Assembly: GCA_965223265.1 (NCBI GenBank)
Contig: OZ244999.1
Location: forward strand, 5,216,001-5,280,000
DNA length: 64,000 nucleotides
Direction: 5' to 3'
From: Planctomycetota bacterium
GTDB taxonomy: Bacteria > Planctomycetota > UBA8108 > SXIK01
Part shown: positions 1 to 64,000 of the stretch, in pieces
How the letters are laid out: each line of letters starts with the position of its first letter
How positions within the stretch are numbered: the stretch's first letter is position 1
Notes under the pieces: model-generated
What the model saw: the letters and a program-made list of their open reading frames with translations, nothing else
Told to the model about the DNA's origin: nothing
The model's database searches: none
Program-made: the position numbers and the translations under genes

Positions 1-407
1 GGAACCTGGCCGACCTCCGCGCCGGTCTCGTCGAGATGTTGAGGGTCCTGAAGCCCCACGGCCAGGTGGCGATCCTGGAGTTTTCGACGCCACGCTCGCC
101 GGCCTTTCGCGGTCTCTACAAGTTTTACTTTCGCCGCTTGCTGCCGAAACTGGGCAGCTGGATTTCACGCACGGAGTGTGGCAAAAGTGCGTATGAGTAC
201 CTCCCAGCCTCCGTGGCGGAGTTCCCATCTGCTCCAGCGTTGTCGGATCTCATGAAGAGCTGTGGATACGAAGACGTTCGATACCACACCTTGACGTTTG
301 GCATCACGACACTCCACCTCGCCTGCAGGCCGCCCGCTTCGACGGCAGCAGACGATCTCGAGACAGGGACACGCACAATCGCGCCGGTAGAGAGCGACAC
401 GCAATGA
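1..407 (+). CDS. ubiE: UbiE/MenG family quinone C-methyltransferase, 5'-truncated by the window edge
   Basis: The frame is open from the window start (NLADLRAGLVEMLRVLKPHGQVAILEFS). The AYEYLPASVAEFP and LTFGITTLH motifs are typical of the UbiE C-terminus. Confidence 0.9.
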   Translation, partial: NLADLRAGLVEMLRVLKPHGQVAILEFSTPRSPAFRGLYKFYFRRLLPKLGSWISRTECGKSAYEYLPASVAEFPSAPALSDLMKSCGYEDVRYHTLTFGITTLHLACRPPASTAADDLETGTRTIAPVESDTQ

Positions 408-428
408 GTTCTCTCTCGGCAGACCTTC

Positions 429-1082
429 ATGACCGCGAGCACCGAGACCTCGCAAGCAGGCTCCATGAATAAGCCACCAGGAGAAGGCCCCATCGTCGTC
501 GGCGTTACCGGCGCAAGCGGGGTTGTCTACGCGCAGCGTCTCGTCCGCTTCCTGCTGCACGCCGGTCACGAAGTCCAACTGGCGATCTCGCGCGCAGGGC
601 GCCTGGTGATCCAACAGGAAATCGAGCTTTCGGGCGCCAACGATCCGTGGGGCGAGGAACATCGCGAACGTCTGACGATCTTTTCCGAAGCGAATCTTAT
701 GGCCCCGTTTTGCAGCGGTTCGTACAGATTCCGCGGTGTGGCCATCGTGCCCGCCTCAATGAGCACCGTCGCGGCCATCGCCAACGGCTTTAGCGCTAAC
801 AACATCCACCGCGCCGCCGACGTCGCGCTGAAAGAACAGCGACCGCTCGTTCTCGTGCCGCGCGAGACGCCGCTCTCGGTCATTCACCTACAGAATCTTC
901 TCAAACTGGCGCAAGCGGGTGCAGTCATTTTGCCGCCGTGCCCGGCGTTCTACCAACGACCGGCGACCATGAACGAGTCCATCGATTTCGTCGTCTCGCG
1001 GGTGCTTGACGCGCTAGGGATCAGCAACGAACTATATCCTCGCTGGCCGGAAACGCCTGGCTCATACGACGAGCACACTTGA
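429..1082 (+). CDS. ubiX: Flavin prenyltransferase UbiX
   Basis: Motifs VGVTGASG, APFCSGS, PASMST, RAADVALKEQRPLVLVPRETP and PAFY. The start could be ATG 466. Confidence 0.95.
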   Translation: MTASTETSQAGSMNKPPGEGPIVVGVTGASGVVYAQRLVRFLLHAGHEVQLAISRAGRLVIQQEIELSGANDPWGEEHRERLTIFSEANLMAPFCSGSYRFRGVAIVPASMSTVAAIANGFSANNIHRAADVALKEQRPLVLVPRETPLSVIHLQNLLKLAQAGAVILPPCPAFYQRPATMNESIDFVVSRVLDALGISNELYPRWPETPGSYDEHT

Positions 1083-1107
1083 CGCCGTCCTTGCATCCCG
1101 AGATTTC

Positions 1108-1959
1108 ATGTTCAGAAGAATCTCCACGTTCTGCGAATCGATCAAGATCTCCCATTCGGTTTTCGCTCTGCCGTTCGCTGTTGCGGCTGCGTTCCTCGCC
1201 AGCTCGGGCTTGCCACCGGGGCTGCTCCTCATCAAGATCATCCTGGCGGTCGTCTTCGCACGTACGTCCGCAATGGCCTTCAATCGCTGGTGCGACGCGC
1301 GAATCGATGCTCTCAATCCCAGAACAGAAAACCGCGCTGTCGTTACTGGCGAGCTCACTGGCCGCTTCATGCTCGGCGCGGCGATCTGCAGCTCGCTCGC
1401 TTTTGTCGCGGTCGCCGCAACGATCAATCCGCTCGCGTTGATCCTGTCGCCCGTCGCGCTGGGAATCCTCTTGGGATATTCCTACACGAAACGCTTTACG
1501 CCGCTGTCGCACGTCGTGCTCGGCGTTGCGCTTGGGCTCTCCCCCCTCGGTGCATGGATCGCCGTTCGCGGCGAATTCGCCCTCGTGCCGACCCTGCTTG
1601 GTCTCGCCGTGCTCCTCTGGACCGCGGGGTTCGATATCATTTACGCCTGTCAAGACGAGGCGTTCGATCGCCAGCACGGGCTTTTCTCGATTCCACAGAC
1701 GCTAGGTGTCGGCGCGGCGCTTTGGGTGACGCGGGTGTTCCATCTCATCGCCGTCGCGCTGCTTGCCATCGTCGGTTGGCAAGCGCAGCTTGGCGTGATC
1801 TACGCCTCAGGAGTCGCTATGGTCGCGATCATTCTCGCGTACGAGAACTCGCTCGTCAGAGCTGAGGATTTGTCGCGCGTCAACCTTGCATTCTTCACGC
1901 TAAACGGCATCGTCAGCCTCGTTTTTATGGCGGCAGTGATCCTTCAAATCGTGCTATAA
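1108..1959 (+). CDS. ubiA: UbiA-like prenyltransferase (MqnP type, futalosine menaquinone pathway)
   Basis: IKISHSVFALPFA, ARTSAMAFNRWCDARIDALNPRT, YSYTKRFT, GFDIIYACQD, VNLAFFTLNG; multiple TM helices. Confidence 0.92.
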   Translation: MFRRISTFCESIKISHSVFALPFAVAAAFLASSGLPPGLLLIKIILAVVFARTSAMAFNRWCDARIDALNPRTENRAVVTGELTGRFMLGAAICSSLAFVAVAATINPLALILSPVALGILLGYSYTKRFTPLSHVVLGVALGLSPLGAWIAVRGEFALVPTLLGLAVLLWTAGFDIIYACQDEAFDRQHGLFSIPQTLGVGAALWVTRVFHLIAVALLAIVGWQAQLGVIYASGVAMVAIILAYENSLVRAEDLSRVNLAFFTLNGIVSLVFMAAVILQIVL

Positions 1960-2104
1960 TGACCTAAATCCGGGCGTTGCACGCGCTCAACTCTTGTCAG
2001 GCTTTGGGGTCTGTCGACTGCCCATGCATTCCTGCTCTAGAGTAGACACTCTCAGGACGGTGGGTAAGGGGCCTGACACGTTGTTTCCGAGCGTTTCCTT
2101 GACG

Positions 2105-2228
2105 CAACCTATTGAGAAGGTCGTTTGCCCCGAGACCGGGTCTGTGCGTCACAGACCGTGCCCATCTTCATCGGTCGGTCTGTGAAGATGAGCGACACAC
2201 CTTGGCGCGAGCACTTTTCAATAGGCTG
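2105..2228. mobile_element. MITE-like non-coding element, copy 1
   Basis: Imperfect terminal inverted repeats CAACCTATTGAGAAG ... CTTTTCAATAGGCTG with internal hairpins. Its reverse complement aligns with 26608-26707. Confidence 0.55.
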
Positions 2229-2283
2229 TTAACCAAAAACTTTTCACACGAGCAACGCGAAACCGCGGCGCTCACGGGAAGCT

Positions 2284-4206
2284 ATGGCAACTCAGCAGGG
2301 ACTAACTCTCGACCAATATCTTCGTGCCAAAGGACCGCTACCGCCCCTGAAGGCGGCTCGCGTGATGCGGGACATCGCCGAACAGGCGCAAGTGGGCACT
2401 GATTTTTGCGCCATCTCACCGGCGCGCATCGCGATTTCGAAGTCAGGCGTTCGCCTTCTCGCGGCTCCGAACCCAACGAAGCCGGTCATCGTTCAACGAG
2501 TCAACTACGTCGCTCCTGAGACGATTCGCCACGGCACCCAGGACGAATCAAGCCTCCTCTACTCCCTCGGCTGCACCTTGTTCGAACTCGTCGCCGGTAC
2601 AGCGCCCTTCGCTAGCGAGAATCCCAAAGCGACTCTCAAAGCACACCTGACGGCGGTTCCGCCGAGCCTCGAGCATGCCGCACCAGGAACTCCGCCGCGT
2701 CTCTTGGCAGTGGTCAACGCGCTCCTGCAACGAGATCCGACGCGGCGACCGAATTCCCTAGCAGAGGTCGCCCAGGCGTTGGTCAACATCGATTCGGACG
2801 CCCCCCCGATCGCGAGCGTCCCCACGCGAACTTCCACTGCCGCCAGCCGGCGACCGACTTCCAGATCCAGATTGGCCGCGCGGCGTCGTCGCGAAGAAGA
2901 CGACGACGGCAAGCGGCCGACGCGAAAGAAGAAGAGTTATGGTTTTACGATCGCGGGTGCGTTGATCGGGTTGGTCATAGCTCTCTTCCTGGTCCCATGG
3001 GAGATCGCGCGACAGGACAGGCAAACACTCACGAAGCGTGACGCAAACCGCAGCAAGTTGGAAGTCGAACGCAGCGAGCGAAAAGAGGCGCTGCGGGCGG
3101 AAATCGGCGCTGCGCAGGCCGAAGTCGATCGTCTGATACAAACTCGCGGCTCTGACGCACAAGCGATTGGCTACCACCTCGCTGAGCTCGTCCATGCACG
3201 TGGAGCTGAACGCCTGGGCGAACTCTACGTTGATCTCGCGATGACAGGCGGAGCGAAGAAAGGCGGAGAAGTCGACCCAGCGTACGAAGAGCTGCGAGCG
3301 AAGATCAGCGAGCTTCTGGCAGAGAATCGACACGGTGACGCTCTCAAGCAACTCGCGGATGCAGGGCGAACGTTTCCAGGTCGCACTGCCGACATTGAAC
3401 GACAGATCCTTGAGGTCTCCGAGCAGCTAACGAAGCAGTGGAATCGCGACAAAAACGCGATTGAGGCCATGCTGCGGCGAGAGCGTTTCAATCAAGCCCT
3501 CAGCCTGATCGCGCAGGTCCACGTCTACGGCGACGCCCCCATTCGGCGAGAGCTCGAGACCTACGAAGATCAGGCGCGGCGGCTCAAGGCAGAGGCTCAG
3601 GCAGAGGTCGAAGCGGAGATCATGAGAGCCAAGCGACGACGGTCGGACAAAGAGGACGACGAAGAAGACGAAGATGAAGAGGACGACGACGAGGAAGAGG
3701 ACGAAGAAGACGAAGAGGACGACTGGGGCGATGACGACGACGAGGAAGAAGACGAAGAGGAAGAAGACGAAGAGGACGACTGGGGCGATGACGACGACGA
3801 GGAAGAGGACGACGACGACTGGGGCGATGACGACGAGGAAGAAGACGAGGACGACGAAGAAGACGAAGAAGACGACTGGGGCGATGACGACGACGAGGAC
3901 GAAGAAGACGAGGACGAAGAAGACGAAGAAGACGAAGAGGAAGAAGACGAAGAGGACGACTGGGGCGATGACGACGACGAGGAAGAAGACGAAGAAGACG
4001 ACTGGGGCGATGACGACGACGAAGACGACGAAGACGAAGAAGACGACTGGGGCGATGACGACGAAGAAGACGAAGAGGACGACTGGGGCGATGACGACGA
4101 CGAGGAAGAAGACGAGGACGACGATGACTGGGACGATGACGAAGAGGACGACGATGAGGAGGAGGATGAAGAGGATGACGACGAGGACGAGGACGACGAC
4201 TGGTGA
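2284..4206 (+). CDS. Membrane pseudokinase: Hanks-type C-lobe, TM helix, helical domain and a very long D/E-Trp tail
   Basis: YVAPE and LYSLGCTLFELVAGTAPF are present; the N-lobe, HRD and DFG are absent. TM helix GFTIAGALIGLVIALFLVPW follows RRKKK. Confidence 0.8.
   Translation: MATQQGLTLDQYLRAKGPLPPLKAARVMRDIAEQAQVGTDFCAISPARIAISKSGVRLLAAPNPTKPVIVQRVNYVAPETIRHGTQDESSLLYSLGCTLFELVAGTAPFASENPKATLKAHLTAVPPSLEHAAPGTPPRLLAVVNALLQRDPTRRPNSLAEVAQALVNIDSDAPPIASVPTRTSTAASRRPTSRSRLAARRRREEDDDGKRPTRKKKSYGFTIAGALIGLVIALFLVPWEIARQDRQTLTKRDANRSKLEVERSERKEALRAEIGAAQAEVDRLIQTRGSDAQAIGYHLAELVHARGAERLGELYVDLAMTGGAKKGGEVDPAYEELRAKISELLAENRHGDALKQLADAGRTFPGRTADIERQILEVSEQLTKQWNRDKNAIEAMLRRERFNQALSLIAQVHVYGDAPIRRELETYEDQARRLKAEAQAEVEAEIMRAKRRRSDKEDDEEDEDEEDDDEEEDEEDEEDDWGDDDDEEEDEEEEDEEDDWGDDDDEEEDDDDWGDDDEEEDEDDEEDEEDDWGDDDDEDEEDEDEEDEEDEEEEDEEDDWGDDDDEEEDEEDDWGDDDDEDDEDEEDDWGDDDEEDEEDDWGDDDDEEEDEDDDDWDDDEEDDDEEEDEEDDDEDEDDDW
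3646..4203 (+). repeat. Coding low-complexity repeat (D/E)n-DDWG
   Basis: GAC/GAA/GAG/GAT runs with recurring GACGACTGGGGCGATGAC; 8 x DDWG, one DDWD and a terminal DDW. Confidence 0.95.
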
Positions 4207-5114
4207 AACGCTCTGAGCCGATCCCGCCATCGAGGGACGACGACACTCCCTGGCTCAGCGAAATGGTGGACGAAGAGCTTCTGGTTCTCTTTTCCGAGGA
4301 CACAGAAGACATCGCGCGGGGCGTCCTTCATCTTCTCCGCTTGGCGACGATCCGCCCCGATGTCGAAGAGCAGCTCGTCGATCTGATCGACGCGGCGCTC
4401 GAACATTCGAACGACGATGCGCAAGCCGCCACGTGGGCAACGGTGATTCTGGCGGAACTCGGATCCTCTCTTGGTATCGGAGTGATCCAGAGAGCGCTGC
4501 TGGCAGAAAACGACGAGACGCTCCAAAACACTGCGGCGGTCGCTCTTCTGCGCCTCGGAAGCCGCGGCCTCGACGCTGTCATGGAGACGATCGAGGAAAC
4601 CCAAAGCCCCACGTTCAACCGCCACGCCTACCGCGTCCTCGCCAACACCGGTGTCCTTGAGGATCCAGACACGACGCAGCGAGTGACGGAATTCCTCGAA
4701 GAACGAGTGCCGATCGAGCGCGGCCTACCGCCCCAAGACCGCGTGCTCGAAGAACTCGCAGATGCCCTGGCGAGGGTGGGCGCGCGTGAGAACATTAGCG
4801 TCCTCAAGGAGATCCTCGCCGAGGAATTTCAAGGCTCGAACTGCGCCCTTGAGGACTCGATCGCCATGCTCGAGGAAAACGACAGCGGCGATCCGATCGG
4901 CGCCCACACTCCACCGTGGGAGGAGCTGTACGGTTGGATGTTCGAACGTGCCGCACCGTCGGCTCTGCTTGAGCGCGATGCTGGGGGGGACATCACGATC
5001 GACCTGCCGTTCGGAGAAACTACGGACCCATCGTCTACCTCACCCGAGCACCGCTCGTCGTTTCTACGAGGCTTGAACGTCGAACCAAGAGAGAAGCCAG
5101 ACGAAGAGACATGA
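4203..5114 (+). CDS. Acidic HEAT-repeat-like helical protein
   Basis: Helical repeats such as ATVILAELG, AAVALLRLG and LADALARVG. The GTGA start/stop overlap with the upstream gene implies translational coupling. Confidence 0.65.
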   Translation: MKRSEPIPPSRDDDTPWLSEMVDEELLVLFSEDTEDIARGVLHLLRLATIRPDVEEQLVDLIDAALEHSNDDAQAATWATVILAELGSSLGIGVIQRALLAENDETLQNTAAVALLRLGSRGLDAVMETIEETQSPTFNRHAYRVLANTGVLEDPDTTQRVTEFLEERVPIERGLPPQDRVLEELADALARVGARENISVLKEILAEEFQGSNCALEDSIAMLEENDSGDPIGAHTPPWEELYGWMFERAAPSALLERDAGGDITIDLPFGETTDPSSTSPEHRSSFLRGLNVEPREKPDEET

Positions 5115-5262
5115 GCGGTCGTGGCCGCGCGCTTGGCGCCTCGCGCCGAAAGGCAGCCGGGACGAGTCCCCTGCTCCCTTCAGAGGCATGCCGGACGTCC
5201 TGCCGATCGCTCAAACTCGAAGGCGCCGAGCAGAGCGTTGAACAGCCCTTTCCAAGAGGCTG

Positions 5263-7035
5263 TTAGGTAAAATCGTCTTCCTCGTCATCGTCGTCCTCGT
5301 AATCGAGCGGCGCCAGCGAACGGAGGACAGCTTTGACGATATGTTTGAGCAACAGCAGGTTCTCTGGATGCGCTCGCAACATGTCCCAGCGGAAGTTCCA
5401 AGCTCGTTCCGATTGCATGGCAGCTCCCATGCTCGAAACCGAAGTGTTCGGCCACTTCTCCTTGAGGTCCAGCCTGAGATTCCATGCTGCCGCGCTATCG
5501 ATGCCGCTGATCGAATCAAGAACTTCTTTGGCGTAGTTCTTCGCCGCGTCTCGAACCTTCCAAGCACGCGGGTCGTTCGAGCGTCCGATGGTCTGGACGA
5601 CGATTTTCGGCGCTCGTACGACGTGCTCTTCGCGTAGGGCCCAGGCTCGGTCTGAGCTCAGCCCACGAAGACTCATTAGCACCCACGGCAGGTACTCAGC
5701 CGACAAACGATCGCGCCACTCCCAGGCACGTTCGGTGTCGATTCCCGCGAGGCTTTCGAGTATGGCGGGAAAATGTGGGAAGTGCGCCCTCTTTTCCCGC
5801 ATCGCCCACGCCTCTTCGGTGTCGAGACCGCGGAGACTGATCAGCACCTCGCGCATGGCCGATTTGCCGATCATCCGGCGGATGTCCCACGCGTGCTCGG
5901 AGTCTGAACCGCGCACAGTCAAGGCCACATACTCGGGGACGACTTGAGCAAGCTCGGTTCTGAGCGCCATCGCTTCAGGAGACTGCCCCGTCAAACTTCG
6001 TGCCACATACGCCGGTTCGATTTGTTTCAGCTTCTCGCGAAGCTCGTAAGACTCTGGCGTCCGCACCCCACGCAGGCCGTAGGCGACAACACCTGGTTCG
6101 TCGTCAATGATCGCGAGACGAAGCTCATGGGTCTCGGGCGTGTTCAAACCGATCAGATGCAACCCTACCTGACTCGGGCTCGTCGCGACCCGTTGGCGAA
6201 GCTCTTCGAAGAACGCGGTGTACGCTGTCTCCCGACGCTCGACAGGATCCTCGATACTGAGAAAACGCGCCACGGCTTCAGCGAGACGCCCGCGCGGTTT
6301 CGACTGTGACGCGCTCGAAAAGTCCACCCATCGCGGGTTGGTCAACCTCTTGTAACCCTTGGACTCAAGAACCTGCGCGACGCGATCAAAAATCCTCTGC
6401 AGCGACTCTTCGATCGTGCTATTTGCGTTGTCGATCACAACCCAGCGTTCTGGGTCCTCTTGAGCAAGCTTCAGAAACCCGTTGCGCATCTCCTCGCGAA
6501 AACCGATCCCCATGAGCCCCTTGCGGCCGAAATCTCCAAGCTTTCGATGATCCCGGATTTTTTGAACTCGTTTGCGCATCCGCGACGTCAGAGGGTCAAC
6601 GTCACTATACACGACGAGGTCAGGCCAAAGCCCGCGTGCGGCGACTTCCACGACCGCATCCACCTGGTCGCGTGGCACGCCACGCGCGTGATGACTATGG
6701 GTGATCGCGGAGTACAGATAGCGGTCACTGAACACGATGTTTCCCGGCTTGAGCTTTGGCCGGATGAACTCGTCGATCATCTGAGTGTCACGCGCGACGT
6801 AGAGCAGCAACTCGGTTGCATCGGACATGCGGAGGAATCGCGGGTCGCGCGTCAGAAGTCGAATTTCCTTCGAAATCTCGGAGCGAAAAACGCCTCCACT
6901 TCGCGCGTGGTGAACCGGGATCCCCTGCTCCTCCAAAACCGCCGCAAGACGATTCGAAAGCGTCGTCTTGCCGCTACCGTCGATTCCTTCGAAGTCGATG
7001 AAGACTGGGGCGGGTCCGGCTTCACACTGATCCAT
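5263..7035 (-). CDS. tmk: Thymidylate kinase-family domain fused to ~10 helical repeats of ~27 aa
   Basis: FIDFEGIDGSGKTT P-loop, ELLLYVAR, DRYLYS and PDL motifs. C-terminal repeats LxGxDSxxAWxLR. The start could extend to 7086. Confidence 0.85.
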   Translation of the reverse strand: MDQCEAGPAPVFIDFEGIDGSGKTTLSNRLAAVLEEQGIPVHHARSGGVFRSEISKEIRLLTRDPRFLRMSDATELLLYVARDTQMIDEFIRPKLKPGNIVFSDRYLYSAITHSHHARGVPRDQVDAVVEVAARGLWPDLVVYSDVDPLTSRMRKRVQKIRDHRKLGDFGRKGLMGIGFREEMRNGFLKLAQEDPERWVVIDNANSTIEESLQRIFDRVAQVLESKGYKRLTNPRWVDFSSASQSKPRGRLAEAVARFLSIEDPVERRETAYTAFFEELRQRVATSPSQVGLHLIGLNTPETHELRLAIIDDEPGVVAYGLRGVRTPESYELREKLKQIEPAYVARSLTGQSPEAMALRTELAQVVPEYVALTVRGSDSEHAWDIRRMIGKSAMREVLISLRGLDTEEAWAMREKRAHFPHFPAILESLAGIDTERAWEWRDRLSAEYLPWVLMSLRGLSSDRAWALREEHVVRAPKIVVQTIGRSNDPRAWKVRDAAKNYAKEVLDSISGIDSAAAWNLRLDLKEKWPNTSVSSMGAAMQSERAWNFRWDMLRAHPENLLLLKHIVKAVLRSLAPLDYEDDDDEEDDFT

Positions 7036-7241
7036 GAGATTCGCTCGCGTTGCGCCAAAAGGTGGGGTAACCGCCCGCAGCTCCACTGTCGTAGCACGAC
7101 ACCAGACGAGCGCGCCGCGACTAACGGATGGGCAGTTCGCGCTCGGCCCGAGGAGACGCCTGCGACGAGGGAGGTGGAACGCGCGACTCTCCCTCGGCGA
7201 GGTTGTTCACGAAGTCGTCGCCTCGCAAGAAAAGACCACCC

Positions 7242-7269
7242 ATTATAGAGGCGGACGCCTTGCAGTCAA
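7242..7269 (-). promoter_or_regulatory. Putative sigma70 promoter for the tmk fusion
   Basis: The minus strand reads TTGACT-N16-TATAAT. Confidence 0.6.
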
Positions 7270-7373
7270 GAAAGGCATGACGCTCCAGGCGAACGCTGGT
7301 GACGGCTTCTGACGCTCTTTGGGTCGCCTGGATGAGCTTTCACAGCCCAACAAGGGAATCGGCGTTCCGTCGC

Positions 7374-9059
7374 TCAGAAAAGAATGAGGAGCTCGACCAT
7401 CAACTCGTCGTTGTCAACGTCCCGAGGTCCCACGCCACCACCCGTGTCCTCGAAGTTGAACATGTACTCAGCCTTCAAGAGAATCTCGCCTGTCACTTCG
7501 GTGATCATGCCGACGACCAGACGCTCCCGCTCCCACGTAGCTGGTAGCGTCGCGAGCGGAGCAAGGCTCGTGTCCAGCTCGCCGTAGCGAACGAGCGGTT
7601 CGAAACTGCGTAGGTAGCGGTCGGCGATCAATCGGCCAACAGAGAATCGGTAGGAGCTTTGGACATACCAGCCTTCGCGCTCCAGCTGACCATCGTCACC
7701 TCGAATCCATTGTCCCTGGACTCGAAGCCCGTCGCGATTCCTGGTCTTGATCGCGGACCCAAAGAGTGTTCGTGCCGGCAGGAAGTATTCAGCGCCGACC
7801 CCGTACCGGATGCTCTTGCGGGATGTCGAATCGCCATACCCCGCCAAAGCAACGCCAACATTGTCGCGCAGCGTCAGGTCATTTTGTAAGAAACTGAGCG
7901 ACGTGTCGTCGAGTCGATCATGGTAGAAGAAACCCAGCAGGCTGAACTCACCGAGTGAAGCGAACTCACGACGGTATCGCAGACCGGCTCCGAGCTCGCT
8001 GACCGAAATGTCATCATCGAGATTTCGGTCATCTTGGATGATGTCGTTGAGGGCCGCTCGGTCGAAACCGATCTCGTTGTTGTCGAGCGAATTCCCCGTG
8101 CCGACCGAGAGGAAAAGAGTCAACTCACCTGCGTTCGCACCAAAATCGAAGGCTCCGTACGACTCGCGGAATTCCTCGCGGTAGCTGTCGCTGGAAACCT
8201 CGAGGTCCCGCCCTTCCGTTCCCGCTTCCCGCATGATGGAGTCGTCATCGAGGGGCAGCTCGTCGCCGAGACCGAGATCCAGCTCCGTCGCGCCAGCGTC
8301 AGGCGAGCTCAGATCGTCCTGCCGTCCGTCCTTGCTCGATTTCTTCGATTTCTTCTTCGACTTCTTCCCCGATTTCTTTTTCTTCTTGGTTTTCTTCTTC
8401 TTCGCTCCCTCGACCTTCGGCTTCGGCGGCCCTTGGGCTCTGCCGAATTTGAGCGCCCACACCGCGGCGACCGACTCGTCACGCCAGAATGCGTTGCCGA
8501 TCAGGGGATATGTCTTCGTGCGCCGATTCGGGCGGATGAAGCGATCGTCGAGTCCGAGTCGAAAGTCCGATTCGAACCACCATGCTGGGTCCGCTCGATG
8601 GCGAACCGTGATCTCTTTGAGCGTAAAGTTCTGCCCGGTCGGCTTGAGGTCGATCTGCGCACGCGTCGAGAAATGACGATTCAGCTTGAGCCGCGGCTCC
8701 AGACGTAAACGGTTAATCTCAAAGCGAGGATCAGGCTCGTCGGTCGGCCCAACGATCGGATCACCCTCGTTTTCGCTGTCTATGAAAAGTAATTCCGCCT
8801 TTCCTCCCAGCCGAAACTCAACGCCTTCGCCGACAGTGAGAATCCCTTCGGAAAAACCTCCCCCCTTCTTCTCCTTGTCCTCCAGCTTGTCGAGCTGTTT
8901 CTCGAGGTCGTTGATCCGCTCCTCGAGCTCTTCGATTCGCTGATGCGGCGACGGCACTCCAGTCTGGGCGTTGGCAGCAGTGCTCCAGACGAGCGCCAGG
9001 ACGAGCGCGCCCAATGCCGCGAACGAGATAGTCGTGTGTTTCTGGGAACAGGATCTCAT
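7374..9059 (-). CDS. Putative outer-membrane beta-barrel (porin-like) protein
   Basis: Signal peptide (ANA-Q), N-terminal coiled coil, alternating beta-strand pattern, GWYVQSSYRF, C-terminal ELLILF. Confidence 0.7.
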   Translation of the reverse strand: MRSCSQKHTTISFAALGALVLALVWSTAANAQTGVPSPHQRIEELEERINDLEKQLDKLEDKEKKGGGFSEGILTVGEGVEFRLGGKAELLFIDSENEGDPIVGPTDEPDPRFEINRLRLEPRLKLNRHFSTRAQIDLKPTGQNFTLKEITVRHRADPAWWFESDFRLGLDDRFIRPNRRTKTYPLIGNAFWRDESVAAVWALKFGRAQGPPKPKVEGAKKKKTKKKKKSGKKSKKKSKKSSKDGRQDDLSSPDAGATELDLGLGDELPLDDDSIMREAGTEGRDLEVSSDSYREEFRESYGAFDFGANAGELTLFLSVGTGNSLDNNEIGFDRAALNDIIQDDRNLDDDISVSELGAGLRYRREFASLGEFSLLGFFYHDRLDDTSLSFLQNDLTLRDNVGVALAGYGDSTSRKSIRYGVGAEYFLPARTLFGSAIKTRNRDGLRVQGQWIRGDDGQLEREGWYVQSSYRFSVGRLIADRYLRSFEPLVRYGELDTSLAPLATLPATWERERLVVGMITEVTGEILLKAEYMFNFEDTGGGVGPRDVDNDELMVELLILF

Positions 9060-9415
9060 GACGAAAATATCGGCATGTCGTGGAGTGAACTTCTAGGAGG
9101 CTGTCGAAAAAGTACTTCAAGCCGAAAACAAAGCCATTTGCGCTCAGATCGGCCGCGGCAGACTGCTTCGCCTCTGAATCTTTTCTCTGACGAGGGCGGG
9201 AGTGCGACCCGATAACGTTGCCCGAGAGCTGTCAGCAGGTCGAGACTTTGGATTCGTAGCGAATCAAGCCTTTCCGTTTATAAGGGCACTCGTCACTGAA
9301 AGGCAAGAACGACCGAATCGTCACCTTCTTGCTTCACGGCACGGCAAGAGCCGCCCACCTGAAAACGCACGAACATAGCCCGCGCACGGACGAGTCGCTC
9401 GAACACGCTCCAAAG

Positions 9416-12400
9416 TCATGGCCCACAACCCGCAATCGAGTCCGGCGTCTCATCGAAACCCAAATTGGGGTAGGGCGGCGGAATGAATGGTCCGTCCTTG
9501 AAGAGAAAGTTCGCCAGGAAGACAGGGTCGGCCACATCGATCAATCCACTGTCATCTGCGTCGAGGGCGTCGAGGCAAAACGGAAACCGTGACTCCTCCG
9601 AAAAAAGCAGCGCCAGGCTTCGTGTTACATCCGTGACGTTGAGACGGCCATCCTCGTTGGCATCGCCACGCAGGAACATCCGCGGCGCATCGGAATTGGA
9701 CACCCCGGGCGAAGGCGTCGCGAGGACCGAGATGTCCCCGAGCCCGTCTGGCTGCCGCCCGAGCGAACGATCCATCGCGAGAGCAGTAAAATCGAATTCG
9801 AACGAATCGATCACGCAGCTACCGTTCGCTACCGAGTTGATGAGATAGATCGCCCCCTGCCCGTCGAGGTCAAACGCGCTGAGCTCCTCTCCCGTCAACT
9901 CGAAAGCGGCGAAGCCATTCGGCTCGATGGCGGCAGCGCCAGCGAGCTCCAGCTTCTGCGGAAAGCGTTCATCGTCGGTCAACATGAGGCCGTCAATCGC
10001 GACCGTCTCCGTCGCACTAAGGTTCACTAGTTCGACCCACTTGCGAGGCACGCCCGATCCGTCTCCGAGCGGCGCATTCCGATTCAATTCGTTGATCGCC
10101 ACCGGGGGTCTCTCTGCCGCAGCCGTACCAAAGCTAAAGGGTCCGGCCGCGAGCGCCGAGCCGCACAGATCCGTGAGTTCGACTTCATACGAAACAACCG
10201 GTGGCAACTCTCCCCCTCTCAGATCCGCCACCACCTCGAGGTGCACACTCGTGTATCCCGGCGGCGAGACAGCGCAGGCGCCAGCTCCCAGGCCGCACGA
10301 GAAGTTTCTGATGCTCGCCCGCGTCTCTTCAGATGTGTCACCGATCTGGACACGGAACATCGCCTCGTCGATGGCGAAGTTCGGATTGAGTGTGGCGGGA
10401 TCGAGAGCCTCGATGAGCGAGGTATCAACGAAGACAACCGCCTGCAGGCGCACAAAACTCGTCGTCACACACGTATTGTTCGCGTCTAAGAGATCGGTGT
10501 GGAAGGCGCTGTGAAACAAGGGCGGCAGCAGATCCGACAGGTTGCGCTGATCAGGCGTCGGCACAAGTTCCGCGAATGGACTCTCGGCGTCGCAAAGCCG
10601 TCCGAACGAGATGTCGGCCCGACAGGTCCCGTCCGGAGCGTCGAGATCCCACGTCAGTGTATCGACGATCGAGTTGGCACCTCCTTCACGGCCGTCGGGC
10701 GCGATGAGGAAGAGCGTCTCTTCGCACGCGAGTTCGAAACTGCCTGACACCTCGAAGTACCGCGGCGGCACCGGATCTGGTGGCGGCCCGAAGTACAGCG
10801 TCAAGACGTCACCGGGAGCGACAATGGCCCCATCCGGGAAGCGCCATTCGCGCGCCCGGCGGACCGGCAAAGTAAACGACTCAGGAAACTTAGCCTGCGC
10901 CAGGTAGTAACCGCTGAGGTCGAACGGCTCACCGCCAGAATTAAAGAGCTCAACATAGTCGTGCGACTTGGGGTCAAGCGACCCGACAAACGGTGGCAAG
11001 AGCGTCGTCTCATTGTCCGGCAAGACCTCATTGAAGCGAGGCGTCGCGGGGTCGCGCTCGAATCCGACGAGATACTGAAACGACACTTCCACGTCCGGCC
11101 TGTCGTCGTAGATCGTCTCGAGTCCGAGCGCCAGGTCTTGAGCGACTAACGAAAACGTAACGAACGAACCGCTCGGCTGGGGCGGGATCTCGGCCTCGAC
11201 GTCGTAGAGCAGACTCGCAGCTGCGGCGGCGCCTTGATTGGTAGCGAGCTCAAGGTCCGCTCCCGTCAGCTGGACCACACCACCTTCGCCGGGATCGCTC
11301 GAGTAGTGAATCTCGACAATCGCTTGGCTCGGAAGTGTGTCCTGGTCGAAGCTCACCTGCGAGCGCACAAGCACGGCGTCATCCGCCTGTGGGTTGCGAG
11401 GAAAGACCGTAACGATTTCGTCAAACCGCGGCTGCACGTCACACACAAGCGTGTTGTCTCCGCCAGGTGTCGGTGTACACAGAAAGTTTCCCGGGGCCAA
11501 TTCGCCAGTAAACATCGATTCGACGACGGATGGACGACCAAGGGAAACGTCTGCCTTGACCGTAGGAATCATCGAGAGCTCGTCACGAAACTCCGGTGGC
11601 ACTTCCTCGAATCGGATCTCAACGAGATCGATCTTGCGGCCACTGGGATCAAGAAGCACGAAACCATCCGGGTCGTTGCGTCTTGTCGCGTCGAGCCGAA
11701 AGCTCGTCGACACGAAGTACGGAACGCCGTCGCCATCCAGCAATTGGCAACCCGCAGCCCCACGCAGCTGTCCCACGTCCTCAAGCCGGTAGATAGGACG
11801 TTCATCACGATCTCGATTGTCGGCCAGGACGACTAAGAAACATCCCGGCTCGAGTACGATCGACTCGGTGGCTATCTCGTATGGGACAGAAGGATCAATG
11901 AATCGCCACGGATCGAGTTGCAGCAACTCGCCGGTACCAAAGCGCCGCCAATCTCCGAGCGAGACCATGCCAAACTCACTGAGATCGACCGCCTCGGTGC
12001 CGAAGTTGTGTATCTCGAACCAGTCCGGCGTCTTGACGCGATTGCCGAGAAAGAACCGCAGCGAGTCATTGATTGGTACATATTCGTTGACTAAGAGGGT
12101 GGCGAGCTGACTCTGCCCCTCGCCGAACGTTAAACAATCGAGTAGTTGCCGGGTGGTCAGATTCTCGACCGTCACAGTCACACGCCCGCGGCGAACCGTG
12201 CCGCACGGAGCGCCTGGAATGACGCCACGATAGTTAAGCTGCGAGCGAGGAACGACTAGAGGAGTGCCGTTGATGTCCACGCGACTCGTGTCCGGTGGCG
12301 CCGGCGTCACAGAGTCGAGAAAGAGCTCGACGCCTTCGATCGTGAAGGGCTGATCCGCAACTCCCTGCACGCAAGAGTCGAGATCGGTATAGTCGAGCAC

Positions 12401-13189
12401 GGTGACGACCTCGTCGACTCTGGAGGTATCTACAGTGACTCTGAACCCGACGTCGGCACTCTCGCCGCAGGCTGGCAGAACTGTCGAAAGTTCCGTCCCG
12501 TTCACTGCTAAGGTGCCGGTATCCGTCGGCATATTCGGCGCACTCGGGGTCGGTCCGGAGTAGATCACACCAAACTCCCCAGCTCCATCCGGGAAACGCC
12601 CGACCGAGACATTCTGTTCGACCCCACGGACTCCGACACGGTCAACAAGCACGCCGCCGTCAAAGAGATAAAGCGTCTCCGCGGCACCGAAGCCGAAGTC
12701 CGCCGTCAGACCGGTCGGTGCACAACTGGTGACGCAGGTGTCGAACGCCGTAAAGCACTCCGCCTCGTCCGAGGGCGTCGGTTCCGTCAAAGCGGCCAGA
12801 CAGGCGTCTCGCTCTTCAGCGCACGTTGGCGCACACCTCTCCTTGCGAAACACGAAGACGACGACGAACTCCTTCGCGTCAATGACGGCGCCGGGGGGAA
12901 AACGAAACTTGCCGGGGCGATCAAGGTCGTCAGAGAGCGAAAACCCGGCAAGAGAGAGAGGAGTGCTGCCGTCGTTGAAGATCTCGACCCAATCCTGGAC
13001 GATCGGCGCACCAGCGTCGTCGAGGACCACCGTCGAGGAGTTTCTCGGCATCGCCTCGTTGAGGCGCAGGGCCCGTCGGCTGCTCGAGGAACGCGACGAT
13101 GGCTCACAGGAAAGAAGCGCGACGATGGCGAAACAGGCGCAAAGCCAAATGCGAGACCGGTCGTAGACCTTCATCGTCAGACGGCGCAT
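9416..13189 (-). CDS. Secreted or lipoprotein with four lamin-tail (LTD) domains and a C-terminal dockerin-like domain
   Basis: Four (L/I/V/F)NE...(D/K)(W/Y)xE(I/L)xN units with SxGR.PDG-type ends. C-terminus FLRGDANEDGRLNVTD...DADDSGLIDVADP. Lipobox-like LLSC; GAGGAG precedes ATG 13189. Confidence 0.8.
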   Translation of the reverse strand: MRRLTMKVYDRSRIWLCACFAIVALLSCEPSSRSSSSRRALRLNEAMPRNSSTVVLDDAGAPIVQDWVEIFNDGSTPLSLAGFSLSDDLDRPGKFRFPPGAVIDAKEFVVVFVFRKERCAPTCAEERDACLAALTEPTPSDEAECFTAFDTCVTSCAPTGLTADFGFGAAETLYLFDGGVLVDRVGVRGVEQNVSVGRFPDGAGEFGVIYSGPTPSAPNMPTDTGTLAVNGTELSTVLPACGESADVGFRVTVDTSRVDEVVTVLDYTDLDSCVQGVADQPFTIEGVELFLDSVTPAPPDTSRVDINGTPLVVPRSQLNYRGVIPGAPCGTVRRGRVTVTVENLTTRQLLDCLTFGEGQSQLATLLVNEYVPINDSLRFFLGNRVKTPDWFEIHNFGTEAVDLSEFGMVSLGDWRRFGTGELLQLDPWRFIDPSVPYEIATESIVLEPGCFLVVLADNRDRDERPIYRLEDVGQLRGAAGCQLLDGDGVPYFVSTSFRLDATRRNDPDGFVLLDPSGRKIDLVEIRFEEVPPEFRDELSMIPTVKADVSLGRPSVVESMFTGELAPGNFLCTPTPGGDNTLVCDVQPRFDEIVTVFPRNPQADDAVLVRSQVSFDQDTLPSQAIVEIHYSSDPGEGGVVQLTGADLELATNQGAAAAASLLYDVEAEIPPQPSGSFVTFSLVAQDLALGLETIYDDRPDVEVSFQYLVGFERDPATPRFNEVLPDNETTLLPPFVGSLDPKSHDYVELFNSGGEPFDLSGYYLAQAKFPESFTLPVRRAREWRFPDGAIVAPGDVLTLYFGPPPDPVPPRYFEVSGSFELACEETLFLIAPDGREGGANSIVDTLTWDLDAPDGTCRADISFGRLCDAESPFAELVPTPDQRNLSDLLPPLFHSAFHTDLLDANNTCVTTSFVRLQAVVFVDTSLIEALDPATLNPNFAIDEAMFRVQIGDTSEETRASIRNFSCGLGAGACAVSPPGYTSVHLEVVADLRGGELPPVVSYEVELTDLCGSALAAGPFSFGTAAAERPPVAINELNRNAPLGDGSGVPRKWVELVNLSATETVAIDGLMLTDDERFPQKLELAGAAAIEPNGFAAFELTGEELSAFDLDGQGAIYLINSVANGSCVIDSFEFDFTALAMDRSLGRQPDGLGDISVLATPSPGVSNSDAPRMFLRGDANEDGRLNVTDVTRSLALLFSEESRFPFCLDALDADDSGLIDVADPVFLANFLFKDGPFIPPPYPNLGFDETPDSIAGCGP

Positions 13190-13410
13190 AGAGAGAAAGG
13201 CTCCTCTTTCCAGCACCCGTTCAATTCGAGATCCTCCCGCGGTCAGATCCGCAGTCGGGATGTTCGGGACGTTACAATCAGGGAACTTTCCAGCCGGATA
13301 ACGTTGCAAGCCAGAACGCACGTCTCAGGCGAAGACATTCGGAATCGCGGCGATGGAACAACGGTGTGGACGGGCTGGTTCGATCAGGCGAGGAAACGCG
13401 AACGTTGGCG

Positions 13411-13419
13411 ATTATAGCA
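13411..13419 (-). promoter_or_regulatory. Extended -10 element for the LTD gene
   Basis: TGCTATAAT on the minus strand. Confidence 0.5.
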
Positions 13420-13556
13420 CAACGTTAGATGCGGAGCGCTGAAACTTTCCCAAACCACTGAGCTTGATACATAGGTCGCTCTTGCATAGGCTTCCTCAAA
13501 CCAAACAAGGCCTGCTGCGTCCCACCTCAGTGCCCGTCAAGTGGAGGAACCTGCCG

Positions 13557-14735
13557 ATGGCGACAGAATCGATGACGCTGATCACGCGTGTCGACGTCGT
13601 TCGTGCGGCGAGCATTCTGCCCAACAGTTCGGTGCTTGTCAGCGGCAGTAGAATCGTCGCTGTCGGGAAGCCAGCTTCGCAAGCGGCCCGCCGCTCGAGC
13701 GTCCAACGCCTCGACGGCCGTGGCGGCTACCTCTCCGCCGGCTTCGTCGATCTCCACACCCACGGGGTGGTCGGAGTCGACTTGGTTCGGGCCGACGAGG
13801 CGGAGTTCTCGCGGGCGATGCAGTTCTATCTTTCGTGCGGCGTGACATCGATTCTCGCCAGCGTCTACCCCCAGCCCTGGTCGCAGCTGCTGAAGTGTGT
13901 CCGGCGGTTGGCGCGCTTCGTGGAGGAGGGCATCGGAAACGGTGTCGCTGTTGGACTGCATCTCGAGGGCCCCTACCTCAGTTCGAAGCGCCCGGGCGCC
14001 CTACCCGCCAAGCACTTTCGACGCTATGCGGCCGGCGATCTCGATGCGTTGCTGGAGGCGGGAGGTGGCATGGTGCGCACCATGACGTTGGCGCCCGAGA
14101 TCGCGGGAAGCAGTCGCCTGATCGATCGCCTCCGTCGGCACGGGGTCGTCCCGGCGTTTGGCCACTCTGACGCTGACTACCAGGGCACCCGCGCCTGCTT
14201 GGCACGCGGCGTGAGCTACGCCACTCACCTCTTCAACGCCATGAACGGCGTTCACCACCGCTCCCCTGGAGCCGTCATGGCGCTCCTGGAAGACAGAGAC
14301 ACTGCCGTTGAGCTCATCGCCGACGGCCACCATGTGGACGTGCCGCTTCTGCGTCTCGTGGAGCGGGAAAAACGGGCCGATAAGATTCTCCTGGTCAGCG
14401 ATTCAGTGCAGCCGTGTGGCCTGAAGCCGGGACGCTGCAGCTTCGCAGGACGCAGCGGCTACGCACGTGGTGGTCGCGTGACGCTGGCAGACGGCACCCT
14501 CGCCGGCAGCTTGCTGACGCTCCCGGAAGCCGTCCGCCGCTGGGTGCAAGAGGTCGGGGCGCCGCCGGCGGCCGCTTTCGCCGCAGCGACGCGCAACCCG
14601 GCACGCGCGATTGGGCTCCGGCGCGGCGAACTGGTCAAAGGGCGGCCGGCTGATCTGACGCTCCTGGACAAAGACTTTCGCGTTCAGGCGACTTGGCTCG
14701 GCGGGCGGCTCGCATTTCGTCGCCGCCGCGGCTAG
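13557..14735 (+). CDS. nagA: N-acetylglucosamine-6-phosphate deacetylase
   Basis: GFVDLHTHG, HLEGPY, TLAPE, GHSDA, THLFNAM, IADGHH and LAGS motifs; GGAGG RBS before ATG 13557. Confidence 0.95.
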   Translation: MATESMTLITRVDVVRAASILPNSSVLVSGSRIVAVGKPASQAARRSSVQRLDGRGGYLSAGFVDLHTHGVVGVDLVRADEAEFSRAMQFYLSCGVTSILASVYPQPWSQLLKCVRRLARFVEEGIGNGVAVGLHLEGPYLSSKRPGALPAKHFRRYAAGDLDALLEAGGGMVRTMTLAPEIAGSSRLIDRLRRHGVVPAFGHSDADYQGTRACLARGVSYATHLFNAMNGVHHRSPGAVMALLEDRDTAVELIADGHHVDVPLLRLVEREKRADKILLVSDSVQPCGLKPGRCSFAGRSGYARGGRVTLADGTLAGSLLTLPEAVRRWVQEVGAPPAAAFAAATRNPARAIGLRRGELVKGRPADLTLLDKDFRVQATWLGGRLAFRRRRG

Positions 14736-14905
14736 GCGCCGGTTTCGCAGCCTGCCGGCGGGCTGCTCGTGGGGCTCTGCCGGCTCCGGCAGCGTTTGTG
14801 CGCGGCGCAGAGGGGCCTGCGGACAACTGTAGATTGCATTCCCCGGCGCAAGAGCCTCGCAAGGACCCAGTCAGAAACCCTCGCCCAGCGGCACGCAATT
14901 TCGCC

Positions 14906-14934
14906 TTGGAAGCGGTTGCTGCCCCACCTATAAT
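14906..14934 (+). promoter_or_regulatory. Putative sigma70 promoter for rpmH
   Basis: TTGGAA-N17-TATAAT about 90 nt upstream of the ATG. Confidence 0.55.
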
Positions 14935-15023
14935 GCCGCCTGGATTTTCAGCCAGGGCGCTCCCCGGCTGCGTCAGCAAACGACACGTCTCATCAGATTC
15001 ATCAGATCGATAGGAACCTGGGC

Positions 15024-15170
15024 ATGCGCGTCAGGATCAGAAAGAGCAACGTCAAACGAGACAAGCGCGGTTTTCGGCATCGAATGAAGACGCGCGCCGG
15101 TCGCAAGATGATCAACAAGCGACGACGCATCGGGCGCAAACTGCCCGGCCACAAGAAGCCGCGACGTTGA
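15024..15170 (+). CDS. rpmH: 50S ribosomal protein L34 (not in the ORF track)
   Basis: Manual translation gives MRVRIRKSNVKRDKRGFRHRMKTRAGRKMINKRRRIGRKLPGHKKPRR* (48 aa), with the GFRxRMxTxxGRxxxxxRRxxGRK signature. Confidence 0.9.
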   Translation: MRVRIRKSNVKRDKRGFRHRMKTRAGRKMINKRRRIGRKLPGHKKPRR

Positions 15171-15278
15171 CGCCTTTTTGAGCGGGCTGTTCACTCGAGT
15201 TTCAGTGAACGCTCGTACGCTTGTTGGTGGCCGATCGCCGTCGGCGAAGGCGAAAAGCAGCGACCAAAAGAGTGTGAC

Positions 15279-15320
15279 AAAAAAATGGGACAACCCCGTG
15301 ATCGAGGTTGTCCCATTTTT
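15279..15320. terminator. Bidirectional intrinsic terminator between the convergent rpmH and actin-like genes
   Basis: AAAAAATGGGACAACC-ccgtgatcga-GGTTGTCCCATTTTTT. Confidence 0.85.
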
Positions 15321-15362
15321 TGCTACAGATACTACAGAGCCGCGCGATCGCTGACCGCTGCC

Positions 15363-16472
15363 TTACATAGGCACTTGCCACTGATCGTCACGCACGTTGT
15401 CGGCGACTTTGAGGGCGCCGTTGGCAACGAGGCGCTTGTAGTCACTTGGACGCACCGTGCGAGCACAGTCGTAACCCTCTTCGCGAAGCGTCTCCTGGAG
15501 GCGCTCGCAGAGGCCGCTGATCTGTGAACCACCGCCGGTGACGATGATGTTTTCCATGACCTTGACAATGGAGTCTGAGTCACAGCGCGACAAGAGATCA
15601 CGAATACCGCGGAGGATCAGCGGCACGAGAGCGTCGCAAGCCTCTTGAATGATTTCGGCGAAGTCAACGATCCGAGGGCGTCCATCAACGTAAACCTTGA
15701 CGTTGGCGTCGCGGTCGAAGCCCTCGACGAAGGAGTGACTCTCCTTGAGCTGCGTGATCGTTACGCGAGTGAGCTTGAGGTCAGGATAGCGCCGGGCGAT
15801 ACACTGCGCCAAGGTGTCGTCGATAAAGTTTCCGGCTTGCGGGAAACTGATCTGGTCGTCGGCGGTCGGGTAGTAGCCGCGGACGAGGCAGAGATCTGTC
15901 GTCCCTGCGCCGATATCGACGATCAGCGAGTGCTTGGTGGGATCGCCGCCCGTCTTCCCGTAGTGCGGGTCATCGCGCAGACCCATGGCGGCCAGGAAAG
16001 GCTCTGGGACAACCACGAGTCGATCGAGGACTCCGACCATCGTGGCGCGGAGACTTTTCTGCTGCTCCTTCGTACAGTTCGCGGGCGCACCAACGACACC
16101 CCAGACCTGCTGCTTTGGGTCGTTGGTCACGACGTTGCGCAGGTGCTTCGTGAAAAGACGAGTGGTCTCGACGTCGTCGACACAACCCTCGTGAAGAATC
16201 CATTTCAGATCGAGATGCAAGCGGTAATCGACGGCCTCGTCGCCAAAGAGCGTATCGGTATCGTTCGGAAGGATTCCAGGGATGATTCCGGCTTTCGGAA
16301 AGCCGATGACTGATCGAATCAGATCCGTTTCGTTCGGAAAGTCGATCAACTGCTCGCCACACTTTGCAGCGACCACGGTCGTGTTCGTGCCGAGGTCCAA
16401 ACCAAGCTTGACGACGGTCGCTGCCGGCTTGGGAGCAGGCGTCTTCGCTTTGACGTTTTCGTTTTTGGGCAT
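15363..16472 (-). CDS. MamK-family actin-like ATPase
   Basis: GLDLGTNTT, SVIGFPK, FGDEA..YRLHLDL, VVGAPA, EPFLAAMG, IVDIGAGTTDLC..RG..P..DDQI, AGNFID, NIIVTGGGSQI and GALK. This pattern resembles MamK more than MreB. GAAGGGA RBS before ATG 16472. Confidence 0.85.
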   Translation of the reverse strand: MPKNENVKAKTPAPKPAATVVKLGLDLGTNTTVVAAKCGEQLIDFPNETDLIRSVIGFPKAGIIPGILPNDTDTLFGDEAVDYRLHLDLKWILHEGCVDDVETTRLFTKHLRNVVTNDPKQQVWGVVGAPANCTKEQQKSLRATMVGVLDRLVVVPEPFLAAMGLRDDPHYGKTGGDPTKHSLIVDIGAGTTDLCLVRGYYPTADDQISFPQAGNFIDDTLAQCIARRYPDLKLTRVTITQLKESHSFVEGFDRDANVKVYVDGRPRIVDFAEIIQEACDALVPLILRGIRDLLSRCDSDSIVKVMENIIVTGGGSQISGLCERLQETLREEGYDCARTVRPSDYKRLVANGALKVADNVRDDQWQVPM

Positions 16473-16860
16473 CGCTATTCCCTTCTTACAACCTTCAAAA
16501 ACACATTCAGCTGTCCGCAGGAAAGCTATGGCCCAACGGGGGCATGCGAAGGACAAAGTCCTGCGGCTACCACAAGCAATCTGTCAAGAGTGTCAAAGTG
16601 TGTTCCACCACCAGCACCTTCAACGGCTTTCGCCATCCCAGGCGCCAGCGGTTGACCCAATCATCTTCTGGCCGTTAGCCATGAATTGACGGGCTGCAGA
16701 ACACGCAGAGTTCGTAAGAGGGACACGGTTGTTTGCCGGCCGCCACCGAGTCCTTACGAGCTCGAATTGAACACCTGACAATGAGCAAGAAGCGCGCCAC
16801 GCTCGCGCGGCTCGCCGACGCGTCATGACCACCACCCGGAAGGTCAATCGCATGAACCAA

Positions 16861-18288
16861 TTACGGCGAGACCATGTTCCCCGGCTGCGTTTTCCACCAT
16901 TCAATCCATGCAAGCGCCGCGCCCTCGGAGGCGGCAACTTCTCGGGTTCCAGTCCGGGATTTTGACAGCTGTTCCAGCGCCTCAAGCGAAAGGCCTGCTG
17001 ACCCTCGCAGATGCGCCGTCGCCCACGCGACGACCTCCTCGGCGCCAAAATCGTCAAACATGTGGCGACGCTCGAGGATCGACATCAGCACTGGAACCGT
17101 CTCGGGGTGTCCTTCGGCCGCCATAGCCTCGACGACGCTCATCGCCTTCGACGCGTGAGAGGCCCCCGCGACGTACGCCCGCCAGGTCGATGCAGGAAAG
17201 CAGCATCTCAGCGTAGCGCGAACCACTTCGATCTCGACGTAGGGGTCCTCAAGCTTCTCGTACAGCTCCTGCACCCAAGGCATGTCACTGGGGCGGAGCG
17301 CGCGGCCGAGCTCAAGAAAGAATAGCGTCGGTCGCATCCCTCTTGGCAGGCTGCTCAGGTCACCGAGCACGCGCCGCACAAAACTCCGATCCTTCAACCG
17401 ACGTCTGAGCTCGGCTTGCGTACGCTCGAGGTCCGAAAAATGCGAACCCCGAACAGTTTCTTCGCCTGCCGGCAAGCGCTCGCTCAGGTGACGAAGTCGA
17501 TAGTCCACCACGAGCTCATCAGCCTCGGCCGAGAAGACGGTGGCGATCACCCGCAGCGGAAAACCACCAAGCAGCTGAGCAACGCGTCGAGCTCGAACTG
17601 GGGCGACCCCGAGGACAGCGACAAGATATGCCTCTGTGGCAGCGCGAGACGCGACCGGCTCGGCGGTGGCGGCCCACAACTCCCAGTAGACCCCAGGCTC
17701 AATCGCGATCACCTGATGCCGAACGACGAACCCATCCAGCTCGTCCCAACCCATGACGATTGACCGCTCGTCACCAACAAAGAAATCGACATGCTCGAGC
17801 CCACGTACGGCCTCAGATTCGGAGAACGCCGTGAGAAAGTCGACGAGATTACGACGCCGACGCATCCCGTCCTCATAGTCGAGCTCAGCAAAGGAAAGCT
17901 CTTCGACTTCCTCACCTCTCACGACACGGAGACTTCTTTTACCGAAGTCGAAAACCTGAGTTGTGGTGACCTCCCCTGGGTCGGATAGCGCATCCTCGGC
18001 AACAGTTGTGCTGAGAGTTCCAATCGCACCGTCGACTTCCAGGAGCAGCGTGACACTCCAATCTTCCCCGTCCACCGCTGCGTCTTGCGAAGCCGCGCCA
18101 TACTCGACGATTTCAGCTTCGAGTACAGCGATGTGGTGCGCGTCGAGCGAACATCCAGCGATCCCCAAAAGGGCGCACGCGGCTGCTAACTTCACCGCAG
18201 TGCAGAGCTTGGCCCAACGCTGTGCGTCATGGCAAGAGCAGACGCGTGAGCCGATAACACCACGTGCATCTCGCATTGGGTCAAGCAT
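16861..18288 (-). CDS. Hypothetical lipoprotein with a helical (HEAT-like) C-terminus
   Basis: Long ORF with lipobox-like ALLGIAGC and a C-terminal W..WW motif. The start is uncertain. Confidence 0.55.
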   Translation of the reverse strand: MLDPMRDARGVIGSRVCSCHDAQRWAKLCTAVKLAAACALLGIAGCSLDAHHIAVLEAEIVEYGAASQDAAVDGEDWSVTLLLEVDGAIGTLSTTVAEDALSDPGEVTTTQVFDFGKRSLRVVRGEEVEELSFAELDYEDGMRRRRNLVDFLTAFSESEAVRGLEHVDFFVGDERSIVMGWDELDGFVVRHQVIAIEPGVYWELWAATAEPVASRAATEAYLVAVLGVAPVRARRVAQLLGGFPLRVIATVFSAEADELVVDYRLRHLSERLPAGEETVRGSHFSDLERTQAELRRRLKDRSFVRRVLGDLSSLPRGMRPTLFFLELGRALRPSDMPWVQELYEKLEDPYVEIEVVRATLRCCFPASTWRAYVAGASHASKAMSVVEAMAAEGHPETVPVLMSILERRHMFDDFGAEEVVAWATAHLRGSAGLSLEALEQLSKSRTGTREVAASEGAALAWIEWWKTQPGNMVSP

Positions 18289-18350
18289 ATTTTAGTGTCT
18301 CGTTGTTCGTACTCCGCGGCGAAGAATGTCCATCCCTCACCCCAGAGGAG

Positions 18351-18359
18351 TGTTATAAT
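18351..18359 (+). promoter_or_regulatory. Extended -10 element
   Basis: TGTTATAAT about 30 nt upstream of ATG 18390. Confidence 0.55.
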
Positions 18360-18389
18360 CAATGCACGTTCAAGCAGGAAGAACTTGTC

Positions 18390-19205
18390 ATGGTCGTGTG
18401 GTCAACGATAGAAGCAAGCTGCCCGATGTGCCGAAATCGGGTTCGACTGAGGGAGGTCGGTAGCGGGTTCTCCATCGGTCAAGATTCCGACTTGTTCGTC
18501 CGCATGAAGGGTAAACACATCATTCAAGCGGAGGTTCACACCTGCCACCATTGCCGTTTTTCTGGTTACACAGAGGACTTTCTTCGCGACATTTCGTCGG
18601 AGGCTCGTTCACGTTTCGTCAAGGAGGTCGCTCCGGGACTCGTCGACGAAGCTGAAGACACACGCACCACGAAAGACCTCGAGGGCTTGCGCCGAGTACC
18701 CAAGACGAAACGCAAAGCTCCGGCGGGAAAGAAAAAATCCGGCAAGCTGCGCCGCTGCCGCACAACACCGCTACCACACATCCAATATGAGTGGGCAAGT
18801 CGAGCCGCGGCGGCGATTGGTCTTTCGGCTCACGAGCAGGCAAAGCGCCTTTTGCGCGCCTACTGGTGCTTGCGCATTTCGCCGTCGTCAAATCTCAGCG
18901 ACCGCACCCTGAAACGATTGCGCAAAAACTACCTCCAGGCGGCGATTCGCAAGTTCCGTCAGGAGCTGCGATTTCAGAAAGACCCCAACCTGGTCTATGT
19001 AGTGGCCGAACTGTGCCGGCGCAACGGCAACTACTCGTTAGCGACGAACTACTTCCGACGCTTCGTTGAACGCGAGCAAGCGCCCGCGAAGTACCTGCGC
19101 GAAGCCGCAACCAAACTCTTAGAGTTCGCGCAGGATGAGAACAGCGCGGAGCTGTCGATGGAGGAGCTCCTCTACAATCCGGCCCCGGAGCCGGAAGACG
19201 ACTGA
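18390..19205 (+). CDS. DUF2225-like Zn-ribbon/TPR protein
   Basis: CPMC ... DSDL ... CHHCRFSG; C-terminal TPR-like YVVAELCRRNGNYSLATNYF. Confidence 0.7.
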   Translation: MVVWSTIEASCPMCRNRVRLREVGSGFSIGQDSDLFVRMKGKHIIQAEVHTCHHCRFSGYTEDFLRDISSEARSRFVKEVAPGLVDEAEDTRTTKDLEGLRRVPKTKRKAPAGKKKSGKLRRCRTTPLPHIQYEWASRAAAAIGLSAHEQAKRLLRAYWCLRISPSSNLSDRTLKRLRKNYLQAAIRKFRQELRFQKDPNLVYVVAELCRRNGNYSLATNYFRRFVEREQAPAKYLREAATKLLEFAQDENSAELSMEELLYNPAPEPEDD

Positions 19206-19283
19206 ACCTCACCAACGGCCTCCATCCATCGTCGCCACGAGAGACCTCATGAACTCGTAGAGACGCCCAAGCAGCTCTCTATG

Positions 19284-19598
19284 CTACTGCTTGACCAACT
19301 TCTTCAGCGCCTGGCGCACGTCCTTGTAGAAGCTGGCGAACGCGTTGCTCCGCGCGTCCCCGCCCTGCTGGCTCTTGCTTCGGGTATTCGACTGCACCCA
19401 GTTGAACTCTTTCAGGCCCCAATCGTTGGTGATGTTCTCGACGCGCTCCGCCAGCTGCCCGTTCTTGTCGAGCCAGCGCATCAGGTTTGGTGTCTTTGAT
19501 GCACCGCCGAACTCGGTCTCGTCCTTCTGAAACACCTCAAGGTGCTCCTCTTGGAATGCGGCTGCCTCCTTCTTGACGAGATCCATATAGTCGCTCAT
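19284..19598 (-). CDS. Hypothetical protein (104 aa)
   Basis: Clean ORF with AGGAG RBS and typical high-GC3 codon use. Confidence 0.7.
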   Translation of the reverse strand: MSDYMDLVKKEAAAFQEEHLEVFQKDETEFGGASKTPNLMRWLDKNGQLAERVENITNDWGLKEFNWVQSNTRSKSQQGGDARSNAFASFYKDVRQALKKLVKQ

Positions 19599-19797
19599 TG
19601 CATCTCCTGTACGTCTCTAAGTAGCCCGTCGCGGCGCATTGTACGGAGACGAGCGTCGGTGGGCAAGCACTGCCATGCGTGCGACGGGATGGTTGAACGA
19701 AACGGCTCTTCGCCGCCAATTCGTGCAGACATCGGAAGGATCGTCTGGACTCCCTGAAGACTGGACATTGCGGCTGATTGGTGTAAGAAGGGACGCT

Positions 19798-20553
19798 ATG
19801 AGATTCGATGGCTGTGTCGCCCTCATCACCGGTGCAGGTTCCGGAATCGGCCGCGAAACAGCACTTCAGCTAGCGACTGAAGGAGCATCCGTCTGTCTGC
19901 TCGGGCGATCGCGAAATAAGCTTGAGGAGACAGCGGCAATGGTACCAGCGGATCGCGCCATGATCCTGGAGGCGCATCATGAGCGTAGCGATGACGTCAC
20001 CGCTGCGATCGAGCAAATCCGCAGCCGCTTCGGCAGCCTCGATATTCTCGTCAACAATGCCGGCGAGTACGTCCCCGGCACTGTGGAGAAGACCTCGGAG
20101 AAAGCTTGGAATTCGGCGCTCGCCTCGAACCTCACGGGTCCCTTTCTCGTCATGCGAACGGCACTCCCTCTGCTGCGCTCGTCGGAGCGCGGCGTCGTGA
20201 TCAACGTAGCTTCGACCCTGGGACTCCGACCAGTTCCAGGCACGGTAGGATACTCTGTCGCCAAATCGGGGCTGGTGATGCTCACGAAAGCAGCGGCGCT
20301 CGAAGAAGCGCCACACGGGGTTCGTGTTGTCGTCGTTTGTCCCGGCGTCGTGGATACCCCGATTCACCGCGACCCGGCGCAGCCGCCGCAAGAAGCGGAA
20401 GCTCACATCAAACGTCTCGGCACGATGCATCCACTGGGACGCGTCGGAAGTGCCTCAGAGGTGGCTGCCGCAATCCTCTTCCTCGCTAGCGCTGCATCTT
20501 GCTGGACGACAGGTTCTGTGTTCACGATCGATGGAGGAATCTCACTCGTATGA
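19798..20553 (+). CDS. Classical short-chain dehydrogenase/reductase
   Basis: TGAGSGIG, NNAG, YSVAK, PG.VDT, HPLGR and IDGG motifs. Confidence 0.92.
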   Translation: MRFDGCVALITGAGSGIGRETALQLATEGASVCLLGRSRNKLEETAAMVPADRAMILEAHHERSDDVTAAIEQIRSRFGSLDILVNNAGEYVPGTVEKTSEKAWNSALASNLTGPFLVMRTALPLLRSSERGVVINVASTLGLRPVPGTVGYSVAKSGLVMLTKAAALEEAPHGVRVVVVCPGVVDTPIHRDPAQPPQEAEAHIKRLGTMHPLGRVGSASEVAAAILFLASAASCWTTGSVFTIDGGISLV

Positions 20554-21029
20554 GTTTCGCTCGACCCGTGCTCATCACCCGGCGTGTGAGCTTTTGTGCT
20601 GCGCATCGATATCACAACTCATCGTGGGACGATGAGACGAACCGTCGCGTGTTCGGCGCGTGCAACCATCGCTATGGTCACGGGCACAACTACGAGCTCG
20701 ACGTGACAGTGATCGGAGACATCGACCCAGAGACGGGTATGGTGATGAATCTCCGAACTCTTGACACAATCCTCAACGATGTCGTTGTTTCGAGACTCGA
20801 CCACCGCCACCTCAACGAAGAGCTTCCTGAGTGGAAAGAGAAGATCCCAACGACGGAAAATCTTGCGATCGATCTATGGCAACGTCTCTTCGACAAGATC
20901 GAACGGCCAAATGCTCGACTCTTCCGAGTCCGAATCTACGAAAGTCCGACGCTGTTCGCCGAGTACTTCGGGCCGCCCTCTGTCCGGCAGACGAACGACA
21001 CACACGACGCCAACCAAACCGACTCATAA
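20550..21029 (+). CDS. 6-pyruvoyl-tetrahydropterin synthase / QueD family protein, copy 1
   Basis: FCAAHR, CNHRYGHGHNY, DPETGMVMNL, LDHRHLN, PTTENLA. ATGA overlap with the SDR stop. Confidence 0.92.
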   Translation: MSFARPVLITRRVSFCAAHRYHNSSWDDETNRRVFGACNHRYGHGHNYELDVTVIGDIDPETGMVMNLRTLDTILNDVVVSRLDHRHLNEELPEWKEKIPTTENLAIDLWQRLFDKIERPNARLFRVRIYESPTLFAEYFGPPSVRQTNDTHDANQTDS

Positions 21030-21057
21030 CTCTGTTCGTTGCGAAAGGCCACGACCG

Positions 21058-21528
21058 ATGCCTCCTTCAGAAGACACGGTTCACATCTCGCGGATCTACC
21101 ACTTCAACGCGGGGCATCGTCTATTTCGCGCCGACTGGTCCGACGAGAAGAACTGGGAGTTTTTCGGCAAATGTAGCTATGCCGATGGCCACGGGCACAA
21201 CTACACACTCGAGGTGACGGCCGTAGGAGTACCCGATCCCGACACGGGGTGGGCCGCGCCCATTGTCGAGCTAGATCGGGCCGTCGATCAAGAAGTGATG
21301 GAACGTCTGGATCACCACAATCTCAACGAGCAGCTACCGTCGAGGTATGGTCCGGCGCCGACGACAGAAGTTCTCATCCTTGAGGTTTGGGATGCACTGG
21401 TGGCGAGAATCGGAGCCCGCTTTCAGCTGCATCGTTTGAGAATCCAGGAAACAGCGAGAAACACTTTCGAGTATTTCGGGCCGAATGTTTCGTTCGACGG
21501 GTCCTTCGGTGAACCGCCCTCGAGGTGA
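21058..21528 (+). CDS. 6-pyruvoyl-tetrahydropterin synthase / QueD family protein, copy 2
   Basis: FNAGHR, CSYADGHGHNY, LDHHNLN, PTTEVL. Confidence 0.88.
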   Translation: MPPSEDTVHISRIYHFNAGHRLFRADWSDEKNWEFFGKCSYADGHGHNYTLEVTAVGVPDPDTGWAAPIVELDRAVDQEVMERLDHHNLNEQLPSRYGPAPTTEVLILEVWDALVARIGARFQLHRLRIQETARNTFEYFGPNVSFDGSFGEPPSR

Positions 21529-21579
21529 ACCGCTACCGAGACGTGCTCTTCGTCTGTCGCACGCAACTACTGCGCGGCG

Positions 21580-22668
21580 TCACGCAAGCATCTGGTAGAG
21601 GTTCTGGAGAAAGACGCGGTTGTCCATGCCGAGATACCTCAGCTCGCCACCCATGCGAGAGAAGGACTTGCAGAAGCGCACGTAATACGCTGGGTTATCG
21701 ACAGGTGGCTCCCCCTTCGACCAGTCCCACGTCGACTCCGCTAAGTCGTTGACCACGATGGTGAAGTCATCGAGCTTCTCTCCTCGCTGCAGGAGTACGT
21801 TGCGGGACATAGAAATCGACTTTTCGAAGATCATTGGCGACATCACCGACGAGCCCGCCGAGATGTAGACGCCTCCCGCGAGGTTTTGGATGCTGCTGGC
21901 GTAAGAGAGAAAATCGAAAAGAGAAGCCCTGCCGACGCCTCCCCCGGTGATGAGAGGGTGGCTGTAGATAATGTCCTGCCCAATCCCGGGGTGAACGGTG
22001 AAGGGGACGGACTTCTCGTAACACGCGCACTGGATGCTTTTCGCTTTCCACGGATGCGGAATCGTCCGAACACCGCCCGCCGTCCTCGTTTGTTCCAGCG
22101 CCCCGAGAAGGTCGATCGCCGCGGCCGCCTTTTCGTGAGATCCACTCTCTAGGTGTTCGGCGGCGATGCCGCGCAGCTCAGTGGGTGCGGGAATCGCGAG
22201 CTTTTCAGAGGCGATCAATCGGCCCACCGAGGCTCCGTACCCGAGACCTTCCAACGCACCCGAGAGGAGCGCGAGGCCGATGAAAGCGCCAGTCTCCTCC
22301 CAGATCCCAAACTCGCCGACCGCCACGTTCTCACGGACGTCCTCGCAACTGCTGCCAAGAAAAGCAAACTCCCAGTCATGAATGGAGCCGGCGCCGTTGG
22401 TAGCAACATGGGTCAACCATCCTTCACGGACAAGCCGAATCAACAGCGGCGCCAGTCCGTTCTTGACCAGATGCGCGCCGTGACAGATCACCACCGGAGC
22501 GCCGCGGTCCCTGGCCTCACGCACGCGCTGCGCGACGGTCGCGATGTCGTCACCAAGTGCGCCCGGATCCGGAGCCTTGGCGTCCGGATCGACAGCGATC
22601 TCATCGATGCGGAATTTGTTTCGGCGCTCCCGGACAGAGCGAAAACGAATCGTACGTCGATCGAACAT
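21580..22668 (-). CDS. Deoxyhypusine-synthase-like (DHS fold) protein of unknown function
   Basis: GAHLVKNGL, HVATNGAGSIHDWE, EDV...G.FG.WEETG, TVHPGIGQDI, GSSVMSPMIFEK. Confidence 0.65.
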   Translation of the reverse strand: MFDRRTIRFRSVRERRNKFRIDEIAVDPDAKAPDPGALGDDIATVAQRVREARDRGAPVVICHGAHLVKNGLAPLLIRLVREGWLTHVATNGAGSIHDWEFAFLGSSCEDVRENVAVGEFGIWEETGAFIGLALLSGALEGLGYGASVGRLIASEKLAIPAPTELRGIAAEHLESGSHEKAAAAIDLLGALEQTRTAGGVRTIPHPWKAKSIQCACYEKSVPFTVHPGIGQDIIYSHPLITGGGVGRASLFDFLSYASSIQNLAGGVYISAGSSVMSPMIFEKSISMSRNVLLQRGEKLDDFTIVVNDLAESTWDWSKGEPPVDNPAYYVRFCKSFSRMGGELRYLGMDNRVFLQNLYQMLA

Positions 22669-22680
22669 GATCCTAAGTTC

Positions 22681-23709
22681 CTAGGCAGTCGTCTCGAAGT
22701 CATTGATTAGGTTGATCAACTGTCGAAGGCGGCTAATCCGCTTACGCTCGAAACGACCGCCGATACGGTGAAGGCTGGCAGTCTCTGGTTCATCTCGCTC
22801 CTCGTAGCGATGAGCGTCGACACGCTGAAACCGTCCAGAGCTCAGGAGATCGCCGAACTCCGAATTGACCTTGTCTAGAAGTGCGTCGCTGACGGGCTCA
22901 ACAACACGGAGCACAAGGTACTCCGGCAAGTACCGGAAGGAATGAAAATTCGAGTAGAAGTGGCGAACGATCTCAACGGCTTCGTCGACGTCCTGCGTCG
23001 TCTGGACGAGGTGAAGATCTGTCGGATCGATGTACCGCCCAGCAGACAGATTTCTGCGCACGTATTCGAGCCACTCTTGCCAGTAGGTTCCTCCTGGCTC
23101 ATCAATGCAGACGATCGGCACAATCTTGCTCTTACCGGTCTGGATCAAGGTCAGCGATTCGTAGGCTTCGTCGAACGTCCCGAAGCCACCTGGAAAGAGA
23201 CAGATCGCGTCGACCTCTTTAACGAACACAACCTTGCGTGAGAAAAAATATTTGAAGTTAACAAGCTTGGGGTCGTCGGCAATGACTGGATTCGCTTTCT
23301 GTTCAAACGGCAGCCGAATATTGACCCCAAAACTGTTCGAGCGACCCGCTCCGCCCTGCGCTGCCTGCATGATGCCTGGTCCAGCACCTGTGACAACCAT
23401 CCACCCAATGCGGATCATCTGATTGGCAAGCCGAAAAGCAGCTTCGTACTCCGGTGCACCTTCAGGCGTTCTCGCTGAACCAAACACGGCCACCTTCCGA
23501 ATCCTCCGATAGGGAGCGAACACGCGAAAGGCGTAGCGCAGCTCCTTAAAGGCCTGCGTGACCATCTTCATATCGCCACGCGAAGGTCGATCACGTGTGA
23601 ACTTGATGGCGGTCGATATGATGTCGTGGAGGCACTTCGACTCCGGATACTCTTCCGGATTCGAGGCAATCTCGCGAATGGATTTGATGAGAGCTTCTAA
23701 GTCGCGCAT
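22681..23709 (-). CDS. LOG family (nucleotide phosphoribohydrolase-like) protein
   Basis: VFGSAR, TGAGPGIMQA, LPFEQ, FKYFFSRK, PGGFGTFDE, QTGK. Confidence 0.92.
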   Translation of the reverse strand: MRDLEALIKSIREIASNPEEYPESKCLHDIISTAIKFTRDRPSRGDMKMVTQAFKELRYAFRVFAPYRRIRKVAVFGSARTPEGAPEYEAAFRLANQMIRIGWMVVTGAGPGIMQAAQGGAGRSNSFGVNIRLPFEQKANPVIADDPKLVNFKYFFSRKVVFVKEVDAICLFPGGFGTFDEAYESLTLIQTGKSKIVPIVCIDEPGGTYWQEWLEYVRRNLSAGRYIDPTDLHLVQTTQDVDEAVEIVRHFYSNFHSFRYLPEYLVLRVVEPVSDALLDKVNSEFGDLLSSGRFQRVDAHRYEERDEPETASLHRIGGRFERKRISRLRQLINLINDFETTA

Positions 23710-24153
23710 GGAATCACCCGGACTCGAACCTCGGAGTCCTGGACGCAATCCCCAACGCCGGCGAAAAATGGTGCGCACCAGCGACGAAGATCGCGTCAGC
23801 GTTTCGAGATGCAGTGGCCCACCGGGCGTACTTCACCGCAGGCGAGTCTTGCCGACGCGGCTCAACCGTCGCCAATGGCGCGCTCTTCGGCGAGCCGGGG
23901 GCATTTCGAGCTATCATTTTTTGCAGGCGTTGGGGTCAAACTTCAACAATTCGTTTCCGCTGCATTTGAACGCCGCACGTCGTCATCACGCCATCACTGC
24001 TGACGCGACCACCAGCGCGCACACGAGACCGTCTCAACGAACGCCGTCGTGACCGGATACTCTCCAATCTCGGTGAGGTGCACCGACTCACACCGCGGCG
24101 CACCTGCCCACCGAGCCCACGCAGCCTTCCTATCGGTGTCGAAGGAGCTGGTC

Positions 24154-26334
24154 TCACTCGAAAAACGAGCGGATCCCCTCTATTTTAATGCGAAGGGAGC
24201 CACCGGGTAACTCCACATCCGCCTGTTCGCCCGCTCGTTTGCCAAACAAAGAGCGAGCTAAAGGCGAGCTGTAGGCGAGCACGCCCTCCTCTGGCGATCC
24301 ATCCCAAGGGCCAAGCACTCGATACAGCAGCTCCTGCCCCGTCTCGAGGTTCACAGCACTCACGACAGACCCAAGCGAGACGACTTCGTTCTGCTGGGAC
24401 GTAGCTTCGATCAGTACCGCTTTGTCGAGCTCTTCCTTCATGCGCGTCGCCTGACTCGTCAGCTGATCCCGGGTTTCAAGCGCCGCGGTGTACTCAGCGT
24501 TTTCCGACAAATCTCCAAAGCCAGCCGCTCGTCCAATGTCTTCGAAGTTTTTCGGCAGCTTCACTTCCATGATCTCTCGAAACTCGTTGCGCCGTCGCTC
24601 GAGTCCCTCTGCCGTCGTGTAGATACACTCCTCCTCCCACGGAGGAACCGCCTTCTGCTCGAGCTGTGGCTCGTGCTCGGCGAGAATCTCGAGAAGCGCG
24701 CCCTTGGTCTCCGGAGTGAAGTTCTCTTGCGAAACGATGCGACGGTGAAGTTCGCGTAGCTCCTGACCGCTCATCAGTTCGATGCCTGCAACGAAAAGAT
24801 CGCTTCTGTCGGGATCCAGAATCGACTGAATCTTCGTCAAGAAATCCTTAAACTGTTCCTTCGCAACGCGGACCGCTCGGTGGGAGACGTGGTCAATGAG
24901 GTCGAATGCGATGACGAGGAGTTCACGCTTAGAGCGCTGGCCCACGATGTCATTGTGCGGGCGCTTTTGCCCGCTAACGAAGGAGGACAGAAGGAAGCAG
25001 ACAGCCCGAGGAGACGTGTTGGGCGACGCCAGAAGCCCGTCGACCACCTCTGCCGCAGTCTCGGGCGCGTGTTGCGCCAACGCGTTCAACATGACGGTAC
25101 GCAGCGCGTCACTGTCACCAGCGACCAGCTTTCGCGCGATCTCTTTCCAGTCCGCCGGCCGGGCGTCAAAAATCGCCGCGGCCGCCTTGCGCTGAGCTTC
25201 GGGCCCGGGTAGTCGCTGCAGCGATTCAGCCAGTTTCTCAACGCCCAAGCGGCTGACGATGTCATGGAGCGCCTTGGGGTCGCCGTCGCTCTCTGCTCGA
25301 GCCAGAATGGACGCCGCATCGATCGCGACGACCACGTCCTCGCCCTGCACTCGTTCGGCGAGATTAGATCGAATTTGTGACCACACTTCCTTGAGGTCGG
25401 GCCCAGAGCGCCGGGCGGCTTGCTTCGCGATCTTGCGGGCAGCAGGCCACTGCGCGGCGAAATACTCAGCGACTAACTCGTCGGCGTAGCTTACGGCCGC
25501 CTCGAGACGTTCGACCAAGTAGGGAGAACGTTCGCCGATCCTGTAAAACCCGGACGACCGCAGCACCGATCGAGTCTTAGACCACCACCGGGCCCACGTC
25601 TTCGCATCGATGACGTTCGGCACGAGGTGGCCACGAATCTCCTTCGCCCCCAAGGGGTTCCCGAAGGAATCCAGAACGCGATCGACCAGCTCGGTGGGTG
25701 CCTCATCGCGCAATCGGGCCAGCTCGTCGCCGCCTTCATAGAGAAGCGCGCGGAAGCTCTGGGGTGGGACAAACTCAAGAATCGAGTCGACTGCATCGAC
25801 GGCGATGCGGTGATCCGGCTTCTCCTCAAGGTTAACCCGTACCTGTTTCAAGAAGGGATCCACCCCAAGGACTTTCCCCATCCCCCAGCCCGACGCATGG
25901 AAGACGTATGCCCCCTCTCGATAGAGCATCAGGCGTTCAAGCCGAGTCAAAGCGCCTAGAAGGTCGCTACTTTCACGCACTTGAACTGCGTCGTAAAACG
26001 CACGCTCCGGAGACGCCATTGGATAGTGCTTTTCGAACGAGTCGCAGAACGCTTCGCGGTGCTGGCGGTTGCGCGGATCTTCACGCGCCAGCATCGAAAA
26101 CAAGCGCAGCGAGAGGCGGGCCGGCGTCTCGTCGTCGACGCAACTGCCGAGAAGCTCAAGGAGCGTGCCGAGCGGCGCGTCAGACCGGTCGTTCTCTTGA
26201 ATCGACTCGGCGACGTCGATCAATCCCTCCAGGGTCTGTGAATCGACAACCCCCTCGCCGATTGCCTCGATCCAAGTTTCCTCGAGACGTGAATAGTCTC
26301 GGGAGGCCGCCAACTCTCGCAACTGACTCAACAT
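24154..26334 (-). CDS. greA: Transcription elongation factor GreA with a long N-terminal extension
   Basis: C-terminal GDLSENAEY, LGPWD and SPLARSL; N-terminal H.SGWG.G motif of the long Chlamydia/spirochete/PVC-type Gre proteins. Confidence 0.88.
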   Translation of the reverse strand: MLSQLRELAASRDYSRLEETWIEAIGEGVVDSQTLEGLIDVAESIQENDRSDAPLGTLLELLGSCVDDETPARLSLRLFSMLAREDPRNRQHREAFCDSFEKHYPMASPERAFYDAVQVRESSDLLGALTRLERLMLYREGAYVFHASGWGMGKVLGVDPFLKQVRVNLEEKPDHRIAVDAVDSILEFVPPQSFRALLYEGGDELARLRDEAPTELVDRVLDSFGNPLGAKEIRGHLVPNVIDAKTWARWWSKTRSVLRSSGFYRIGERSPYLVERLEAAVSYADELVAEYFAAQWPAARKIAKQAARRSGPDLKEVWSQIRSNLAERVQGEDVVVAIDAASILARAESDGDPKALHDIVSRLGVEKLAESLQRLPGPEAQRKAAAAIFDARPADWKEIARKLVAGDSDALRTVMLNALAQHAPETAAEVVDGLLASPNTSPRAVCFLLSSFVSGQKRPHNDIVGQRSKRELLVIAFDLIDHVSHRAVRVAKEQFKDFLTKIQSILDPDRSDLFVAGIELMSGQELRELHRRIVSQENFTPETKGALLEILAEHEPQLEQKAVPPWEEECIYTTAEGLERRRNEFREIMEVKLPKNFEDIGRAAGFGDLSENAEYTAALETRDQLTSQATRMKEELDKAVLIEATSQQNEVVSLGSVVSAVNLETGQELLYRVLGPWDGSPEEGVLAYSSPLARSLFGKRAGEQADVELPGGSLRIKIEGIRSFFE

Positions 26335-26607
26335 CTTGGTTCGCTCGACGCCTGAACGATCTTGGAACCCGCCTGCAATCGTCTGCAAGCAGAACGAAAA
26401 GGAAGTCACCGTGCGGCCCTAGTCAGCGCGCGGAAGCTTGAGATTTGAACCGGTGGTGAAGGAAAATACAAGGAAGAAGTGGACCCGCGCTGAAGCACAA
26501 AAGAGGCTGAGAGAAGAGCGTTTCAACGGCCTGAAATGCCGCGGAGTGCGCGCAGACGACGGGTCGATTTCTCCCCATCCCACGTTTGCCTCCGGCTGCA
26601 AAGTTAA

Positions 26608-26707
26608 CAACCTGTTGAAAAGTGCCTCGAGCTGAAATCGTTCGCCTCACGGCCGACCTGCTCGTGAGGAGGCCGGTGTCTCCGACGAGTGACTTTTCAT
26701 TGGGCTG
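26608..26707. mobile_element. MITE-like non-coding element, copy 2
   Basis: CAACCTGTTGAAAAGT ... ACTTTTCATTGGGCTG; shares its ends and an internal CAC.G.CCGACC-like segment with the reverse complement of 2105-2228. Confidence 0.55.
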
Positions 26708-27366
26708 TTCAGTTGAAGACGAAAGTTGTGAGTCTCACAAACCGCGCTGTTTCCTTTGGCGGTCGCCCTAACGCGGAAACGCACGAAGCATCTGTGGGTC
26801 GCGCCCTAAGCGCCGCACCAACTCCTCCGAACCCCGCAAGAGCGAACAGCGATAGCCGCCCGCCTTTTCCGTTACGACTGTTCGCAGACGCAAAAACAGA
26901 ATCGCCGCACCGTCTACGCGCACGATTGGCGCGCGGTTCAACCCATCGATCTAACGACAGTTTTGCGGCGCCGCAGCGATAGCGACGGCACTTCGGGAAA
27001 CCACGGTTTCGTTAGACTTTGGCTACACTTTTTGTTAGGATTGGCGCCTTCGTCTGATTGTTGAATTGTTGACGCTTCGTTGGCGAGGTCCCGCGAGTTC
27101 TTCGGGCTCCGAGCCGATGCCGCGAGAGACGTTCGAGATTCGCCAAGCGACTTCGGACGGTCCACGGCACGCCGTGCACGCCGAGTCATGCTTGCCGGGT
27201 CGTTCGAAGCACAACACGGACACGCCACGGTGCGGCTCGGCGTAGAAGACGCCAGGCTTCCGGGCGCTCGGGCTGAGCCACGGGGACGAGGTGAGCAGCC
27301 TGAAAGCGCTCGACGGCGTTATGAATCACCGCGACTCCGCGAAAGACCAAGTAAGGAGACTCCCTC

Positions 27367-28365
27367 ATGACGATTCGAGTTGGCATCAATGGGTTTGGCC
27401 GGATCGGGCGTGCGGTTTTCCGCATCCTCCGCCAGCGCAAAATCGACGTCGTTGGCATCAATGACCTCACCGACGCGAAGACGCTCGCACACTTGCTAAA
27501 GTACGACACCGTCATGGGTCGCCACTTCGAGACCGTCGAGTCCTCGCAGGGCGCTCTGAAGGTTGGCGGCGACGATATCCCGATCAGCGCCATCCGCAAT
27601 CCCGAGGAAATCCCCTGGAAAGAGCTTGGTGCCGACTTCGTCGTCGAGTCGACCGGGGTGTTTGGCAAGCGGCAAGATCTCGAAAAACATCTCGCCGCAG
27701 GTGCGAAGAAGGTCGTTCTGACTGTCCCCCCGAAGGAGCCGATTGATGCTCTCGTCGTGTTGGGTGTTAACGACGACACCCTGAAACCGGATCACAAGCT
27801 GATTTCGAATGCTTCGTGCACAACGAACTGCTTGGCTCCGCTCGCCAAAGTGATCCATGAGGCGTTTGGAATCGAGTCGGGCATCATGACGACCGTGCAT
27901 GCCTACACGAACGACCAACGTCTCTCAGATCTACCTCACTCCGATCTCCGCCGAGCCCGGGCGGCAGCGCAAAACATCATCCCGACCACAACCGGCGCAG
28001 CTCGTGCGGTTGGCAAAGTGCTGCCAGAGCTCGACGGCAAACTCGACGGCATCGCGCTTCGCGTGCCAGTGCTCGACGGCTCGGTCGTCGACTTAGTCGC
28101 GACACTCCAGCGCGAAGTCACGGCTGAAGAGGTGAATGCTGCCGTCAAAGCGGGCGCCGACAAGATCCCAAACGTTCTAGAATACTGCGAAGACCCCATC
28201 GTCTCGAGCGACGTCATCGGCAACCCTCATTCATCGGTGTTTGACGCTTTGTCGACGATGGTCATGGGCGGAAAAGGAAATCAAGTGAAGCTGATCTCGT
28301 GGTACGACAATGAGTGGGGTTACTCGAGCCGGGTCTGCGATCTCCTTGAGAAGATCGCCAGATAG
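27367..28365 (+). CDS. gap: Type I glyceraldehyde-3-phosphate dehydrogenase
   Basis: [22 protein letters not shown] and WYDNEWGYS; AAGGAG RBS. Confidence 0.98.
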
Positions 28366-28380
28366 AACAGATCTTAGCAG

Positions 28381-28454
28381 CCGCAAAAAAGTGGCGGCGC
28401 GGTCTCGCCTCGCGCCGCGGAGACAACCGAATGGCTCGCCGCTCTTTTTTGCGG
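28381..28454 (+). terminator. Long inverted repeat or terminator-like structure after gap
   Basis: CCGCAAAAAAG...CTTTTTTGCGG enclosing a GC-rich inner hairpin. Confidence 0.5.
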
Positions 28455-28521
28455 GGGTTCGAATTCAGTCGCGCCCGGCGATGGTAACTGATCCGGTGGC
28501 GACCGATCATGGGACGCCGGC

Positions 28522-29379
28522 ATGTCGCCTTGCGCTGTAGCGGTCGGCTGCGACATCGGTGGCACCGCCATCAAATGCGTGCGCGTGGCGAACAAAGAGA
28601 TCGAGTCTGAATCTCGCGTTGCGACTCCAGCGTCGACTGCGGATCTCGTCGATGCAGTCGTCGAATCGATCGACCAGCACTTGATGCCTCATTCTCACAG
28701 CGCGGTCGGTGTCGCGTTTTGCGGCCACCTCGACGCAGCGCGGAGAAGTGTCATCCGTTCGACAAATCTGCCATTTCTTGAAGACTTCCCGTTGGCCGAC
28801 GCGATCGAAGCACGTTTTTCCGGCGCCACGGTTGTCCTCGATACAGACACCAACGCGGGTGCAGTCGCAGAATCGGTCGACGATGATCCGGCGCACCATA
28901 CCCTGTACGTTGCCCTCGGAACGGGCGTCGGTGCGGCTTTGACGCGTGGCGGTGAACCGGTTCGAGTACGCCACCACACGGTCGGACACATCGCGGCGCT
29001 GCGCCTCCCCGGCGCTCATGAACAAGCCACCGTTGAGAGTGAACTCTCCAGCCGCGGCATATTGGAACGAGCCGCGCGCTCAGGCATCCACGTCGCCACC
29101 ACCGCCGAACTCTACGACCTCGCGTGTCGGGACGATATGGCGCAGGAGGTTTGGCGACGTGTCGGCGTGCGCCTCGGAGAGCTCCTAGCACAGCTCAGCG
29201 TGCTGTGGTCGCCGCAGCGGATCGTCATCGGCGGCGGCACGACCGGCGCTGACGAGTACTTTCTTCAAAGCGCTCAACAGCAGCTCGCCGTTCGACTCGA
29301 GGCGCCGCCGCGTCTGACGACAGCTCGTCACGGCACATTCGCGAACGCCGTTGGCGCCGCGTTCCTAGCAAGCCGATAG
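28522..29379 (+). CDS. ROK family sugar kinase-like protein
   Basis: GCDIGGT, DTNAGAVAE, LGTGVG, IGGG and A.AVGAA. Lacks the usual CxCGxxGC zinc motif. Confidence 0.85.
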   Translation: MSPCAVAVGCDIGGTAIKCVRVANKEIESESRVATPASTADLVDAVVESIDQHLMPHSHSAVGVAFCGHLDAARRSVIRSTNLPFLEDFPLADAIEARFSGATVVLDTDTNAGAVAESVDDDPAHHTLYVALGTGVGAALTRGGEPVRVRHHTVGHIAALRLPGAHEQATVESELSSRGILERAARSGIHVATTAELYDLACRDDMAQEVWRRVGVRLGELLAQLSVLWSPQRIVIGGGTTGADEYFLQSAQQQLAVRLEAPPRLTTARHGTFANAVGAAFLASR

Positions 29380-29509
29380 GAGCGCCCAGGCCTGCGCCCG
29401 TCCTCCGCCATGACCCGAACGGGTTCGAGCCCGCGTCGCTCCAGGCGTTCCCAGGCTCGACGCGAAATGGCAGTAGCGTGCGTGCAGGCCAGCGGTTCGA
29501 CTCTTGATC

Positions 29510-31534
29510 CTAGCCGCTCGAGCAGTCGTTCTGGATGCAGAAGCCGAGATCGTCCGGCGTCGGGTCGACCCCTTGCGTCTCGGCCCCCGGCGCCGGCGGA
29601 ATCGGGGTATTCTCGACGAAGAGGAAATTGAGGAGAAAGATCGCGTCCGACAGGTCAACCTTGGTGTCATCATTCGTGTCGCCGGCGTCACGGCACGAAA
29701 TCGGCCCTTCTCCTTTGAAGAGCGCGTTCAGAATGAAGATGCCGTCCGCCAAGTCGACGCCGCAGTCGTTGTTCGCGTCGCCGCGAAGAAACTGAGGCGG
29801 CTCGTCGCTACACTCAGCGACACCGGGGTTCGCCAGACCCAACGTCGCCTCCTCAGGCAAGCGAACCTCGAAGAGTCCAAAGCGACAGCCGTCGGGCTTC
29901 AAAGCAAACGACTGGTCGATCTCTTGCGCGCCGAACTCAACGGAATGGATCACTCCGAAACCGTTTTCAGCTCTGTCGTAGAGGTAGATTTGATCGCCGT
30001 CACCCGTGAGGGTGAAGTCTGTGTGGTACGCCCCCATGGCGGGATCTGTAGGATCTGGACACTCCTGCCCATCACCGGGCTTGTCTTCCAGCGGTCGTGG
30101 GCACTTTCCACCATCGTTATCGGTCCAAACGAGTAAGTACTCACCGGCGGCGATGGAAGAGCCGGCCGGGAACTGCCACAGCTGAGGCTCTAGGCGGCGG
30201 TTCGACAGCCACATTCCGGAAAGATCGATGCTTTCGGCCGCCCCATTGTAGAGCTCGATCACGTCGTCGAACTGGCAATTCGGCGCCGTATCAGGGCATG
30301 AGCTCTCGGTCGGATCCGCGATCACAGATGACTGGCGAGCGAGAACTTCGTTGATCACCAGATTCGCGAGGACGCCCTGAGGCTCGTAGCCCGACTGATA
30401 GCGGTAGCGCACGTCGCAGCTCAAAAACTCGTCGGCGTTCGCCGGGTCGCGAACACAGTTCGGACCGGGCAAACCGATGCGGTTACACGGCCCCTGGCCG
30501 GGATCACATAGATTTGAGGGATTGGTCCCGACACCGCCCTGGGCGTCCTCAACGACGAACTGAAACTCAACGCGGGCACCGGCCGGCTGCGCCGGGATCG
30601 TCGCTTCCCAGAGGCTCGAGCGGTCGAGAGGCGAGCCGTTGTCCTCGAGGCCCATAAATGTCAGCGCGATCGGCGCCTGCTCCGCACCATTGACACTGTA
30701 CTGAATCTCGGCGCGCGGCAAATTCGCTGCGCTCGGCTCCTGGTCGTCACGGACGCGCAAGACAAAGAGTATGGCCTCGTCGATCGCGGGACTGTTGTTG
30801 ATCTCCGTCAGATTCACCCGGGTGATACGTGGTGCCGCATTCTCTGGTGTACTGTTGGTAGCACCCGTGCAGGATCGAAACCTTCCGAAAAAGCCACACG
30901 TGCCGACCTCACCTTCGGTGCAGGTGCCGAACGTGGCCTGACCAGGCTGAAAAAAGTTGAACACGTTGAAAGTCTCGTCGATCGGCACTGGCGCGACACC
31001 CGCACCGTCCGGAGAACGTCCGAACGAGACGTTCTCTGACAGCGGCGGGAGAAAGATCTGATCGACCAAGGGACGCTGGAGCTCGCTTCCTCGCGGTCCC
31101 CAAAGGCTGATCGGTTCTGTTCCACCAGCACCTATCCGGAAATCCGCGTGGAGCTCACATTCCTTTTCGAGATCGCCATCGCAGAACACGACGATCGATG
31201 ACTGCGGTCCAATCTCGATTCCAGCCGGAAAACACCAGGGATCCTCGTCGACGAGATTGTCGCGATCGCCCAAACAGTACGACGTGAGAGGATCGCCAGT
31301 TCCGAGTATGACAGTCTCCTCCTCAGACGTGTTATAGAGCTCGATCATGTCAGTGGTGTTGCCATCGGCGTCCAACGGCTCGACGTCGGTGTTGTCGGCG
31401 ATGACTTCGTTGATCACAACCTGCCCGGAGATTTCCGTGACGAACCCAGAGATCAGGACGAGCGCGCAAGAGAGGCGCCCCACGTGCCTGCAAAAACCCC
31501 GCGACACTCCCCACATGGTCAAACCGTATCTCAC
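29510..31534 (-). CDS. Secreted protein with two lamin-tail domains, Cys-rich inserts and a C-terminal dockerin-like domain
   Basis: VVINEVIADN..DMIELYN and LVINEVLAR..DVIELYN; FLRGDANNDCGVDLAD...DTNDDTKVDLSD. AAGGAGG lies 6 nt before GTG 31534. Confidence 0.8.
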   Translation of the reverse strand: MRYGLTMWGVSRGFCRHVGRLSCALVLISGFVTEISGQVVINEVIADNTDVEPLDADGNTTDMIELYNTSEEETVILGTGDPLTSYCLGDRDNLVDEDPWCFPAGIEIGPQSSIVVFCDGDLEKECELHADFRIGAGGTEPISLWGPRGSELQRPLVDQIFLPPLSENVSFGRSPDGAGVAPVPIDETFNVFNFFQPGQATFGTCTEGEVGTCGFFGRFRSCTGATNSTPENAAPRITRVNLTEINNSPAIDEAILFVLRVRDDQEPSAANLPRAEIQYSVNGAEQAPIALTFMGLEDNGSPLDRSSLWEATIPAQPAGARVEFQFVVEDAQGGVGTNPSNLCDPGQGPCNRIGLPGPNCVRDPANADEFLSCDVRYRYQSGYEPQGVLANLVINEVLARQSSVIADPTESSCPDTAPNCQFDDVIELYNGAAESIDLSGMWLSNRRLEPQLWQFPAGSSIAAGEYLLVWTDNDGGKCPRPLEDKPGDGQECPDPTDPAMGAYHTDFTLTGDGDQIYLYDRAENGFGVIHSVEFGAQEIDQSFALKPDGCRFGLFEVRLPEEATLGLANPGVAECSDEPPQFLRGDANNDCGVDLADGIFILNALFKGEGPISCRDAGDTNDDTKVDLSDAIFLLNFLFVENTPIPPAPGAETQGVDPTPDDLGFCIQNDCSSG

Positions 31535-32150
31535 CGGCGGCCTCCTTTGTCTCCCCACCTGCGAACATTTCTACGCGCCATGCTCATTCAGCAAACTCGG
31601 ACCGCGGCAACCCTCGCACCTGTAAGCGGCCTTTGACGGCCCTTACAGAATCTCAACGGTCGGCAACTCCAGCAAACCCGATCACGGTCGCCTTGGGTGG
31701 CACTTCGTGACGACAAGAATCTCTCTCAGCCTGAAACGATCTACCGGCTCTCCACAACCACAGGAATAACAGCCGTTGTATGGACCTTTTTCAGACCCCG
31801 TAACTCCCCAGTACACACATTATAGACGTCGTTTTTCGTGAAATCTCCGTGGAAGTTCGCAAATTCGCTGCCCGCGAACAAACAGTCCATCCCTGCGCTC
31901 GATCGTCGCTCCGGCGCCGCCGTCCGGCGCCTACGCGGCGTCGTAAAGTACGGAAATGAGCAGGTTTTCTGACGTCCACAGTGAAGACGGCGCAGTGGTT
32001 CGTCCGATCATCGTTGTCAGTGCCGCGCGGTCGTGCGTGGCCTCCCGCCACCGCTGAAGTGACGGGTCACATTGCAAATCAAGAGGTTCGGCTGTTGCCG
32101 AGATTCTTCCCGCCCGGCGGGAATCGACGAACTTTTGTATGGAGTTAGCA

Positions 32151-33349
32151 ATGCCTCAGCCAAGGCGTTCAAACAATCGTTCCAGCGCGCGGACGGCGAG
32201 TTCGGCCAAGCGCACAGCTGCCAGTAAGTCGGCCAGCTCGCGGAGCCGGAGCTCGACCCGGTCGCCCACGAGACGGGCGGCGACCAAGTCGAGTGCATCA
32301 AAGCGTAGCGGCTCGAAGCGCACGGTCCGCAAGGGGACGACGGCACGCAAGGCGACGACGGCACGCAAGGCGACTTCGACGCGCCGCGCAAGCACCGCAC
32401 GCAAGGCGACTTCGACGCGCCGCGCAAGCACCGCACGCAAGGCGACTTCGACGCGCCGCGCAAGCACCGCACGCAAGGCGACTTCGACGCGCCGCGCAAG
32501 CACCGCACGCAAGGCGACTTCGACGCGCCGCGCAAGCACCGCACGCAAGGCGACGACGGCACGCAAGGCGACTTCGACGCGCCGCGCAAGCACCGCACGC
32601 AAGGCGACGACGGCACGCAAGGCGACTTCGACGCGCCGCGCAAGCACCGCACGCAAGGCGACTTCGACGCGCCGCGCAAGCACCGCACGCAAGGCGACTT
32701 CGACGCGCCGCGCAAGCACCGCACGCAAGGCGACGACGGCACGCAAAGCCTCGACCCGACGCGCAAGCACCGCACGCAAGGCGACTTCGACGCGCCGCGC
32801 AAGCACCGCACGCAAGCGACGACGGCACGCAAGGCCTCGACCCGACGCGCAAGCACCGCACGCAAGGCTTCAACGCGCAAAGCCTCGACCCGACGCGCAA
32901 GCACCGCACGCAAGGCGACTTCGACGCGCCGCGCAAGCACCGCACGCAAGGCGACGACGGCACGCAAGGCCTCGACCCGACGCGCAAGCACCGCACGCAA
33001 GGCTTCAACGCGCAAAGCCTCGACCCGACGCGCAAGCACCGCACGCAAGGCGACTTCGACGCGCCGCGCAAGCACCGCACGCAAGGCGACGACGGCACGC
33101 AAGGCCTCGACCCGACGCGCAAGCACCGCACGCAAGGCTTCAACGCGCAAGGCCTCGACCCGACGCGCAAGCACCGCACGCAAGGCTTCAACGCGCAAGG
33201 CCTCGACCCGACGCGCAAGCACCGCACGCAAGGCTTCAACGCGTAAGGCCTCGACCCGACGCGCAAGCACCGCACGCGGACGTATCCGTAGACGAGCGTC
33301 GACCGTCTCTGCACGCATCGCCCGTCGGCGCGCAGGTCGTCGCAGTTGA
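32151..33349 (+). CDS. Histone H1/Hc2-like highly basic repeat protein (~399 aa once a single missing G at ~32816 is restored)
   Basis: GGAG RBS and ATG 32151; KATSTRRASTAR repeats. At 32811-32820 CGCAAGCGAC replaces the usual CGCAAGGCGAC. The restored frame ends ...ARIARRRAGRRS* at 33349, directly before a terminator. Confidence 0.8.
32331..33280 (+). repeat. Mosaic coding tandem repeat built from 36-, 33-, 18- and 15-nt modules
   Basis: AAGGCGACTTCGACGCGCCGCGCAAGCACCGCACGC (KATSTRRASTAR), KASTRRASTAR, AAGGCGACGACGGCACGC (KATTAR) and AAGGCTTCAACGCGC (KASTR). Confidence 0.95.
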
Positions 33350-33368
33350 TCGAATCGCAACGCTTTTC

Positions 33369-33398
33369 AAAGGGTCGGCATTCGCCGGCCCTTTTTTT
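33369..33398 (+). terminator. Intrinsic terminator of the basic repeat gene
   Basis: AAGGGTCGGC-attc-GCCGGCCCTT followed by a T run. Confidence 0.85.
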
Positions 33399-33746
33399 GT
33401 GCCCTCGCGACGCCGCAGCGATCCTCAAAGTTGCGGCGTAGGCTTCCTACTGCGAGACGACTGGATGATCGCCCAGCGCTAACGCGAACGCTCTGCGCGT
33501 CTTGACCGACGGTCGACACGCTCGGTCGAGCGACTTGCGCCGCGACCAGGACGCCCGCCAGCAGCCTCCAGAATCGCTTGGCAGTTGTCTCCCCATCGTT
33601 TCGGATGTCCCCAACGAAAAAGAAACGAGACCTTCGTGCCGAAGCACCCCGAAGCCAGCGCGCGGAAGCGACGACTACAGTTGATTCGGTTCGAAGGTCT
33701 CGAGCGGGTTGTCCGGCAGCGTTCCGATGGGAACGCCGTCAAACGA

Positions 33747-35210
33747 TCAGTCGACGATCTCGTCGAACTTCTTGTTGATCACAGCCTTGAGCTCTGCCAA
33801 CAGTTCCTTGTCGCCTCCCGCAGGCCGGCCACCGGCCGCTTCGGGATCGACAAGCTGCTCTGCAGCTAGCTCTTCCTGCGTCAAACTGGAGATGATCTGC
33901 GTGCTTGCCAAATCGTCTTCAACAGCCGCTGGAGTAGGCGGCGGCGCTGCGGACACTGGAGCGCTGACCGACACCGACTGCGGTGCGCGCACCGCGTCCA
34001 TCATGACCGTAGGTTCCGGTTCCGCGTCTTCTACCGCCTCGTCTGCCGCTGCGCCCGCAGCCGCGGTCGAGATCACCGCGGAAAACCCTGAACGTCGGCG
34101 CACAGCAGCTGACGACGCTCCACGGCGCGGCGACTGAGCTCGCGCAGCGGCGTGGCGCTCAGATTGGCGCTGCTGCTCAAGGAGGGTGTTTTGTTCTTCG
34201 AGTTCTTCAAGCTCTTCACGCAGATCGTTCGCTTCCCGTCTCAGCTTGCGCATCCTGCGAGAACGCATCATGTGCCAGACGAGGAACAAGAACAGAACGC
34301 CGGCAACACCAGCGATGGACTTGTCGAACACGTCCCACGCAATGTCGCCAGTGAGCGCTTTGCGGTATTTGGCGGACGCGAAGCCAACGACTTCGTTCGA
34401 CAGTCCACGAAGATCCTTCTCGTAGATGAGAGCCGATGAGTCGGCCTGTCGTCCTTGGTCGGTGCCAGCCTGTGATTTCATTCGGCTAATCGTGACCGCC
34501 AGCTGGTCCTCACGTGCACTCGTGTTATCGAGCTGCTTCTGGATGGCCAGTTTCTCGCCGCGCAGGTCTGCGTTTTCCTTCTCCAACTTCTCCACGCGGG
34601 CGGTCAACTCAATGGCTCGGTCGTTGCCAGAGCTGCCATCGGCTCGGAGGGAACGAACGACAGCGTTGGCTCGATTGCTTTCATCCTCAAGCCGCGTGAC
34701 CTTCTCGAGAAGCTTCTTTCGATCCTCTCGCAGCGCTGAGTTCTCTTTGCGAAAGTTTTCGAGCTGCTCCCCGTGACGTCGGGAGGCCAAACGAAGGTCG
34801 GACAACTCCGTGACCGACTCGCTCGCCACGCTCTTCACCTTGTCCAAGCTCCGCTCGAGCATGGCATTCCGCGCCGAGATGTCGTCGAAGTTGGTCTGCA
34901 GATGACCATGATCACTAGTCAGTGTCTCAAGCTGCTGATTAGCCAGACGCAGCCGCGACTCAAGTTCCTCCGCATTCTGGATCGAAGCAGACTTTTCCGT
35001 CTCGAGCGTCTCGATCTGTTGATTGAGCCGATCGCGCTCCGTCAGCATCTCCTGAATCGATGCCTGCATTCGCCCCCTCTCGAACGTCAACTCGCTGATT
35101 TGACGATCGCGAAGTTCGATCTGACTGGCGCTCGTACATCCTCCGAGTACGATCAAAGCGGCCCATAGGGAAGACACCGCTAATCCACGCATTGCTCTTG
35201 ACGATTGCAT
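33747..35210 (-). CDS. Coiled-coil protein with an N-terminal lipobox and an internal TM helix
   Basis: LIVLGG-C lipobox, ~220 aa of heptads, TM IAGVAGVLFLFLVW followed by RSRRMRKLRR; AGGAGG RBS. Confidence 0.75.
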   Translation of the reverse strand: MQSSRAMRGLAVSSLWAALIVLGGCTSASQIELRDRQISELTFERGRMQASIQEMLTERDRLNQQIETLETEKSASIQNAEELESRLRLANQQLETLTSDHGHLQTNFDDISARNAMLERSLDKVKSVASESVTELSDLRLASRRHGEQLENFRKENSALREDRKKLLEKVTRLEDESNRANAVVRSLRADGSSGNDRAIELTARVEKLEKENADLRGEKLAIQKQLDNTSAREDQLAVTISRMKSQAGTDQGRQADSSALIYEKDLRGLSNEVVGFASAKYRKALTGDIAWDVFDKSIAGVAGVLFLFLVWHMMRSRRMRKLRREANDLREELEELEEQNTLLEQQRQSERHAAARAQSPRRGASSAAVRRRSGFSAVISTAAAGAAADEAVEDAEPEPTVMMDAVRAPQSVSVSAPVSAAPPPTPAAVEDDLASTQIISSLTQEELAAEQLVDPEAAGGRPAGGDKELLAELKAVINKKFDEIVD

Positions 35211-35442
35211 TCAAATTCCTCCTGATCGGCGATAGCGTCCTACTTCGCGCGCTCGCACTCGTAGCACAAGTCCGCGGGCAGGCTAGAGTCTCTCCCTATA
35301 TTGATTTCGGTAAGAAAGGCGGAGAAGTATACACTGCCGCCATCAACGGGCAACTCGCGCCGACGAAGAAGCGATAACGATACGTCGAGACCGTGCCACG
35401 CGAAGAGTGACGCGGTGCGATTCGCGACCAGAAGCACGTTCG

Positions 35443-36387
35443 TCAGGAGAAAAGATCTGAGAGGTCGGCCTCAAAGTCCGCTAACGTTGAACGCACGTGA
35501 CGCGGGAGTGACAACAGAACCAAGCGCGTGGTGCCTCGACGGGAGACCCAGTCACCCACTCTCAGCTGGCTCGTGTCACGGCCCTCCAGCGCTAAGGCCG
35601 CACGTGTCATGAGATGGGTCTCCATCGCGCGCACGTAGGCACTCCCGCCGCTGCCGTCCACACCGAGCACGCCAGCTCCCCGCGCGTGGAGGACATGGCA
35701 ACAGAGATCGACCACACGCTGCAGGAAGAGCGGCTGCGAGCTGGTCGTACGCCGAAGCCGCTGGCACTCCAGGAAGAAGCGCAGCCACACCGTTTCGCCA
35801 TCGTCGCGGAACGAAGCACCCGTCTCGCGACTCTCGTCGGCTTCCAGGGAGGCCTCGGACGCGCCGCCGTCCGGTTCAGCCGCGGCCTCACAGCTCGCGC
35901 GACTCGCGTTGAGTGCGGCGATCAGCTGGGAAACCGCTAGCTCAACGTGTCGGGCTGCTAACGGACAGAGAATGAGCGCCGACACGTTCTGCCGCACGAG
36001 TCGCTCTTTACCAGCCATGTGGCGATCGCAGAGAAACGCCACGAGAGGCGGTTTCGCCGTCGTTCCGACAGACCGAAAAAGCGCCTGGCCGCGCTGCGCC
36101 CAAAGCTCGAAATCCGTGATGACAGCGTCCCAACTCTCGGCGGCCAAGGTCTCGAGTGTCTGGCACGCGTCCTGCGTGCAGCTGACCGCGACACTTCGCG
36201 ACTCGAACCGACTGCGGAGAAGATCGCGTTCACGCACTCGGCGGGAAGCCAGCAGGATCCGAAACGGGTCTTGCGCCGAAGAATCCGCCGCCGCTTCGCT
36301 GGAGACCGCGCCCTCAGAGCTCGGTCCGTCGCGCGCCAGAAGCGCGTCGATCTCCTCACGACTGAGCAGCGAGTCGGGAGAATTCAT
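35443..36387 (-). CDS. Degenerate receiver-domain protein with an N-terminal FliM-like peptide
   Basis: N-terminal LLSREEIDALL; receiver-like RILLAS...WDAVITD...PLVAFL that lacks the beta1 acidic pair. Confidence 0.6.
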   Translation of the reverse strand: MNSPDSLLSREEIDALLARDGPSSEGAVSSEAAADSSAQDPFRILLASRRVRERDLLRSRFESRSVAVSCTQDACQTLETLAAESWDAVITDFELWAQRGQALFRSVGTTAKPPLVAFLCDRHMAGKERLVRQNVSALILCPLAARHVELAVSQLIAALNASRASCEAAAEPDGGASEASLEADESRETGASFRDDGETVWLRFFLECQRLRRTTSSQPLFLQRVVDLCCHVLHARGAGVLGVDGSGGSAYVRAMETHLMTRAALALEGRDTSQLRVGDWVSRRGTTRLVLLSLPRHVRSTLADFEADLSDLFS

Positions 36388-37202
36388 TCCTTTCCGGAAC
36401 TCGACTGAGCAGAAGACGAATCTGAACGCGTCGTGGAGTGAAGAATCCCAGCGGCGACTGCGCTCTCGCGGAGGGCCTCACGTACTGCATGCCGCAGCGC
36501 GTCGAGATCGCAGTCAGAATCGTGCTTGAGAAGTACTCGCTCCTTCGCATCCGAGATCATCTCGCGCAGCTGTGGACTGCCGCGCACCACCATCGCCACG
36601 ACCCGATCGAACAGATAACGCTCGAAGAGCGCCACCGCCATCGGTTGGTCTCGCAAGCTACCGGCCGCAGCCCAACGAATGAGCGCGTCCCTGGCTGCAG
36701 CGAGCGGTCGTTCGAGCTCGTCACGGCCTACACTCCCCTGCTCCGGGTCGACCGCAGTTTCCTCGACGGTAGCACCCTCGACAGGGGCAGAGAGCGGGCG
36801 CGACGCTTCGGTGCTGGCACCACCGTTGCCGCCTGTGTTCTTCAGCGTCACACGCCGCACGAGCTCGAGTACCTTTCCCGGATTGCGCATGTCGTCGAAG
36901 CCGCTGCGTCGGGTCCATGGACGAGACGTCACGACTAGAAGGACTGTGTTGCCGATTTCAATCACGTCATCCCGCGCCAGATCGGACCTCTCGACGCGTC
37001 GCCCGTTGACGAACGAGCCGTTGACGCTTTTGAGATCGATGAGCCGCAGCGTTGAGGCGCCTGGGACGATCGTACAGTGCTTGCGAGACAGGAGGGAGTC
37101 GTGAATCCGCACGTCAGCTCGTCGCGAGCGACCGAACACGAGCGGAGCCGCGGGCAGTGGGATGGATCGTACAACGTTGTCGTAGATATAGATCGTATCC
37201 AT
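36384..37202 (-). CDS. FHA domain protein
   Basis: FGRS..ADV.I.D..LSRKHC, DLKSVNGSFVNG, D.IEIG; ATGA overlap with the downstream gene. Confidence 0.9.
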   Translation of the reverse strand: MDTIYIYDNVVRSIPLPAAPLVFGRSRRADVRIHDSLLSRKHCTIVPGASTLRLIDLKSVNGSFVNGRRVERSDLARDDVIEIGNTVLLVVTSRPWTRRSGFDDMRNPGKVLELVRRVTLKNTGGNGGASTEASRPLSAPVEGATVEETAVDPEQGSVGRDELERPLAAARDALIRWAAAGSLRDQPMAVALFERYLFDRVVAMVVRGSPQLREMISDAKERVLLKHDSDCDLDALRHAVREALRESAVAAGILHSTTRSDSSSAQSSSGKE

Positions 37203-37546
37203 CGTCAGTTCGCACTGCTGACTTCCGGAGCCGAACGTCGACGCCAGCGAGCGCAGGCCGGTCGACCTGTGCCCGCGCTGCTATTGTAGCACTGGCAAGC
37301 GGTCGCACCAGGATCCTACTCGCCCCTGCCTGGCGGGACGAGTCTGCCCTCCGGCGTACGTTGAGACATTTCGTCTGCCCTGGGGACCTTGCGCGTGCTC
37401 CAAAGCCTGCACGGCCCTTTGGGGAACGGGCCGACTCGGCCGGCGCTAACGGCCCGCCTGAAGAAGTCATTCGGCCGAAGAAACTGGCCTCTGAATCCCC
37501 GCGAAACTCGTCCGGCCAGGCCGGCGCGAAATGGCCAAACTCGAGG

Positions 37547-39649
37547 CTAAGCTTCTTTCTCGATCTTCGCGAGAATCGCCGGCGGCACGATCGCGTACCC
37601 TTGCGGCTCCATCGAGTAGCTCCCACGACCACTCGTCAAGCTCCTGAGCGTGGTCGAATAGGCCGAGAGCTCGGCCAGCGGCACGTCTGCTAAGATGCTT
37701 CGCCCGTGCTGGCTCTCGGCGAGCTCGCGAATCAGGCCACGGCGTGAATTGAGATCGCCGAGTACCGAGCCAAGGTCATCCTCTGGCACGGTCGCCTCAA
37801 CTCGCATGATCGGCTCGAGCAGCACCGGAGCGCAGCGCTCCTCCGCCGCACGAGCCGCCTGAGCGCCACAGGCGTAAAACGCTATCTGACTCGAGTCTAC
37901 GTCGTGCATCTTGCCGTCGACGACGCAGACTCGCACGCCCTGAATCGGCGCCGCGCGGCGTCCGCCAGAGACGAAATGCTCACGTAAGCCTTTCTCTATC
38001 GCGACGAGAAACTCCTTGGTGATCTTGCCTTGCGTGATCTTGTCTTCGAATTCGATGCCGTCGCCCTCGATCGGCTCAAACTCAAACTGCGCCACGGCGA
38101 ACTGTCCTGATCCACCCGTTTGCTTGACATGACGGATCTCAAAACTCGCGGCCTTAGAAAGTGTCTGACGGTACGCCACGCGCGGACGTCCCGTCGCCAC
38201 CTTGAGACCGAACTCGTCGCGCAAACGGTGCACCACGACTTCGAGGTGGAGCTCGCCCATGCCTGAAATAATCGTCTGACCCGTTTCTTCATCCGTCTTG
38301 ACGTGGAAGGTAGGGTCTTCCCGAGCCACAACGCTGAGAATCTCGCCCAGCTTATCGCGGTCAGCGGTTACGGCGGGTTCGATCGCCATGGAGATCACGG
38401 GCTCGGCGAAGGTGGCGGCGCCGTAGACGATCGCGGCCTTCTGACGGCAGAGAGTGTCGCCCGTGGCGGAATGCTTCAGTCCCATGCAGGCGACAATCTG
38501 GCCTGCTCGGGCCTCTTCGATCGGCTCGCGAGACGCAGCATGCACGAGAAACAGCCTGCCAATTCTCTCGTTGCGCCGCAGCCGAGGGTTGTAGAGAGAC
38601 TCGCCGGACTTAAAGGATCCGGAGTAGACGCGGACGAAAGTTAAATCTCCGGTCGGATAGTGAACTGTCTTGAAGACCAGAGCTCCCAGCTCGGCAGCGG
38701 AGTTGGCTGGAAAGCTGATCTCATCGTCAGTCGATGGGCAATGTCCGACCACGGCGCCTTCGTCAGCCGGGCTCGGAAGGTATTCGATGATGCTGTCGAG
38801 AAGTGCGGGCACACCTCGATTGCGGAGCGCAGCTCCGAGAAGCACGGGCACAAACTGCTTGTCGCAGGTGGCGCGACGGATCACGTCTCTGACTACCGAT
38901 TCGCTGACCTCCTGCTCCTCGATCAACAGCTCGGTGAGTTCGTCGCTGAAGTGAGACAGTTCCTCAAGGAGGGAATCTCGCGCCTCCTGCGCCGCGGGGC
39001 GAAGATTGGCATCGATTTCAGACGTCGTAAAGAGAGCAGGGTCGTCGCTCTTTTCGGGAAAGCCGATCTGGACCATGCGGACCAGATCGATCAAGCCGCG
39101 AAACTCCGCCCCCTCACCCACCGGAAGCTGGATGGCATGTGCGTTCAGCTTCAACCGCTCGCGAAGCGAGTGGACCGCCTGGCCGAAATTAGCCCCGGTA
39201 CGATCCATCTTGTTGACGAAGGCCAAACGGGCGACCGAGTACTTGTCCATCTGGCGGTTGACTGTTTCGCTCTGCGCCTGCGCACCGGCGACGGAATCGA
39301 TCACGAGCACCGCGCCGTCCAGCACGCGCAAAGACCGCTCGACTTCAGCGGTAAAGTCGACGTGTCCGGGCGTATCGATCAAGTTGAACGTCGCACGTCC
39401 CCAATTGAAGTTCGTCACCGCCGAGCCGATCGTGATGCCTCGCTCCTGCTCTTCCTTCATGAAGTCCATCTTGGCTTCCCCGTCATGGACTTCGCCAATA
39501 CGGTGGATGCGCCCCGTCAACTTGAGCATGCGTTCGGTCACGGTCGTCTTGCCGCTATCGATATGGGCAACGACACCGATGTTTCGGACACGCTCCATGG
39601 CAGACGGTTTCTTCGGAGAACGAGGAGGATCAACGACGACAGGCGACAT
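37547..39649 (-). CDS. fusA: Elongation factor G (stand-alone copy, outside the str operon)
   Basis: AHIDSGKTT, ERGITI, DTPGHVDF, NKMDR, GMGELHLE, KQTGG.GQF, HDVDSS, LLEPIM, LRSLTSGRG. Confidence 0.95.
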   Translation of the reverse strand: MSPVVVDPPRSPKKPSAMERVRNIGVVAHIDSGKTTVTERMLKLTGRIHRIGEVHDGEAKMDFMKEEQERGITIGSAVTNFNWGRATFNLIDTPGHVDFTAEVERSLRVLDGAVLVIDSVAGAQAQSETVNRQMDKYSVARLAFVNKMDRTGANFGQAVHSLRERLKLNAHAIQLPVGEGAEFRGLIDLVRMVQIGFPEKSDDPALFTTSEIDANLRPAAQEARDSLLEELSHFSDELTELLIEEQEVSESVVRDVIRRATCDKQFVPVLLGAALRNRGVPALLDSIIEYLPSPADEGAVVGHCPSTDDEISFPANSAAELGALVFKTVHYPTGDLTFVRVYSGSFKSGESLYNPRLRRNERIGRLFLVHAASREPIEEARAGQIVACMGLKHSATGDTLCRQKAAIVYGAATFAEPVISMAIEPAVTADRDKLGEILSVVAREDPTFHVKTDEETGQTIISGMGELHLEVVVHRLRDEFGLKVATGRPRVAYRQTLSKAASFEIRHVKQTGGSGQFAVAQFEFEPIEGDGIEFEDKITQGKITKEFLVAIEKGLREHFVSGGRRAAPIQGVRVCVVDGKMHDVDSSQIAFYACGAQAARAAEERCAPVLLEPIMRVEATVPEDDLGSVLGDLNSRRGLIRELAESQHGRSILADVPLAELSAYSTTLRSLTSGRGSYSMEPQGYAIVPPAILAKIEKEA

Positions 39650-40101
39650 GAGACTTTCCGTTCGCAATTAAAAAAAAGTAAAAGTAACTGATAGGACTGG
39701 GGACAATTCTACTTCGTCGGCAGACTCGACGTTCAAGCTCACCGAAACCCCCGGATTCGCTCGGGTACGGCAGGTTGAAAGTCGAATAGCGGACGGCGCC
39801 AGGGCCCACTCTGCCCGACGCGGGTGACCAGACCGGACTCTGAGGTCGCCGGCTGGCCACGCCAACTACCTTGATGGCGCCTCGAGCAGTCCATCACTGC
39901 TTGACGAAGCAGCACCTTCGAAGGCATGTTGAGCGGCCGCAAGCGGAATCGAGAATTTTACGGGCCGTTCACCCCGGCGCAACCCTCGTGTTCGAGTTTT
40001 TTGTGCCCTTGCCCCCCGGGTCACCCCGCCCCACGGCAACGAGAAGGCCAGAACACTTCGCGGGCGAGCGAGGCTGCAGACCTGGCGCGGAACGACGGTT
40101 C

Positions 40102-40130
40102 TTGACGCCTTCGCATCTCTTTCCTATAAA
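40102..40130 (+). promoter_or_regulatory. Putative sigma70 promoter
   Basis: TTGACG-N17-TATAAA. Confidence 0.6.
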
Positions 40131-40325
40131 GTAGCGACACAAAGCTTGGCCCTCGAGCCTCGCATCGGGTGAGCACAGGTCAGAGCTCACCCTGGAAGGT
40201 TGGTCACCACCGTAAGAGGAACAGAGTCCGACACGGCGCTACGCTGCGTAGCGGGGTTGTGGAGACCCCATGCCGTGACTGTCGGGGTGAGACCTCAGAA
40301 CGTTAGAGAAAAGTTGGGAGGAGAC

Positions 40326-40610
40326 ATGAAGAGGTGTGGCCTCTGCGGCACCGCGTGGGAGGGTTATGGGAATCAACCGCGAACGCGTGAAGTGTGTGAA
40401 GGCTGCGGTGGGTACTTGCACTGCTGTCGGAACTGCCACCACTACGACGAGAGCAACAGCCGTTGTGGTCTTCCAGACACAGAGTACGTGGGCGGCCGGG
40501 AATCCCTCAACTATTGCGAAGATTTTCGCATCATTGATGACGGGGCGCGGGCCCACGAGCGCAAGGTGACGCAAGCCAAGGCCGCGTGGGAAGAGCTCTT
40601 TCGGCGCTGA
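40326..40610 (+). CDS. Small Cys-rich (Zn-ribbon or Fe-S) protein
   Basis: GGAGGAG RBS; CGLC, CEGC, HCCRNCHHYD, C and NYCEDF; C-terminal AKAAWEELF helix. Confidence 0.8.
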   Translation: MKRCGLCGTAWEGYGNQPRTREVCEGCGGYLHCCRNCHHYDESNSRCGLPDTEYVGGRESLNYCEDFRIIDDGARAHERKVTQAKAAWEELFRR

Positions 40611-40693
40611 CTTTGTAGCGGCCGCACCTTGAAACATGCTCCCGGTGAGGCTCTTTCCATCAGGAATTCGCTTCGCCTGGTCGTTCGATGGAC

Positions 40694-41083
40694 TCAGCCC
40701 CTCACGCTGTCATCCTCGTTCTCTGCGTCGCTGCCCTCGCGTGTCGTCGGCTCGACCGTCAGCGCGCGGCGGACACGCGCCTCGCGGAAGTAGGTTTCCT
40801 TCATGTCGCGCAGCGAATATCCCTTCCGCGTCAATACCTTGATCGCACCGATCAGTTCGATCACGTCTGGGTGAAAGAGTCTCTGTCCCGTCGGCGTCGT
40901 GGCTGCCGGCTCGATGAGGCCAAGGGTGACGTATCGATAGAGCACCTGGTGGGTGATCTCGGCGCGCTGCAACACCTCTGCCGGGCGCAGGAGCGAAGTC
41001 GGCGCGGATGTCGCACTTGGATCGCCGCCTGGATCGCGACGCTTCTCCTTTGACTGCGCGTCGGAGCTCGTCATGATACTCAT
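40694..41083 (-). CDS. MerR-family HTH protein without an effector domain
   Basis: LRPAEV...ITHQVLYRYVTLGLIEPAATTPTGQRLF...GYSLRDMK. Start at 41083 or 41074. Confidence 0.8.
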   Translation of the reverse strand: MSIMTSSDAQSKEKRRDPGGDPSATSAPTSLLRPAEVLQRAEITHQVLYRYVTLGLIEPAATTPTGQRLFHPDVIELIGAIKVLTRKGYSLRDMKETYFREARVRRALTVEPTTREGSDAENEDDSVRG

Positions 41084-41193
41084 TATGACCGTCACTCGGC
41101 CGGCTGTCAGTACTTCAAGTGAACCCAGGTCGTCGCGCCGCACTGACGGATCGCAAAGAACTCCCCTCCGCCACCACGACCCAGGGCGTCCGC

Positions 41194-41997
41194 ATGGCAG
41201 CGAAACCGACGAGCTTCCCGATTCGTGTGTTCGACGTCCTGACGTCGACGAACGACAGCATTCTTGAGCTTGGTGCCAACGACGACGTCCCCGAGTGGAC
41301 GACCCACATCGCCCGTCGCCAGACGCATGGAAGAGGAAGGGAGGACCGTCGTTGGTGGAGCCCCGAAGGCTGCGGCCTGTGGATGTCGACTCTGCTCCGA
41401 CCACGCCAGAAACGACAACTCTGGAGCGGCATCTCCCTTTTGGCGGGACGGGCGGTGAAGGACGCCTTATCAGAACTCGGTGTCTGCGGAGTCGAGCTTT
41501 ATTGGCCCAATGACTTGCAGGTGGGAAAGCGAAAACTGGGCGGCATCCTAGGCGAGGTGAGACAGGCTGCGGATCGCGCCTGGCTAGCGCTCGGGATCGG
41601 CGTCAACGTCGACTTGACCCGTCCCGCAGCAAGGGAATCACTGCCGCCCGATGTCGCCTCGCTGGCAACCTCGATGGCCGAATGCGGTGTGCTCGACAGC
41701 CATGACGTCGTCTCCATCGCACAAGCCATCCTGCGTCACTTGCAGCCGTTGTATGAACATTTCCAGGCTGGGAAGACGATACCACACCTGGTAGGCACCG
41801 AACTGGCGCACGTCGGCCGTCGAGTCGTCGTGCGCTCTGGCGGCCAAACCTGGAGTGGCGTCGTTCGCGGTCTAGGAACGTGCGGGGAGCTGTTGATCGA
41901 TCCCGCAGCTGAGCGTGACGCTGCGGAAGGTGCCGCCTCAACCGTTCGGCTCACCGGCGGGGAGGTATTCTATGGCGACTCACCACAAGACGCATGA
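41194..41997 (+). CDS. birA: Biotin-protein ligase (no HTH)
   Basis: STND, QTHGRGR..R.WWSP, WPND, KLGGILGE, GIGVNV. Confidence 0.93.
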   Translation: MAAKPTSFPIRVFDVLTSTNDSILELGANDDVPEWTTHIARRQTHGRGREDRRWWSPEGCGLWMSTLLRPRQKRQLWSGISLLAGRAVKDALSELGVCGVELYWPNDLQVGKRKLGGILGEVRQAADRAWLALGIGVNVDLTRPAARESLPPDVASLATSMAECGVLDSHDVVSIAQAILRHLQPLYEHFQAGKTIPHLVGTELAHVGRRVVVRSGGQTWSGVVRGLGTCGELLIDPAAERDAAEGAASTVRLTGGEVFYGDSPQDA

Positions 41998-43579
41998 TGC
42001 GCCTGAAGTCTCGACGTCCTCCGGCATCCCGCTGAGAACGGTCTACGAAACCTCTACAAACGCGGATCTGCCCGGTGAGTACCCGTTCACACGGGGCATC
42101 CACGCAGATATGTACCGTGGGCGACTTTGGACGATCCGCCAATACGCCGGATTCGGAGACACTGAGGCGACGAACCGTCGTTATCGGTACCTCCTCGACC
42201 GTGGCCAAACCGGCATCAGCATGGCGTTCGATCTGCCAACACAGATCGGGTACGACTCGGACGACCCCATCGCGGCGGGAGAAGTCGGCAAAGTCGGTGT
42301 TCCCATCTCGTGCGTTGACGATCTGGACGATGTTCTCGCGGGAATCCCACTCGACTCTGTCAGCATCTCGATGACGATCAACTCTACCGCTGCAATCCTC
42401 CTCGCATTCTTGATCGCCGTGGCGCGACGTCGAGACATCGACCCCAGCACCCTCAGAGGGACGCTGCAGAATGACATGCTGAAGGAGTTCATCACCCGCC
42501 GGACGTACCGCTTTCCCATCGGTCCGTCACTGTCTCTAAGCGGTGATGTCTTGGAATACTGCTCAAAGAAACTGCCGCGGTTCTATCCTATCAGCGTCAG
42601 CGGCTATCACATGCGTGAAGCCGGCTCGACTGCTGTTCAAGAGCTCGGCTTTACGCTCGCCAACGCCATCAGCTACCTCGAGCTCGCGGCGGCTCGCGGC
42701 CTCGACGTCGAAGCGGTCGCGGCACGCATGTCATTCTTCTGGAATGCACACAACGAGCTTCTCGAGGAAGTAGCAAAATTCCGCGCCGCTCGCCGACTGT
42801 GGGCTCGCATCATCCGCGAACGATTCGAGATTGAGTCTCCACGATGCGCACAGATGCGTTTTCACACTCAAACCGCAGGTTCGACCTTGGCCAGCGTTGA
42901 GCCCGAGAACAACGTCGTACGCGTCACCCTACAGGCGCTCGCAGCGGTTCTCGGTGGCACACAGTCGCTGCACACCAATAGTCTGGACGAGGCGCTCGGA
43001 CTGCCAAGCCGCCAAGCAGCACGCATCGCGTTAAGAACCCAGCAGATCCTGGCCCACGAATCTGGCATCGCCGCAGTCGCAGACCCCCTCGGGGGCGCAC
43101 CTGTGATCGAGGAACTCACCGACGAGATCGAAGGCCGGGCGGAACGGATTATCGCCGAAATCGATGCTTTGGGCGGAGCTGTGCACGCAGTCAGCGTTGG
43201 CCACCAGCAGCAGCGCATCGAGACTGAAGCCTATCGACAACTCAGAGCGTTCGAGTCGGGAGACTCGCGGGTCGTAGGTGTCAACTGCTTCACGGACGAC
43301 CCCGACGAGCTACAAGATAACATCGAAGGAGAAACGCCAACGACGGTGACAGGGCAGCGTATCGCCGCCGACGTCGAAGCGAAGCGAAAACAAGCGCTGG
43401 AGCACTATCGAAGTCAACGCGCTGCGCAAAGTCTCGGCGCCGCACGCCGGCGACTGATCGCCGCCGCCCGTGGTGGTGAAAACCTCATGGATGCGATTCT
43501 CGAGTGTGCGGAGGAAGGCGCGACAGTGGGCGAGATGTGCTCGACACTAGCAGAAGTGTGGGGGGAGTACCGAGAATGA
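41972..43579 (+). CDS. Methylmalonyl-CoA mutase, substrate-binding subunit (split type)
   Basis: [62 protein letters not shown]. The Tyr and Arg specificity residues are MCM-like. Confidence 0.93.
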
Positions 43580-43998
43580 ACAAAGAAACGCCCCGCCGTG
43601 CTCTCCGCGTCTTAATCGCCAAGCCGGGCTTGGACGGACATGATCGAGGCGTCAAGGCTCTCATGCGCGGCCTGCGAGATGCAGGAATCGAAGTCATCTA
43701 CACCGGCCTTCGAGCGACACCGGAGTCCGTCGCCTTGGCTGCACTGCAGGAAGATGTGGACGCCGTCGGTGTGTCCAATCTTTCGGGAGCACATCTGACG
43801 CTCTTCCCGCAGATCGCGGCGGCGCTTCGGAGCGAAGGGGTCGATCTTGACCGCGTCGTACTCTTTGGTGGCGGTACGATACCGCCAGAGGACGACGCGG
43901 AACTTGTCGCAGCCGGCTATCGCGCCATCTTTCGGCCGGGCTCGCGCGTCTCGGCAATCGCCCGCTTTCTGCAGTCGGAGACCGCAGACGATGAGTAG
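43576..43998 (+). CDS. Cobalamin-binding subunit of the mutase
   Basis: [29 protein letters not shown]; ATGA overlap with the upstream gene. Confidence 0.93.
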
Positions 43999-44434
43999 CA
44001 GTGAAAGCTCTTCCAAATTCGCAGTCGCGCACATCGCGGTAGCCGTCCCCGATCTCGATCAGGCCAAGAAAAAATTCGAGGCGATCCTCGGATGTGCAGC
44101 GAGCGCAACCGAGTTGATCGCAACAGATTCTGTGCGCGTTTGCTTCTTCGAGCTTGAGAATGTCCGCTTGGAGCTGGTGGCACCCGTTGACTCAGCTAGT
44201 TCCGTGGCTCGGTTCATCGACAAGCGAGGAGCGGGCGTGCACCACTTGGCTCTTCGTGTTCCAGGCACCGTTGCCAGTGCTCTCGAGACACTAGCTGCAA
44301 AGGACGTCCCCCTCATCGACAAGAAACCGCGTAGCGGCGCTGGCGGGACGAACGTCGCATTCATTCACCCGCGCGGCGGCGAGGGCGTTTTGATCGAGCT
44401 CGTCGGAAAATCTGAGCACGAACGAGGACGATAG
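43991..44434 (+). CDS. mce: Methylmalonyl-CoA epimerase (VOC fold)
   Basis: HIAVAV.DL, LELVAP, G.GVHHLA, PR.GAGG..VAFIHP, GVLIELV. Confidence 0.9.
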
Positions 44435-44436
44435 GG

Positions 44437-46053
44437 ATGACCGAGAACAGTTCTCCCCGCGATCATCGAACGCAGGAAATCGACACAGCGACCACCTCGC
44501 AGCAGGAAGCCGCCGAGCGAAAAGCCCAGCTTGACGCTCTCCGCGACGCAGCGCAGAGCGGAGGTGGGACGGCGCGGGTCGAGACACAGCATAAGGCAGG
44601 AAAGCTCACGGCACGTGAACGCTTGCTTTTATTACTCGATGAAGACTCTTTCGACGAACGCGATGCCTTCGTCGAGCACCAGGAGTCGCTCTTTGGCATG
44701 GCAGACCGCCGATTTCCAGGGGATGGTGTTGTCAGCGGATTCGGAAGGATCGACGGACGCCGCGTCGCCATTTTCAGTCAAGACTTCACGGTCTTCGGGG
44801 GAAGCCTATCGGCGTCGAACGCAAAGAAAATCGCCAAAGTCATGGACCTCGCCCTTAAGGTGGGCACGCCGGTCATTGGCCTCAACGATTCCGGCGGAGC
44901 GCGCATTCAAGAGGGCGTCGCAAGTCTGGCCGGATACGGAGAAATCTTCCGTCGCAACACGTTCGCCTCAGGCGTCGTGCCGCAGATCTCGGTGATCCTT
45001 GGCCCATGTGCGGGTGGTGCGGTCTACTCACCCGCGCTGACCGATTTCGTCTTCATGGTCGACGGGACCAGTCACATGTTCGTCACGGGACCAGACGTTG
45101 TACGCGCGGTGACTCACGAAACGATCGATCAAGACCAACTCGGCGGCGCGGCGATTCACGGCGAACGCAGCGGCGTCGCGCACTTCTGTGCACCGGACGA
45201 ACCAAGCTGCTTCGAACAGATTCAGAAGCTGCTGGAGTTTCTGCCGGACAACAACTCACAAACAGCTCCACGTCGTGTCGCGCGCCCCAGTACGGACCCA
45301 AAGGGTGAACGTCTTGAACATCTCGTGCCCGACGAGCCCGAGCGTCCGTACGACATGCTTGAGATCATCTGCGCAATCGTCGATGGAGGCGAATTCTTCG
45401 CCGTCCACGAGCACTTCGCGCGCAACCTGATCACAGGGTTCGCTCATCTCGGCGGCGAAGTCGTCGGTGTCGTGGCAAACCAGCCGGCGGTGATCGCGGG
45501 CACGCTCGATATCGATGCGTCGACAAAAGGCGGGCGTTTCATCCGCTTCTGCGACTGTTTCAACATTCCAGTCGTCACCTTCGTCGACGTGCCAGGATTT
45601 CTCCCGGGTCGGGAGCAAGAACACGCGGGCATTATTCGCCACGGCGCCAAGCTGTTGTTCGCTTACTGCGAGGCAACAGTGCCGAAGATCACCGTGATCA
45701 CTCGCAAGGCCTACGGCGGCGCCTACGTCGTCATGGGCTCAAAGAGCACCGGATCAGATTTAAACCTCGCGTGGCCATCCGCCGAAATCGCCGTCATGGG
45801 GGCGGCCGGAGCCGTCAAAATCGTCTCGCGACGCGAGATCGCAGCCTCCGAAGATCCGACCGCAACCGAGGCGAAACTCGTCCGCCAGTACCGTCAACGT
45901 TTCGCCAACCCGTTCGCCGCCGCGAAGCAAGGCTTTATCGACGACGTGATTGACCCCGCGGAGACGCGTGAGCGGCTTCTGAGAGGTCTGGCGCTTGTGC
46001 GTGGAAAGCGGGAGCCAAGATTGGCGAAAAAGCACGGCAATCCCCCGCTTTGA
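44437..46053 (+). CDS. pccB: Acyl-CoA (propionyl-CoA) carboxylase carboxyltransferase subunit
   Basis: GKLTARER, DFTVFGGS, DSGGARIQEG, GPCAGGAVYSPA, VDVPGFLPG, RKAYGGAY, KKHGN.PL. Confidence 0.95.
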   Translation: MTENSSPRDHRTQEIDTATTSQQEAAERKAQLDALRDAAQSGGGTARVETQHKAGKLTARERLLLLLDEDSFDERDAFVEHQESLFGMADRRFPGDGVVSGFGRIDGRRVAIFSQDFTVFGGSLSASNAKKIAKVMDLALKVGTPVIGLNDSGGARIQEGVASLAGYGEIFRRNTFASGVVPQISVILGPCAGGAVYSPALTDFVFMVDGTSHMFVTGPDVVRAVTHETIDQDQLGGAAIHGERSGVAHFCAPDEPSCFEQIQKLLEFLPDNNSQTAPRRVARPSTDPKGERLEHLVPDEPERPYDMLEIICAIVDGGEFFAVHEHFARNLITGFAHLGGEVVGVVANQPAVIAGTLDIDASTKGGRFIRFCDCFNIPVVTFVDVPGFLPGREQEHAGIIRHGAKLLFAYCEATVPKITVITRKAYGGAYVVMGSKSTGSDLNLAWPSAEIAVMGAAGAVKIVSRREIAASEDPTATEAKLVRQYRQRFANPFAAAKQGFIDDVIDPAETRERLLRGLALVRGKREPRLAKKHGNPPL

Positions 46054-46315
46054 GCGAGCTTCGCGGTCGAGAAACCGTGTAGACCGCTCGAGCGACAAGC
46101 AGTCACTGGACTGAATCTTAGCTGCGCTCACACCAGCCGGCACCAAAGAACTATGGGAAATTGTTGTCGTCCTGACAAGGCGGGACGGAGCGCACGTGAC
46201 CGGCCGTCTCACCCACCGAAGACTCGTGGCGAACCGCTAGCGCAAACTGCGGACGCGTTCCGAAAATGATGCACATCTTGACAAAGTGTCGGATCGTCGC
46301 CGATCAATCCATACG

Positions 46316-47866
46316 ATGACGTCAATCAAGAGAGTACTCGTAGCCAATCGCGGTGAAATCGCGCTGCGCATCCTTCGCACACTGAAGGCGCTCGGCATCG
46401 AAACGGTCATCGTCTACTCCGACGACGATCGCGAAAGCCTTGTCACCCGCCTCGCCGACACTGCGTTTTGCATCGGCGCAGGCGACGGCTACCTACGTCG
46501 TGAACGCATCATTGAATGCGCGCTCGCCTGCGGCGCTGAGGCCATCCACCCGGGTTACGGATTCCTCGCTGAAGACGCAACCTTCGCGCAACAAGTTGAA
46601 GATGCAGGGATCATTTTCCTTGGTCCAACGCCGCACCAAATCGCGACTCTTGGCAGTAAGGCAACCGCTGCAGACGCACTGCGCGCGTGCGGATTTGAGA
46701 TAACGACGCAGCACTCCCTCGTCGTCGACTCGCTCATCAAAGCGGGACTCATCGCCGAGAGAATCGGCTATCCGGTGCTGCTGAAGGCCGCGGCCGGAGG
46801 CGGAGGTAAAGGGATTCGAGTCGTCGCCACGCCTGACGATCTCGAGGCCGCGTGGCATGGCGCGCGCGACGAAGCGCGCGCGGGATTTCATTCCGACCAG
46901 ATGATCGTTGAACGCTTCATTGCAGACGCGCGCCACATCGAAGTTCAGGTGGTCGGCGATGGATTCGGTGGCATCCAAGTCGCGACCGAACGGGACTGCT
47001 CCTTACAACGGCGCATGCAGAAGATTCTGGAGGAGACACCTTCGCCTGCCGTTGACGAGCGACTTAGGGAGCGCCTTCTCTCAACGACAGCACACGCGAT
47101 GTCGCAGCTCAAGTACCGCAGCGCTGGAACTCTCGAGTTTCTGATGACTGACAGCGGAGACGTCTTTTTCTTGGAGATCAACACTAGAATCCAAGTCGAG
47201 CATGGAATCACAGAGCTGACCACTGGCCTCGATACTGTCGCTGCGCAAATCAACGTGGCACGCGGTGGTCGCCTGCCTCAGGCGGCGGAAGGGCTCGACA
47301 AGTGCTGGCGCCGCAACCGAGGCGCCGCCGTTGAGTTTCGCGTCAATGCCGAGGATCCGCACCGCGGGTGGCTACCGTCAACCGGCACAATTCGCCACCT
47401 TCGCTGGCCAGCTGGAACGGGAATACGAGTCGATAGCGCACTCGACGTCGGTGCAGAGGTCACAGCCAACTACGATTCCCTGTTGGGAAAGATCATGGCT
47501 TGGGCTCCCGATCGCGAGACGGCGTTCGCTCGACTGCACACCGCACTTGCTGAAGCCGCTGTCGTCGGTTGCACGACGACATTGAACCTCGGGATCGACC
47601 TCTGCCGAGACGAAGGCGTGCGAACGGGAAAGTATCACTGCCGATACCTTGAACGCCTGCTCGAGGATCGGACCTCCGGAGGGGCACCGATCTCCGCAGA
47701 GCTTCGACCTGCGGCTGCCGCGGCCGCTGCGTGGCTACGACATTCGCAGCGCGACCGCACCGGTCTTCAGGCTGACGCGTCGGCGAACGCCCTGACTGCC
47801 TGGCAGTGCGCGGAGAACCACGGCGGCCAGGCGCAGTTCGCCTACTCCCACCAGGAGGCACCATGA
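46316..47866 (+). CDS. Biotin carboxylase subunit
   Basis: VLVANRGEIA, IHPGYGFLAE, KAAAGGGGKG, ERDCSLQRR.QK, EINTRIQVEH, YDSLLGK. Confidence 0.93.
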   Translation: MTSIKRVLVANRGEIALRILRTLKALGIETVIVYSDDDRESLVTRLADTAFCIGAGDGYLRRERIIECALACGAEAIHPGYGFLAEDATFAQQVEDAGIIFLGPTPHQIATLGSKATAADALRACGFEITTQHSLVVDSLIKAGLIAERIGYPVLLKAAAGGGGKGIRVVATPDDLEAAWHGARDEARAGFHSDQMIVERFIADARHIEVQVVGDGFGGIQVATERDCSLQRRMQKILEETPSPAVDERLRERLLSTTAHAMSQLKYRSAGTLEFLMTDSGDVFFLEINTRIQVEHGITELTTGLDTVAAQINVARGGRLPQAAEGLDKCWRRNRGAAVEFRVNAEDPHRGWLPSTGTIRHLRWPAGTGIRVDSALDVGAEVTANYDSLLGKIMAWAPDRETAFARLHTALAEAAVVGCTTTLNLGIDLCRDEGVRTGKYHCRYLERLLEDRTSGGAPISAELRPAAAAAAAWLRHSQRDRTGLQADASANALTAWQCAENHGGQAQFAYSHQEAP

Positions 47867-48435
47867 AGTACTTCGTTCAGGTGGACGGGAAGGAATTCGA
47901 GGTCGTTGCCTCCAAAGGGACGTTTCTTGTGACGAAGGACGACGGTACAACGGCTGCGTTTCACGTCCTCGACCCGCATTCAAGCCTTCAACACCAAACG
48001 CCACACGAAGTGGTCCTCACCACGCGCGAGCACTCCTCCTCCAAGTTCGAGCAAACCATCTCATTTGCCTGCAGCGCGGCCTCGCGGGATGAAGGGGGAG
48101 CCTGGGTTGCGGAATTGACTCGCGCCCCTGCACGCACGCGTGCGACGGTCGAGACGGAGCGCGACCGCCTCCGTCGTCGACTCAGTCGTGAGAATCGACG
48201 TCGCAACTCAAAGAGCGTCAAAAGCCCTTTGCCAGGGGTTGTCCGCCGCATCGGTGCGAAAGTTGGTGACAGAGTTGATGCCGACCAAGTCGTCGTGACG
48301 CTCGAGGCGATGAAGATGGAGAACGAGTTCCGCGCCGAGTCCGCAGGCACAATCACGCAGCTCCCCGTGACGATCGATCAGACCGTTGAAACAGGCGAGC
48401 TTCTCTTCGAGCTGAAGCTCGAATGCGAGAAGTGA
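47863..48435 (+). CDS. Biotin carboxyl carrier protein
   Basis: SPLPG and EAMKMENE biotinylation motif; AGGAGG RBS. Confidence 0.92.
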   Translation: MKYFVQVDGKEFEVVASKGTFLVTKDDGTTAAFHVLDPHSSLQHQTPHEVVLTTREHSSSKFEQTISFACSAASRDEGGAWVAELTRAPARTRATVETERDRLRRRLSRENRRRNSKSVKSPLPGVVRRIGAKVGDRVDADQVVVTLEAMKMENEFRAESAGTITQLPVTIDQTVETGELLFELKLECEK

Positions 48436-48470
48436 CTGTCGGGCGTCCTGATCCTCGAGAGCCCGCGACC

Positions 48471-50096
48471 TTACCCTGAGGCTCCGATGTCTCGAGCGGA
48501 GGCATCCTCGGCTGGCGGCGCGATCGAGAATCGCACAGTCGGGTAGGGAACTCTCTGAGCTCTAAGCAGGCCGGCGATCAACAGCGCGACGGCCACCACG
48601 CTGAACAAGACCTGAGCGATGGCGATGATTGGAAAGCCGAAGAGCTCAAACTGGACAGGAGAGTCGTTGTAGTCTTGAGGATGCAGCGAGCTCCAAAGGG
48701 TGAAGGCCGACACATAGTAGAGCGTCCAAATCGCATCGGGCTGCTCGCTCAAGGAGAAAATCACGGGCAGCAAGAGCGTGATCACGAGCACGAAGATCAT
48801 CGTCAGCCGAGCGTAAAGTGGGCTGAAATCGCACACGCTCAAGAAGAATCCGGCCGCAGCGAAAGCTGACAAAACGATTGGCAGCGTCAGCAGAGACTGC
48901 ACGACAGCGTGAGCGTCGACATCCGATGTGTCGGGATCTACGATCCGCCACAGAGCGAACAAGCCGCCACACGTCAAGAAGAGAACCAAGACGCTGTAGA
49001 CGAAACCCCAAAAAGCCCCTGGGGCGAAGAGGCGTAGTGGATACTGCCAACGCGCCAGTCGCATAAACGTTCTCTGATTGCGCCTCGAGACATCCGCATC
49101 CTCCGTCGGAAAGATCCAGGCGACAAGTAGCAGCAGCGGCGCGGTGAGAAGAATGACAGACTGCGGATTCCTCAAGGTGCCGGCGCTCACGACCCACTCA
49201 AGCCATGCCCAGCCGCCGATCAACGTGGGTACCGTAAGCAAAGTGAGGACTCGAAGCGCGCTCGCCTTATTGTCGGAGGACGGTTTAACGCGGTTCTCCG
49301 TAATCACAAAGAGATACGCGAACACCGCAATGAGAAGAGCGAGACCAACGAAAGCGACCGTCCGGAACCCGACCTCACCGAACTGCGAGACGTCGAGCAG
49401 GAAGCGAACGATCGCAGGTCGTTCATCGACGTTTGTCGTTGAGAAATAGAAGAAACCAAAGATCGCGGCAACCGACATCATAGAAATGTACACCGAGATC
49501 ACCGCGCGAACATTGTTCCGCACACACGCTGAGACGCACACACCGAGCATTGACACGAGGAGCGTCGCCGCAAGGAGCAATACGTACGCGAAAAACGCCT
49601 CGGCAGGTGTAACACCGCCAAAGAGGAATGCCACCCCCATCAGCGGGATACTCGCAAGCACGTACATCAGGCAGTAGAAGGTCGCCGAGAGGAACTTACC
49701 CCACACGAGCTCGCGCGGCTTCAGTGTCGTCGTCAGCAGTAGATCCAGAGTGTGACGCGTGCGTTCATCGGTGAATGAAGTGGCGCTAAACGCCGGAAAG
49801 ACGAACCAAATGACCAGCAACTGCATCGAGAAGAACGTCGAGAAGAGCCCTTGGCCAATCTGGGCAGGCGTGACATCAGGCTTTTCCGCCTCAGTCGCGA
49901 CGAGGACAAGAACGACAGCGCCAAGGGCGCAAAGACAAAGCGAGTGCGCCAACACAAACCGCTGACGGCGAAAGTCGGCGCGCAACTCGCGCCATAAGAT
50001 CGGCCAGCCGAAGTTTCCCAGCGAACGCGACAACGCGCGCCTCAGTGTGCCCTTTTTTCGTGGGTTGGTTTCTACTGCTGCCGCCTGTTCGTTCAT
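48471..50096 (-). CDS. ABC-2 type permease, multi-TM
   Basis: PILWRELR, ERTRHTLDLLLTT.L.P.E.V.GK and many TM helices. Confidence 0.85.
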   Translation of the reverse strand: MNEQAAAVETNPRKKGTLRRALSRSLGNFGWPILWRELRADFRRQRFVLAHSLCLCALGAVVLVLVATEAEKPDVTPAQIGQGLFSTFFSMQLLVIWFVFPAFSATSFTDERTRHTLDLLLTTTLKPRELVWGKFLSATFYCLMYVLASIPLMGVAFLFGGVTPAEAFFAYVLLLAATLLVSMLGVCVSACVRNNVRAVISVYISMMSVAAIFGFFYFSTTNVDERPAIVRFLLDVSQFGEVGFRTVAFVGLALLIAVFAYLFVITENRVKPSSDNKASALRVLTLLTVPTLIGGWAWLEWVVSAGTLRNPQSVILLTAPLLLLVAWIFPTEDADVSRRNQRTFMRLARWQYPLRLFAPGAFWGFVYSVLVLFLTCGGLFALWRIVDPDTSDVDAHAVVQSLLTLPIVLSAFAAAGFFLSVCDFSPLYARLTMIFVLVITLLLPVIFSLSEQPDAIWTLYYVSAFTLWSSLHPQDYNDSPVQFELFGFPIIAIAQVLFSVVAVALLIAGLLRAQRVPYPTVRFSIAPPAEDASARDIGASG

Positions 50097-50111
50097 AGGA
50101 AAACGACGTCG

Positions 50112-51107
50112 CTACTGAACATCACCTTTCGTCAACTCGAGAAAAAGGTGTTCAAGATTGCGGGGATTGTATTCGACGGAAAGGACCTCAACGCTGCGCT
50201 CGACCAGCACCTTAAGCACGAGGTAAAAGTCGTGGGGAGATCCGAAATAGTCAAACTGGACACGGTGGCCAGAAACGATCACAGACCCGACCGACGTCAA
50301 CTCGCCAAGAACCGCTTCGACCTCAGCGTTACTTCTAGAGAGTTCGATGCGAACCACATCGGCGGCCTGATTCTTCTTTTGCAAGTCGCCAACCCGCCCC
50401 GAGCCGACGAGCTTGCCCTTCTCGATGACTGCGACCGAATCACAGACATCGGAGAGCTCTGTGAGGATATGACTTGAAATGATGATCGTCTTCCCCATCG
50501 ACCGCAGCTCTTTCAACAGCTCACGAAATTCAATGCGGGCACGAGGGTCGAGTGCTGACGCAGGTTCATCGAGCAGTAAGACCTCAGGGTCATGCACCAA
50601 TGTCTTCGCCAGGCAGAGCCGCTGCTTCATTCCCTTCGAGAGCTCGCTCACCAGGCGATCTTTCAGGTGCAACAAATCCGTCAATGCCATCACGTCTCGC
50701 ACGGTCGGCTCGCGCAATTGTCGCGGCAGCTGATAGGCACCGGCGAAAAACTCGAGGTACTCCTCAACAGTATTCCCGTCGTAGACACCAAAGTGGTCAG
50801 GCATATATCCGATGAGGCGCCTGACCGCGATGGTATCGTTCTCCACGCAAAAACCGTCCACCAGGACCTGACCGCCGCTCGGCTCGATCAGCGTCGCGAT
50901 CATCTTGAGCGTCGTGGTCTTACCCGCGCCGTTCGGCCCAATGAACCCGAAGATCTCGCCGCGATGGACTTCGAATGAAAGTTCGTCAACGGCGCGAAGA
51001 TCGCCGTAATGTCGCGTCACGCCGCACACCTTAACGATGGGGCTCTGGCGCCCCGCGTCCACCGCGATGCTCGGCTGAGCAGGATTGTCGAGTTGTTTCT
51101 CTACCAT
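50112..51107 (-). CDS. ABC transporter ATP-binding protein
   Basis: GPNGAGKTT, LSKGMKQR, LLLDEPASALDP, SSHIL. Confidence 0.95.
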   Translation of the reverse strand: MVEKQLDNPAQPSIAVDAGRQSPIVKVCGVTRHYGDLRAVDELSFEVHRGEIFGFIGPNGAGKTTTLKMIATLIEPSGGQVLVDGFCVENDTIAVRRLIGYMPDHFGVYDGNTVEEYLEFFAGAYQLPRQLREPTVRDVMALTDLLHLKDRLVSELSKGMKQRLCLAKTLVHDPEVLLLDEPASALDPRARIEFRELLKELRSMGKTIIISSHILTELSDVCDSVAVIEKGKLVGSGRVGDLQKKNQAADVVRIELSRSNAEVEAVLGELTSVGSVIVSGHRVQFDYFGSPHDFYLVLKVLVERSVEVLSVEYNPRNLEHLFLELTKGDVQ

Positions 51108-51202
51108 GAAGCTGTCACGCAACGATTGTCGCACGTTGCTTGCGGTACGGATGGCGAGCGATGGTCGCGCCGATCCGCCACAACTGAATGGCGTGAGGCG
51201 CC

Positions 51203-53350
51203 TTACCGATAAAGAAGATACAAGTCAAGGCGCTCACGCAGATTCGAGTTCCACTCGCGGTCGTAGTCGACATCATTACGTTCGAGAAGCGCAGTCAGCA
51301 CATGCATTCCTTGCATTGAACGCAGCGCTCGAGGAAGTGACGCGACCCAATCATGAGCAGGCTCGTCATCCGGCTGGGCGGGATCGAGGTCTACGTCGAT
51401 GCTTTCACCTGCTGCTATCGGCGGCAAGATGAAGGTACCCCGGCGGTGACGATAGACACCGCCCTTGACGTTGTGAGGTAGACGATTCGTCAAACGGACA
51501 GCGAGACGTGTACGTCCGCCAAAACCATCAGCAGGCGCGGCGCCTGGCCCCCCGCGCGACGGCGCCTCCGGATCACTGGGCGTCGCGACTTCAACCTCGA
51601 TGCCATCGCCCTGCAAAGCAAGCGTCCCCGAATTCACGACGTAGCCTTCCTCCCACTGATCAAGGTGAAGGTTCCGCAGCTGCGTGCCGCCGTCCGGGAG
51701 GTCGTGAAGGACGGTAGGCTGCATCGCCTCCTCGTTCGGGAAGATGGGCCGGAGCAGCGTCCCGCGAGGCGAACTCACGGCGTAATCCGCGATACCGCCA
51801 GAAAAGATTGCGAGATAACTCTCCTTCAGAGCGACCGCCTCGCCCCGCCTCTGCGTAAGCATCGTCCATTGCCGCGCCTTCGTAATGGCGCCTTTCGAGA
51901 CATACCCGGCCAGGAGAATCACCCCAAGGTAGAGACAAACGACGAGTGGTTGCAGCCAGGTGATCCAGGGCAGTCGATTGATTCGCTTAAGCGCGAGAAA
52001 AAGGCCAGGCCCCACCAGCGCGATGTAGACAACCACAAGACCGACGATGAACGGGAATCCAATATCACGCGTTGAATCCTTCAGGACGTCGACCAAATCA
52101 GGCCGAAGCGCCACCGCGGTGTTAGCAAGGATGTGCGCTCGCGAGCTGCGCTCGACCGTGCTGAGAACGCCGGTCCAAATCTCCCGCAGCATCGAACCGG
52201 CGTTGGCCTTCAGCGCTGCTGAGTCGTCGAACGTGAGGACTCCGACTCGGCCGACTCCATAGGGAACCTCGACGTACAGGCGGTGTCGCCCCTCTGGGAG
52301 ATCGTCAACTTTGCGCAGGCTCGAACGCCGTTGGGCAGACGAACGCTCGCGCGGCGCCGCAGAGTAGATCTCCTGCGCCCCGTCACCCTGTACGGGATCG
52401 ATGATTTCGACGTTCTTCCACTCGCGACTCTTTCTTGCGTCAACGAGGATCGATTCTGAATAATCTCCCTGGACAGGGTCGTTTGGCCGTAGCGTGCCGG
52501 ACGCACGACGGATCTCCTCCAGCACCGTCAAAGCCTCTGTGCGTGGATCGCGATACCGCTCGCCGAGAAACTCTTGCGCGATACGCCCCCGCACCAGAGC
52601 GCCACGCCCCTCTGAGACGGTGAAGATGAGCACACCTCCTAGCGCCACCCACTGGCGCAGGGCGCTGAGCTGCTCCGCTTCGAGGCGGTCGCCCCCGAAA
52701 TCACGCACCACTAAAACGTCGATGGCCTGGTAGCCAATGATGTCGTCGGGTAGTTGCCCAGCCTCACACTGGTCGAAACAGAGAGCTTGACGATAACCCT
52801 GTCGGACAAACCACGAAGGCAACGGCAACGGCTGCAGAAGATTCGTCCCCACGTATAGAGCTGTCGTCAGCTGCTGAGCAGAATCGCCCAAAGGCGGATC
52901 GGTCTGGCCAACGTTAACGTCTATGACGGCTTCGTCGCCCACCAGCACCCGAAGTCCGATGCGATGGCTCCGCTGTGGCAGCGACCGCACGTAAAACCAC
53001 TCACGTCTTGACGCCCCCGGCGAAACTTCCACGTCGCGTCGCCACGTGAAGGGATACTCCCCTGTCGCCTTTGACTCGTCCACGGACTCGGCTCGCACCT
53101 CGAGCGTCACCGTCGCCGGTATAGAACCTTCGGCCTGAAGCTCAATGCAGATCGGCAGCCAGCCGCCCTGAGCTCCCAGTCCCTCCTGTGCGATCCGTCG
53201 CGGGAACCAAACGTCGAGCAACTGCACCGGCGAGCGCTTCGGGGTCCCGATCGCGTCGCCGGCGCCGCTGGCCGGATCGCCTTGTGATCTGACAACTCCT
53301 CCGCTGACCAGCAGCAAAACCGCCGTCGACACCCATTGCCCGTGCGTCAT
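51203..53350 (-). CDS. Membrane-anchored accessory protein with a glutamine-amidotransferase-like domain
   Basis: Signal-like N-terminus, LP...GYQAIDVLV, Q..ALRQWV..GG.L, YG.GRV, and a TM pair Y..LVGP...W...P. Confidence 0.65.
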   Translation of the reverse strand: MTHGQWVSTAVLLLVSGGVVRSQGDPASGAGDAIGTPKRSPVQLLDVWFPRRIAQEGLGAQGGWLPICIELQAEGSIPATVTLEVRAESVDESKATGEYPFTWRRDVEVSPGASRREWFYVRSLPQRSHRIGLRVLVGDEAVIDVNVGQTDPPLGDSAQQLTTALYVGTNLLQPLPLPSWFVRQGYRQALCFDQCEAGQLPDDIIGYQAIDVLVVRDFGGDRLEAEQLSALRQWVALGGVLIFTVSEGRGALVRGRIAQEFLGERYRDPRTEALTVLEEIRRASGTLRPNDPVQGDYSESILVDARKSREWKNVEIIDPVQGDGAQEIYSAAPRERSSAQRRSSLRKVDDLPEGRHRLYVEVPYGVGRVGVLTFDDSAALKANAGSMLREIWTGVLSTVERSSRAHILANTAVALRPDLVDVLKDSTRDIGFPFIVGLVVVYIALVGPGLFLALKRINRLPWITWLQPLVVCLYLGVILLAGYVSKGAITKARQWTMLTQRRGEAVALKESYLAIFSGGIADYAVSSPRGTLLRPIFPNEEAMQPTVLHDLPDGGTQLRNLHLDQWEEGYVVNSGTLALQGDGIEVEVATPSDPEAPSRGGPGAAPADGFGGRTRLAVRLTNRLPHNVKGGVYRHRRGTFILPPIAAGESIDVDLDPAQPDDEPAHDWVASLPRALRSMQGMHVLTALLERNDVDYDREWNSNLRERLDLYLLYR

Positions 53351-53369
53351 GACAAAAGCGAGATTCCTC

Positions 53370-53996
53370 TCACGATTCCTCGTCAGATTCCTCAATCTCG
53401 CGGCGGCCGTCCAGCGCGTCCGCGACGATGTTTTTAGCAACATGCTCCAGCCGGGCTCCGCTCGGCACACCTCGGGCGATACGAGTCACTCTCACATTTC
53501 TAATACCACCCAGACGCTCGTGCAAGAAAAGCGCGGTCCCTTCGCCTTCGAAGGTCGGATTCGTCGCCAGGATCACTTCGCGAATCTCGCCACCGCGAAG
53601 GCGTCTCAACAATGCATCGACGGTCAGCGCATCGGCTTCGACTCCGTCGAGCGGAGCATAGGCACCGAGCAGCACGTGGTAGACGCCGCGGAATGACCCG
53701 CTGGCCTCGATCGCCATCAGATCCTTCGGCTGCTCCACGACACAGAGCGTCTGCCGCTCTCTCGAGTCGTCTTGACAGATCGCGCATTGATCGCTCTCGG
53801 TGAGGTTGAAACAGTCACGACAGTGGCGCACGTTCTTTTTGACGTTACGAATCGCATCCGCAAGTCCGAGCGCTTCATCAGCAGGCGACCGCAAGATGAA
53901 ATAAGCCAACCGTTCGGCTGTCTTGCGTCCGACTCCGGGAAGCCGCTCAAGCTCCGAGATGAGAGTCTGTACCGTCTTGGTGTATGCGTTCACCAT
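53370..53996 (-). CDS. recR: Recombination mediator RecR
   Basis: LPGVGRKTAERLA, C..C...C..C zinc finger, CVVE, YHVL.G, EVILATNP..EGE.TA. Confidence 0.97.
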   Translation of the reverse strand: MVNAYTKTVQTLISELERLPGVGRKTAERLAYFILRSPADEALGLADAIRNVKKNVRHCRDCFNLTESDQCAICQDDSRERQTLCVVEQPKDLMAIEASGSFRGVYHVLLGAYAPLDGVEADALTVDALLRRLRGGEIREVILATNPTFEGEGTALFLHERLGGIRNVRVTRIARGVPSGARLEHVAKNIVADALDGRREIEESDEES

Positions 53997-54041
53997 GTCA
54001 ACACCGCAGAAATTGGAAAACGGACACACATACGGAGCTTT

Positions 54042-54368
54042 TCAAAACAACCCTGGGAACGCGCTACTGAGCCCGCCCGTGGCCTGGTCGAACTCCTCCC
54101 GCATCAAGCTCTTCGACTTCTCCAGCCCCTGCGAGATCGCCGCCAGGATGACATCTTCCAACATCTCGACGTCGCTCTCGTCCGATGCTCCGGTGACAAG
54201 TGCAGGATCGATAGACAACTTCACCAGTTCTTGTTGCCCGTTGAAGACGACTCTGACCCGTCCAGCCCCCGCCTCCGTCTCGATAAAGCGCTCCCGAAGG
54301 TCATCGCCGACGCGCTCCATATCCTTCCGCATGCGCGCCGCTTGTTTCATGAAATCATTCGTAGCCAT
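54042..54368 (-). CDS. ybaB: YbaB/EbfC nucleoid-associated protein
   Basis: MKQA..M, AGAG.V.V..NG, IDP, DVEMLED.I.AA; located between dnaX and recR. Confidence 0.93.
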   Translation of the reverse strand: MATNDFMKQAARMRKDMERVGDDLRERFIETEAGAGRVRVVFNGQQELVKLSIDPALVTGASDESDVEMLEDVILAAISQGLEKSKSLMREEFDQATGGLSSAFPGLF

Positions 54369-54637
54369 AGCCTCTCCTTCGTGTGCATTCCGCTCTGCTG
54401 TCTGCAAATCCACCCCAGTGTAGAAAAACCGCGCCGAACCTTCACCCCAGCGGCGGCAAAAAATGAAGAGTTGAACGTCGAGGAGTGGGTCAGTAGCGAC
54501 GCTGGAGACGAGGCCGTCGGTGCCACAGGCGTTCTTGCCGCCACCTGCTCACACGCCGCCACAGGCCAACCGAAACGGTTCTCCACCGCCATTGTGGCAC
54601 GCATTCTTGAGCGTTGTTGCTGCGGGCGACTCGGGCG

Positions 54638-56761
54638 TCAAATCAAGCGTCCGTTGAACAGTTTCTTCGCCTTCTCGACGAGTTCGGCGCCAGCAACCGA
54701 GGTCGCAACCTGCGCGCCTGCGTCAGCCCGATCATTGTTCGCCGCGTCCGCGCTCGGTGAACTCGAGGCGGGCACCTCCAGACCGTTGGTCGCGCTGCCG
54801 TGCACGTCGCCACTGGTGGTGACGGCGCTCTCCTCTTCGACCTTTGCCACACGGAGCTCCCACGGCTCGCCTGTGACGTCGCGAATCAAATCCCGGAGAA
54901 CCCCAAAGCTCGCGCCAGAGCGCAGCTGCTGGTAAAAAAAATCGTTCGAGATCTCGAGAACGGCGGTGCCAGCGCTCAGCTGGCTTGCATCAAGTCGTGC
55001 GCCGGCGAGGAGCGGAGCGACCCGCGGGGCTCCTTCGCGCAGCTCGATCTGGATCTGATCCCAGAGAGCGAGCAAACGCTCGGCGCCGCAGGCCGACTCG
55101 GCCTGCGGAGGCGCCGCGGAACGGGGCGGAGGTGGCTCGACTGCGGCGGAAACCGGAGCAATCTCACCGTCAACTCGAGAGGCGAACCGCTCCGGCGCCG
55201 CTTGCAGCTCAGCCGGTACAGTCTCAGTGATCGTCTCCGGTGCGGTCTCAGCCGGCACCGTCTGCACTGACACCGTCGTCTGCACTCGAGCCATCTCAGC
55301 CGACACCGCCTCGTCGACAGCGGAAACGGCTTGCGGTGAGCCGCCGTCGCGCGACGGCCCCGCCGTTCGCGCCTCCGGTTGAGCAGACGAAGATGACGGC
55401 CGCACCTGAGGCGTCGGCGGCGAACTCGCGCTCGGCTCGTGCGATGGCATCTCGCGAGCCCTCGCCCCTGGCCCGCCCGCGGGTGGGGGTGCGTCTGTGT
55501 GCGGCGCCGACGGTCGCTGCGAGAATCGCTGCCCCGCACCCCTTGCCTGCGATCGCGACGCGAGCACCACGTCGGGGCCCAAACCGCCATCGATCTCCTC
55601 GCCTGAGCTGAGTCGATCGATCAACTCGTTGAGAACTGATCCGTCCTCCAAACGGGTCGCCTTGAGGAGAGCGATTTCCGCTGCGACCTTCGGATATGCA
55701 GATATACGGAGGCGCCCCGCAGCTTCGACGACGATCTGTAGAGCCCCGAGAAGACGGTCGACATCGCCCTCCGTAACCGAAGTTTCAGCTCGATGGTTCT
55801 CTTCAGGCGCTGCGGCGGCCTGGGACGCACCTGGGCTGACTTCGAGCGCCCCGTAAAGACACGCCTGCAGCCGCTCAACCATCTGCTGCAGAAGCACTGC
55901 GGGATCGGCACCGCGGGCAAAGCAGTCTCGCGTTGTAGCCAACACCGAATGCGTGTCACGTCCAACCAGCGCCTCGACCAAACTCGACATAGCGGCTTCA
56001 GAAACTCGACCGGTGATGCGTTCGAGATCCTCTTCCTTGAGCACCGCGTCCGAGTAGGTCAACAGTTGATCGAGCAAGGTCTGAGCGTCCCGCAGCCCCC
56101 CGCGCCCTTGTCGCGCCACAGCGTGCAAGAGCCCGTCCTCGGCTTGACGCCCCTCCATCTCCAGAATCTGCTGCAACCGACGTGCGATCGCCGTTTCGTC
56201 GATGGGATGGAAGTCGAATCGTTGACAACGACTCAGAACGGTGTCTGGAATCCGATGAGGCTCCGTCGTCGCGAAAAGAAACTTCACATGCGCTGGGGGC
56301 TCTTCGACTGTCTTCAAGAGCGCATTGAACGCCTCTCGCGTCAGCATGTGGACTTCGTCGACGATGAACACCTTGTACGGTGAGCGGGCCGGCGCACGGC
56401 TGACGTTTTCAATGATGCCGCGCACGTCTTCGATGCCGCGATGGGACGCAGCATCCATCTCGACAACGTCGATGTCCTGACCGCAGTGGATCGCGTCACA
56501 GACCGTGCAGGTGTTGCAAGGCCTCGCCCACTCGTCCTCTGGGAGATCACGGTCCGCGGCCTCCGGACAGTTAAGCGCCTTGGCGAAGATGCGCGCCATG
56601 GACGTCTTGCCAACCCCGCGCGGACCAGTGAACAGGTAAGCGTGAGCGACGCGCCCATGAATAATCCCGCCGCGAAGCGTTTCAGCGACCGACTCCTGCC
56701 CAACCACTTCGTCGAACTGGCGAGGACGATATCGTCTGGCGAGAACTTGATAGTTCGTCAT
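54638..56761 (-). CDS. dnaX: DNA polymerase III subunit gamma/tau
   Basis: YQVLARRYRP, GPRGVGKTS, EMDAAS, DEVHML, FNALLKT.EEPP, SRCQRF; Pro/Ala-rich linker. Confidence 0.97.
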   Translation of the reverse strand: MTNYQVLARRYRPRQFDEVVGQESVAETLRGGIIHGRVAHAYLFTGPRGVGKTSMARIFAKALNCPEAADRDLPEDEWARPCNTCTVCDAIHCGQDIDVVEMDAASHRGIEDVRGIIENVSRAPARSPYKVFIVDEVHMLTREAFNALLKTVEEPPAHVKFLFATTEPHRIPDTVLSRCQRFDFHPIDETAIARRLQQILEMEGRQAEDGLLHAVARQGRGGLRDAQTLLDQLLTYSDAVLKEEDLERITGRVSEAAMSSLVEALVGRDTHSVLATTRDCFARGADPAVLLQQMVERLQACLYGALEVSPGASQAAAAPEENHRAETSVTEGDVDRLLGALQIVVEAAGRLRISAYPKVAAEIALLKATRLEDGSVLNELIDRLSSGEEIDGGLGPDVVLASRSQARGAGQRFSQRPSAPHTDAPPPAGGPGARAREMPSHEPSASSPPTPQVRPSSSSAQPEARTAGPSRDGGSPQAVSAVDEAVSAEMARVQTTVSVQTVPAETAPETITETVPAELQAAPERFASRVDGEIAPVSAAVEPPPPRSAAPPQAESACGAERLLALWDQIQIELREGAPRVAPLLAGARLDASQLSAGTAVLEISNDFFYQQLRSGASFGVLRDLIRDVTGEPWELRVAKVEEESAVTTSGDVHGSATNGLEVPASSSPSADAANNDRADAGAQVATSVAGAELVEKAKKLFNGRLI

Positions 56762-56789
56762 GGAGGCATGCGCTCGGCACGCGTGAAAA

Positions 56790-56873
56790 GGAGCAGTGCA
56801 CACAAGGAGACATCAAGAGGGCTGCTACCTTTCGGTCCTGACCCGCTGCTCGAGCACCCTGTTGCGCTGCTCC
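56790..56873 (-). ncRNA. ffs: Small bacterial SRP RNA (4.5S)
   Basis: The minus strand reads GGAGCAGCGCAAC...GGGTCAGGACCGAAAGGTAGCAGCCC...GTGTGCACTGCTCC: helix 8 motif with a GAAA tetraloop, closing stem GGAGCAG/CTGCTCC, and the usual position upstream of dnaX. Confidence 0.92.
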
Positions 56874-57256
56874 AATCTCTTCGTATTTCTCTCTTCGTAT
56901 TTCGATCTCGTCGGATTGCAATCCGTCTTGCCGCCGCTCGAAGTCCGAGCGCCGGCTGGGCGCAAAAACGCCGCGAGGTGCCGTCAGCGGCCCGAGAGCG
57001 ACACGCCAGCCATGCAAGAGGAGGGATTGTAACACCGATCCTGAAAGCGAGCAACAGAGCGGCGGCGGCGGTAAGTTTGATCCGTACGGGTCGGGCAGCA
57101 CCCTCGATCGGCATGACGATGGAGCGCGCCAGCCGCAAAAACGAGAGCGACGCCCGGCCGCGTCATATTCCACGGCGTGAGAAAAATGGCGCCATCGGCA
57201 CACCTCGGATCAGGGCGTCGGAATCAAGCGGTCCTCCGAATCCGGCAGCGCCTCCA

Positions 57257-57272
57257 CGGCACGCCCTTTGCT
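57257..57272 (+). promoter_or_regulatory. Putative sigma54 -24/-12 promoter (cytochrome c-CBS-CBS unit)
   Basis: CGGCACGCCCTTTGCT = GG-N10-GC, close to TGGCACG-N4-TTGCW. Confidence 0.65.
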
Positions 57273-57445
57273 TGTACTTTCACCGCTAACCCAACTCACC
57301 GTAGGAAACCGAGGTCGTTGGCGCGGCGAGCCACCACCAGCCTCGACGCGCTGGCTTCGGTTTCCTTCTCGGCGACCTCCCTTGTCGCAGGGGCGCCACG
57401 AATTGGTTCGCGACGAAGCACCCAAGACGCTCACGGAGGTGACGC

Positions 57446-57907
57446 ATGAGGCATTCCATATCGGTAGGACTCATTGCCTTGCTGGCCGCAGCTGCCCTGG
57501 CGACAACCTCGGGATGTGATCCGGGCAGGCGTCAGGCCAAGGGTTTTCGCCTACCAGAGGGCGACGTGGAGCAGGGGAAGGCGACATTCGTCGCACTGGG
57601 CTGCAATGGCTGTCACACCGTCGACGGCGTCGAGCTGCCGCAGCCGTCGGGAGAACCTGCGGTCACGGTCGCGCTCGGCGGCGAGGTCGTTCGCGTCAAG
57701 ACATACGGCGAGCTGGTGACGTCTGTCGTCCACCCGTCCCACAGCCTAGCACCAGGTCATCCGAAAGAGAAAATCCAAATCGACGGCAAGTCGATCATGC
57801 CCGATCTCACGGGCGCAATGACCGTGCGTCAGATGATCGACATCGTCGCGTTCCTACACTCCCGATACAGCGAAAAGCCCTACTACACGGATTACTACTA
57901 CTACTGA
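57446..57907 (+). CDS. Monoheme c-type cytochrome lipoprotein
   Basis: Signal/lipobox ATTSG-C, GD...GK..F...CNGCH, distal S.MP, and a C-terminal YYTDYYYY. Confidence 0.88.
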   Translation: MRHSISVGLIALLAAAALATTSGCDPGRRQAKGFRLPEGDVEQGKATFVALGCNGCHTVDGVELPQPSGEPAVTVALGGEVVRVKTYGELVTSVVHPSHSLAPGHPKEKIQIDGKSIMPDLTGAMTVRQMIDIVAFLHSRYSEKPYYTDYYYY

Positions 57908-57971
57908 CGGCGCTAGCTCCGGAGACGTCTCATCGCGACACGCTGAGCACGACACGTAGGAGTCTGAAACC

Positions 57972-58595
57972 ATGTCGACCAACGAATCGCCCCTGGCGAC
58001 AGACTGGCTGCCAGGAATCGTCTTCGTCATCTGCTTCGCGTCAGTTTACGCGTGGTGGCGACATCGCCAACGTCGCACAAGGCACGCAAGCGATCAACTC
58101 TCCCCAAGGAACCAGCGCATGGGATTGCAGCGAAACCTCTTTGAACGCCCCGTGAGCGACCTGTCTCTTCGACCGGCGATTGTGGTGTCGCCGCAGACGA
58201 CACTGGCTGAAGTGGTCGACCAGATGAAACAAAAAGACTTGGGCGGCGTTGTCGTCGTGGACGATTCGTCAAACACTCTCGGCGTCTTCACCGAGAGCGT
58301 CCTCGTTCGTCTCCTCGCCGAGCACCAAGGTCTTCCCGCCGGCCCCGTGTCTCAGTTCATGGACACAGACTACGCGAGGACGCGAACGACCGATCGCATT
58401 GCCCATGTCATTCGCGCGATGCGGGAAAAGGACACTCGCTTTGTGTGCGTAACAGACGGATTCGGCAAGCCGGTCGGCCTTACCGGCCAGCGCGGCATCG
58501 TCGAATATGTCAGTGAACACTTTCCGCGTCACGTCCAGAAGATGATCTCACGTGTCGGCGAGAAGAGTTATCCAAACGCTCGGGAAGGAGCCTAG
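57972..58595 (+). CDS. CBS-pair protein with an N-terminal TM helix
   Basis: TM GIVFVICFASVYAWW; GGVVVVD...GVFTE, RFVCVTD..GKPVG. Confidence 0.8.
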   Translation: MSTNESPLATDWLPGIVFVICFASVYAWWRHRQRRTRHASDQLSPRNQRMGLQRNLFERPVSDLSLRPAIVVSPQTTLAEVVDQMKQKDLGGVVVVDDSSNTLGVFTESVLVRLLAEHQGLPAGPVSQFMDTDYARTRTTDRIAHVIRAMREKDTRFVCVTDGFGKPVGLTGQRGIVEYVSEHFPRHVQKMISRVGEKSYPNAREGA

Positions 58596-58601
58596 AGATT
58601 A

Positions 58602-59126
58602 ATGTCAGCTGAGGATCGCAAGGAACCTGGGAGCGACGGCGCATCAAGCGAGTTCGCGGATCCACTCGCTGACTACGACGCCCCAGTCGCCTCCTGCCCC
58701 CTCGAACAAGCACTCATCGACGAAAACGTCACCGCGATGGAGACTCAACCCTACACTGCGGTGACGAGCCGGACATCGATCGGCGAAGTGATCAACATTC
58801 TGGCGCAGAACGAGATTGCCTGCGCCCTGGTAACGGACGATGAGCATAGGCGCCTTCTCGGCATCGTCACCGAACGTGACATCTTGAAGAAGGTCGCTGC
58901 GGACTACGAGCGACAAAGCGAGCGCGCTGTGTCTGAAATCATGTCGTCGCCGCCAGCCTTCGTCTACGCCACAGAACCCTCGGCGGCGGCGCTCTGCGTC
59001 ATGACGCTCGGCGGGTACCGGCATGTACCGGTGCTCGGCGAGCACGATCAGGTCGTCGGCATCGTCAGCCCACGCCGGGTCGCGGCGTTTCTCCTCGATC
59101 GAGGCAGCCGCGACGAAGAAGCGTGA
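58602..59126 (+). CDS. CBS-pair protein
   Basis: LLGIVTERDIL, V.EIMS..P, GGYRHVPV...VVGIVS. Confidence 0.88.
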   Translation: MSAEDRKEPGSDGASSEFADPLADYDAPVASCPLEQALIDENVTAMETQPYTAVTSRTSIGEVINILAQNEIACALVTDDEHRRLLGIVTERDILKKVAADYERQSERAVSEIMSSPPAFVYATEPSAAALCVMTLGGYRHVPVLGEHDQVVGIVSPRRVAAFLLDRGSRDEEA

Positions 59127-59162
59127 CCCGGCGAACACTCCACCTCGTTGGCGGTGACAACG

Positions 59163-60083
59163 CTAATCGGCAAGCGGCGAACGAACGACCAGGACCGAGC
59201 AGGGAGCACCCCGCACGACTTTTTCTGCGACGCTCCCCAGGAGGAACTGCCTGACTCCGCGCCAGCCGTGAGTGGCGGTAATGATGAGATCGGCACTCTC
59301 GGCCTCGGCAAACCGCGTCACCTCCGCAGCGGGCTGCCCCTCCTGAATGACGAGCTCGCATTCGACACCGTCAAGGTGCTCTGTTTTCAATTCCTCGAAT
59401 CGCCTTTTGGCGTTTTCAGGAGCTGCGGCGCGCGCACTCTCAAGTGAAGCGACCACAACAGATCCCGGCACTTCCAAAACTACCGGCGGCAGGGGTTCGA
59501 GGACGTAGACGAACGTACATCGCGCGCCAAACGCGCTGGCGAACCGACGCAGCACTGGTAGAGCGGCTTTCGCATTCTCTGAAAAATCAAACGGTACAAT
59601 GATCCGCTTGAATCCGGCGTTGACCTCAGAGTCCTCTCGCGGGGCTCGGCCGACAAGCACGGGGACGTCACTCACCTGCACCAGCTTCTCGACGTAGCTG
59701 CCGAGCAGCGCGCGGCGCCACCCCCCGGCACCGTGGGTCGCCGTGACGACCAGGTCGATCTCATTGCCTACAGCGTAGCGCGACAGTGCGATCTGAGCGA
59801 ATTGATCGACGAGAAGGACCGGTTCCACGTCGACGTCACGAAACACAGCTTGGCTTTCGACCTCGCTGCGGAGTCGTGCTTCCAGCTCGACGATGTAGGC
59901 GCGCTGCTCGACCTGCGCCGAGACGCCGCCAAACGGGGGATAAAAGAGCAGCGGTAGCTGCTGCGTCGTGTGCACGAGCGAAAGTGACGCTTTGAATCGA
60001 TCGGCAAGTTCGCGCGCCACTGAATAGCACGTGCGAGCCGTATCTGAAAAGTCAGTCGTTACTGCGATTGCCTTGATTTCCAT
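59163..60083 (-). CDS. Tandem-domain universal stress protein
   Basis: Two USP domains: TTDFS..ATHG..G..R.LLGS..EK and PFDFS..ATHG..G..Q.LLGSVAEKVVR.APCSVL. Confidence 0.93.
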   Translation of the reverse strand: MEIKAIAVTTDFSDTARTCYSVARELADRFKASLSLVHTTQQLPLLFYPPFGGVSAQVEQRAYIVELEARLRSEVESQAVFRDVDVEPVLLVDQFAQIALSRYAVGNEIDLVVTATHGAGGWRRALLGSYVEKLVQVSDVPVLVGRAPREDSEVNAGFKRIIVPFDFSENAKAALPVLRRFASAFGARCTFVYVLEPLPPVVLEVPGSVVVASLESARAAAPENAKRRFEELKTEHLDGVECELVIQEGQPAAEVTRFAEAESADLIITATHGWRGVRQFLLGSVAEKVVRGAPCSVLVVRSPLAD

Positions 60084-60121
60084 ACACGACTCTCTCGATT
60101 CCTATTCAGCTCCTACTCAGA

Positions 60122-61063
60122 TCAACTCGTACTCGGTGTCGCCTCTTTGATCGTCTCGGGATCGGGGCGAACCGTCAATACTGAACAAGGCGCCTGCCTC
60201 GCGATCCGCTCCGCCACACTCCCCATGATCAAGCGCTGGACCCCGGACCAGCCGTGCGTCGCCATCAACACCAACGGCACGCGTCGATCAACAGCGGCAC
60301 GGACGATCTCATGCACGGGAACACCGGTGACACTCACGAGGTCAACATCAACGCCCTCGAGCTCTTGCTGGCGGAGCTTGTCGAATCTGCTCTGGGAAAT
60401 GTCCGCGGCATGGAATGCTGCTTCGCGGAGGGGCGACTCCTGACCCGCTGGTGGAATCTTCGCGAGTGCGTACGGAATCGGCGGCAACACATGCATCACC
60501 GTAAACTTTGTCCTGAAGTGCTCCGAGAGGAGGCGCATGACGGGGAAAACCGCGGTGGCGGACTCCGAGAAATCAAACGGAACGAGGACGCGGTCAAACG
60601 CTTGCGGCTGGTCGGCATCTGACGACTGGCGAACGACAAACACGGGGCACGGTGAAATACGCAGCAGCTTCTCAGCGACGCTTCCAAGCAGGAAATGTGC
60701 AATTCCGGACCGGCCGTGTGTCGAAATGAACGTTAGATCGATTTGATTCTGCGTGAAGTAGTCGACCAGCGCTCGACAGGAATCGGTTCCGATGACAACC
60801 GCTGGCACGACCTTGAGCCCTTCAAACTCGGCGTGCGCGCGACTCTCACGCGCCACATCGTCGCGAAGATCGTCGAGATCCTTCGTCTGCGGCAACTCCG
60901 CCGCGGCGTCCTCATGCAGATAGTAAAACGGCGGTAGCGTCTCCGCCGCATGAACCAAGTGGAGCTCGGCGCCAAACGCCTTGGCCCAGTGAGCAGCGGA
61001 TGGAAACGCTGCGGACGCGTGTTCGGAGAAGTCGGTCGTGACGGCAATCTTGCGAATTTTCAT
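60122..61063 (-). CDS. Tandem-domain universal stress protein (paralog)
   Basis: TTDFS, STHGRSG..H.LLGSVAEK, PFDFS, ATHGWSG..R.IMGSVAER. Confidence 0.93.
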   Translation of the reverse strand: MKIRKIAVTTDFSEHASAAFPSAAHWAKAFGAELHLVHAAETLPPFYYLHEDAAAELPQTKDLDDLRDDVARESRAHAEFEGLKVVPAVVIGTDSCRALVDYFTQNQIDLTFISTHGRSGIAHFLLGSVAEKLLRISPCPVFVVRQSSDADQPQAFDRVLVPFDFSESATAVFPVMRLLSEHFRTKFTVMHVLPPIPYALAKIPPAGQESPLREAAFHAADISQSRFDKLRQQELEGVDVDLVSVTGVPVHEIVRAAVDRRVPLVLMATHGWSGVQRLIMGSVAERIARQAPCSVLTVRPDPETIKEATPSTS

Positions 61064-61142
61064 GTCAACTCTCCCTGATCGTCCCGGTGCTCGGTCGAAC
61101 CGCGACTCGCGGAGGCACGTCGACTCAACAACCTCTCAGTGC

Positions 61143-61176
61143 GGTGGACACGTGCTGAGGTGGACACGTGCTGAGG
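61143..61176. repeat. Perfect 16-bp tandem duplication
   Basis: GGTGGACACGTGCTGA x2 plus GG; each unit contains the palindrome CACGTG. Confidence 0.9.
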
Positions 61177-61184
61177 ATTCATTC

Positions 61185-61200
61185 CGCACACCGCGTGCCA
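61185..61200 (-). promoter_or_regulatory. Putative sigma54 promoter (USP-USP unit)
   Basis: The minus strand reads TGGCACGCGGTGTGCG = GG-N10-GC. Confidence 0.6.
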
Positions 61201-61436
61201 GATTCGATTCACGGCTCAGAGCGCTGAGCCGAGCGATTTTCACCTGTCGGCTCGTCGATCGAGAGGGCGAAATATCCCCCGCACGCGACATTTTCCGCCC
61301 CATCTGCTCTCGTGTGGGGCCGCCATGACCCCGGCTTCTCGATGATTTTGCGATTCTGGTCGCGCTCACTTTTCCCTGCCGACCTCGCACGGACAGGACT
61401 CGACCGAGGCGTGTTCGTTTCAGTACGATTCGAATC

Positions 61437-63119
61437 ATGAGTGAAAACCGCGACCCATCGGAGGGTGTCAGTTGGGCGACAAACGAGCCACAGTCCAAGA
61501 CACCGCAGGCGGTGTCACAGGACGACATTGTTGCGTTTCTGAGCCGGGCAGACGCCTATCCGTTCGCTGCGGCGACGGACACGGTCGAGGTCTTCCAGAC
61601 GCACGGCTCGTGGGTCTTCGTCGTCGGCGAATACGCCTACAAGCTGAAAAAGGCGATCGACCTTGGATTCTTCGACTACTCGACTCTCGAGCGACGAACC
61701 CATTTCTGCCACGAAGAAGTCCGCCTGAACCGGCGCTTGGCGCCAAGTGTCTATCTTGGCGTCGCCGCAGTGTGGCGAACCGCCGACGGCGCACTCGCCC
61801 TCTCCTGTAGCAACGCACACGGGGGGCAGCAGATTGGTAGCGACTCACCAGACGTTATTGTCGAAAGTCTCGTCTGGATGCGTCGCATCGCTCACGAACG
61901 CCTACTCAGCACGATTGTCGAACGGCGGGCGCTCAAGCAGTCCCAACTTTCTGAGCTGGCTCGTCGACTGGGCGCCTTCTACTTGAGCGCTGAACAAAGT
62001 AAATCCATCGATGAATTCGGCACGCCAGAAGTCATCCGCGTCAACGTCGAGGAGAACTTCGAGCAAACGGAAACAGCCGTTGGCCATCTCATAGACACCA
62101 AACGGTTCGGCGCCATCCGCTCGGCTCAGTTATCATTCCTGACGCTCCGCACGGACGTGTTTGCAGCCAGAATCCGCGGCGGCTGGATCCGCGACTGCCA
62201 CGGTGATCTCCGCGCCGAACACGTCGCTTTCCTACCAGAGCCTGTGGTCGTCGACTGCATCGAGTTTGCGGCACGCCTTCGTTATGGCGATGTGGTATCT
62301 GACATCGCGTTTCTCTTCATGGATCTCGAGCTCCTCGGCCACGCAGAAGTCGCACGCGAGCTCCTGGAACTCTACAAGGCTGCGACATCCGATGATGAGT
62401 GCGACCAAGTTCTCAAGTTTTACCTCAGCTACCGCGCGTTCGTGCGCGCCAAAGTCGACGCGATCAAGCTGACTCAATCCGAGACGCCTGAAGTCGAGCA
62501 ACAAGCTCTGAAACGGCGCGCGCAGCGCCTCTTCGAGCTCTCCTACTTTCACACGCTCGAGTTTCATCGCGCACAGTGCATTCTCGTCAGCGGTCTCTCC
62601 GGAACTGGTAAGACAACACTCGCCGCCGAACTGTCGAGACGCCTCGGAGCGCATCACCTGCGCTCCGACGTCATCCGCAAGAATCTTGCCGGGCTATCTC
62701 CCGACGAGCACGCCGCGGCGCCCTACGGCACTGGCATCTACTCGGATGAGCAGTCGCGACGGACCTATGCTGCTATGGAGCGTTCGACCGCTGAGCTGCT
62801 GACGGCTGGCGCCAGCGTCGTCGTCGACGCGACGTTTTCCCGCGAGGCTCTTCGCGAAGAGTTTCAAGAGGCGGCGCATCGCGCTGGAACAGGCTGCATA
62901 CTTCTGGAGTGCACAGCCCCATCAGCGGTCGTCGCCGCTCGGCTCGTGCATCGTCAGCGCCAAGGCGTCGACGCATCGGACGCGGGCCCCGAGCTGCAAA
63001 GGCAACAAGAGGCCGCATACGATGCGCCAACGAGCAGCTTCAAGATCGACACTTCCGGCAGCCTCGACGGGTCCGTGAGAACCGCTCTGCAGCATATCGC
63101 TCACCAAACTCGACGTTGA
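61437..63119 (+). CDS. Aminoglycoside-phosphotransferase-like plus P-loop kinase fusion (Rv2004c-like)
   Basis: QTHGSWVF, AYKLKK...LGF.DYST.E.R, EEVRLNRRLAP, DCHGDLR..H, DCIEF, GLSGTGKTT, RSDVIRK, DATF, SDA. Confidence 0.9.
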   Translation: MSENRDPSEGVSWATNEPQSKTPQAVSQDDIVAFLSRADAYPFAAATDTVEVFQTHGSWVFVVGEYAYKLKKAIDLGFFDYSTLERRTHFCHEEVRLNRRLAPSVYLGVAAVWRTADGALALSCSNAHGGQQIGSDSPDVIVESLVWMRRIAHERLLSTIVERRALKQSQLSELARRLGAFYLSAEQSKSIDEFGTPEVIRVNVEENFEQTETAVGHLIDTKRFGAIRSAQLSFLTLRTDVFAARIRGGWIRDCHGDLRAEHVAFLPEPVVVDCIEFAARLRYGDVVSDIAFLFMDLELLGHAEVARELLELYKAATSDDECDQVLKFYLSYRAFVRAKVDAIKLTQSETPEVEQQALKRRAQRLFELSYFHTLEFHRAQCILVSGLSGTGKTTLAAELSRRLGAHHLRSDVIRKNLAGLSPDEHAAAPYGTGIYSDEQSRRTYAAMERSTAELLTAGASVVVDATFSREALREEFQEAAHRAGTGCILLECTAPSAVVAARLVHRQRQGVDASDAGPELQRQQEAAYDAPTSSFKIDTSGSLDGSVRTALQHIAHQTRR

Positions 63120-63153
63120 GGCACGACGATCGGGAGAACGACCTGGGGGCAAC

Positions 63154-63639
63154 TCAGCTGCGACTCACCCAACGGACAATGTCGAGCGACGAGATCAGAC
63201 CGACGACTCGCTTGTCGACGACGACGAGAACGCGGTGCACTTTTTCTTCGTCCATCAGATGACAAACTTGTTTGAGACTCGCCTCGGGCTCCACGGCAAC
63301 GACTTTTGGCGTCATCCAGTCCGCGACCAGCTCGCGCCCGAGCGATTCAAGCTCGTAGTCCTCGCGACTGAAAAACTCGTCTCTGTCGGAGAGCGGATTG
63401 AAACGATAGTACCCGTACCGTTCTTCACCACCGTCGCGCTGCACCGAGCGGTCCCGGTGCAGGACATCCGACATCGAGAGAACGCCGACGAGCTCTTCGG
63501 CTTCGTCGACGACCGGTGCACCGCTGATCTGGTACTCTTCGAGGAGCTCGATCGCTCGCTCGATCGGTGTCAACGTGTGCAACCTCACGACATCCTCTTG
63601 CATGATGTCTTGGGCAGTGACCTTCAGCTGTTTCGCCAT
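63154..63639 (-). CDS. CBS-pair protein
   Basis: ISGAPVVD...LVGVLS.SD, V.DWMT, HRVLVV...VGLISSLDIV; AGGAGG RBS. Confidence 0.9.
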   Translation of the reverse strand: MAKQLKVTAQDIMQEDVVRLHTLTPIERAIELLEEYQISGAPVVDEAEELVGVLSMSDVLHRDRSVQRDGGEERYGYYRFNPLSDRDEFFSREDYELESLGRELVADWMTPKVVAVEPEASLKQVCHLMDEEKVHRVLVVVDKRVVGLISSLDIVRWVSRS

Positions 63640-63777
63640 CTTCCGAACCTCCTGAATGGCAGTGCACAGACTCCCGGTTTTTCAAGACCGAAGGACAGAA
63701 CCAAACCGCCGGCCGAACGCCGCCCCCCGAGAGCTGCTGCGCTTGGGCAGCAGCCGCACGCCGTCCAGCCTTGTTGT

Positions 63778-63793
63778 TGCAAACCGTGTTCCA
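63778..63793 (-). promoter_or_regulatory. Putative sigma54 promoter (CBS gene)
   Basis: The minus strand reads TGGAACACGGTTTGCA = GG-N10-GC. Confidence 0.6.
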
Positions 63794-64000
63794 TGGTCGC
63801 ACCTCACTCTACCGCTGCCCGTAGCATCCCGTCGGGACCGCGAAACCGCGGCTTCGCGGCAAAAGGTTGACGACGAGAGACCAGTTCTTTTCGGCCGGAA
63901 GTGCGAAAAAATTCCGGCGCCGCGGAAGTTCCCTGCCGCAGGACGGTTTTCTCTCGGACTACTCGCAGCAGACCGGAGGGGCAACACCCCGATAAAGCGT

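Follow-up and report, generated by a model that had tools for sequence, protein, structure and literature searches.

A conserved planctomycete membrane protein built on a protein-kinase C-lobe without an N-lobe, with a tryptophan-dotted polyanionic tail in two genera

Introduction

Pseudokinases are normally identified by a complete kinase fold whose catalytic residues are mutated. One bacterial example, the pseudokinase domain of MviN/MurJ in mycobacteria, is a dead kinase-like domain on a membrane protein and is thought to act as a scaffold in a Ser/Thr kinase network. The locus described here lies in a 64,000-nucleotide stretch (the window) of the 9.18-Mb genome of a planctomycete (the source genome, G000), and it raises the question of what a protein might be that begins inside a kinase domain, crosses the membrane, and ends in 186 residues consisting mostly of aspartate and glutamate. 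The lineage is uncultured, and any function assigned to the gene would annotate a gene found across its whole order.

We compared the protein, here called the half-kinase, with sequences from the order (21 genomes) and the class (59 genomes); all of its relatives come from metagenome-assembled genomes. The half-kinase family is conserved and previously uncharacterised. Its function is a candidate only, for which a transmembrane scaffold is the best reading. A first-pass annotation of the DNA had named no described bacterial system of this architecture, and literature searches likewise turned up none; neither a bacterial C-lobe-only kinase nor a planctomycete pseudokinase of this type was found in the literature searched. 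The text of one paper (PMC11032199) does not mention pseudokinases, truncated forms, or the C-lobe, and its supplementary domain tables may list proteins of this type.

Results

The half-kinase and its neighbours are arranged in the window as follows.

429-1082, plus strand: UbiX-like flavoprotein (Pfam Flavoprotein, 5.8e-43)
1108-1959, plus strand: UbiA-family prenyltransferase (Pfam UbiA, 2.6e-52)
2284-4206, plus strand: half-kinase gene, 640 aa, comprising C-lobe, linker, transmembrane (TM) helix, ectodomain, and acidic tail (ORF list and orthologue alignment A1)
2284-2793, plus strand: kinase C-lobe only (KIND-like), residues 1-170, probably cytoplasmic (Pfam, AF2, Foldseek, alignment A1)
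2794-2934, plus strand: basic disordered juxtamembrane linker, residues 171-217 (pLDDT, charge)
2935-3000, plus strand: single TM helix with GxxxG, residues 218-239 (hydropathy)
3001-3645, plus strand: all-helical ectodomain with TPR-like hairpins and a conserved YGD motif, residues 240-454, 215 aa (AF2)
3646-4203, plus strand: polyanionic tail with ten DDW motifs, residues 455-640, 186 aa (composition, repeats, AF2)
4203-5114, plus strand: HEAT-like repeat protein, 303 aa, GTG start (ORF list, HEAT profiles)
5263-7086, minus strand: thymidylate kinase fused to a helical repeat region, convergent (Pfam Thymidylate_kin, 2e-24)

This layout, including the GTGA by which the half-kinase and HEAT-like reading frames overlap, confirms the architecture read from the sequence in the first-pass annotation. 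The start at 2284 is favoured by the invariance of M1, L9, and L13 in alignment A1. An in-frame stop (TAA, 2230-2232) precedes the ATG by 17 codons, and none of the intervening codons could serve as a start. One gene caller placed the start at M28, giving a protein of 613 aa.

The N-terminal domain is a protein-kinase C-lobe that lacks the N-lobe and the catalytic residues. Pfam Pkinase (PF00069) matches residues 68-157 only, corresponding to profile positions 156-253 of 263 (E 2.5e-9; 37.4 bits against a cut-off of 31.7), rather than the complete bilobal domain at profile positions of about 1-263. When the whole genome was searched in six frames with Pkinase, no N-lobe match appeared at, near, or upstream of the locus. 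Both the HRD and the DFG aspartates are missing in all 11 aligned orthologues, where HRD has become ISPARI or HPGRI and DFG has become LLA, LLP, or xxP, and the VAIK lysine region is gone together with the N-lobe. What the orthologues keep are the APE motif, DxxS.LYSLG, the subdomain IX aspartate, and the subdomain XI arginine; P78, E79, D87, Y93, S94, G96, and R155 are invariant in the alignment. The AF2 model of the C-lobe has pLDDT values mostly of 83-96 across residues 11-170 (one block, 71), and its top Foldseek match is the kinase domain of Mycobacterium tuberculosis PknB (E 3.7e-10; 169-181 columns at 27-29% identity), so that Pfam score, invariant residues, and structure comparison all identify a homologous C-lobe fold. 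The protein is presumably catalytically dead and incapable of phosphorylation, as the first-pass annotation had supposed.

The genome encodes roughly 70 Ser/Thr kinases. A split kinase was considered, with an N-lobe-only reading frame at G000:C1:5693466-5694155 as the missing half; this candidate was rejected because it looks like a kinase cut off beside inserted genes, and because the half-kinase in any case lacks catalytic residues. The N-lobe-only frame sits downstream of an ECF sigma gene.

The truncation is shared well beyond the source genome. Of the other 20 genomes in the order, 18 have orthologues beginning at query residues 1-5. Three families of the order retain this truncation point, and starts at the hinge position were inspected in 10 loci. 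All order-level matches listed have open frames with no stops. When 1.84 billion representatives were searched with a profile, 26 among the best 150 matches align profile position 1 to residue 1 of the protein, and no whole-profile match within those 150 has an N-terminal extension of more than 11 residues. A word-index search with residues 1-455 returned only ordinary kinases besides the half-kinase, a result that does not imply absence given its low-complexity filter. The half-kinase gene is genuine and conserved, and it encodes a bitopic membrane protein. Genome G005 of the order has the neighbourhood and lacks the gene, which may be dispensable there or may have been missed.

Relatives in sister families suggest how the truncated form arose. 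These proteins of 799-870 aa have a similar TM segment and ectodomain and an intact kinase domain, in which HRD and DLG are preserved in five of five cases from two families. The 870-aa relative P0038, for example, carries a complete Pkinase domain at residues 141-389 (5.6e-54) with HRDLKPANIL and DLG. From the APE motif through the linker and TM helix to the ectodomain it runs colinear with the half-kinase (E 2e-21; 385 aa at 27% identity), residue 1 of the half-kinase aligning to its position 215, inside the kinase domain. Searched with the TM-ectodomain part of P0038, the source genome yields the half-kinase as its sole, reciprocal match, and the half-kinase ectodomain used as query matches only itself there. 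A C-terminal domain of about 200 aa in the relatives is replaced by the acidic tail. Since the relatives with this common TM segment and ectodomain keep an intact kinase domain, the sequence comparison indicates that the half-kinase derives from a receptor-type Hanks Ser/Thr kinase by loss of the N-lobe in the ancestor of one order.

The linker is predicted to be disordered (pLDDT below 50 for residues 177-218), has a net charge of about +9, and ranges among orthologues from about 50 to 200 aa. The segment that follows this basic patch (218-239) has a hydropathy of 2.36, against 1.34 for the next-best segment. GxxxG occurs in the TM helix of all 30 family sequences, and G225 and G229 are invariant in alignment A1. 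The tail had been placed outside the cytoplasm by the positive-inside rule, an argument weaker than proposed, as only 16 of the 30 family members have more lysine and arginine N-terminal to the helix. The placement itself finds support elsewhere: with a single hydrophobic segment, and with an N-terminal domain homologous and colinear to real receptor kinases, which need cytoplasmic ATP, the N-terminal domain is probably cytoplasmic and the tail, by that homology and not by flank charges, probably periplasmic. The single TM helix and the colinearity favour the overall layout of receptor-type Ser/Thr kinases, and the flank charges are ambiguous on it.

The ectodomain is modelled as all-helical (AF2, residues 250-520), with pLDDT blocks mostly of 84-98 up to about residue 459 and one block of 56. 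Foldseek found no PDB fold match to the model at E ≤ 0.001; the best match reached E 0.18, and there were TPR-like leads only. ESM Atlas gave values of 0.81-0.85 for residues 250-455, likewise a lead only. The domain is colinear with that of the intact kinases in the sister families. As a single-sequence query it matched 7 of the 59 class genomes at E ≤ 0.001, a count that does not show absence elsewhere because the domain is too divergent for such a search.

The tail (residues 455-640) consists of 94 D, 73 E, 10 W, 8 G, and 1 K, so that 167 of its 186 residues bear carboxylates and the net charge is -165. Eight of its ten DDW motifs occur as EEDDWGDDD, the tryptophans are spaced 12-28 residues apart, and the protein ends in DDDW-stop. 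At the nucleotide level the tail consists of imperfect tandem repeats with periods of 42 and 57 and about 70% matches. The orthologue in genome G001 has a 45-nt unit in 12.8 copies with 92% matches, which encodes DDDDDWGDDDDDDSS and yields 14 tryptophans; DDWGDDD is the core common to both tails. That a tryptophan-punctuated tail would be a trait kept by homologues was not borne out: at least 10 tryptophans are found in 2 of 23 family tails and 0-1 in the remaining 21. This tail is a lineage-specific feature of two genera, whose repeat units differ, and, being missing from 21 of the 23 tails, it cannot explain the core function of the family.

The AF2 model of residues 250-520, which joins the ectodomain to the first DDW motifs, predicts a disordered tail (pLDDT 45-53) and speaks neither for nor against docking of these motifs on the ectodomain. 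A word-index search with residues 470-640 returned only the half-kinase itself, which given the low-complexity filter does not imply absence. The possibility that the tail is an assembly expansion was examined in four sequencing runs from two samples of one study, possibly the source samples. Short-read contigs match the tail exactly in pieces (3000-3774, 3777-3954, and 3966-4700 among those listed) and none in these runs spans the whole of it, so its content is supported and its length is without independent proof. Joints in Logan contigs that skip parts of the tail were considered as length variants and set aside as repeat or foreign artefacts, their sides being short (21-29 letters) and their depth low. 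We also considered a lysine-rich loop of a nearby outer membrane protein as a polycationic partner of the tail, and rejected it because the loop is specific to the source genome. In G001, a tryptophan-acidic tail is present and no such loop was seen.

Such a composition could point to bulk handling of periplasmic cations (Ca2+, Mg2+, or metal buffering, Donnan control, or mineral templating) as the main role of the tail, with no specific protein partner. The density of carboxylates, the predicted disorder, and the probable periplasmic location are consistent with this, and Asp-rich disordered proteins bind Ca2+. However, the Trp-Gly core survives independent repeat turnover in two genera, which argues for a specific contact and not charge alone; most family tails comprise only 15-118 residues with 22-60% D/E; and the conserved neighbourhood showed no metal-related genes. 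We regard this explanation as unlikely.

The neighbourhood is itself conserved. The order ubiX-ubiA-half-kinase-(SNase)-HEAT-like is kept in 18 of the 21 genomes of the order, an SNase-like gene separating the half-kinase from the HEAT-like gene in three genomes, so the two genes are syntenic elsewhere in the order and their pairing, proposed from the source locus, holds. All are on the same strand, with gaps of -4 to 59 bp from the half-kinase to the next gene and -4 to 375 bp from UbiA to the half-kinase. The position of the thymidylate kinase gene beside the HEAT-like gene is conserved in the order and in family f5. No Rfam match was found in 1500-5600 (E ≤ 1).

Given that ubiX-ubiA lies immediately upstream in all 10 inspected loci that hold the half-kinase, the protein could instead work with these menaquinone-type genes, say as a subunit for assembly or regulation in the membrane, in which case its place beside the HEAT-like gene would be incidental. 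UbiA is an integral membrane enzyme by Pfam, and in genome G009 there is a 4-bp overlap between its stop and the start of the half-kinase. Yet UbiA and the half-kinase are 324 bp apart in the window and 375 bp apart in G001, and G005 has ubiX-ubiA but no half-kinase. In the sister families the intact-kinase relatives do not neighbour ubiA, and no known link of Hanks kinases to UbiX/UbiA enzymes was found. To this role we assign a small probability.

The HEAT-like protein of the window matches HEAT_2 (2e-5, 25.2 bits) under the cut-off of 27.7. Among 14 orthologues, 12 match HEAT_2 and 5 match HEAT_PBS, and the orthologue profile matches alphaRep/HEAT structures with E values from 7.7e-35 to 2.3e-11; the profiles thus identify it as a PBS-lyase-type HEAT protein. 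Its N-terminal sequence has no hydrophobic signal peptide. The proposal that it is coupled to the half-kinase is upheld as far as adjacency goes and weakened by its distribution, since 58 of the 59 genomes of the class hold it as a single copy, and the majority of these have no half-kinase. A complex prediction of the C-lobe (1-175) with the HEAT-like protein (1-262), made from alignments A1 and A2 without controls, gave a score of 0.00 and a mark of 0.32, values that speak neither for nor against binding.

Were the tail cytoplasmic, its WG/DDW motifs might be ligands of the co-translated HEAT-like protein, analogous to Trp motifs of disordered regions that dock into TPR/ARM/HEAT pockets. The GTGA overlap and conserved adjacency, the peptide-binding type of fold of HEAT repeats, the eukaryotic W-acidic motifs known to bind TPR domains, and the ambiguous flank charges are in keeping with this arrangement. 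The single hydrophobic segment and the kinase-homologous N-terminal domain nevertheless put the tail on the opposite side of the membrane from a HEAT-like protein without a signal peptide; moreover, most HEAT-paired orthologues have no tryptophan in the tail, and the HEAT-like protein is kept where the half-kinase is absent. We consider a cytoplasmic tail very unlikely.

That the gene is a decaying truncated kinase or its tail an assembly artefact is scarcely credible: the more remote homologues are whole kinases that lack the tail, the tail is unspanned by short-read contigs, and at least one genuinely truncated kinase exists elsewhere in the genome, but the order-level homologues share one truncation point across three families and 26 cluster representatives (of the best 150), with invariant structural residues, open frames in the matches listed, and conserved synteny, while exact read pieces tile nearly all of the tail and an equally long W-acidic tail occurs in the independent genome G001.

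Discussion

The half-kinase is, in our judgment and on balance, probably a dead, dimeric transmembrane scaffold that descends from a receptor kinase and bears the acidic tail as a lineage-specific addition. The C-lobe and basic linker would be cytoplasmic, the GxxxG helix would drive dimerisation, and the helical ectodomain and acidic tail would lie in the periplasm, most likely making the protein a transmembrane scaffold or pseudo-receptor. Like eukaryotic KIND, the C-lobe may serve as a docking surface, whether for one of the ~70 kinases, for their substrates, or for the co-transcribed HEAT-like protein, while the ectodomain and tail may engage periplasmic ligands. In the source organism and one sister genus, tandem duplication of a unit centred on DDWGDDD would have expanded the tail into a polyanion some 190 residues long that carries 10-14 Trp stickers. 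The least certain step is its role: it could bind cations or cationic partners multivalently, or it could act as a polyelectrolyte brush.

A bolder version of this scaffold is one we think distinctly unlikely. In it, bacteria would have invented a KIND-type module independently by stripping a receptor kinase to a C-lobe adaptor, and the tail in two genera, a WG-acidic sticker-spacer polyanion, would form a brush or condensate, bridged by cations, in the enlarged periplasm of planctomycetes and report ionic or envelope state, via GxxxG dimerisation, to the kinase network and the HEAT-like partner.

Pfam includes a KIND model, and a Pfam-A scan (E ≤ 0.1) gave no KIND match to the half-kinase. 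KIND domains (SPIRE, PTPN13, KNDC1) are likewise C-lobe-derived, without an N-lobe, and non-catalytic, a resemblance in kind and not in family; they occur in soluble multidomain proteins of eukaryotes, whereas the half-kinase is membrane-anchored with an ectodomain. KIND is a protein-docking module, and SPIRE-KIND binds the FSI motif of formins (PMC11231147). Because the half-kinase is closest to bacterial PknB-type C-lobes and has intact-kinase relatives in the same class, its origin is independent of KIND. With receptor-type Hanks kinases (PknB-like proteins and the 799-870-aa relatives) it shares a kinase-derived domain, a basic disordered linker, a single TM helix, and a probably extracytoplasmic domain, but it lacks the N-lobe, the HRD and DFG aspartates, and the ATP site; its ectodomain, which has its homologue in the class-level relatives, is all-helical, not PASTA-like. 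The mycobacterial MviN/MurJ pseudokinase, in contrast, keeps both lobes.

A conserved bacterial family with a C-lobe only represents a second route to a dead kinase, convergent with KIND, and the intact-kinase relatives in sister families provide a natural before/after pair for asking what a lone C-lobe does in a bacterium that has about 70 Ser/Thr kinases.

The DDW motifs of WASP and cortactin and the motifs of GW182 are eukaryotic Trp short linear motifs. Eukaryotic W-acidic and GW motifs, like the half-kinase tail, place tryptophan in acidic disordered sequence, often in many repeats. The eukaryotic motifs dock into helical-repeat domains; ligands of kinesin light chain carry W-acidic motifs that bind TPR domains. 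Those motifs are cytosolic with known partners, whereas the tail is probably periplasmic and its motif is confined to two genera. The Trp-Gly core, kept through repeat turnover, makes the tail a tractable case for multivalent disordered regions outside the cytoplasm. With its net charge of -165, the tail is also among the most extreme natural polyanions. Seven reading frames of the source genome reach at least 28 D/E per 40 aa, and among these the half-kinase is both the most extreme and the only one punctuated by tryptophan.

Architecture of the half-kinase

The features of the window considered here are the following.

2284..4206, + strand: half-kinase, ORF of 640 aa
4203..5114, + strand: HEAT-like gene, ORF of 303 aa
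5263-7086, - strand: thymidylate kinase fusion; its convergent arrangement with the HEAT-like gene recurs in the order and in family f5 of the class
7374-9059, - strand: 561-aa protein resembling an outer-membrane barrel and bearing a signal peptide; gene syntenic across the order

The Pfam protein kinase (Pkinase) match in the half-kinase is above threshold (E value of 2.5e-9; 37.4 bits versus a cutoff of 31.7) and is confined to residues 68-157, which correspond to positions 156-253 of the 263-position profile. An in-frame stop (TAA, 2230-2232) lies 17 codons 5' of the ATG with no other start in between, and when the whole source genome (9.18 Mb) was searched with Pkinase in six frames (81 matches), this locus yielded the C-lobe piece only and none of the frames 5' of it gave an N-lobe. 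In an alignment of 11 half-kinase sequences, C-lobe landmarks are invariant (P78-E79 of APE, D87, Y93-S94-x-G96, and R155 of subdomain XI), and the HRD and DFG aspartates are missing from all 11. The first-pass annotation, made from sequence alone, had described a half-kinase lacking the N-lobe, HRD, and DFG and overlapping the next gene by GTGA; judged by the ORFs, the Pkinase match, the closed frame, and the tail composition, this description is accurate, and GTGA is the overlap of the two ORFs. The gene caller placed the start at M28 (613 aa), which is too short because residues 1-27 (window 2284-2364) are conserved in the aligned orthologs; the start at 2284 is thus the better one. AlphaFold2 modeled residues 1-455 with a mean pLDDT of 77.7 (blocks within residues 11-170 mostly 83 to 96, one at 71), and the best PDB matches of the model were the kinase domain of Mycobacterium tuberculosis PknB (169 to 181 columns, 27 to 29% identity, E value of 3.7e-10).

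Conservation of the truncation

A search with residues 1-450 gave, in 18 of the order's 20 other genomes, a match that begins at query residues 1 to 5 and lies in an open frame of 206 to 735 aa without stops, so the missing N-lobe is shared by homologs; of the remaining two, G015 retains the C-terminal part only, cut by a contig end, and G005 had no match. At the 10 loci from three families in which ORFs were inspected, every half-kinase begins at one common point, M-x(3-5)-G-[ILV]-T-L-[DE]-x-Y-L-x-x-K-G-P-L-P, corresponding to the position just after the hinge in a full kinase relative (MEYVEG/ETLQDKLKRRGQL). In a search of 1.84 billion cluster representatives with the alignment profile, 26 of the best 150 matches aligned profile position 1 with protein residue 1, and in no whole-profile match among those 150 did the N terminus extend further by more than 11 residues. 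Decay of an intact kinase gene had been raised as an alternative; the common truncation point, the open frames, and the invariant C-lobe landmarks in order-level homologs argue against it, and, judged from these comparisons, the half-kinase is a conserved family.

The HEAT-like neighbor and gene order

The HEAT-like assignment of the first pass holds: profile comparison places the 303-aa protein among HEAT-like repeat proteins of the PBS-lyase type. It falls below the HEAT_2 cutoff itself; HEAT_2 is matched by 12 of 14 orthologs and HEAT_PBS by 5 of 14, and the ortholog profile matched alphaRep/HEAT structures with E values down to 7.7e-35. Inspection of the sequence revealed no signal peptide.

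The pairing is also kept by homologs: in 18 of 21 order genomes, the half-kinase lies 5' of the HEAT-like gene on the same strand (ORFs inspected in the source genome and nine relatives, coordinates only in the other eight). Contig ends break the locus in G004 and G014, and G005, which lacks the half-kinase, has the order ubiX-ubiA-SNase-HEAT-like. In 3 of the 18 (G002, G003, and G009), an SNase-like gene stands between the two. It encodes a membrane-anchored protein resembling staphylococcal nuclease (PF00565, 9.4e-17) and Cys-rich at its C terminus (locus L015, 4712-5455; L020, 4347-5105; L064, 3702-4472), and in G005 it occupies the place of the half-kinase. The HEAT-like gene is single copy in all 21 order genomes and in 58 of 59 class genomes, and in family f5 it retains the convergent Tmk-fusion neighbor with no adjoining half-kinase; it is therefore independent of the half-kinase. 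That neighbor in the window combines thymidylate kinase with a helical region of ∼370 aa bearing repeated AWxxR motifs, and its acidic C terminus, ending in DDFT, is kept in most orthologs. The outer-membrane-barrel-like protein has a Lys-rich insert (residues 204-243; 21 K/R in 40 aa) that is missing at that place in eight orthologs.

UbiX-like and UbiA-like genes lie 5' of the half-kinase at all 10 inspected half-kinase loci, with gaps from UbiA-like gene to half-kinase of -4 bp (G009) to 375 bp. A 5'-open ORF at 3-407 (+) resembles, by eye, the C-terminal portion of a methyltransferase of the UbiE/MenG type; if so, the cluster 5' of the half-kinase would be one for quinone biosynthesis.

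Membrane anchor and topology

The sole hydrophobic segment spans residues 218-239 (hydropathy of 2.36; runner-up, 1.34). GxxxG occurs in 30 of 30 family sequences, with G225 and G229 invariant, which fits a genuine, self-associating transmembrane (TM) helix. The tail had been placed outside the cytoplasm by the positive-inside rule. That rule is not decisive here, as the N-side flank of 15 residues has the higher K+R in only 16 of 30 family sequences; the placement itself is inferred on other grounds, namely, the single TM segment, the N-terminal domain of >200 residues without a signal peptide, and homology to intact kinases, whose need for cytoplasmic ATP leads us to take the homologous domain as cytoplasmic. 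The ectodomain (residues 250-459) is confidently predicted as all-helical (AlphaFold2 blocks mostly 84 to 98, one at 56), and a PDB comparison gave no fold match with an E value of ≤0.001 (best, 0.18; TPR-like leads only).

The acidic tail

Residues 455-640 comprise 94 D, 73 E, 10 W, 8 G, and 1 K (net charge of -165) and are predicted by AlphaFold2 to be disordered. The ten DDW motifs reported at first pass are present, eight of them as EEDDWGDDD, with W spaced by 12 to 28 residues and the protein terminating in DDDW. The underlying DNA is an imperfect tandem array (periods of 42 and 57, ∼70% matches). Seven ORFs of the source genome reach at least 28 D/E per 40 residues; the half-kinase stands at the extreme of these and is alone in its Trp punctuation. 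The other six, outside the window, have 28 to 34 D/E in 40 aa and are punctuated by L, F, or Y; polyacidic tails with hydrophobic punctuation thus recur in this genome.

We compared 23 family sequences with a recognizable ectodomain end, the anchor being approximate for a few. Homologs generally do not keep the Trp punctuation: long W-punctuated tails occur only in the source genome (G000; 10 W, 86% D/E) and in protein P0041 of G001 (14 W, 72% D/E), and the remaining 21 tails have 0 or 1 W, 15 to 118 residues, and 22 to 60% D/E. An acidic amphipathic motif (DLDAELE, DLEAEFE, or EIDKEFE type) was found in 6 of the 23, with more by eye. This survey indicates that an acidic C-terminal tail is a family trait. 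The G001 array has a 45-nt unit (12.8 copies, 92% matches, Gly codon GGA); the G000 units are diverged, with Gly codon GGC, and D-D-W-G-D-D-D is kept in both despite the different units. The polyanionic WG tail thus appears to be a lineage-specific amplification in which the core motif is maintained.

Expansion during assembly would be another explanation. The source genome is one contig. Logan contigs from four runs (two samples of one study, possibly the source samples and so not independent) match the tail flanks as far as position 3729 and again from 4086, and no single contig from these runs crosses the whole tail. Positions 3000-3774, 3777-3954, and 3966-4700 are covered by short pieces identical to the assembly (0 differing letters), which places the sequence content of the tail in the reads; G001, an independent genome of another genus, has a comparable tail. 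The content is therefore supported by reads, and the exact length is that given by the assembly alone.

Origin and proposed role

In proteins of 799 to 870 aa from two sister families of the class, colinearity with the half-kinase sets in at the APE motif and continues through the basic linker, TM helix, and entire ectodomain to a conserved YGD/YAD motif. The 870-aa relative P0038 (27% identity over 385 residues, E value of 2e-21) has a complete Pkinase domain (residues 141-389, 5.6e-54) with HRDLKPANIL and DLG, and HRD and DLG are intact in all five relatives examined (G025 of family f4; G029, G031, G034, and G038 of f6). The half-kinase is the sole match in the source genome both to the linker-TM-ectodomain part of P0038 and to its own ectodomain, which makes the match reciprocal and unique. 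As the simplest history, in the ancestor of the order a receptor-type Hanks kinase lost both the N-lobe and its catalytic residues, and its C-terminal domain of ∼200 aa was swapped for the acidic tail.

We consider it highly probable that the half-kinase descends from a receptor kinase and is a dead scaffold or pseudo-receptor that spans the membrane, probably as a dimer. How it might act is a tentative proposal, about which our doubt outweighs our belief. The C-lobe, retaining the P+1/alphaF-alphaI core, would be a docking part for kinases, kinase substrates, or the HEAT-like protein, and the ectodomain and tail would form the extracytoplasmic part. The G000 tail would be a multivalent polyanion with Trp stickers, its likeliest physical roles being binding of cations or cationic partners or a polyelectrolyte brush. 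The architecture is solid, conserved, and unusual, and its evolutionary origin is clear; the W-acidic tail, the feature that stands out most, is restricted to two genera.

To our knowledge, known bacterial pseudokinases retain both lobes. Our literature search on KIND-like pseudokinases of bacteria and on pseudokinases of planctomycetes turned up no relevant work, and the main text of a planctomycete kinase survey (PMC11032199) makes no mention of pseudokinases, of truncation, or of C-lobes. The nearest concept is the eukaryotic KIND domain, presented in PMC11231147 as a non-catalytic C-lobe that serves docking; however, the half-kinase is not a sequence member of KIND in a Pfam scan and its ancestry is bacterial, so the likeness is convergent.

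Two further partial kinases lie outside the window. An N-lobe-only ORF (locus L145, 2964-3551, - strand; G000:C1:5693466-5694155) ends exactly at the hinge and lies 3' of an ECF sigma factor gene; it adjoins two genes, PIN-like or unknown, and resembles a kinase cut short by an insertion. A candidate second pseudokinase is a 495-aa frame (G000:C1:5414647-5416131, + strand) with an FHA domain, a C-terminal hydrophobic segment, and a degenerate kinase-like region matching Pkinase profile positions 163-253 only (E value of 1.3e-5).
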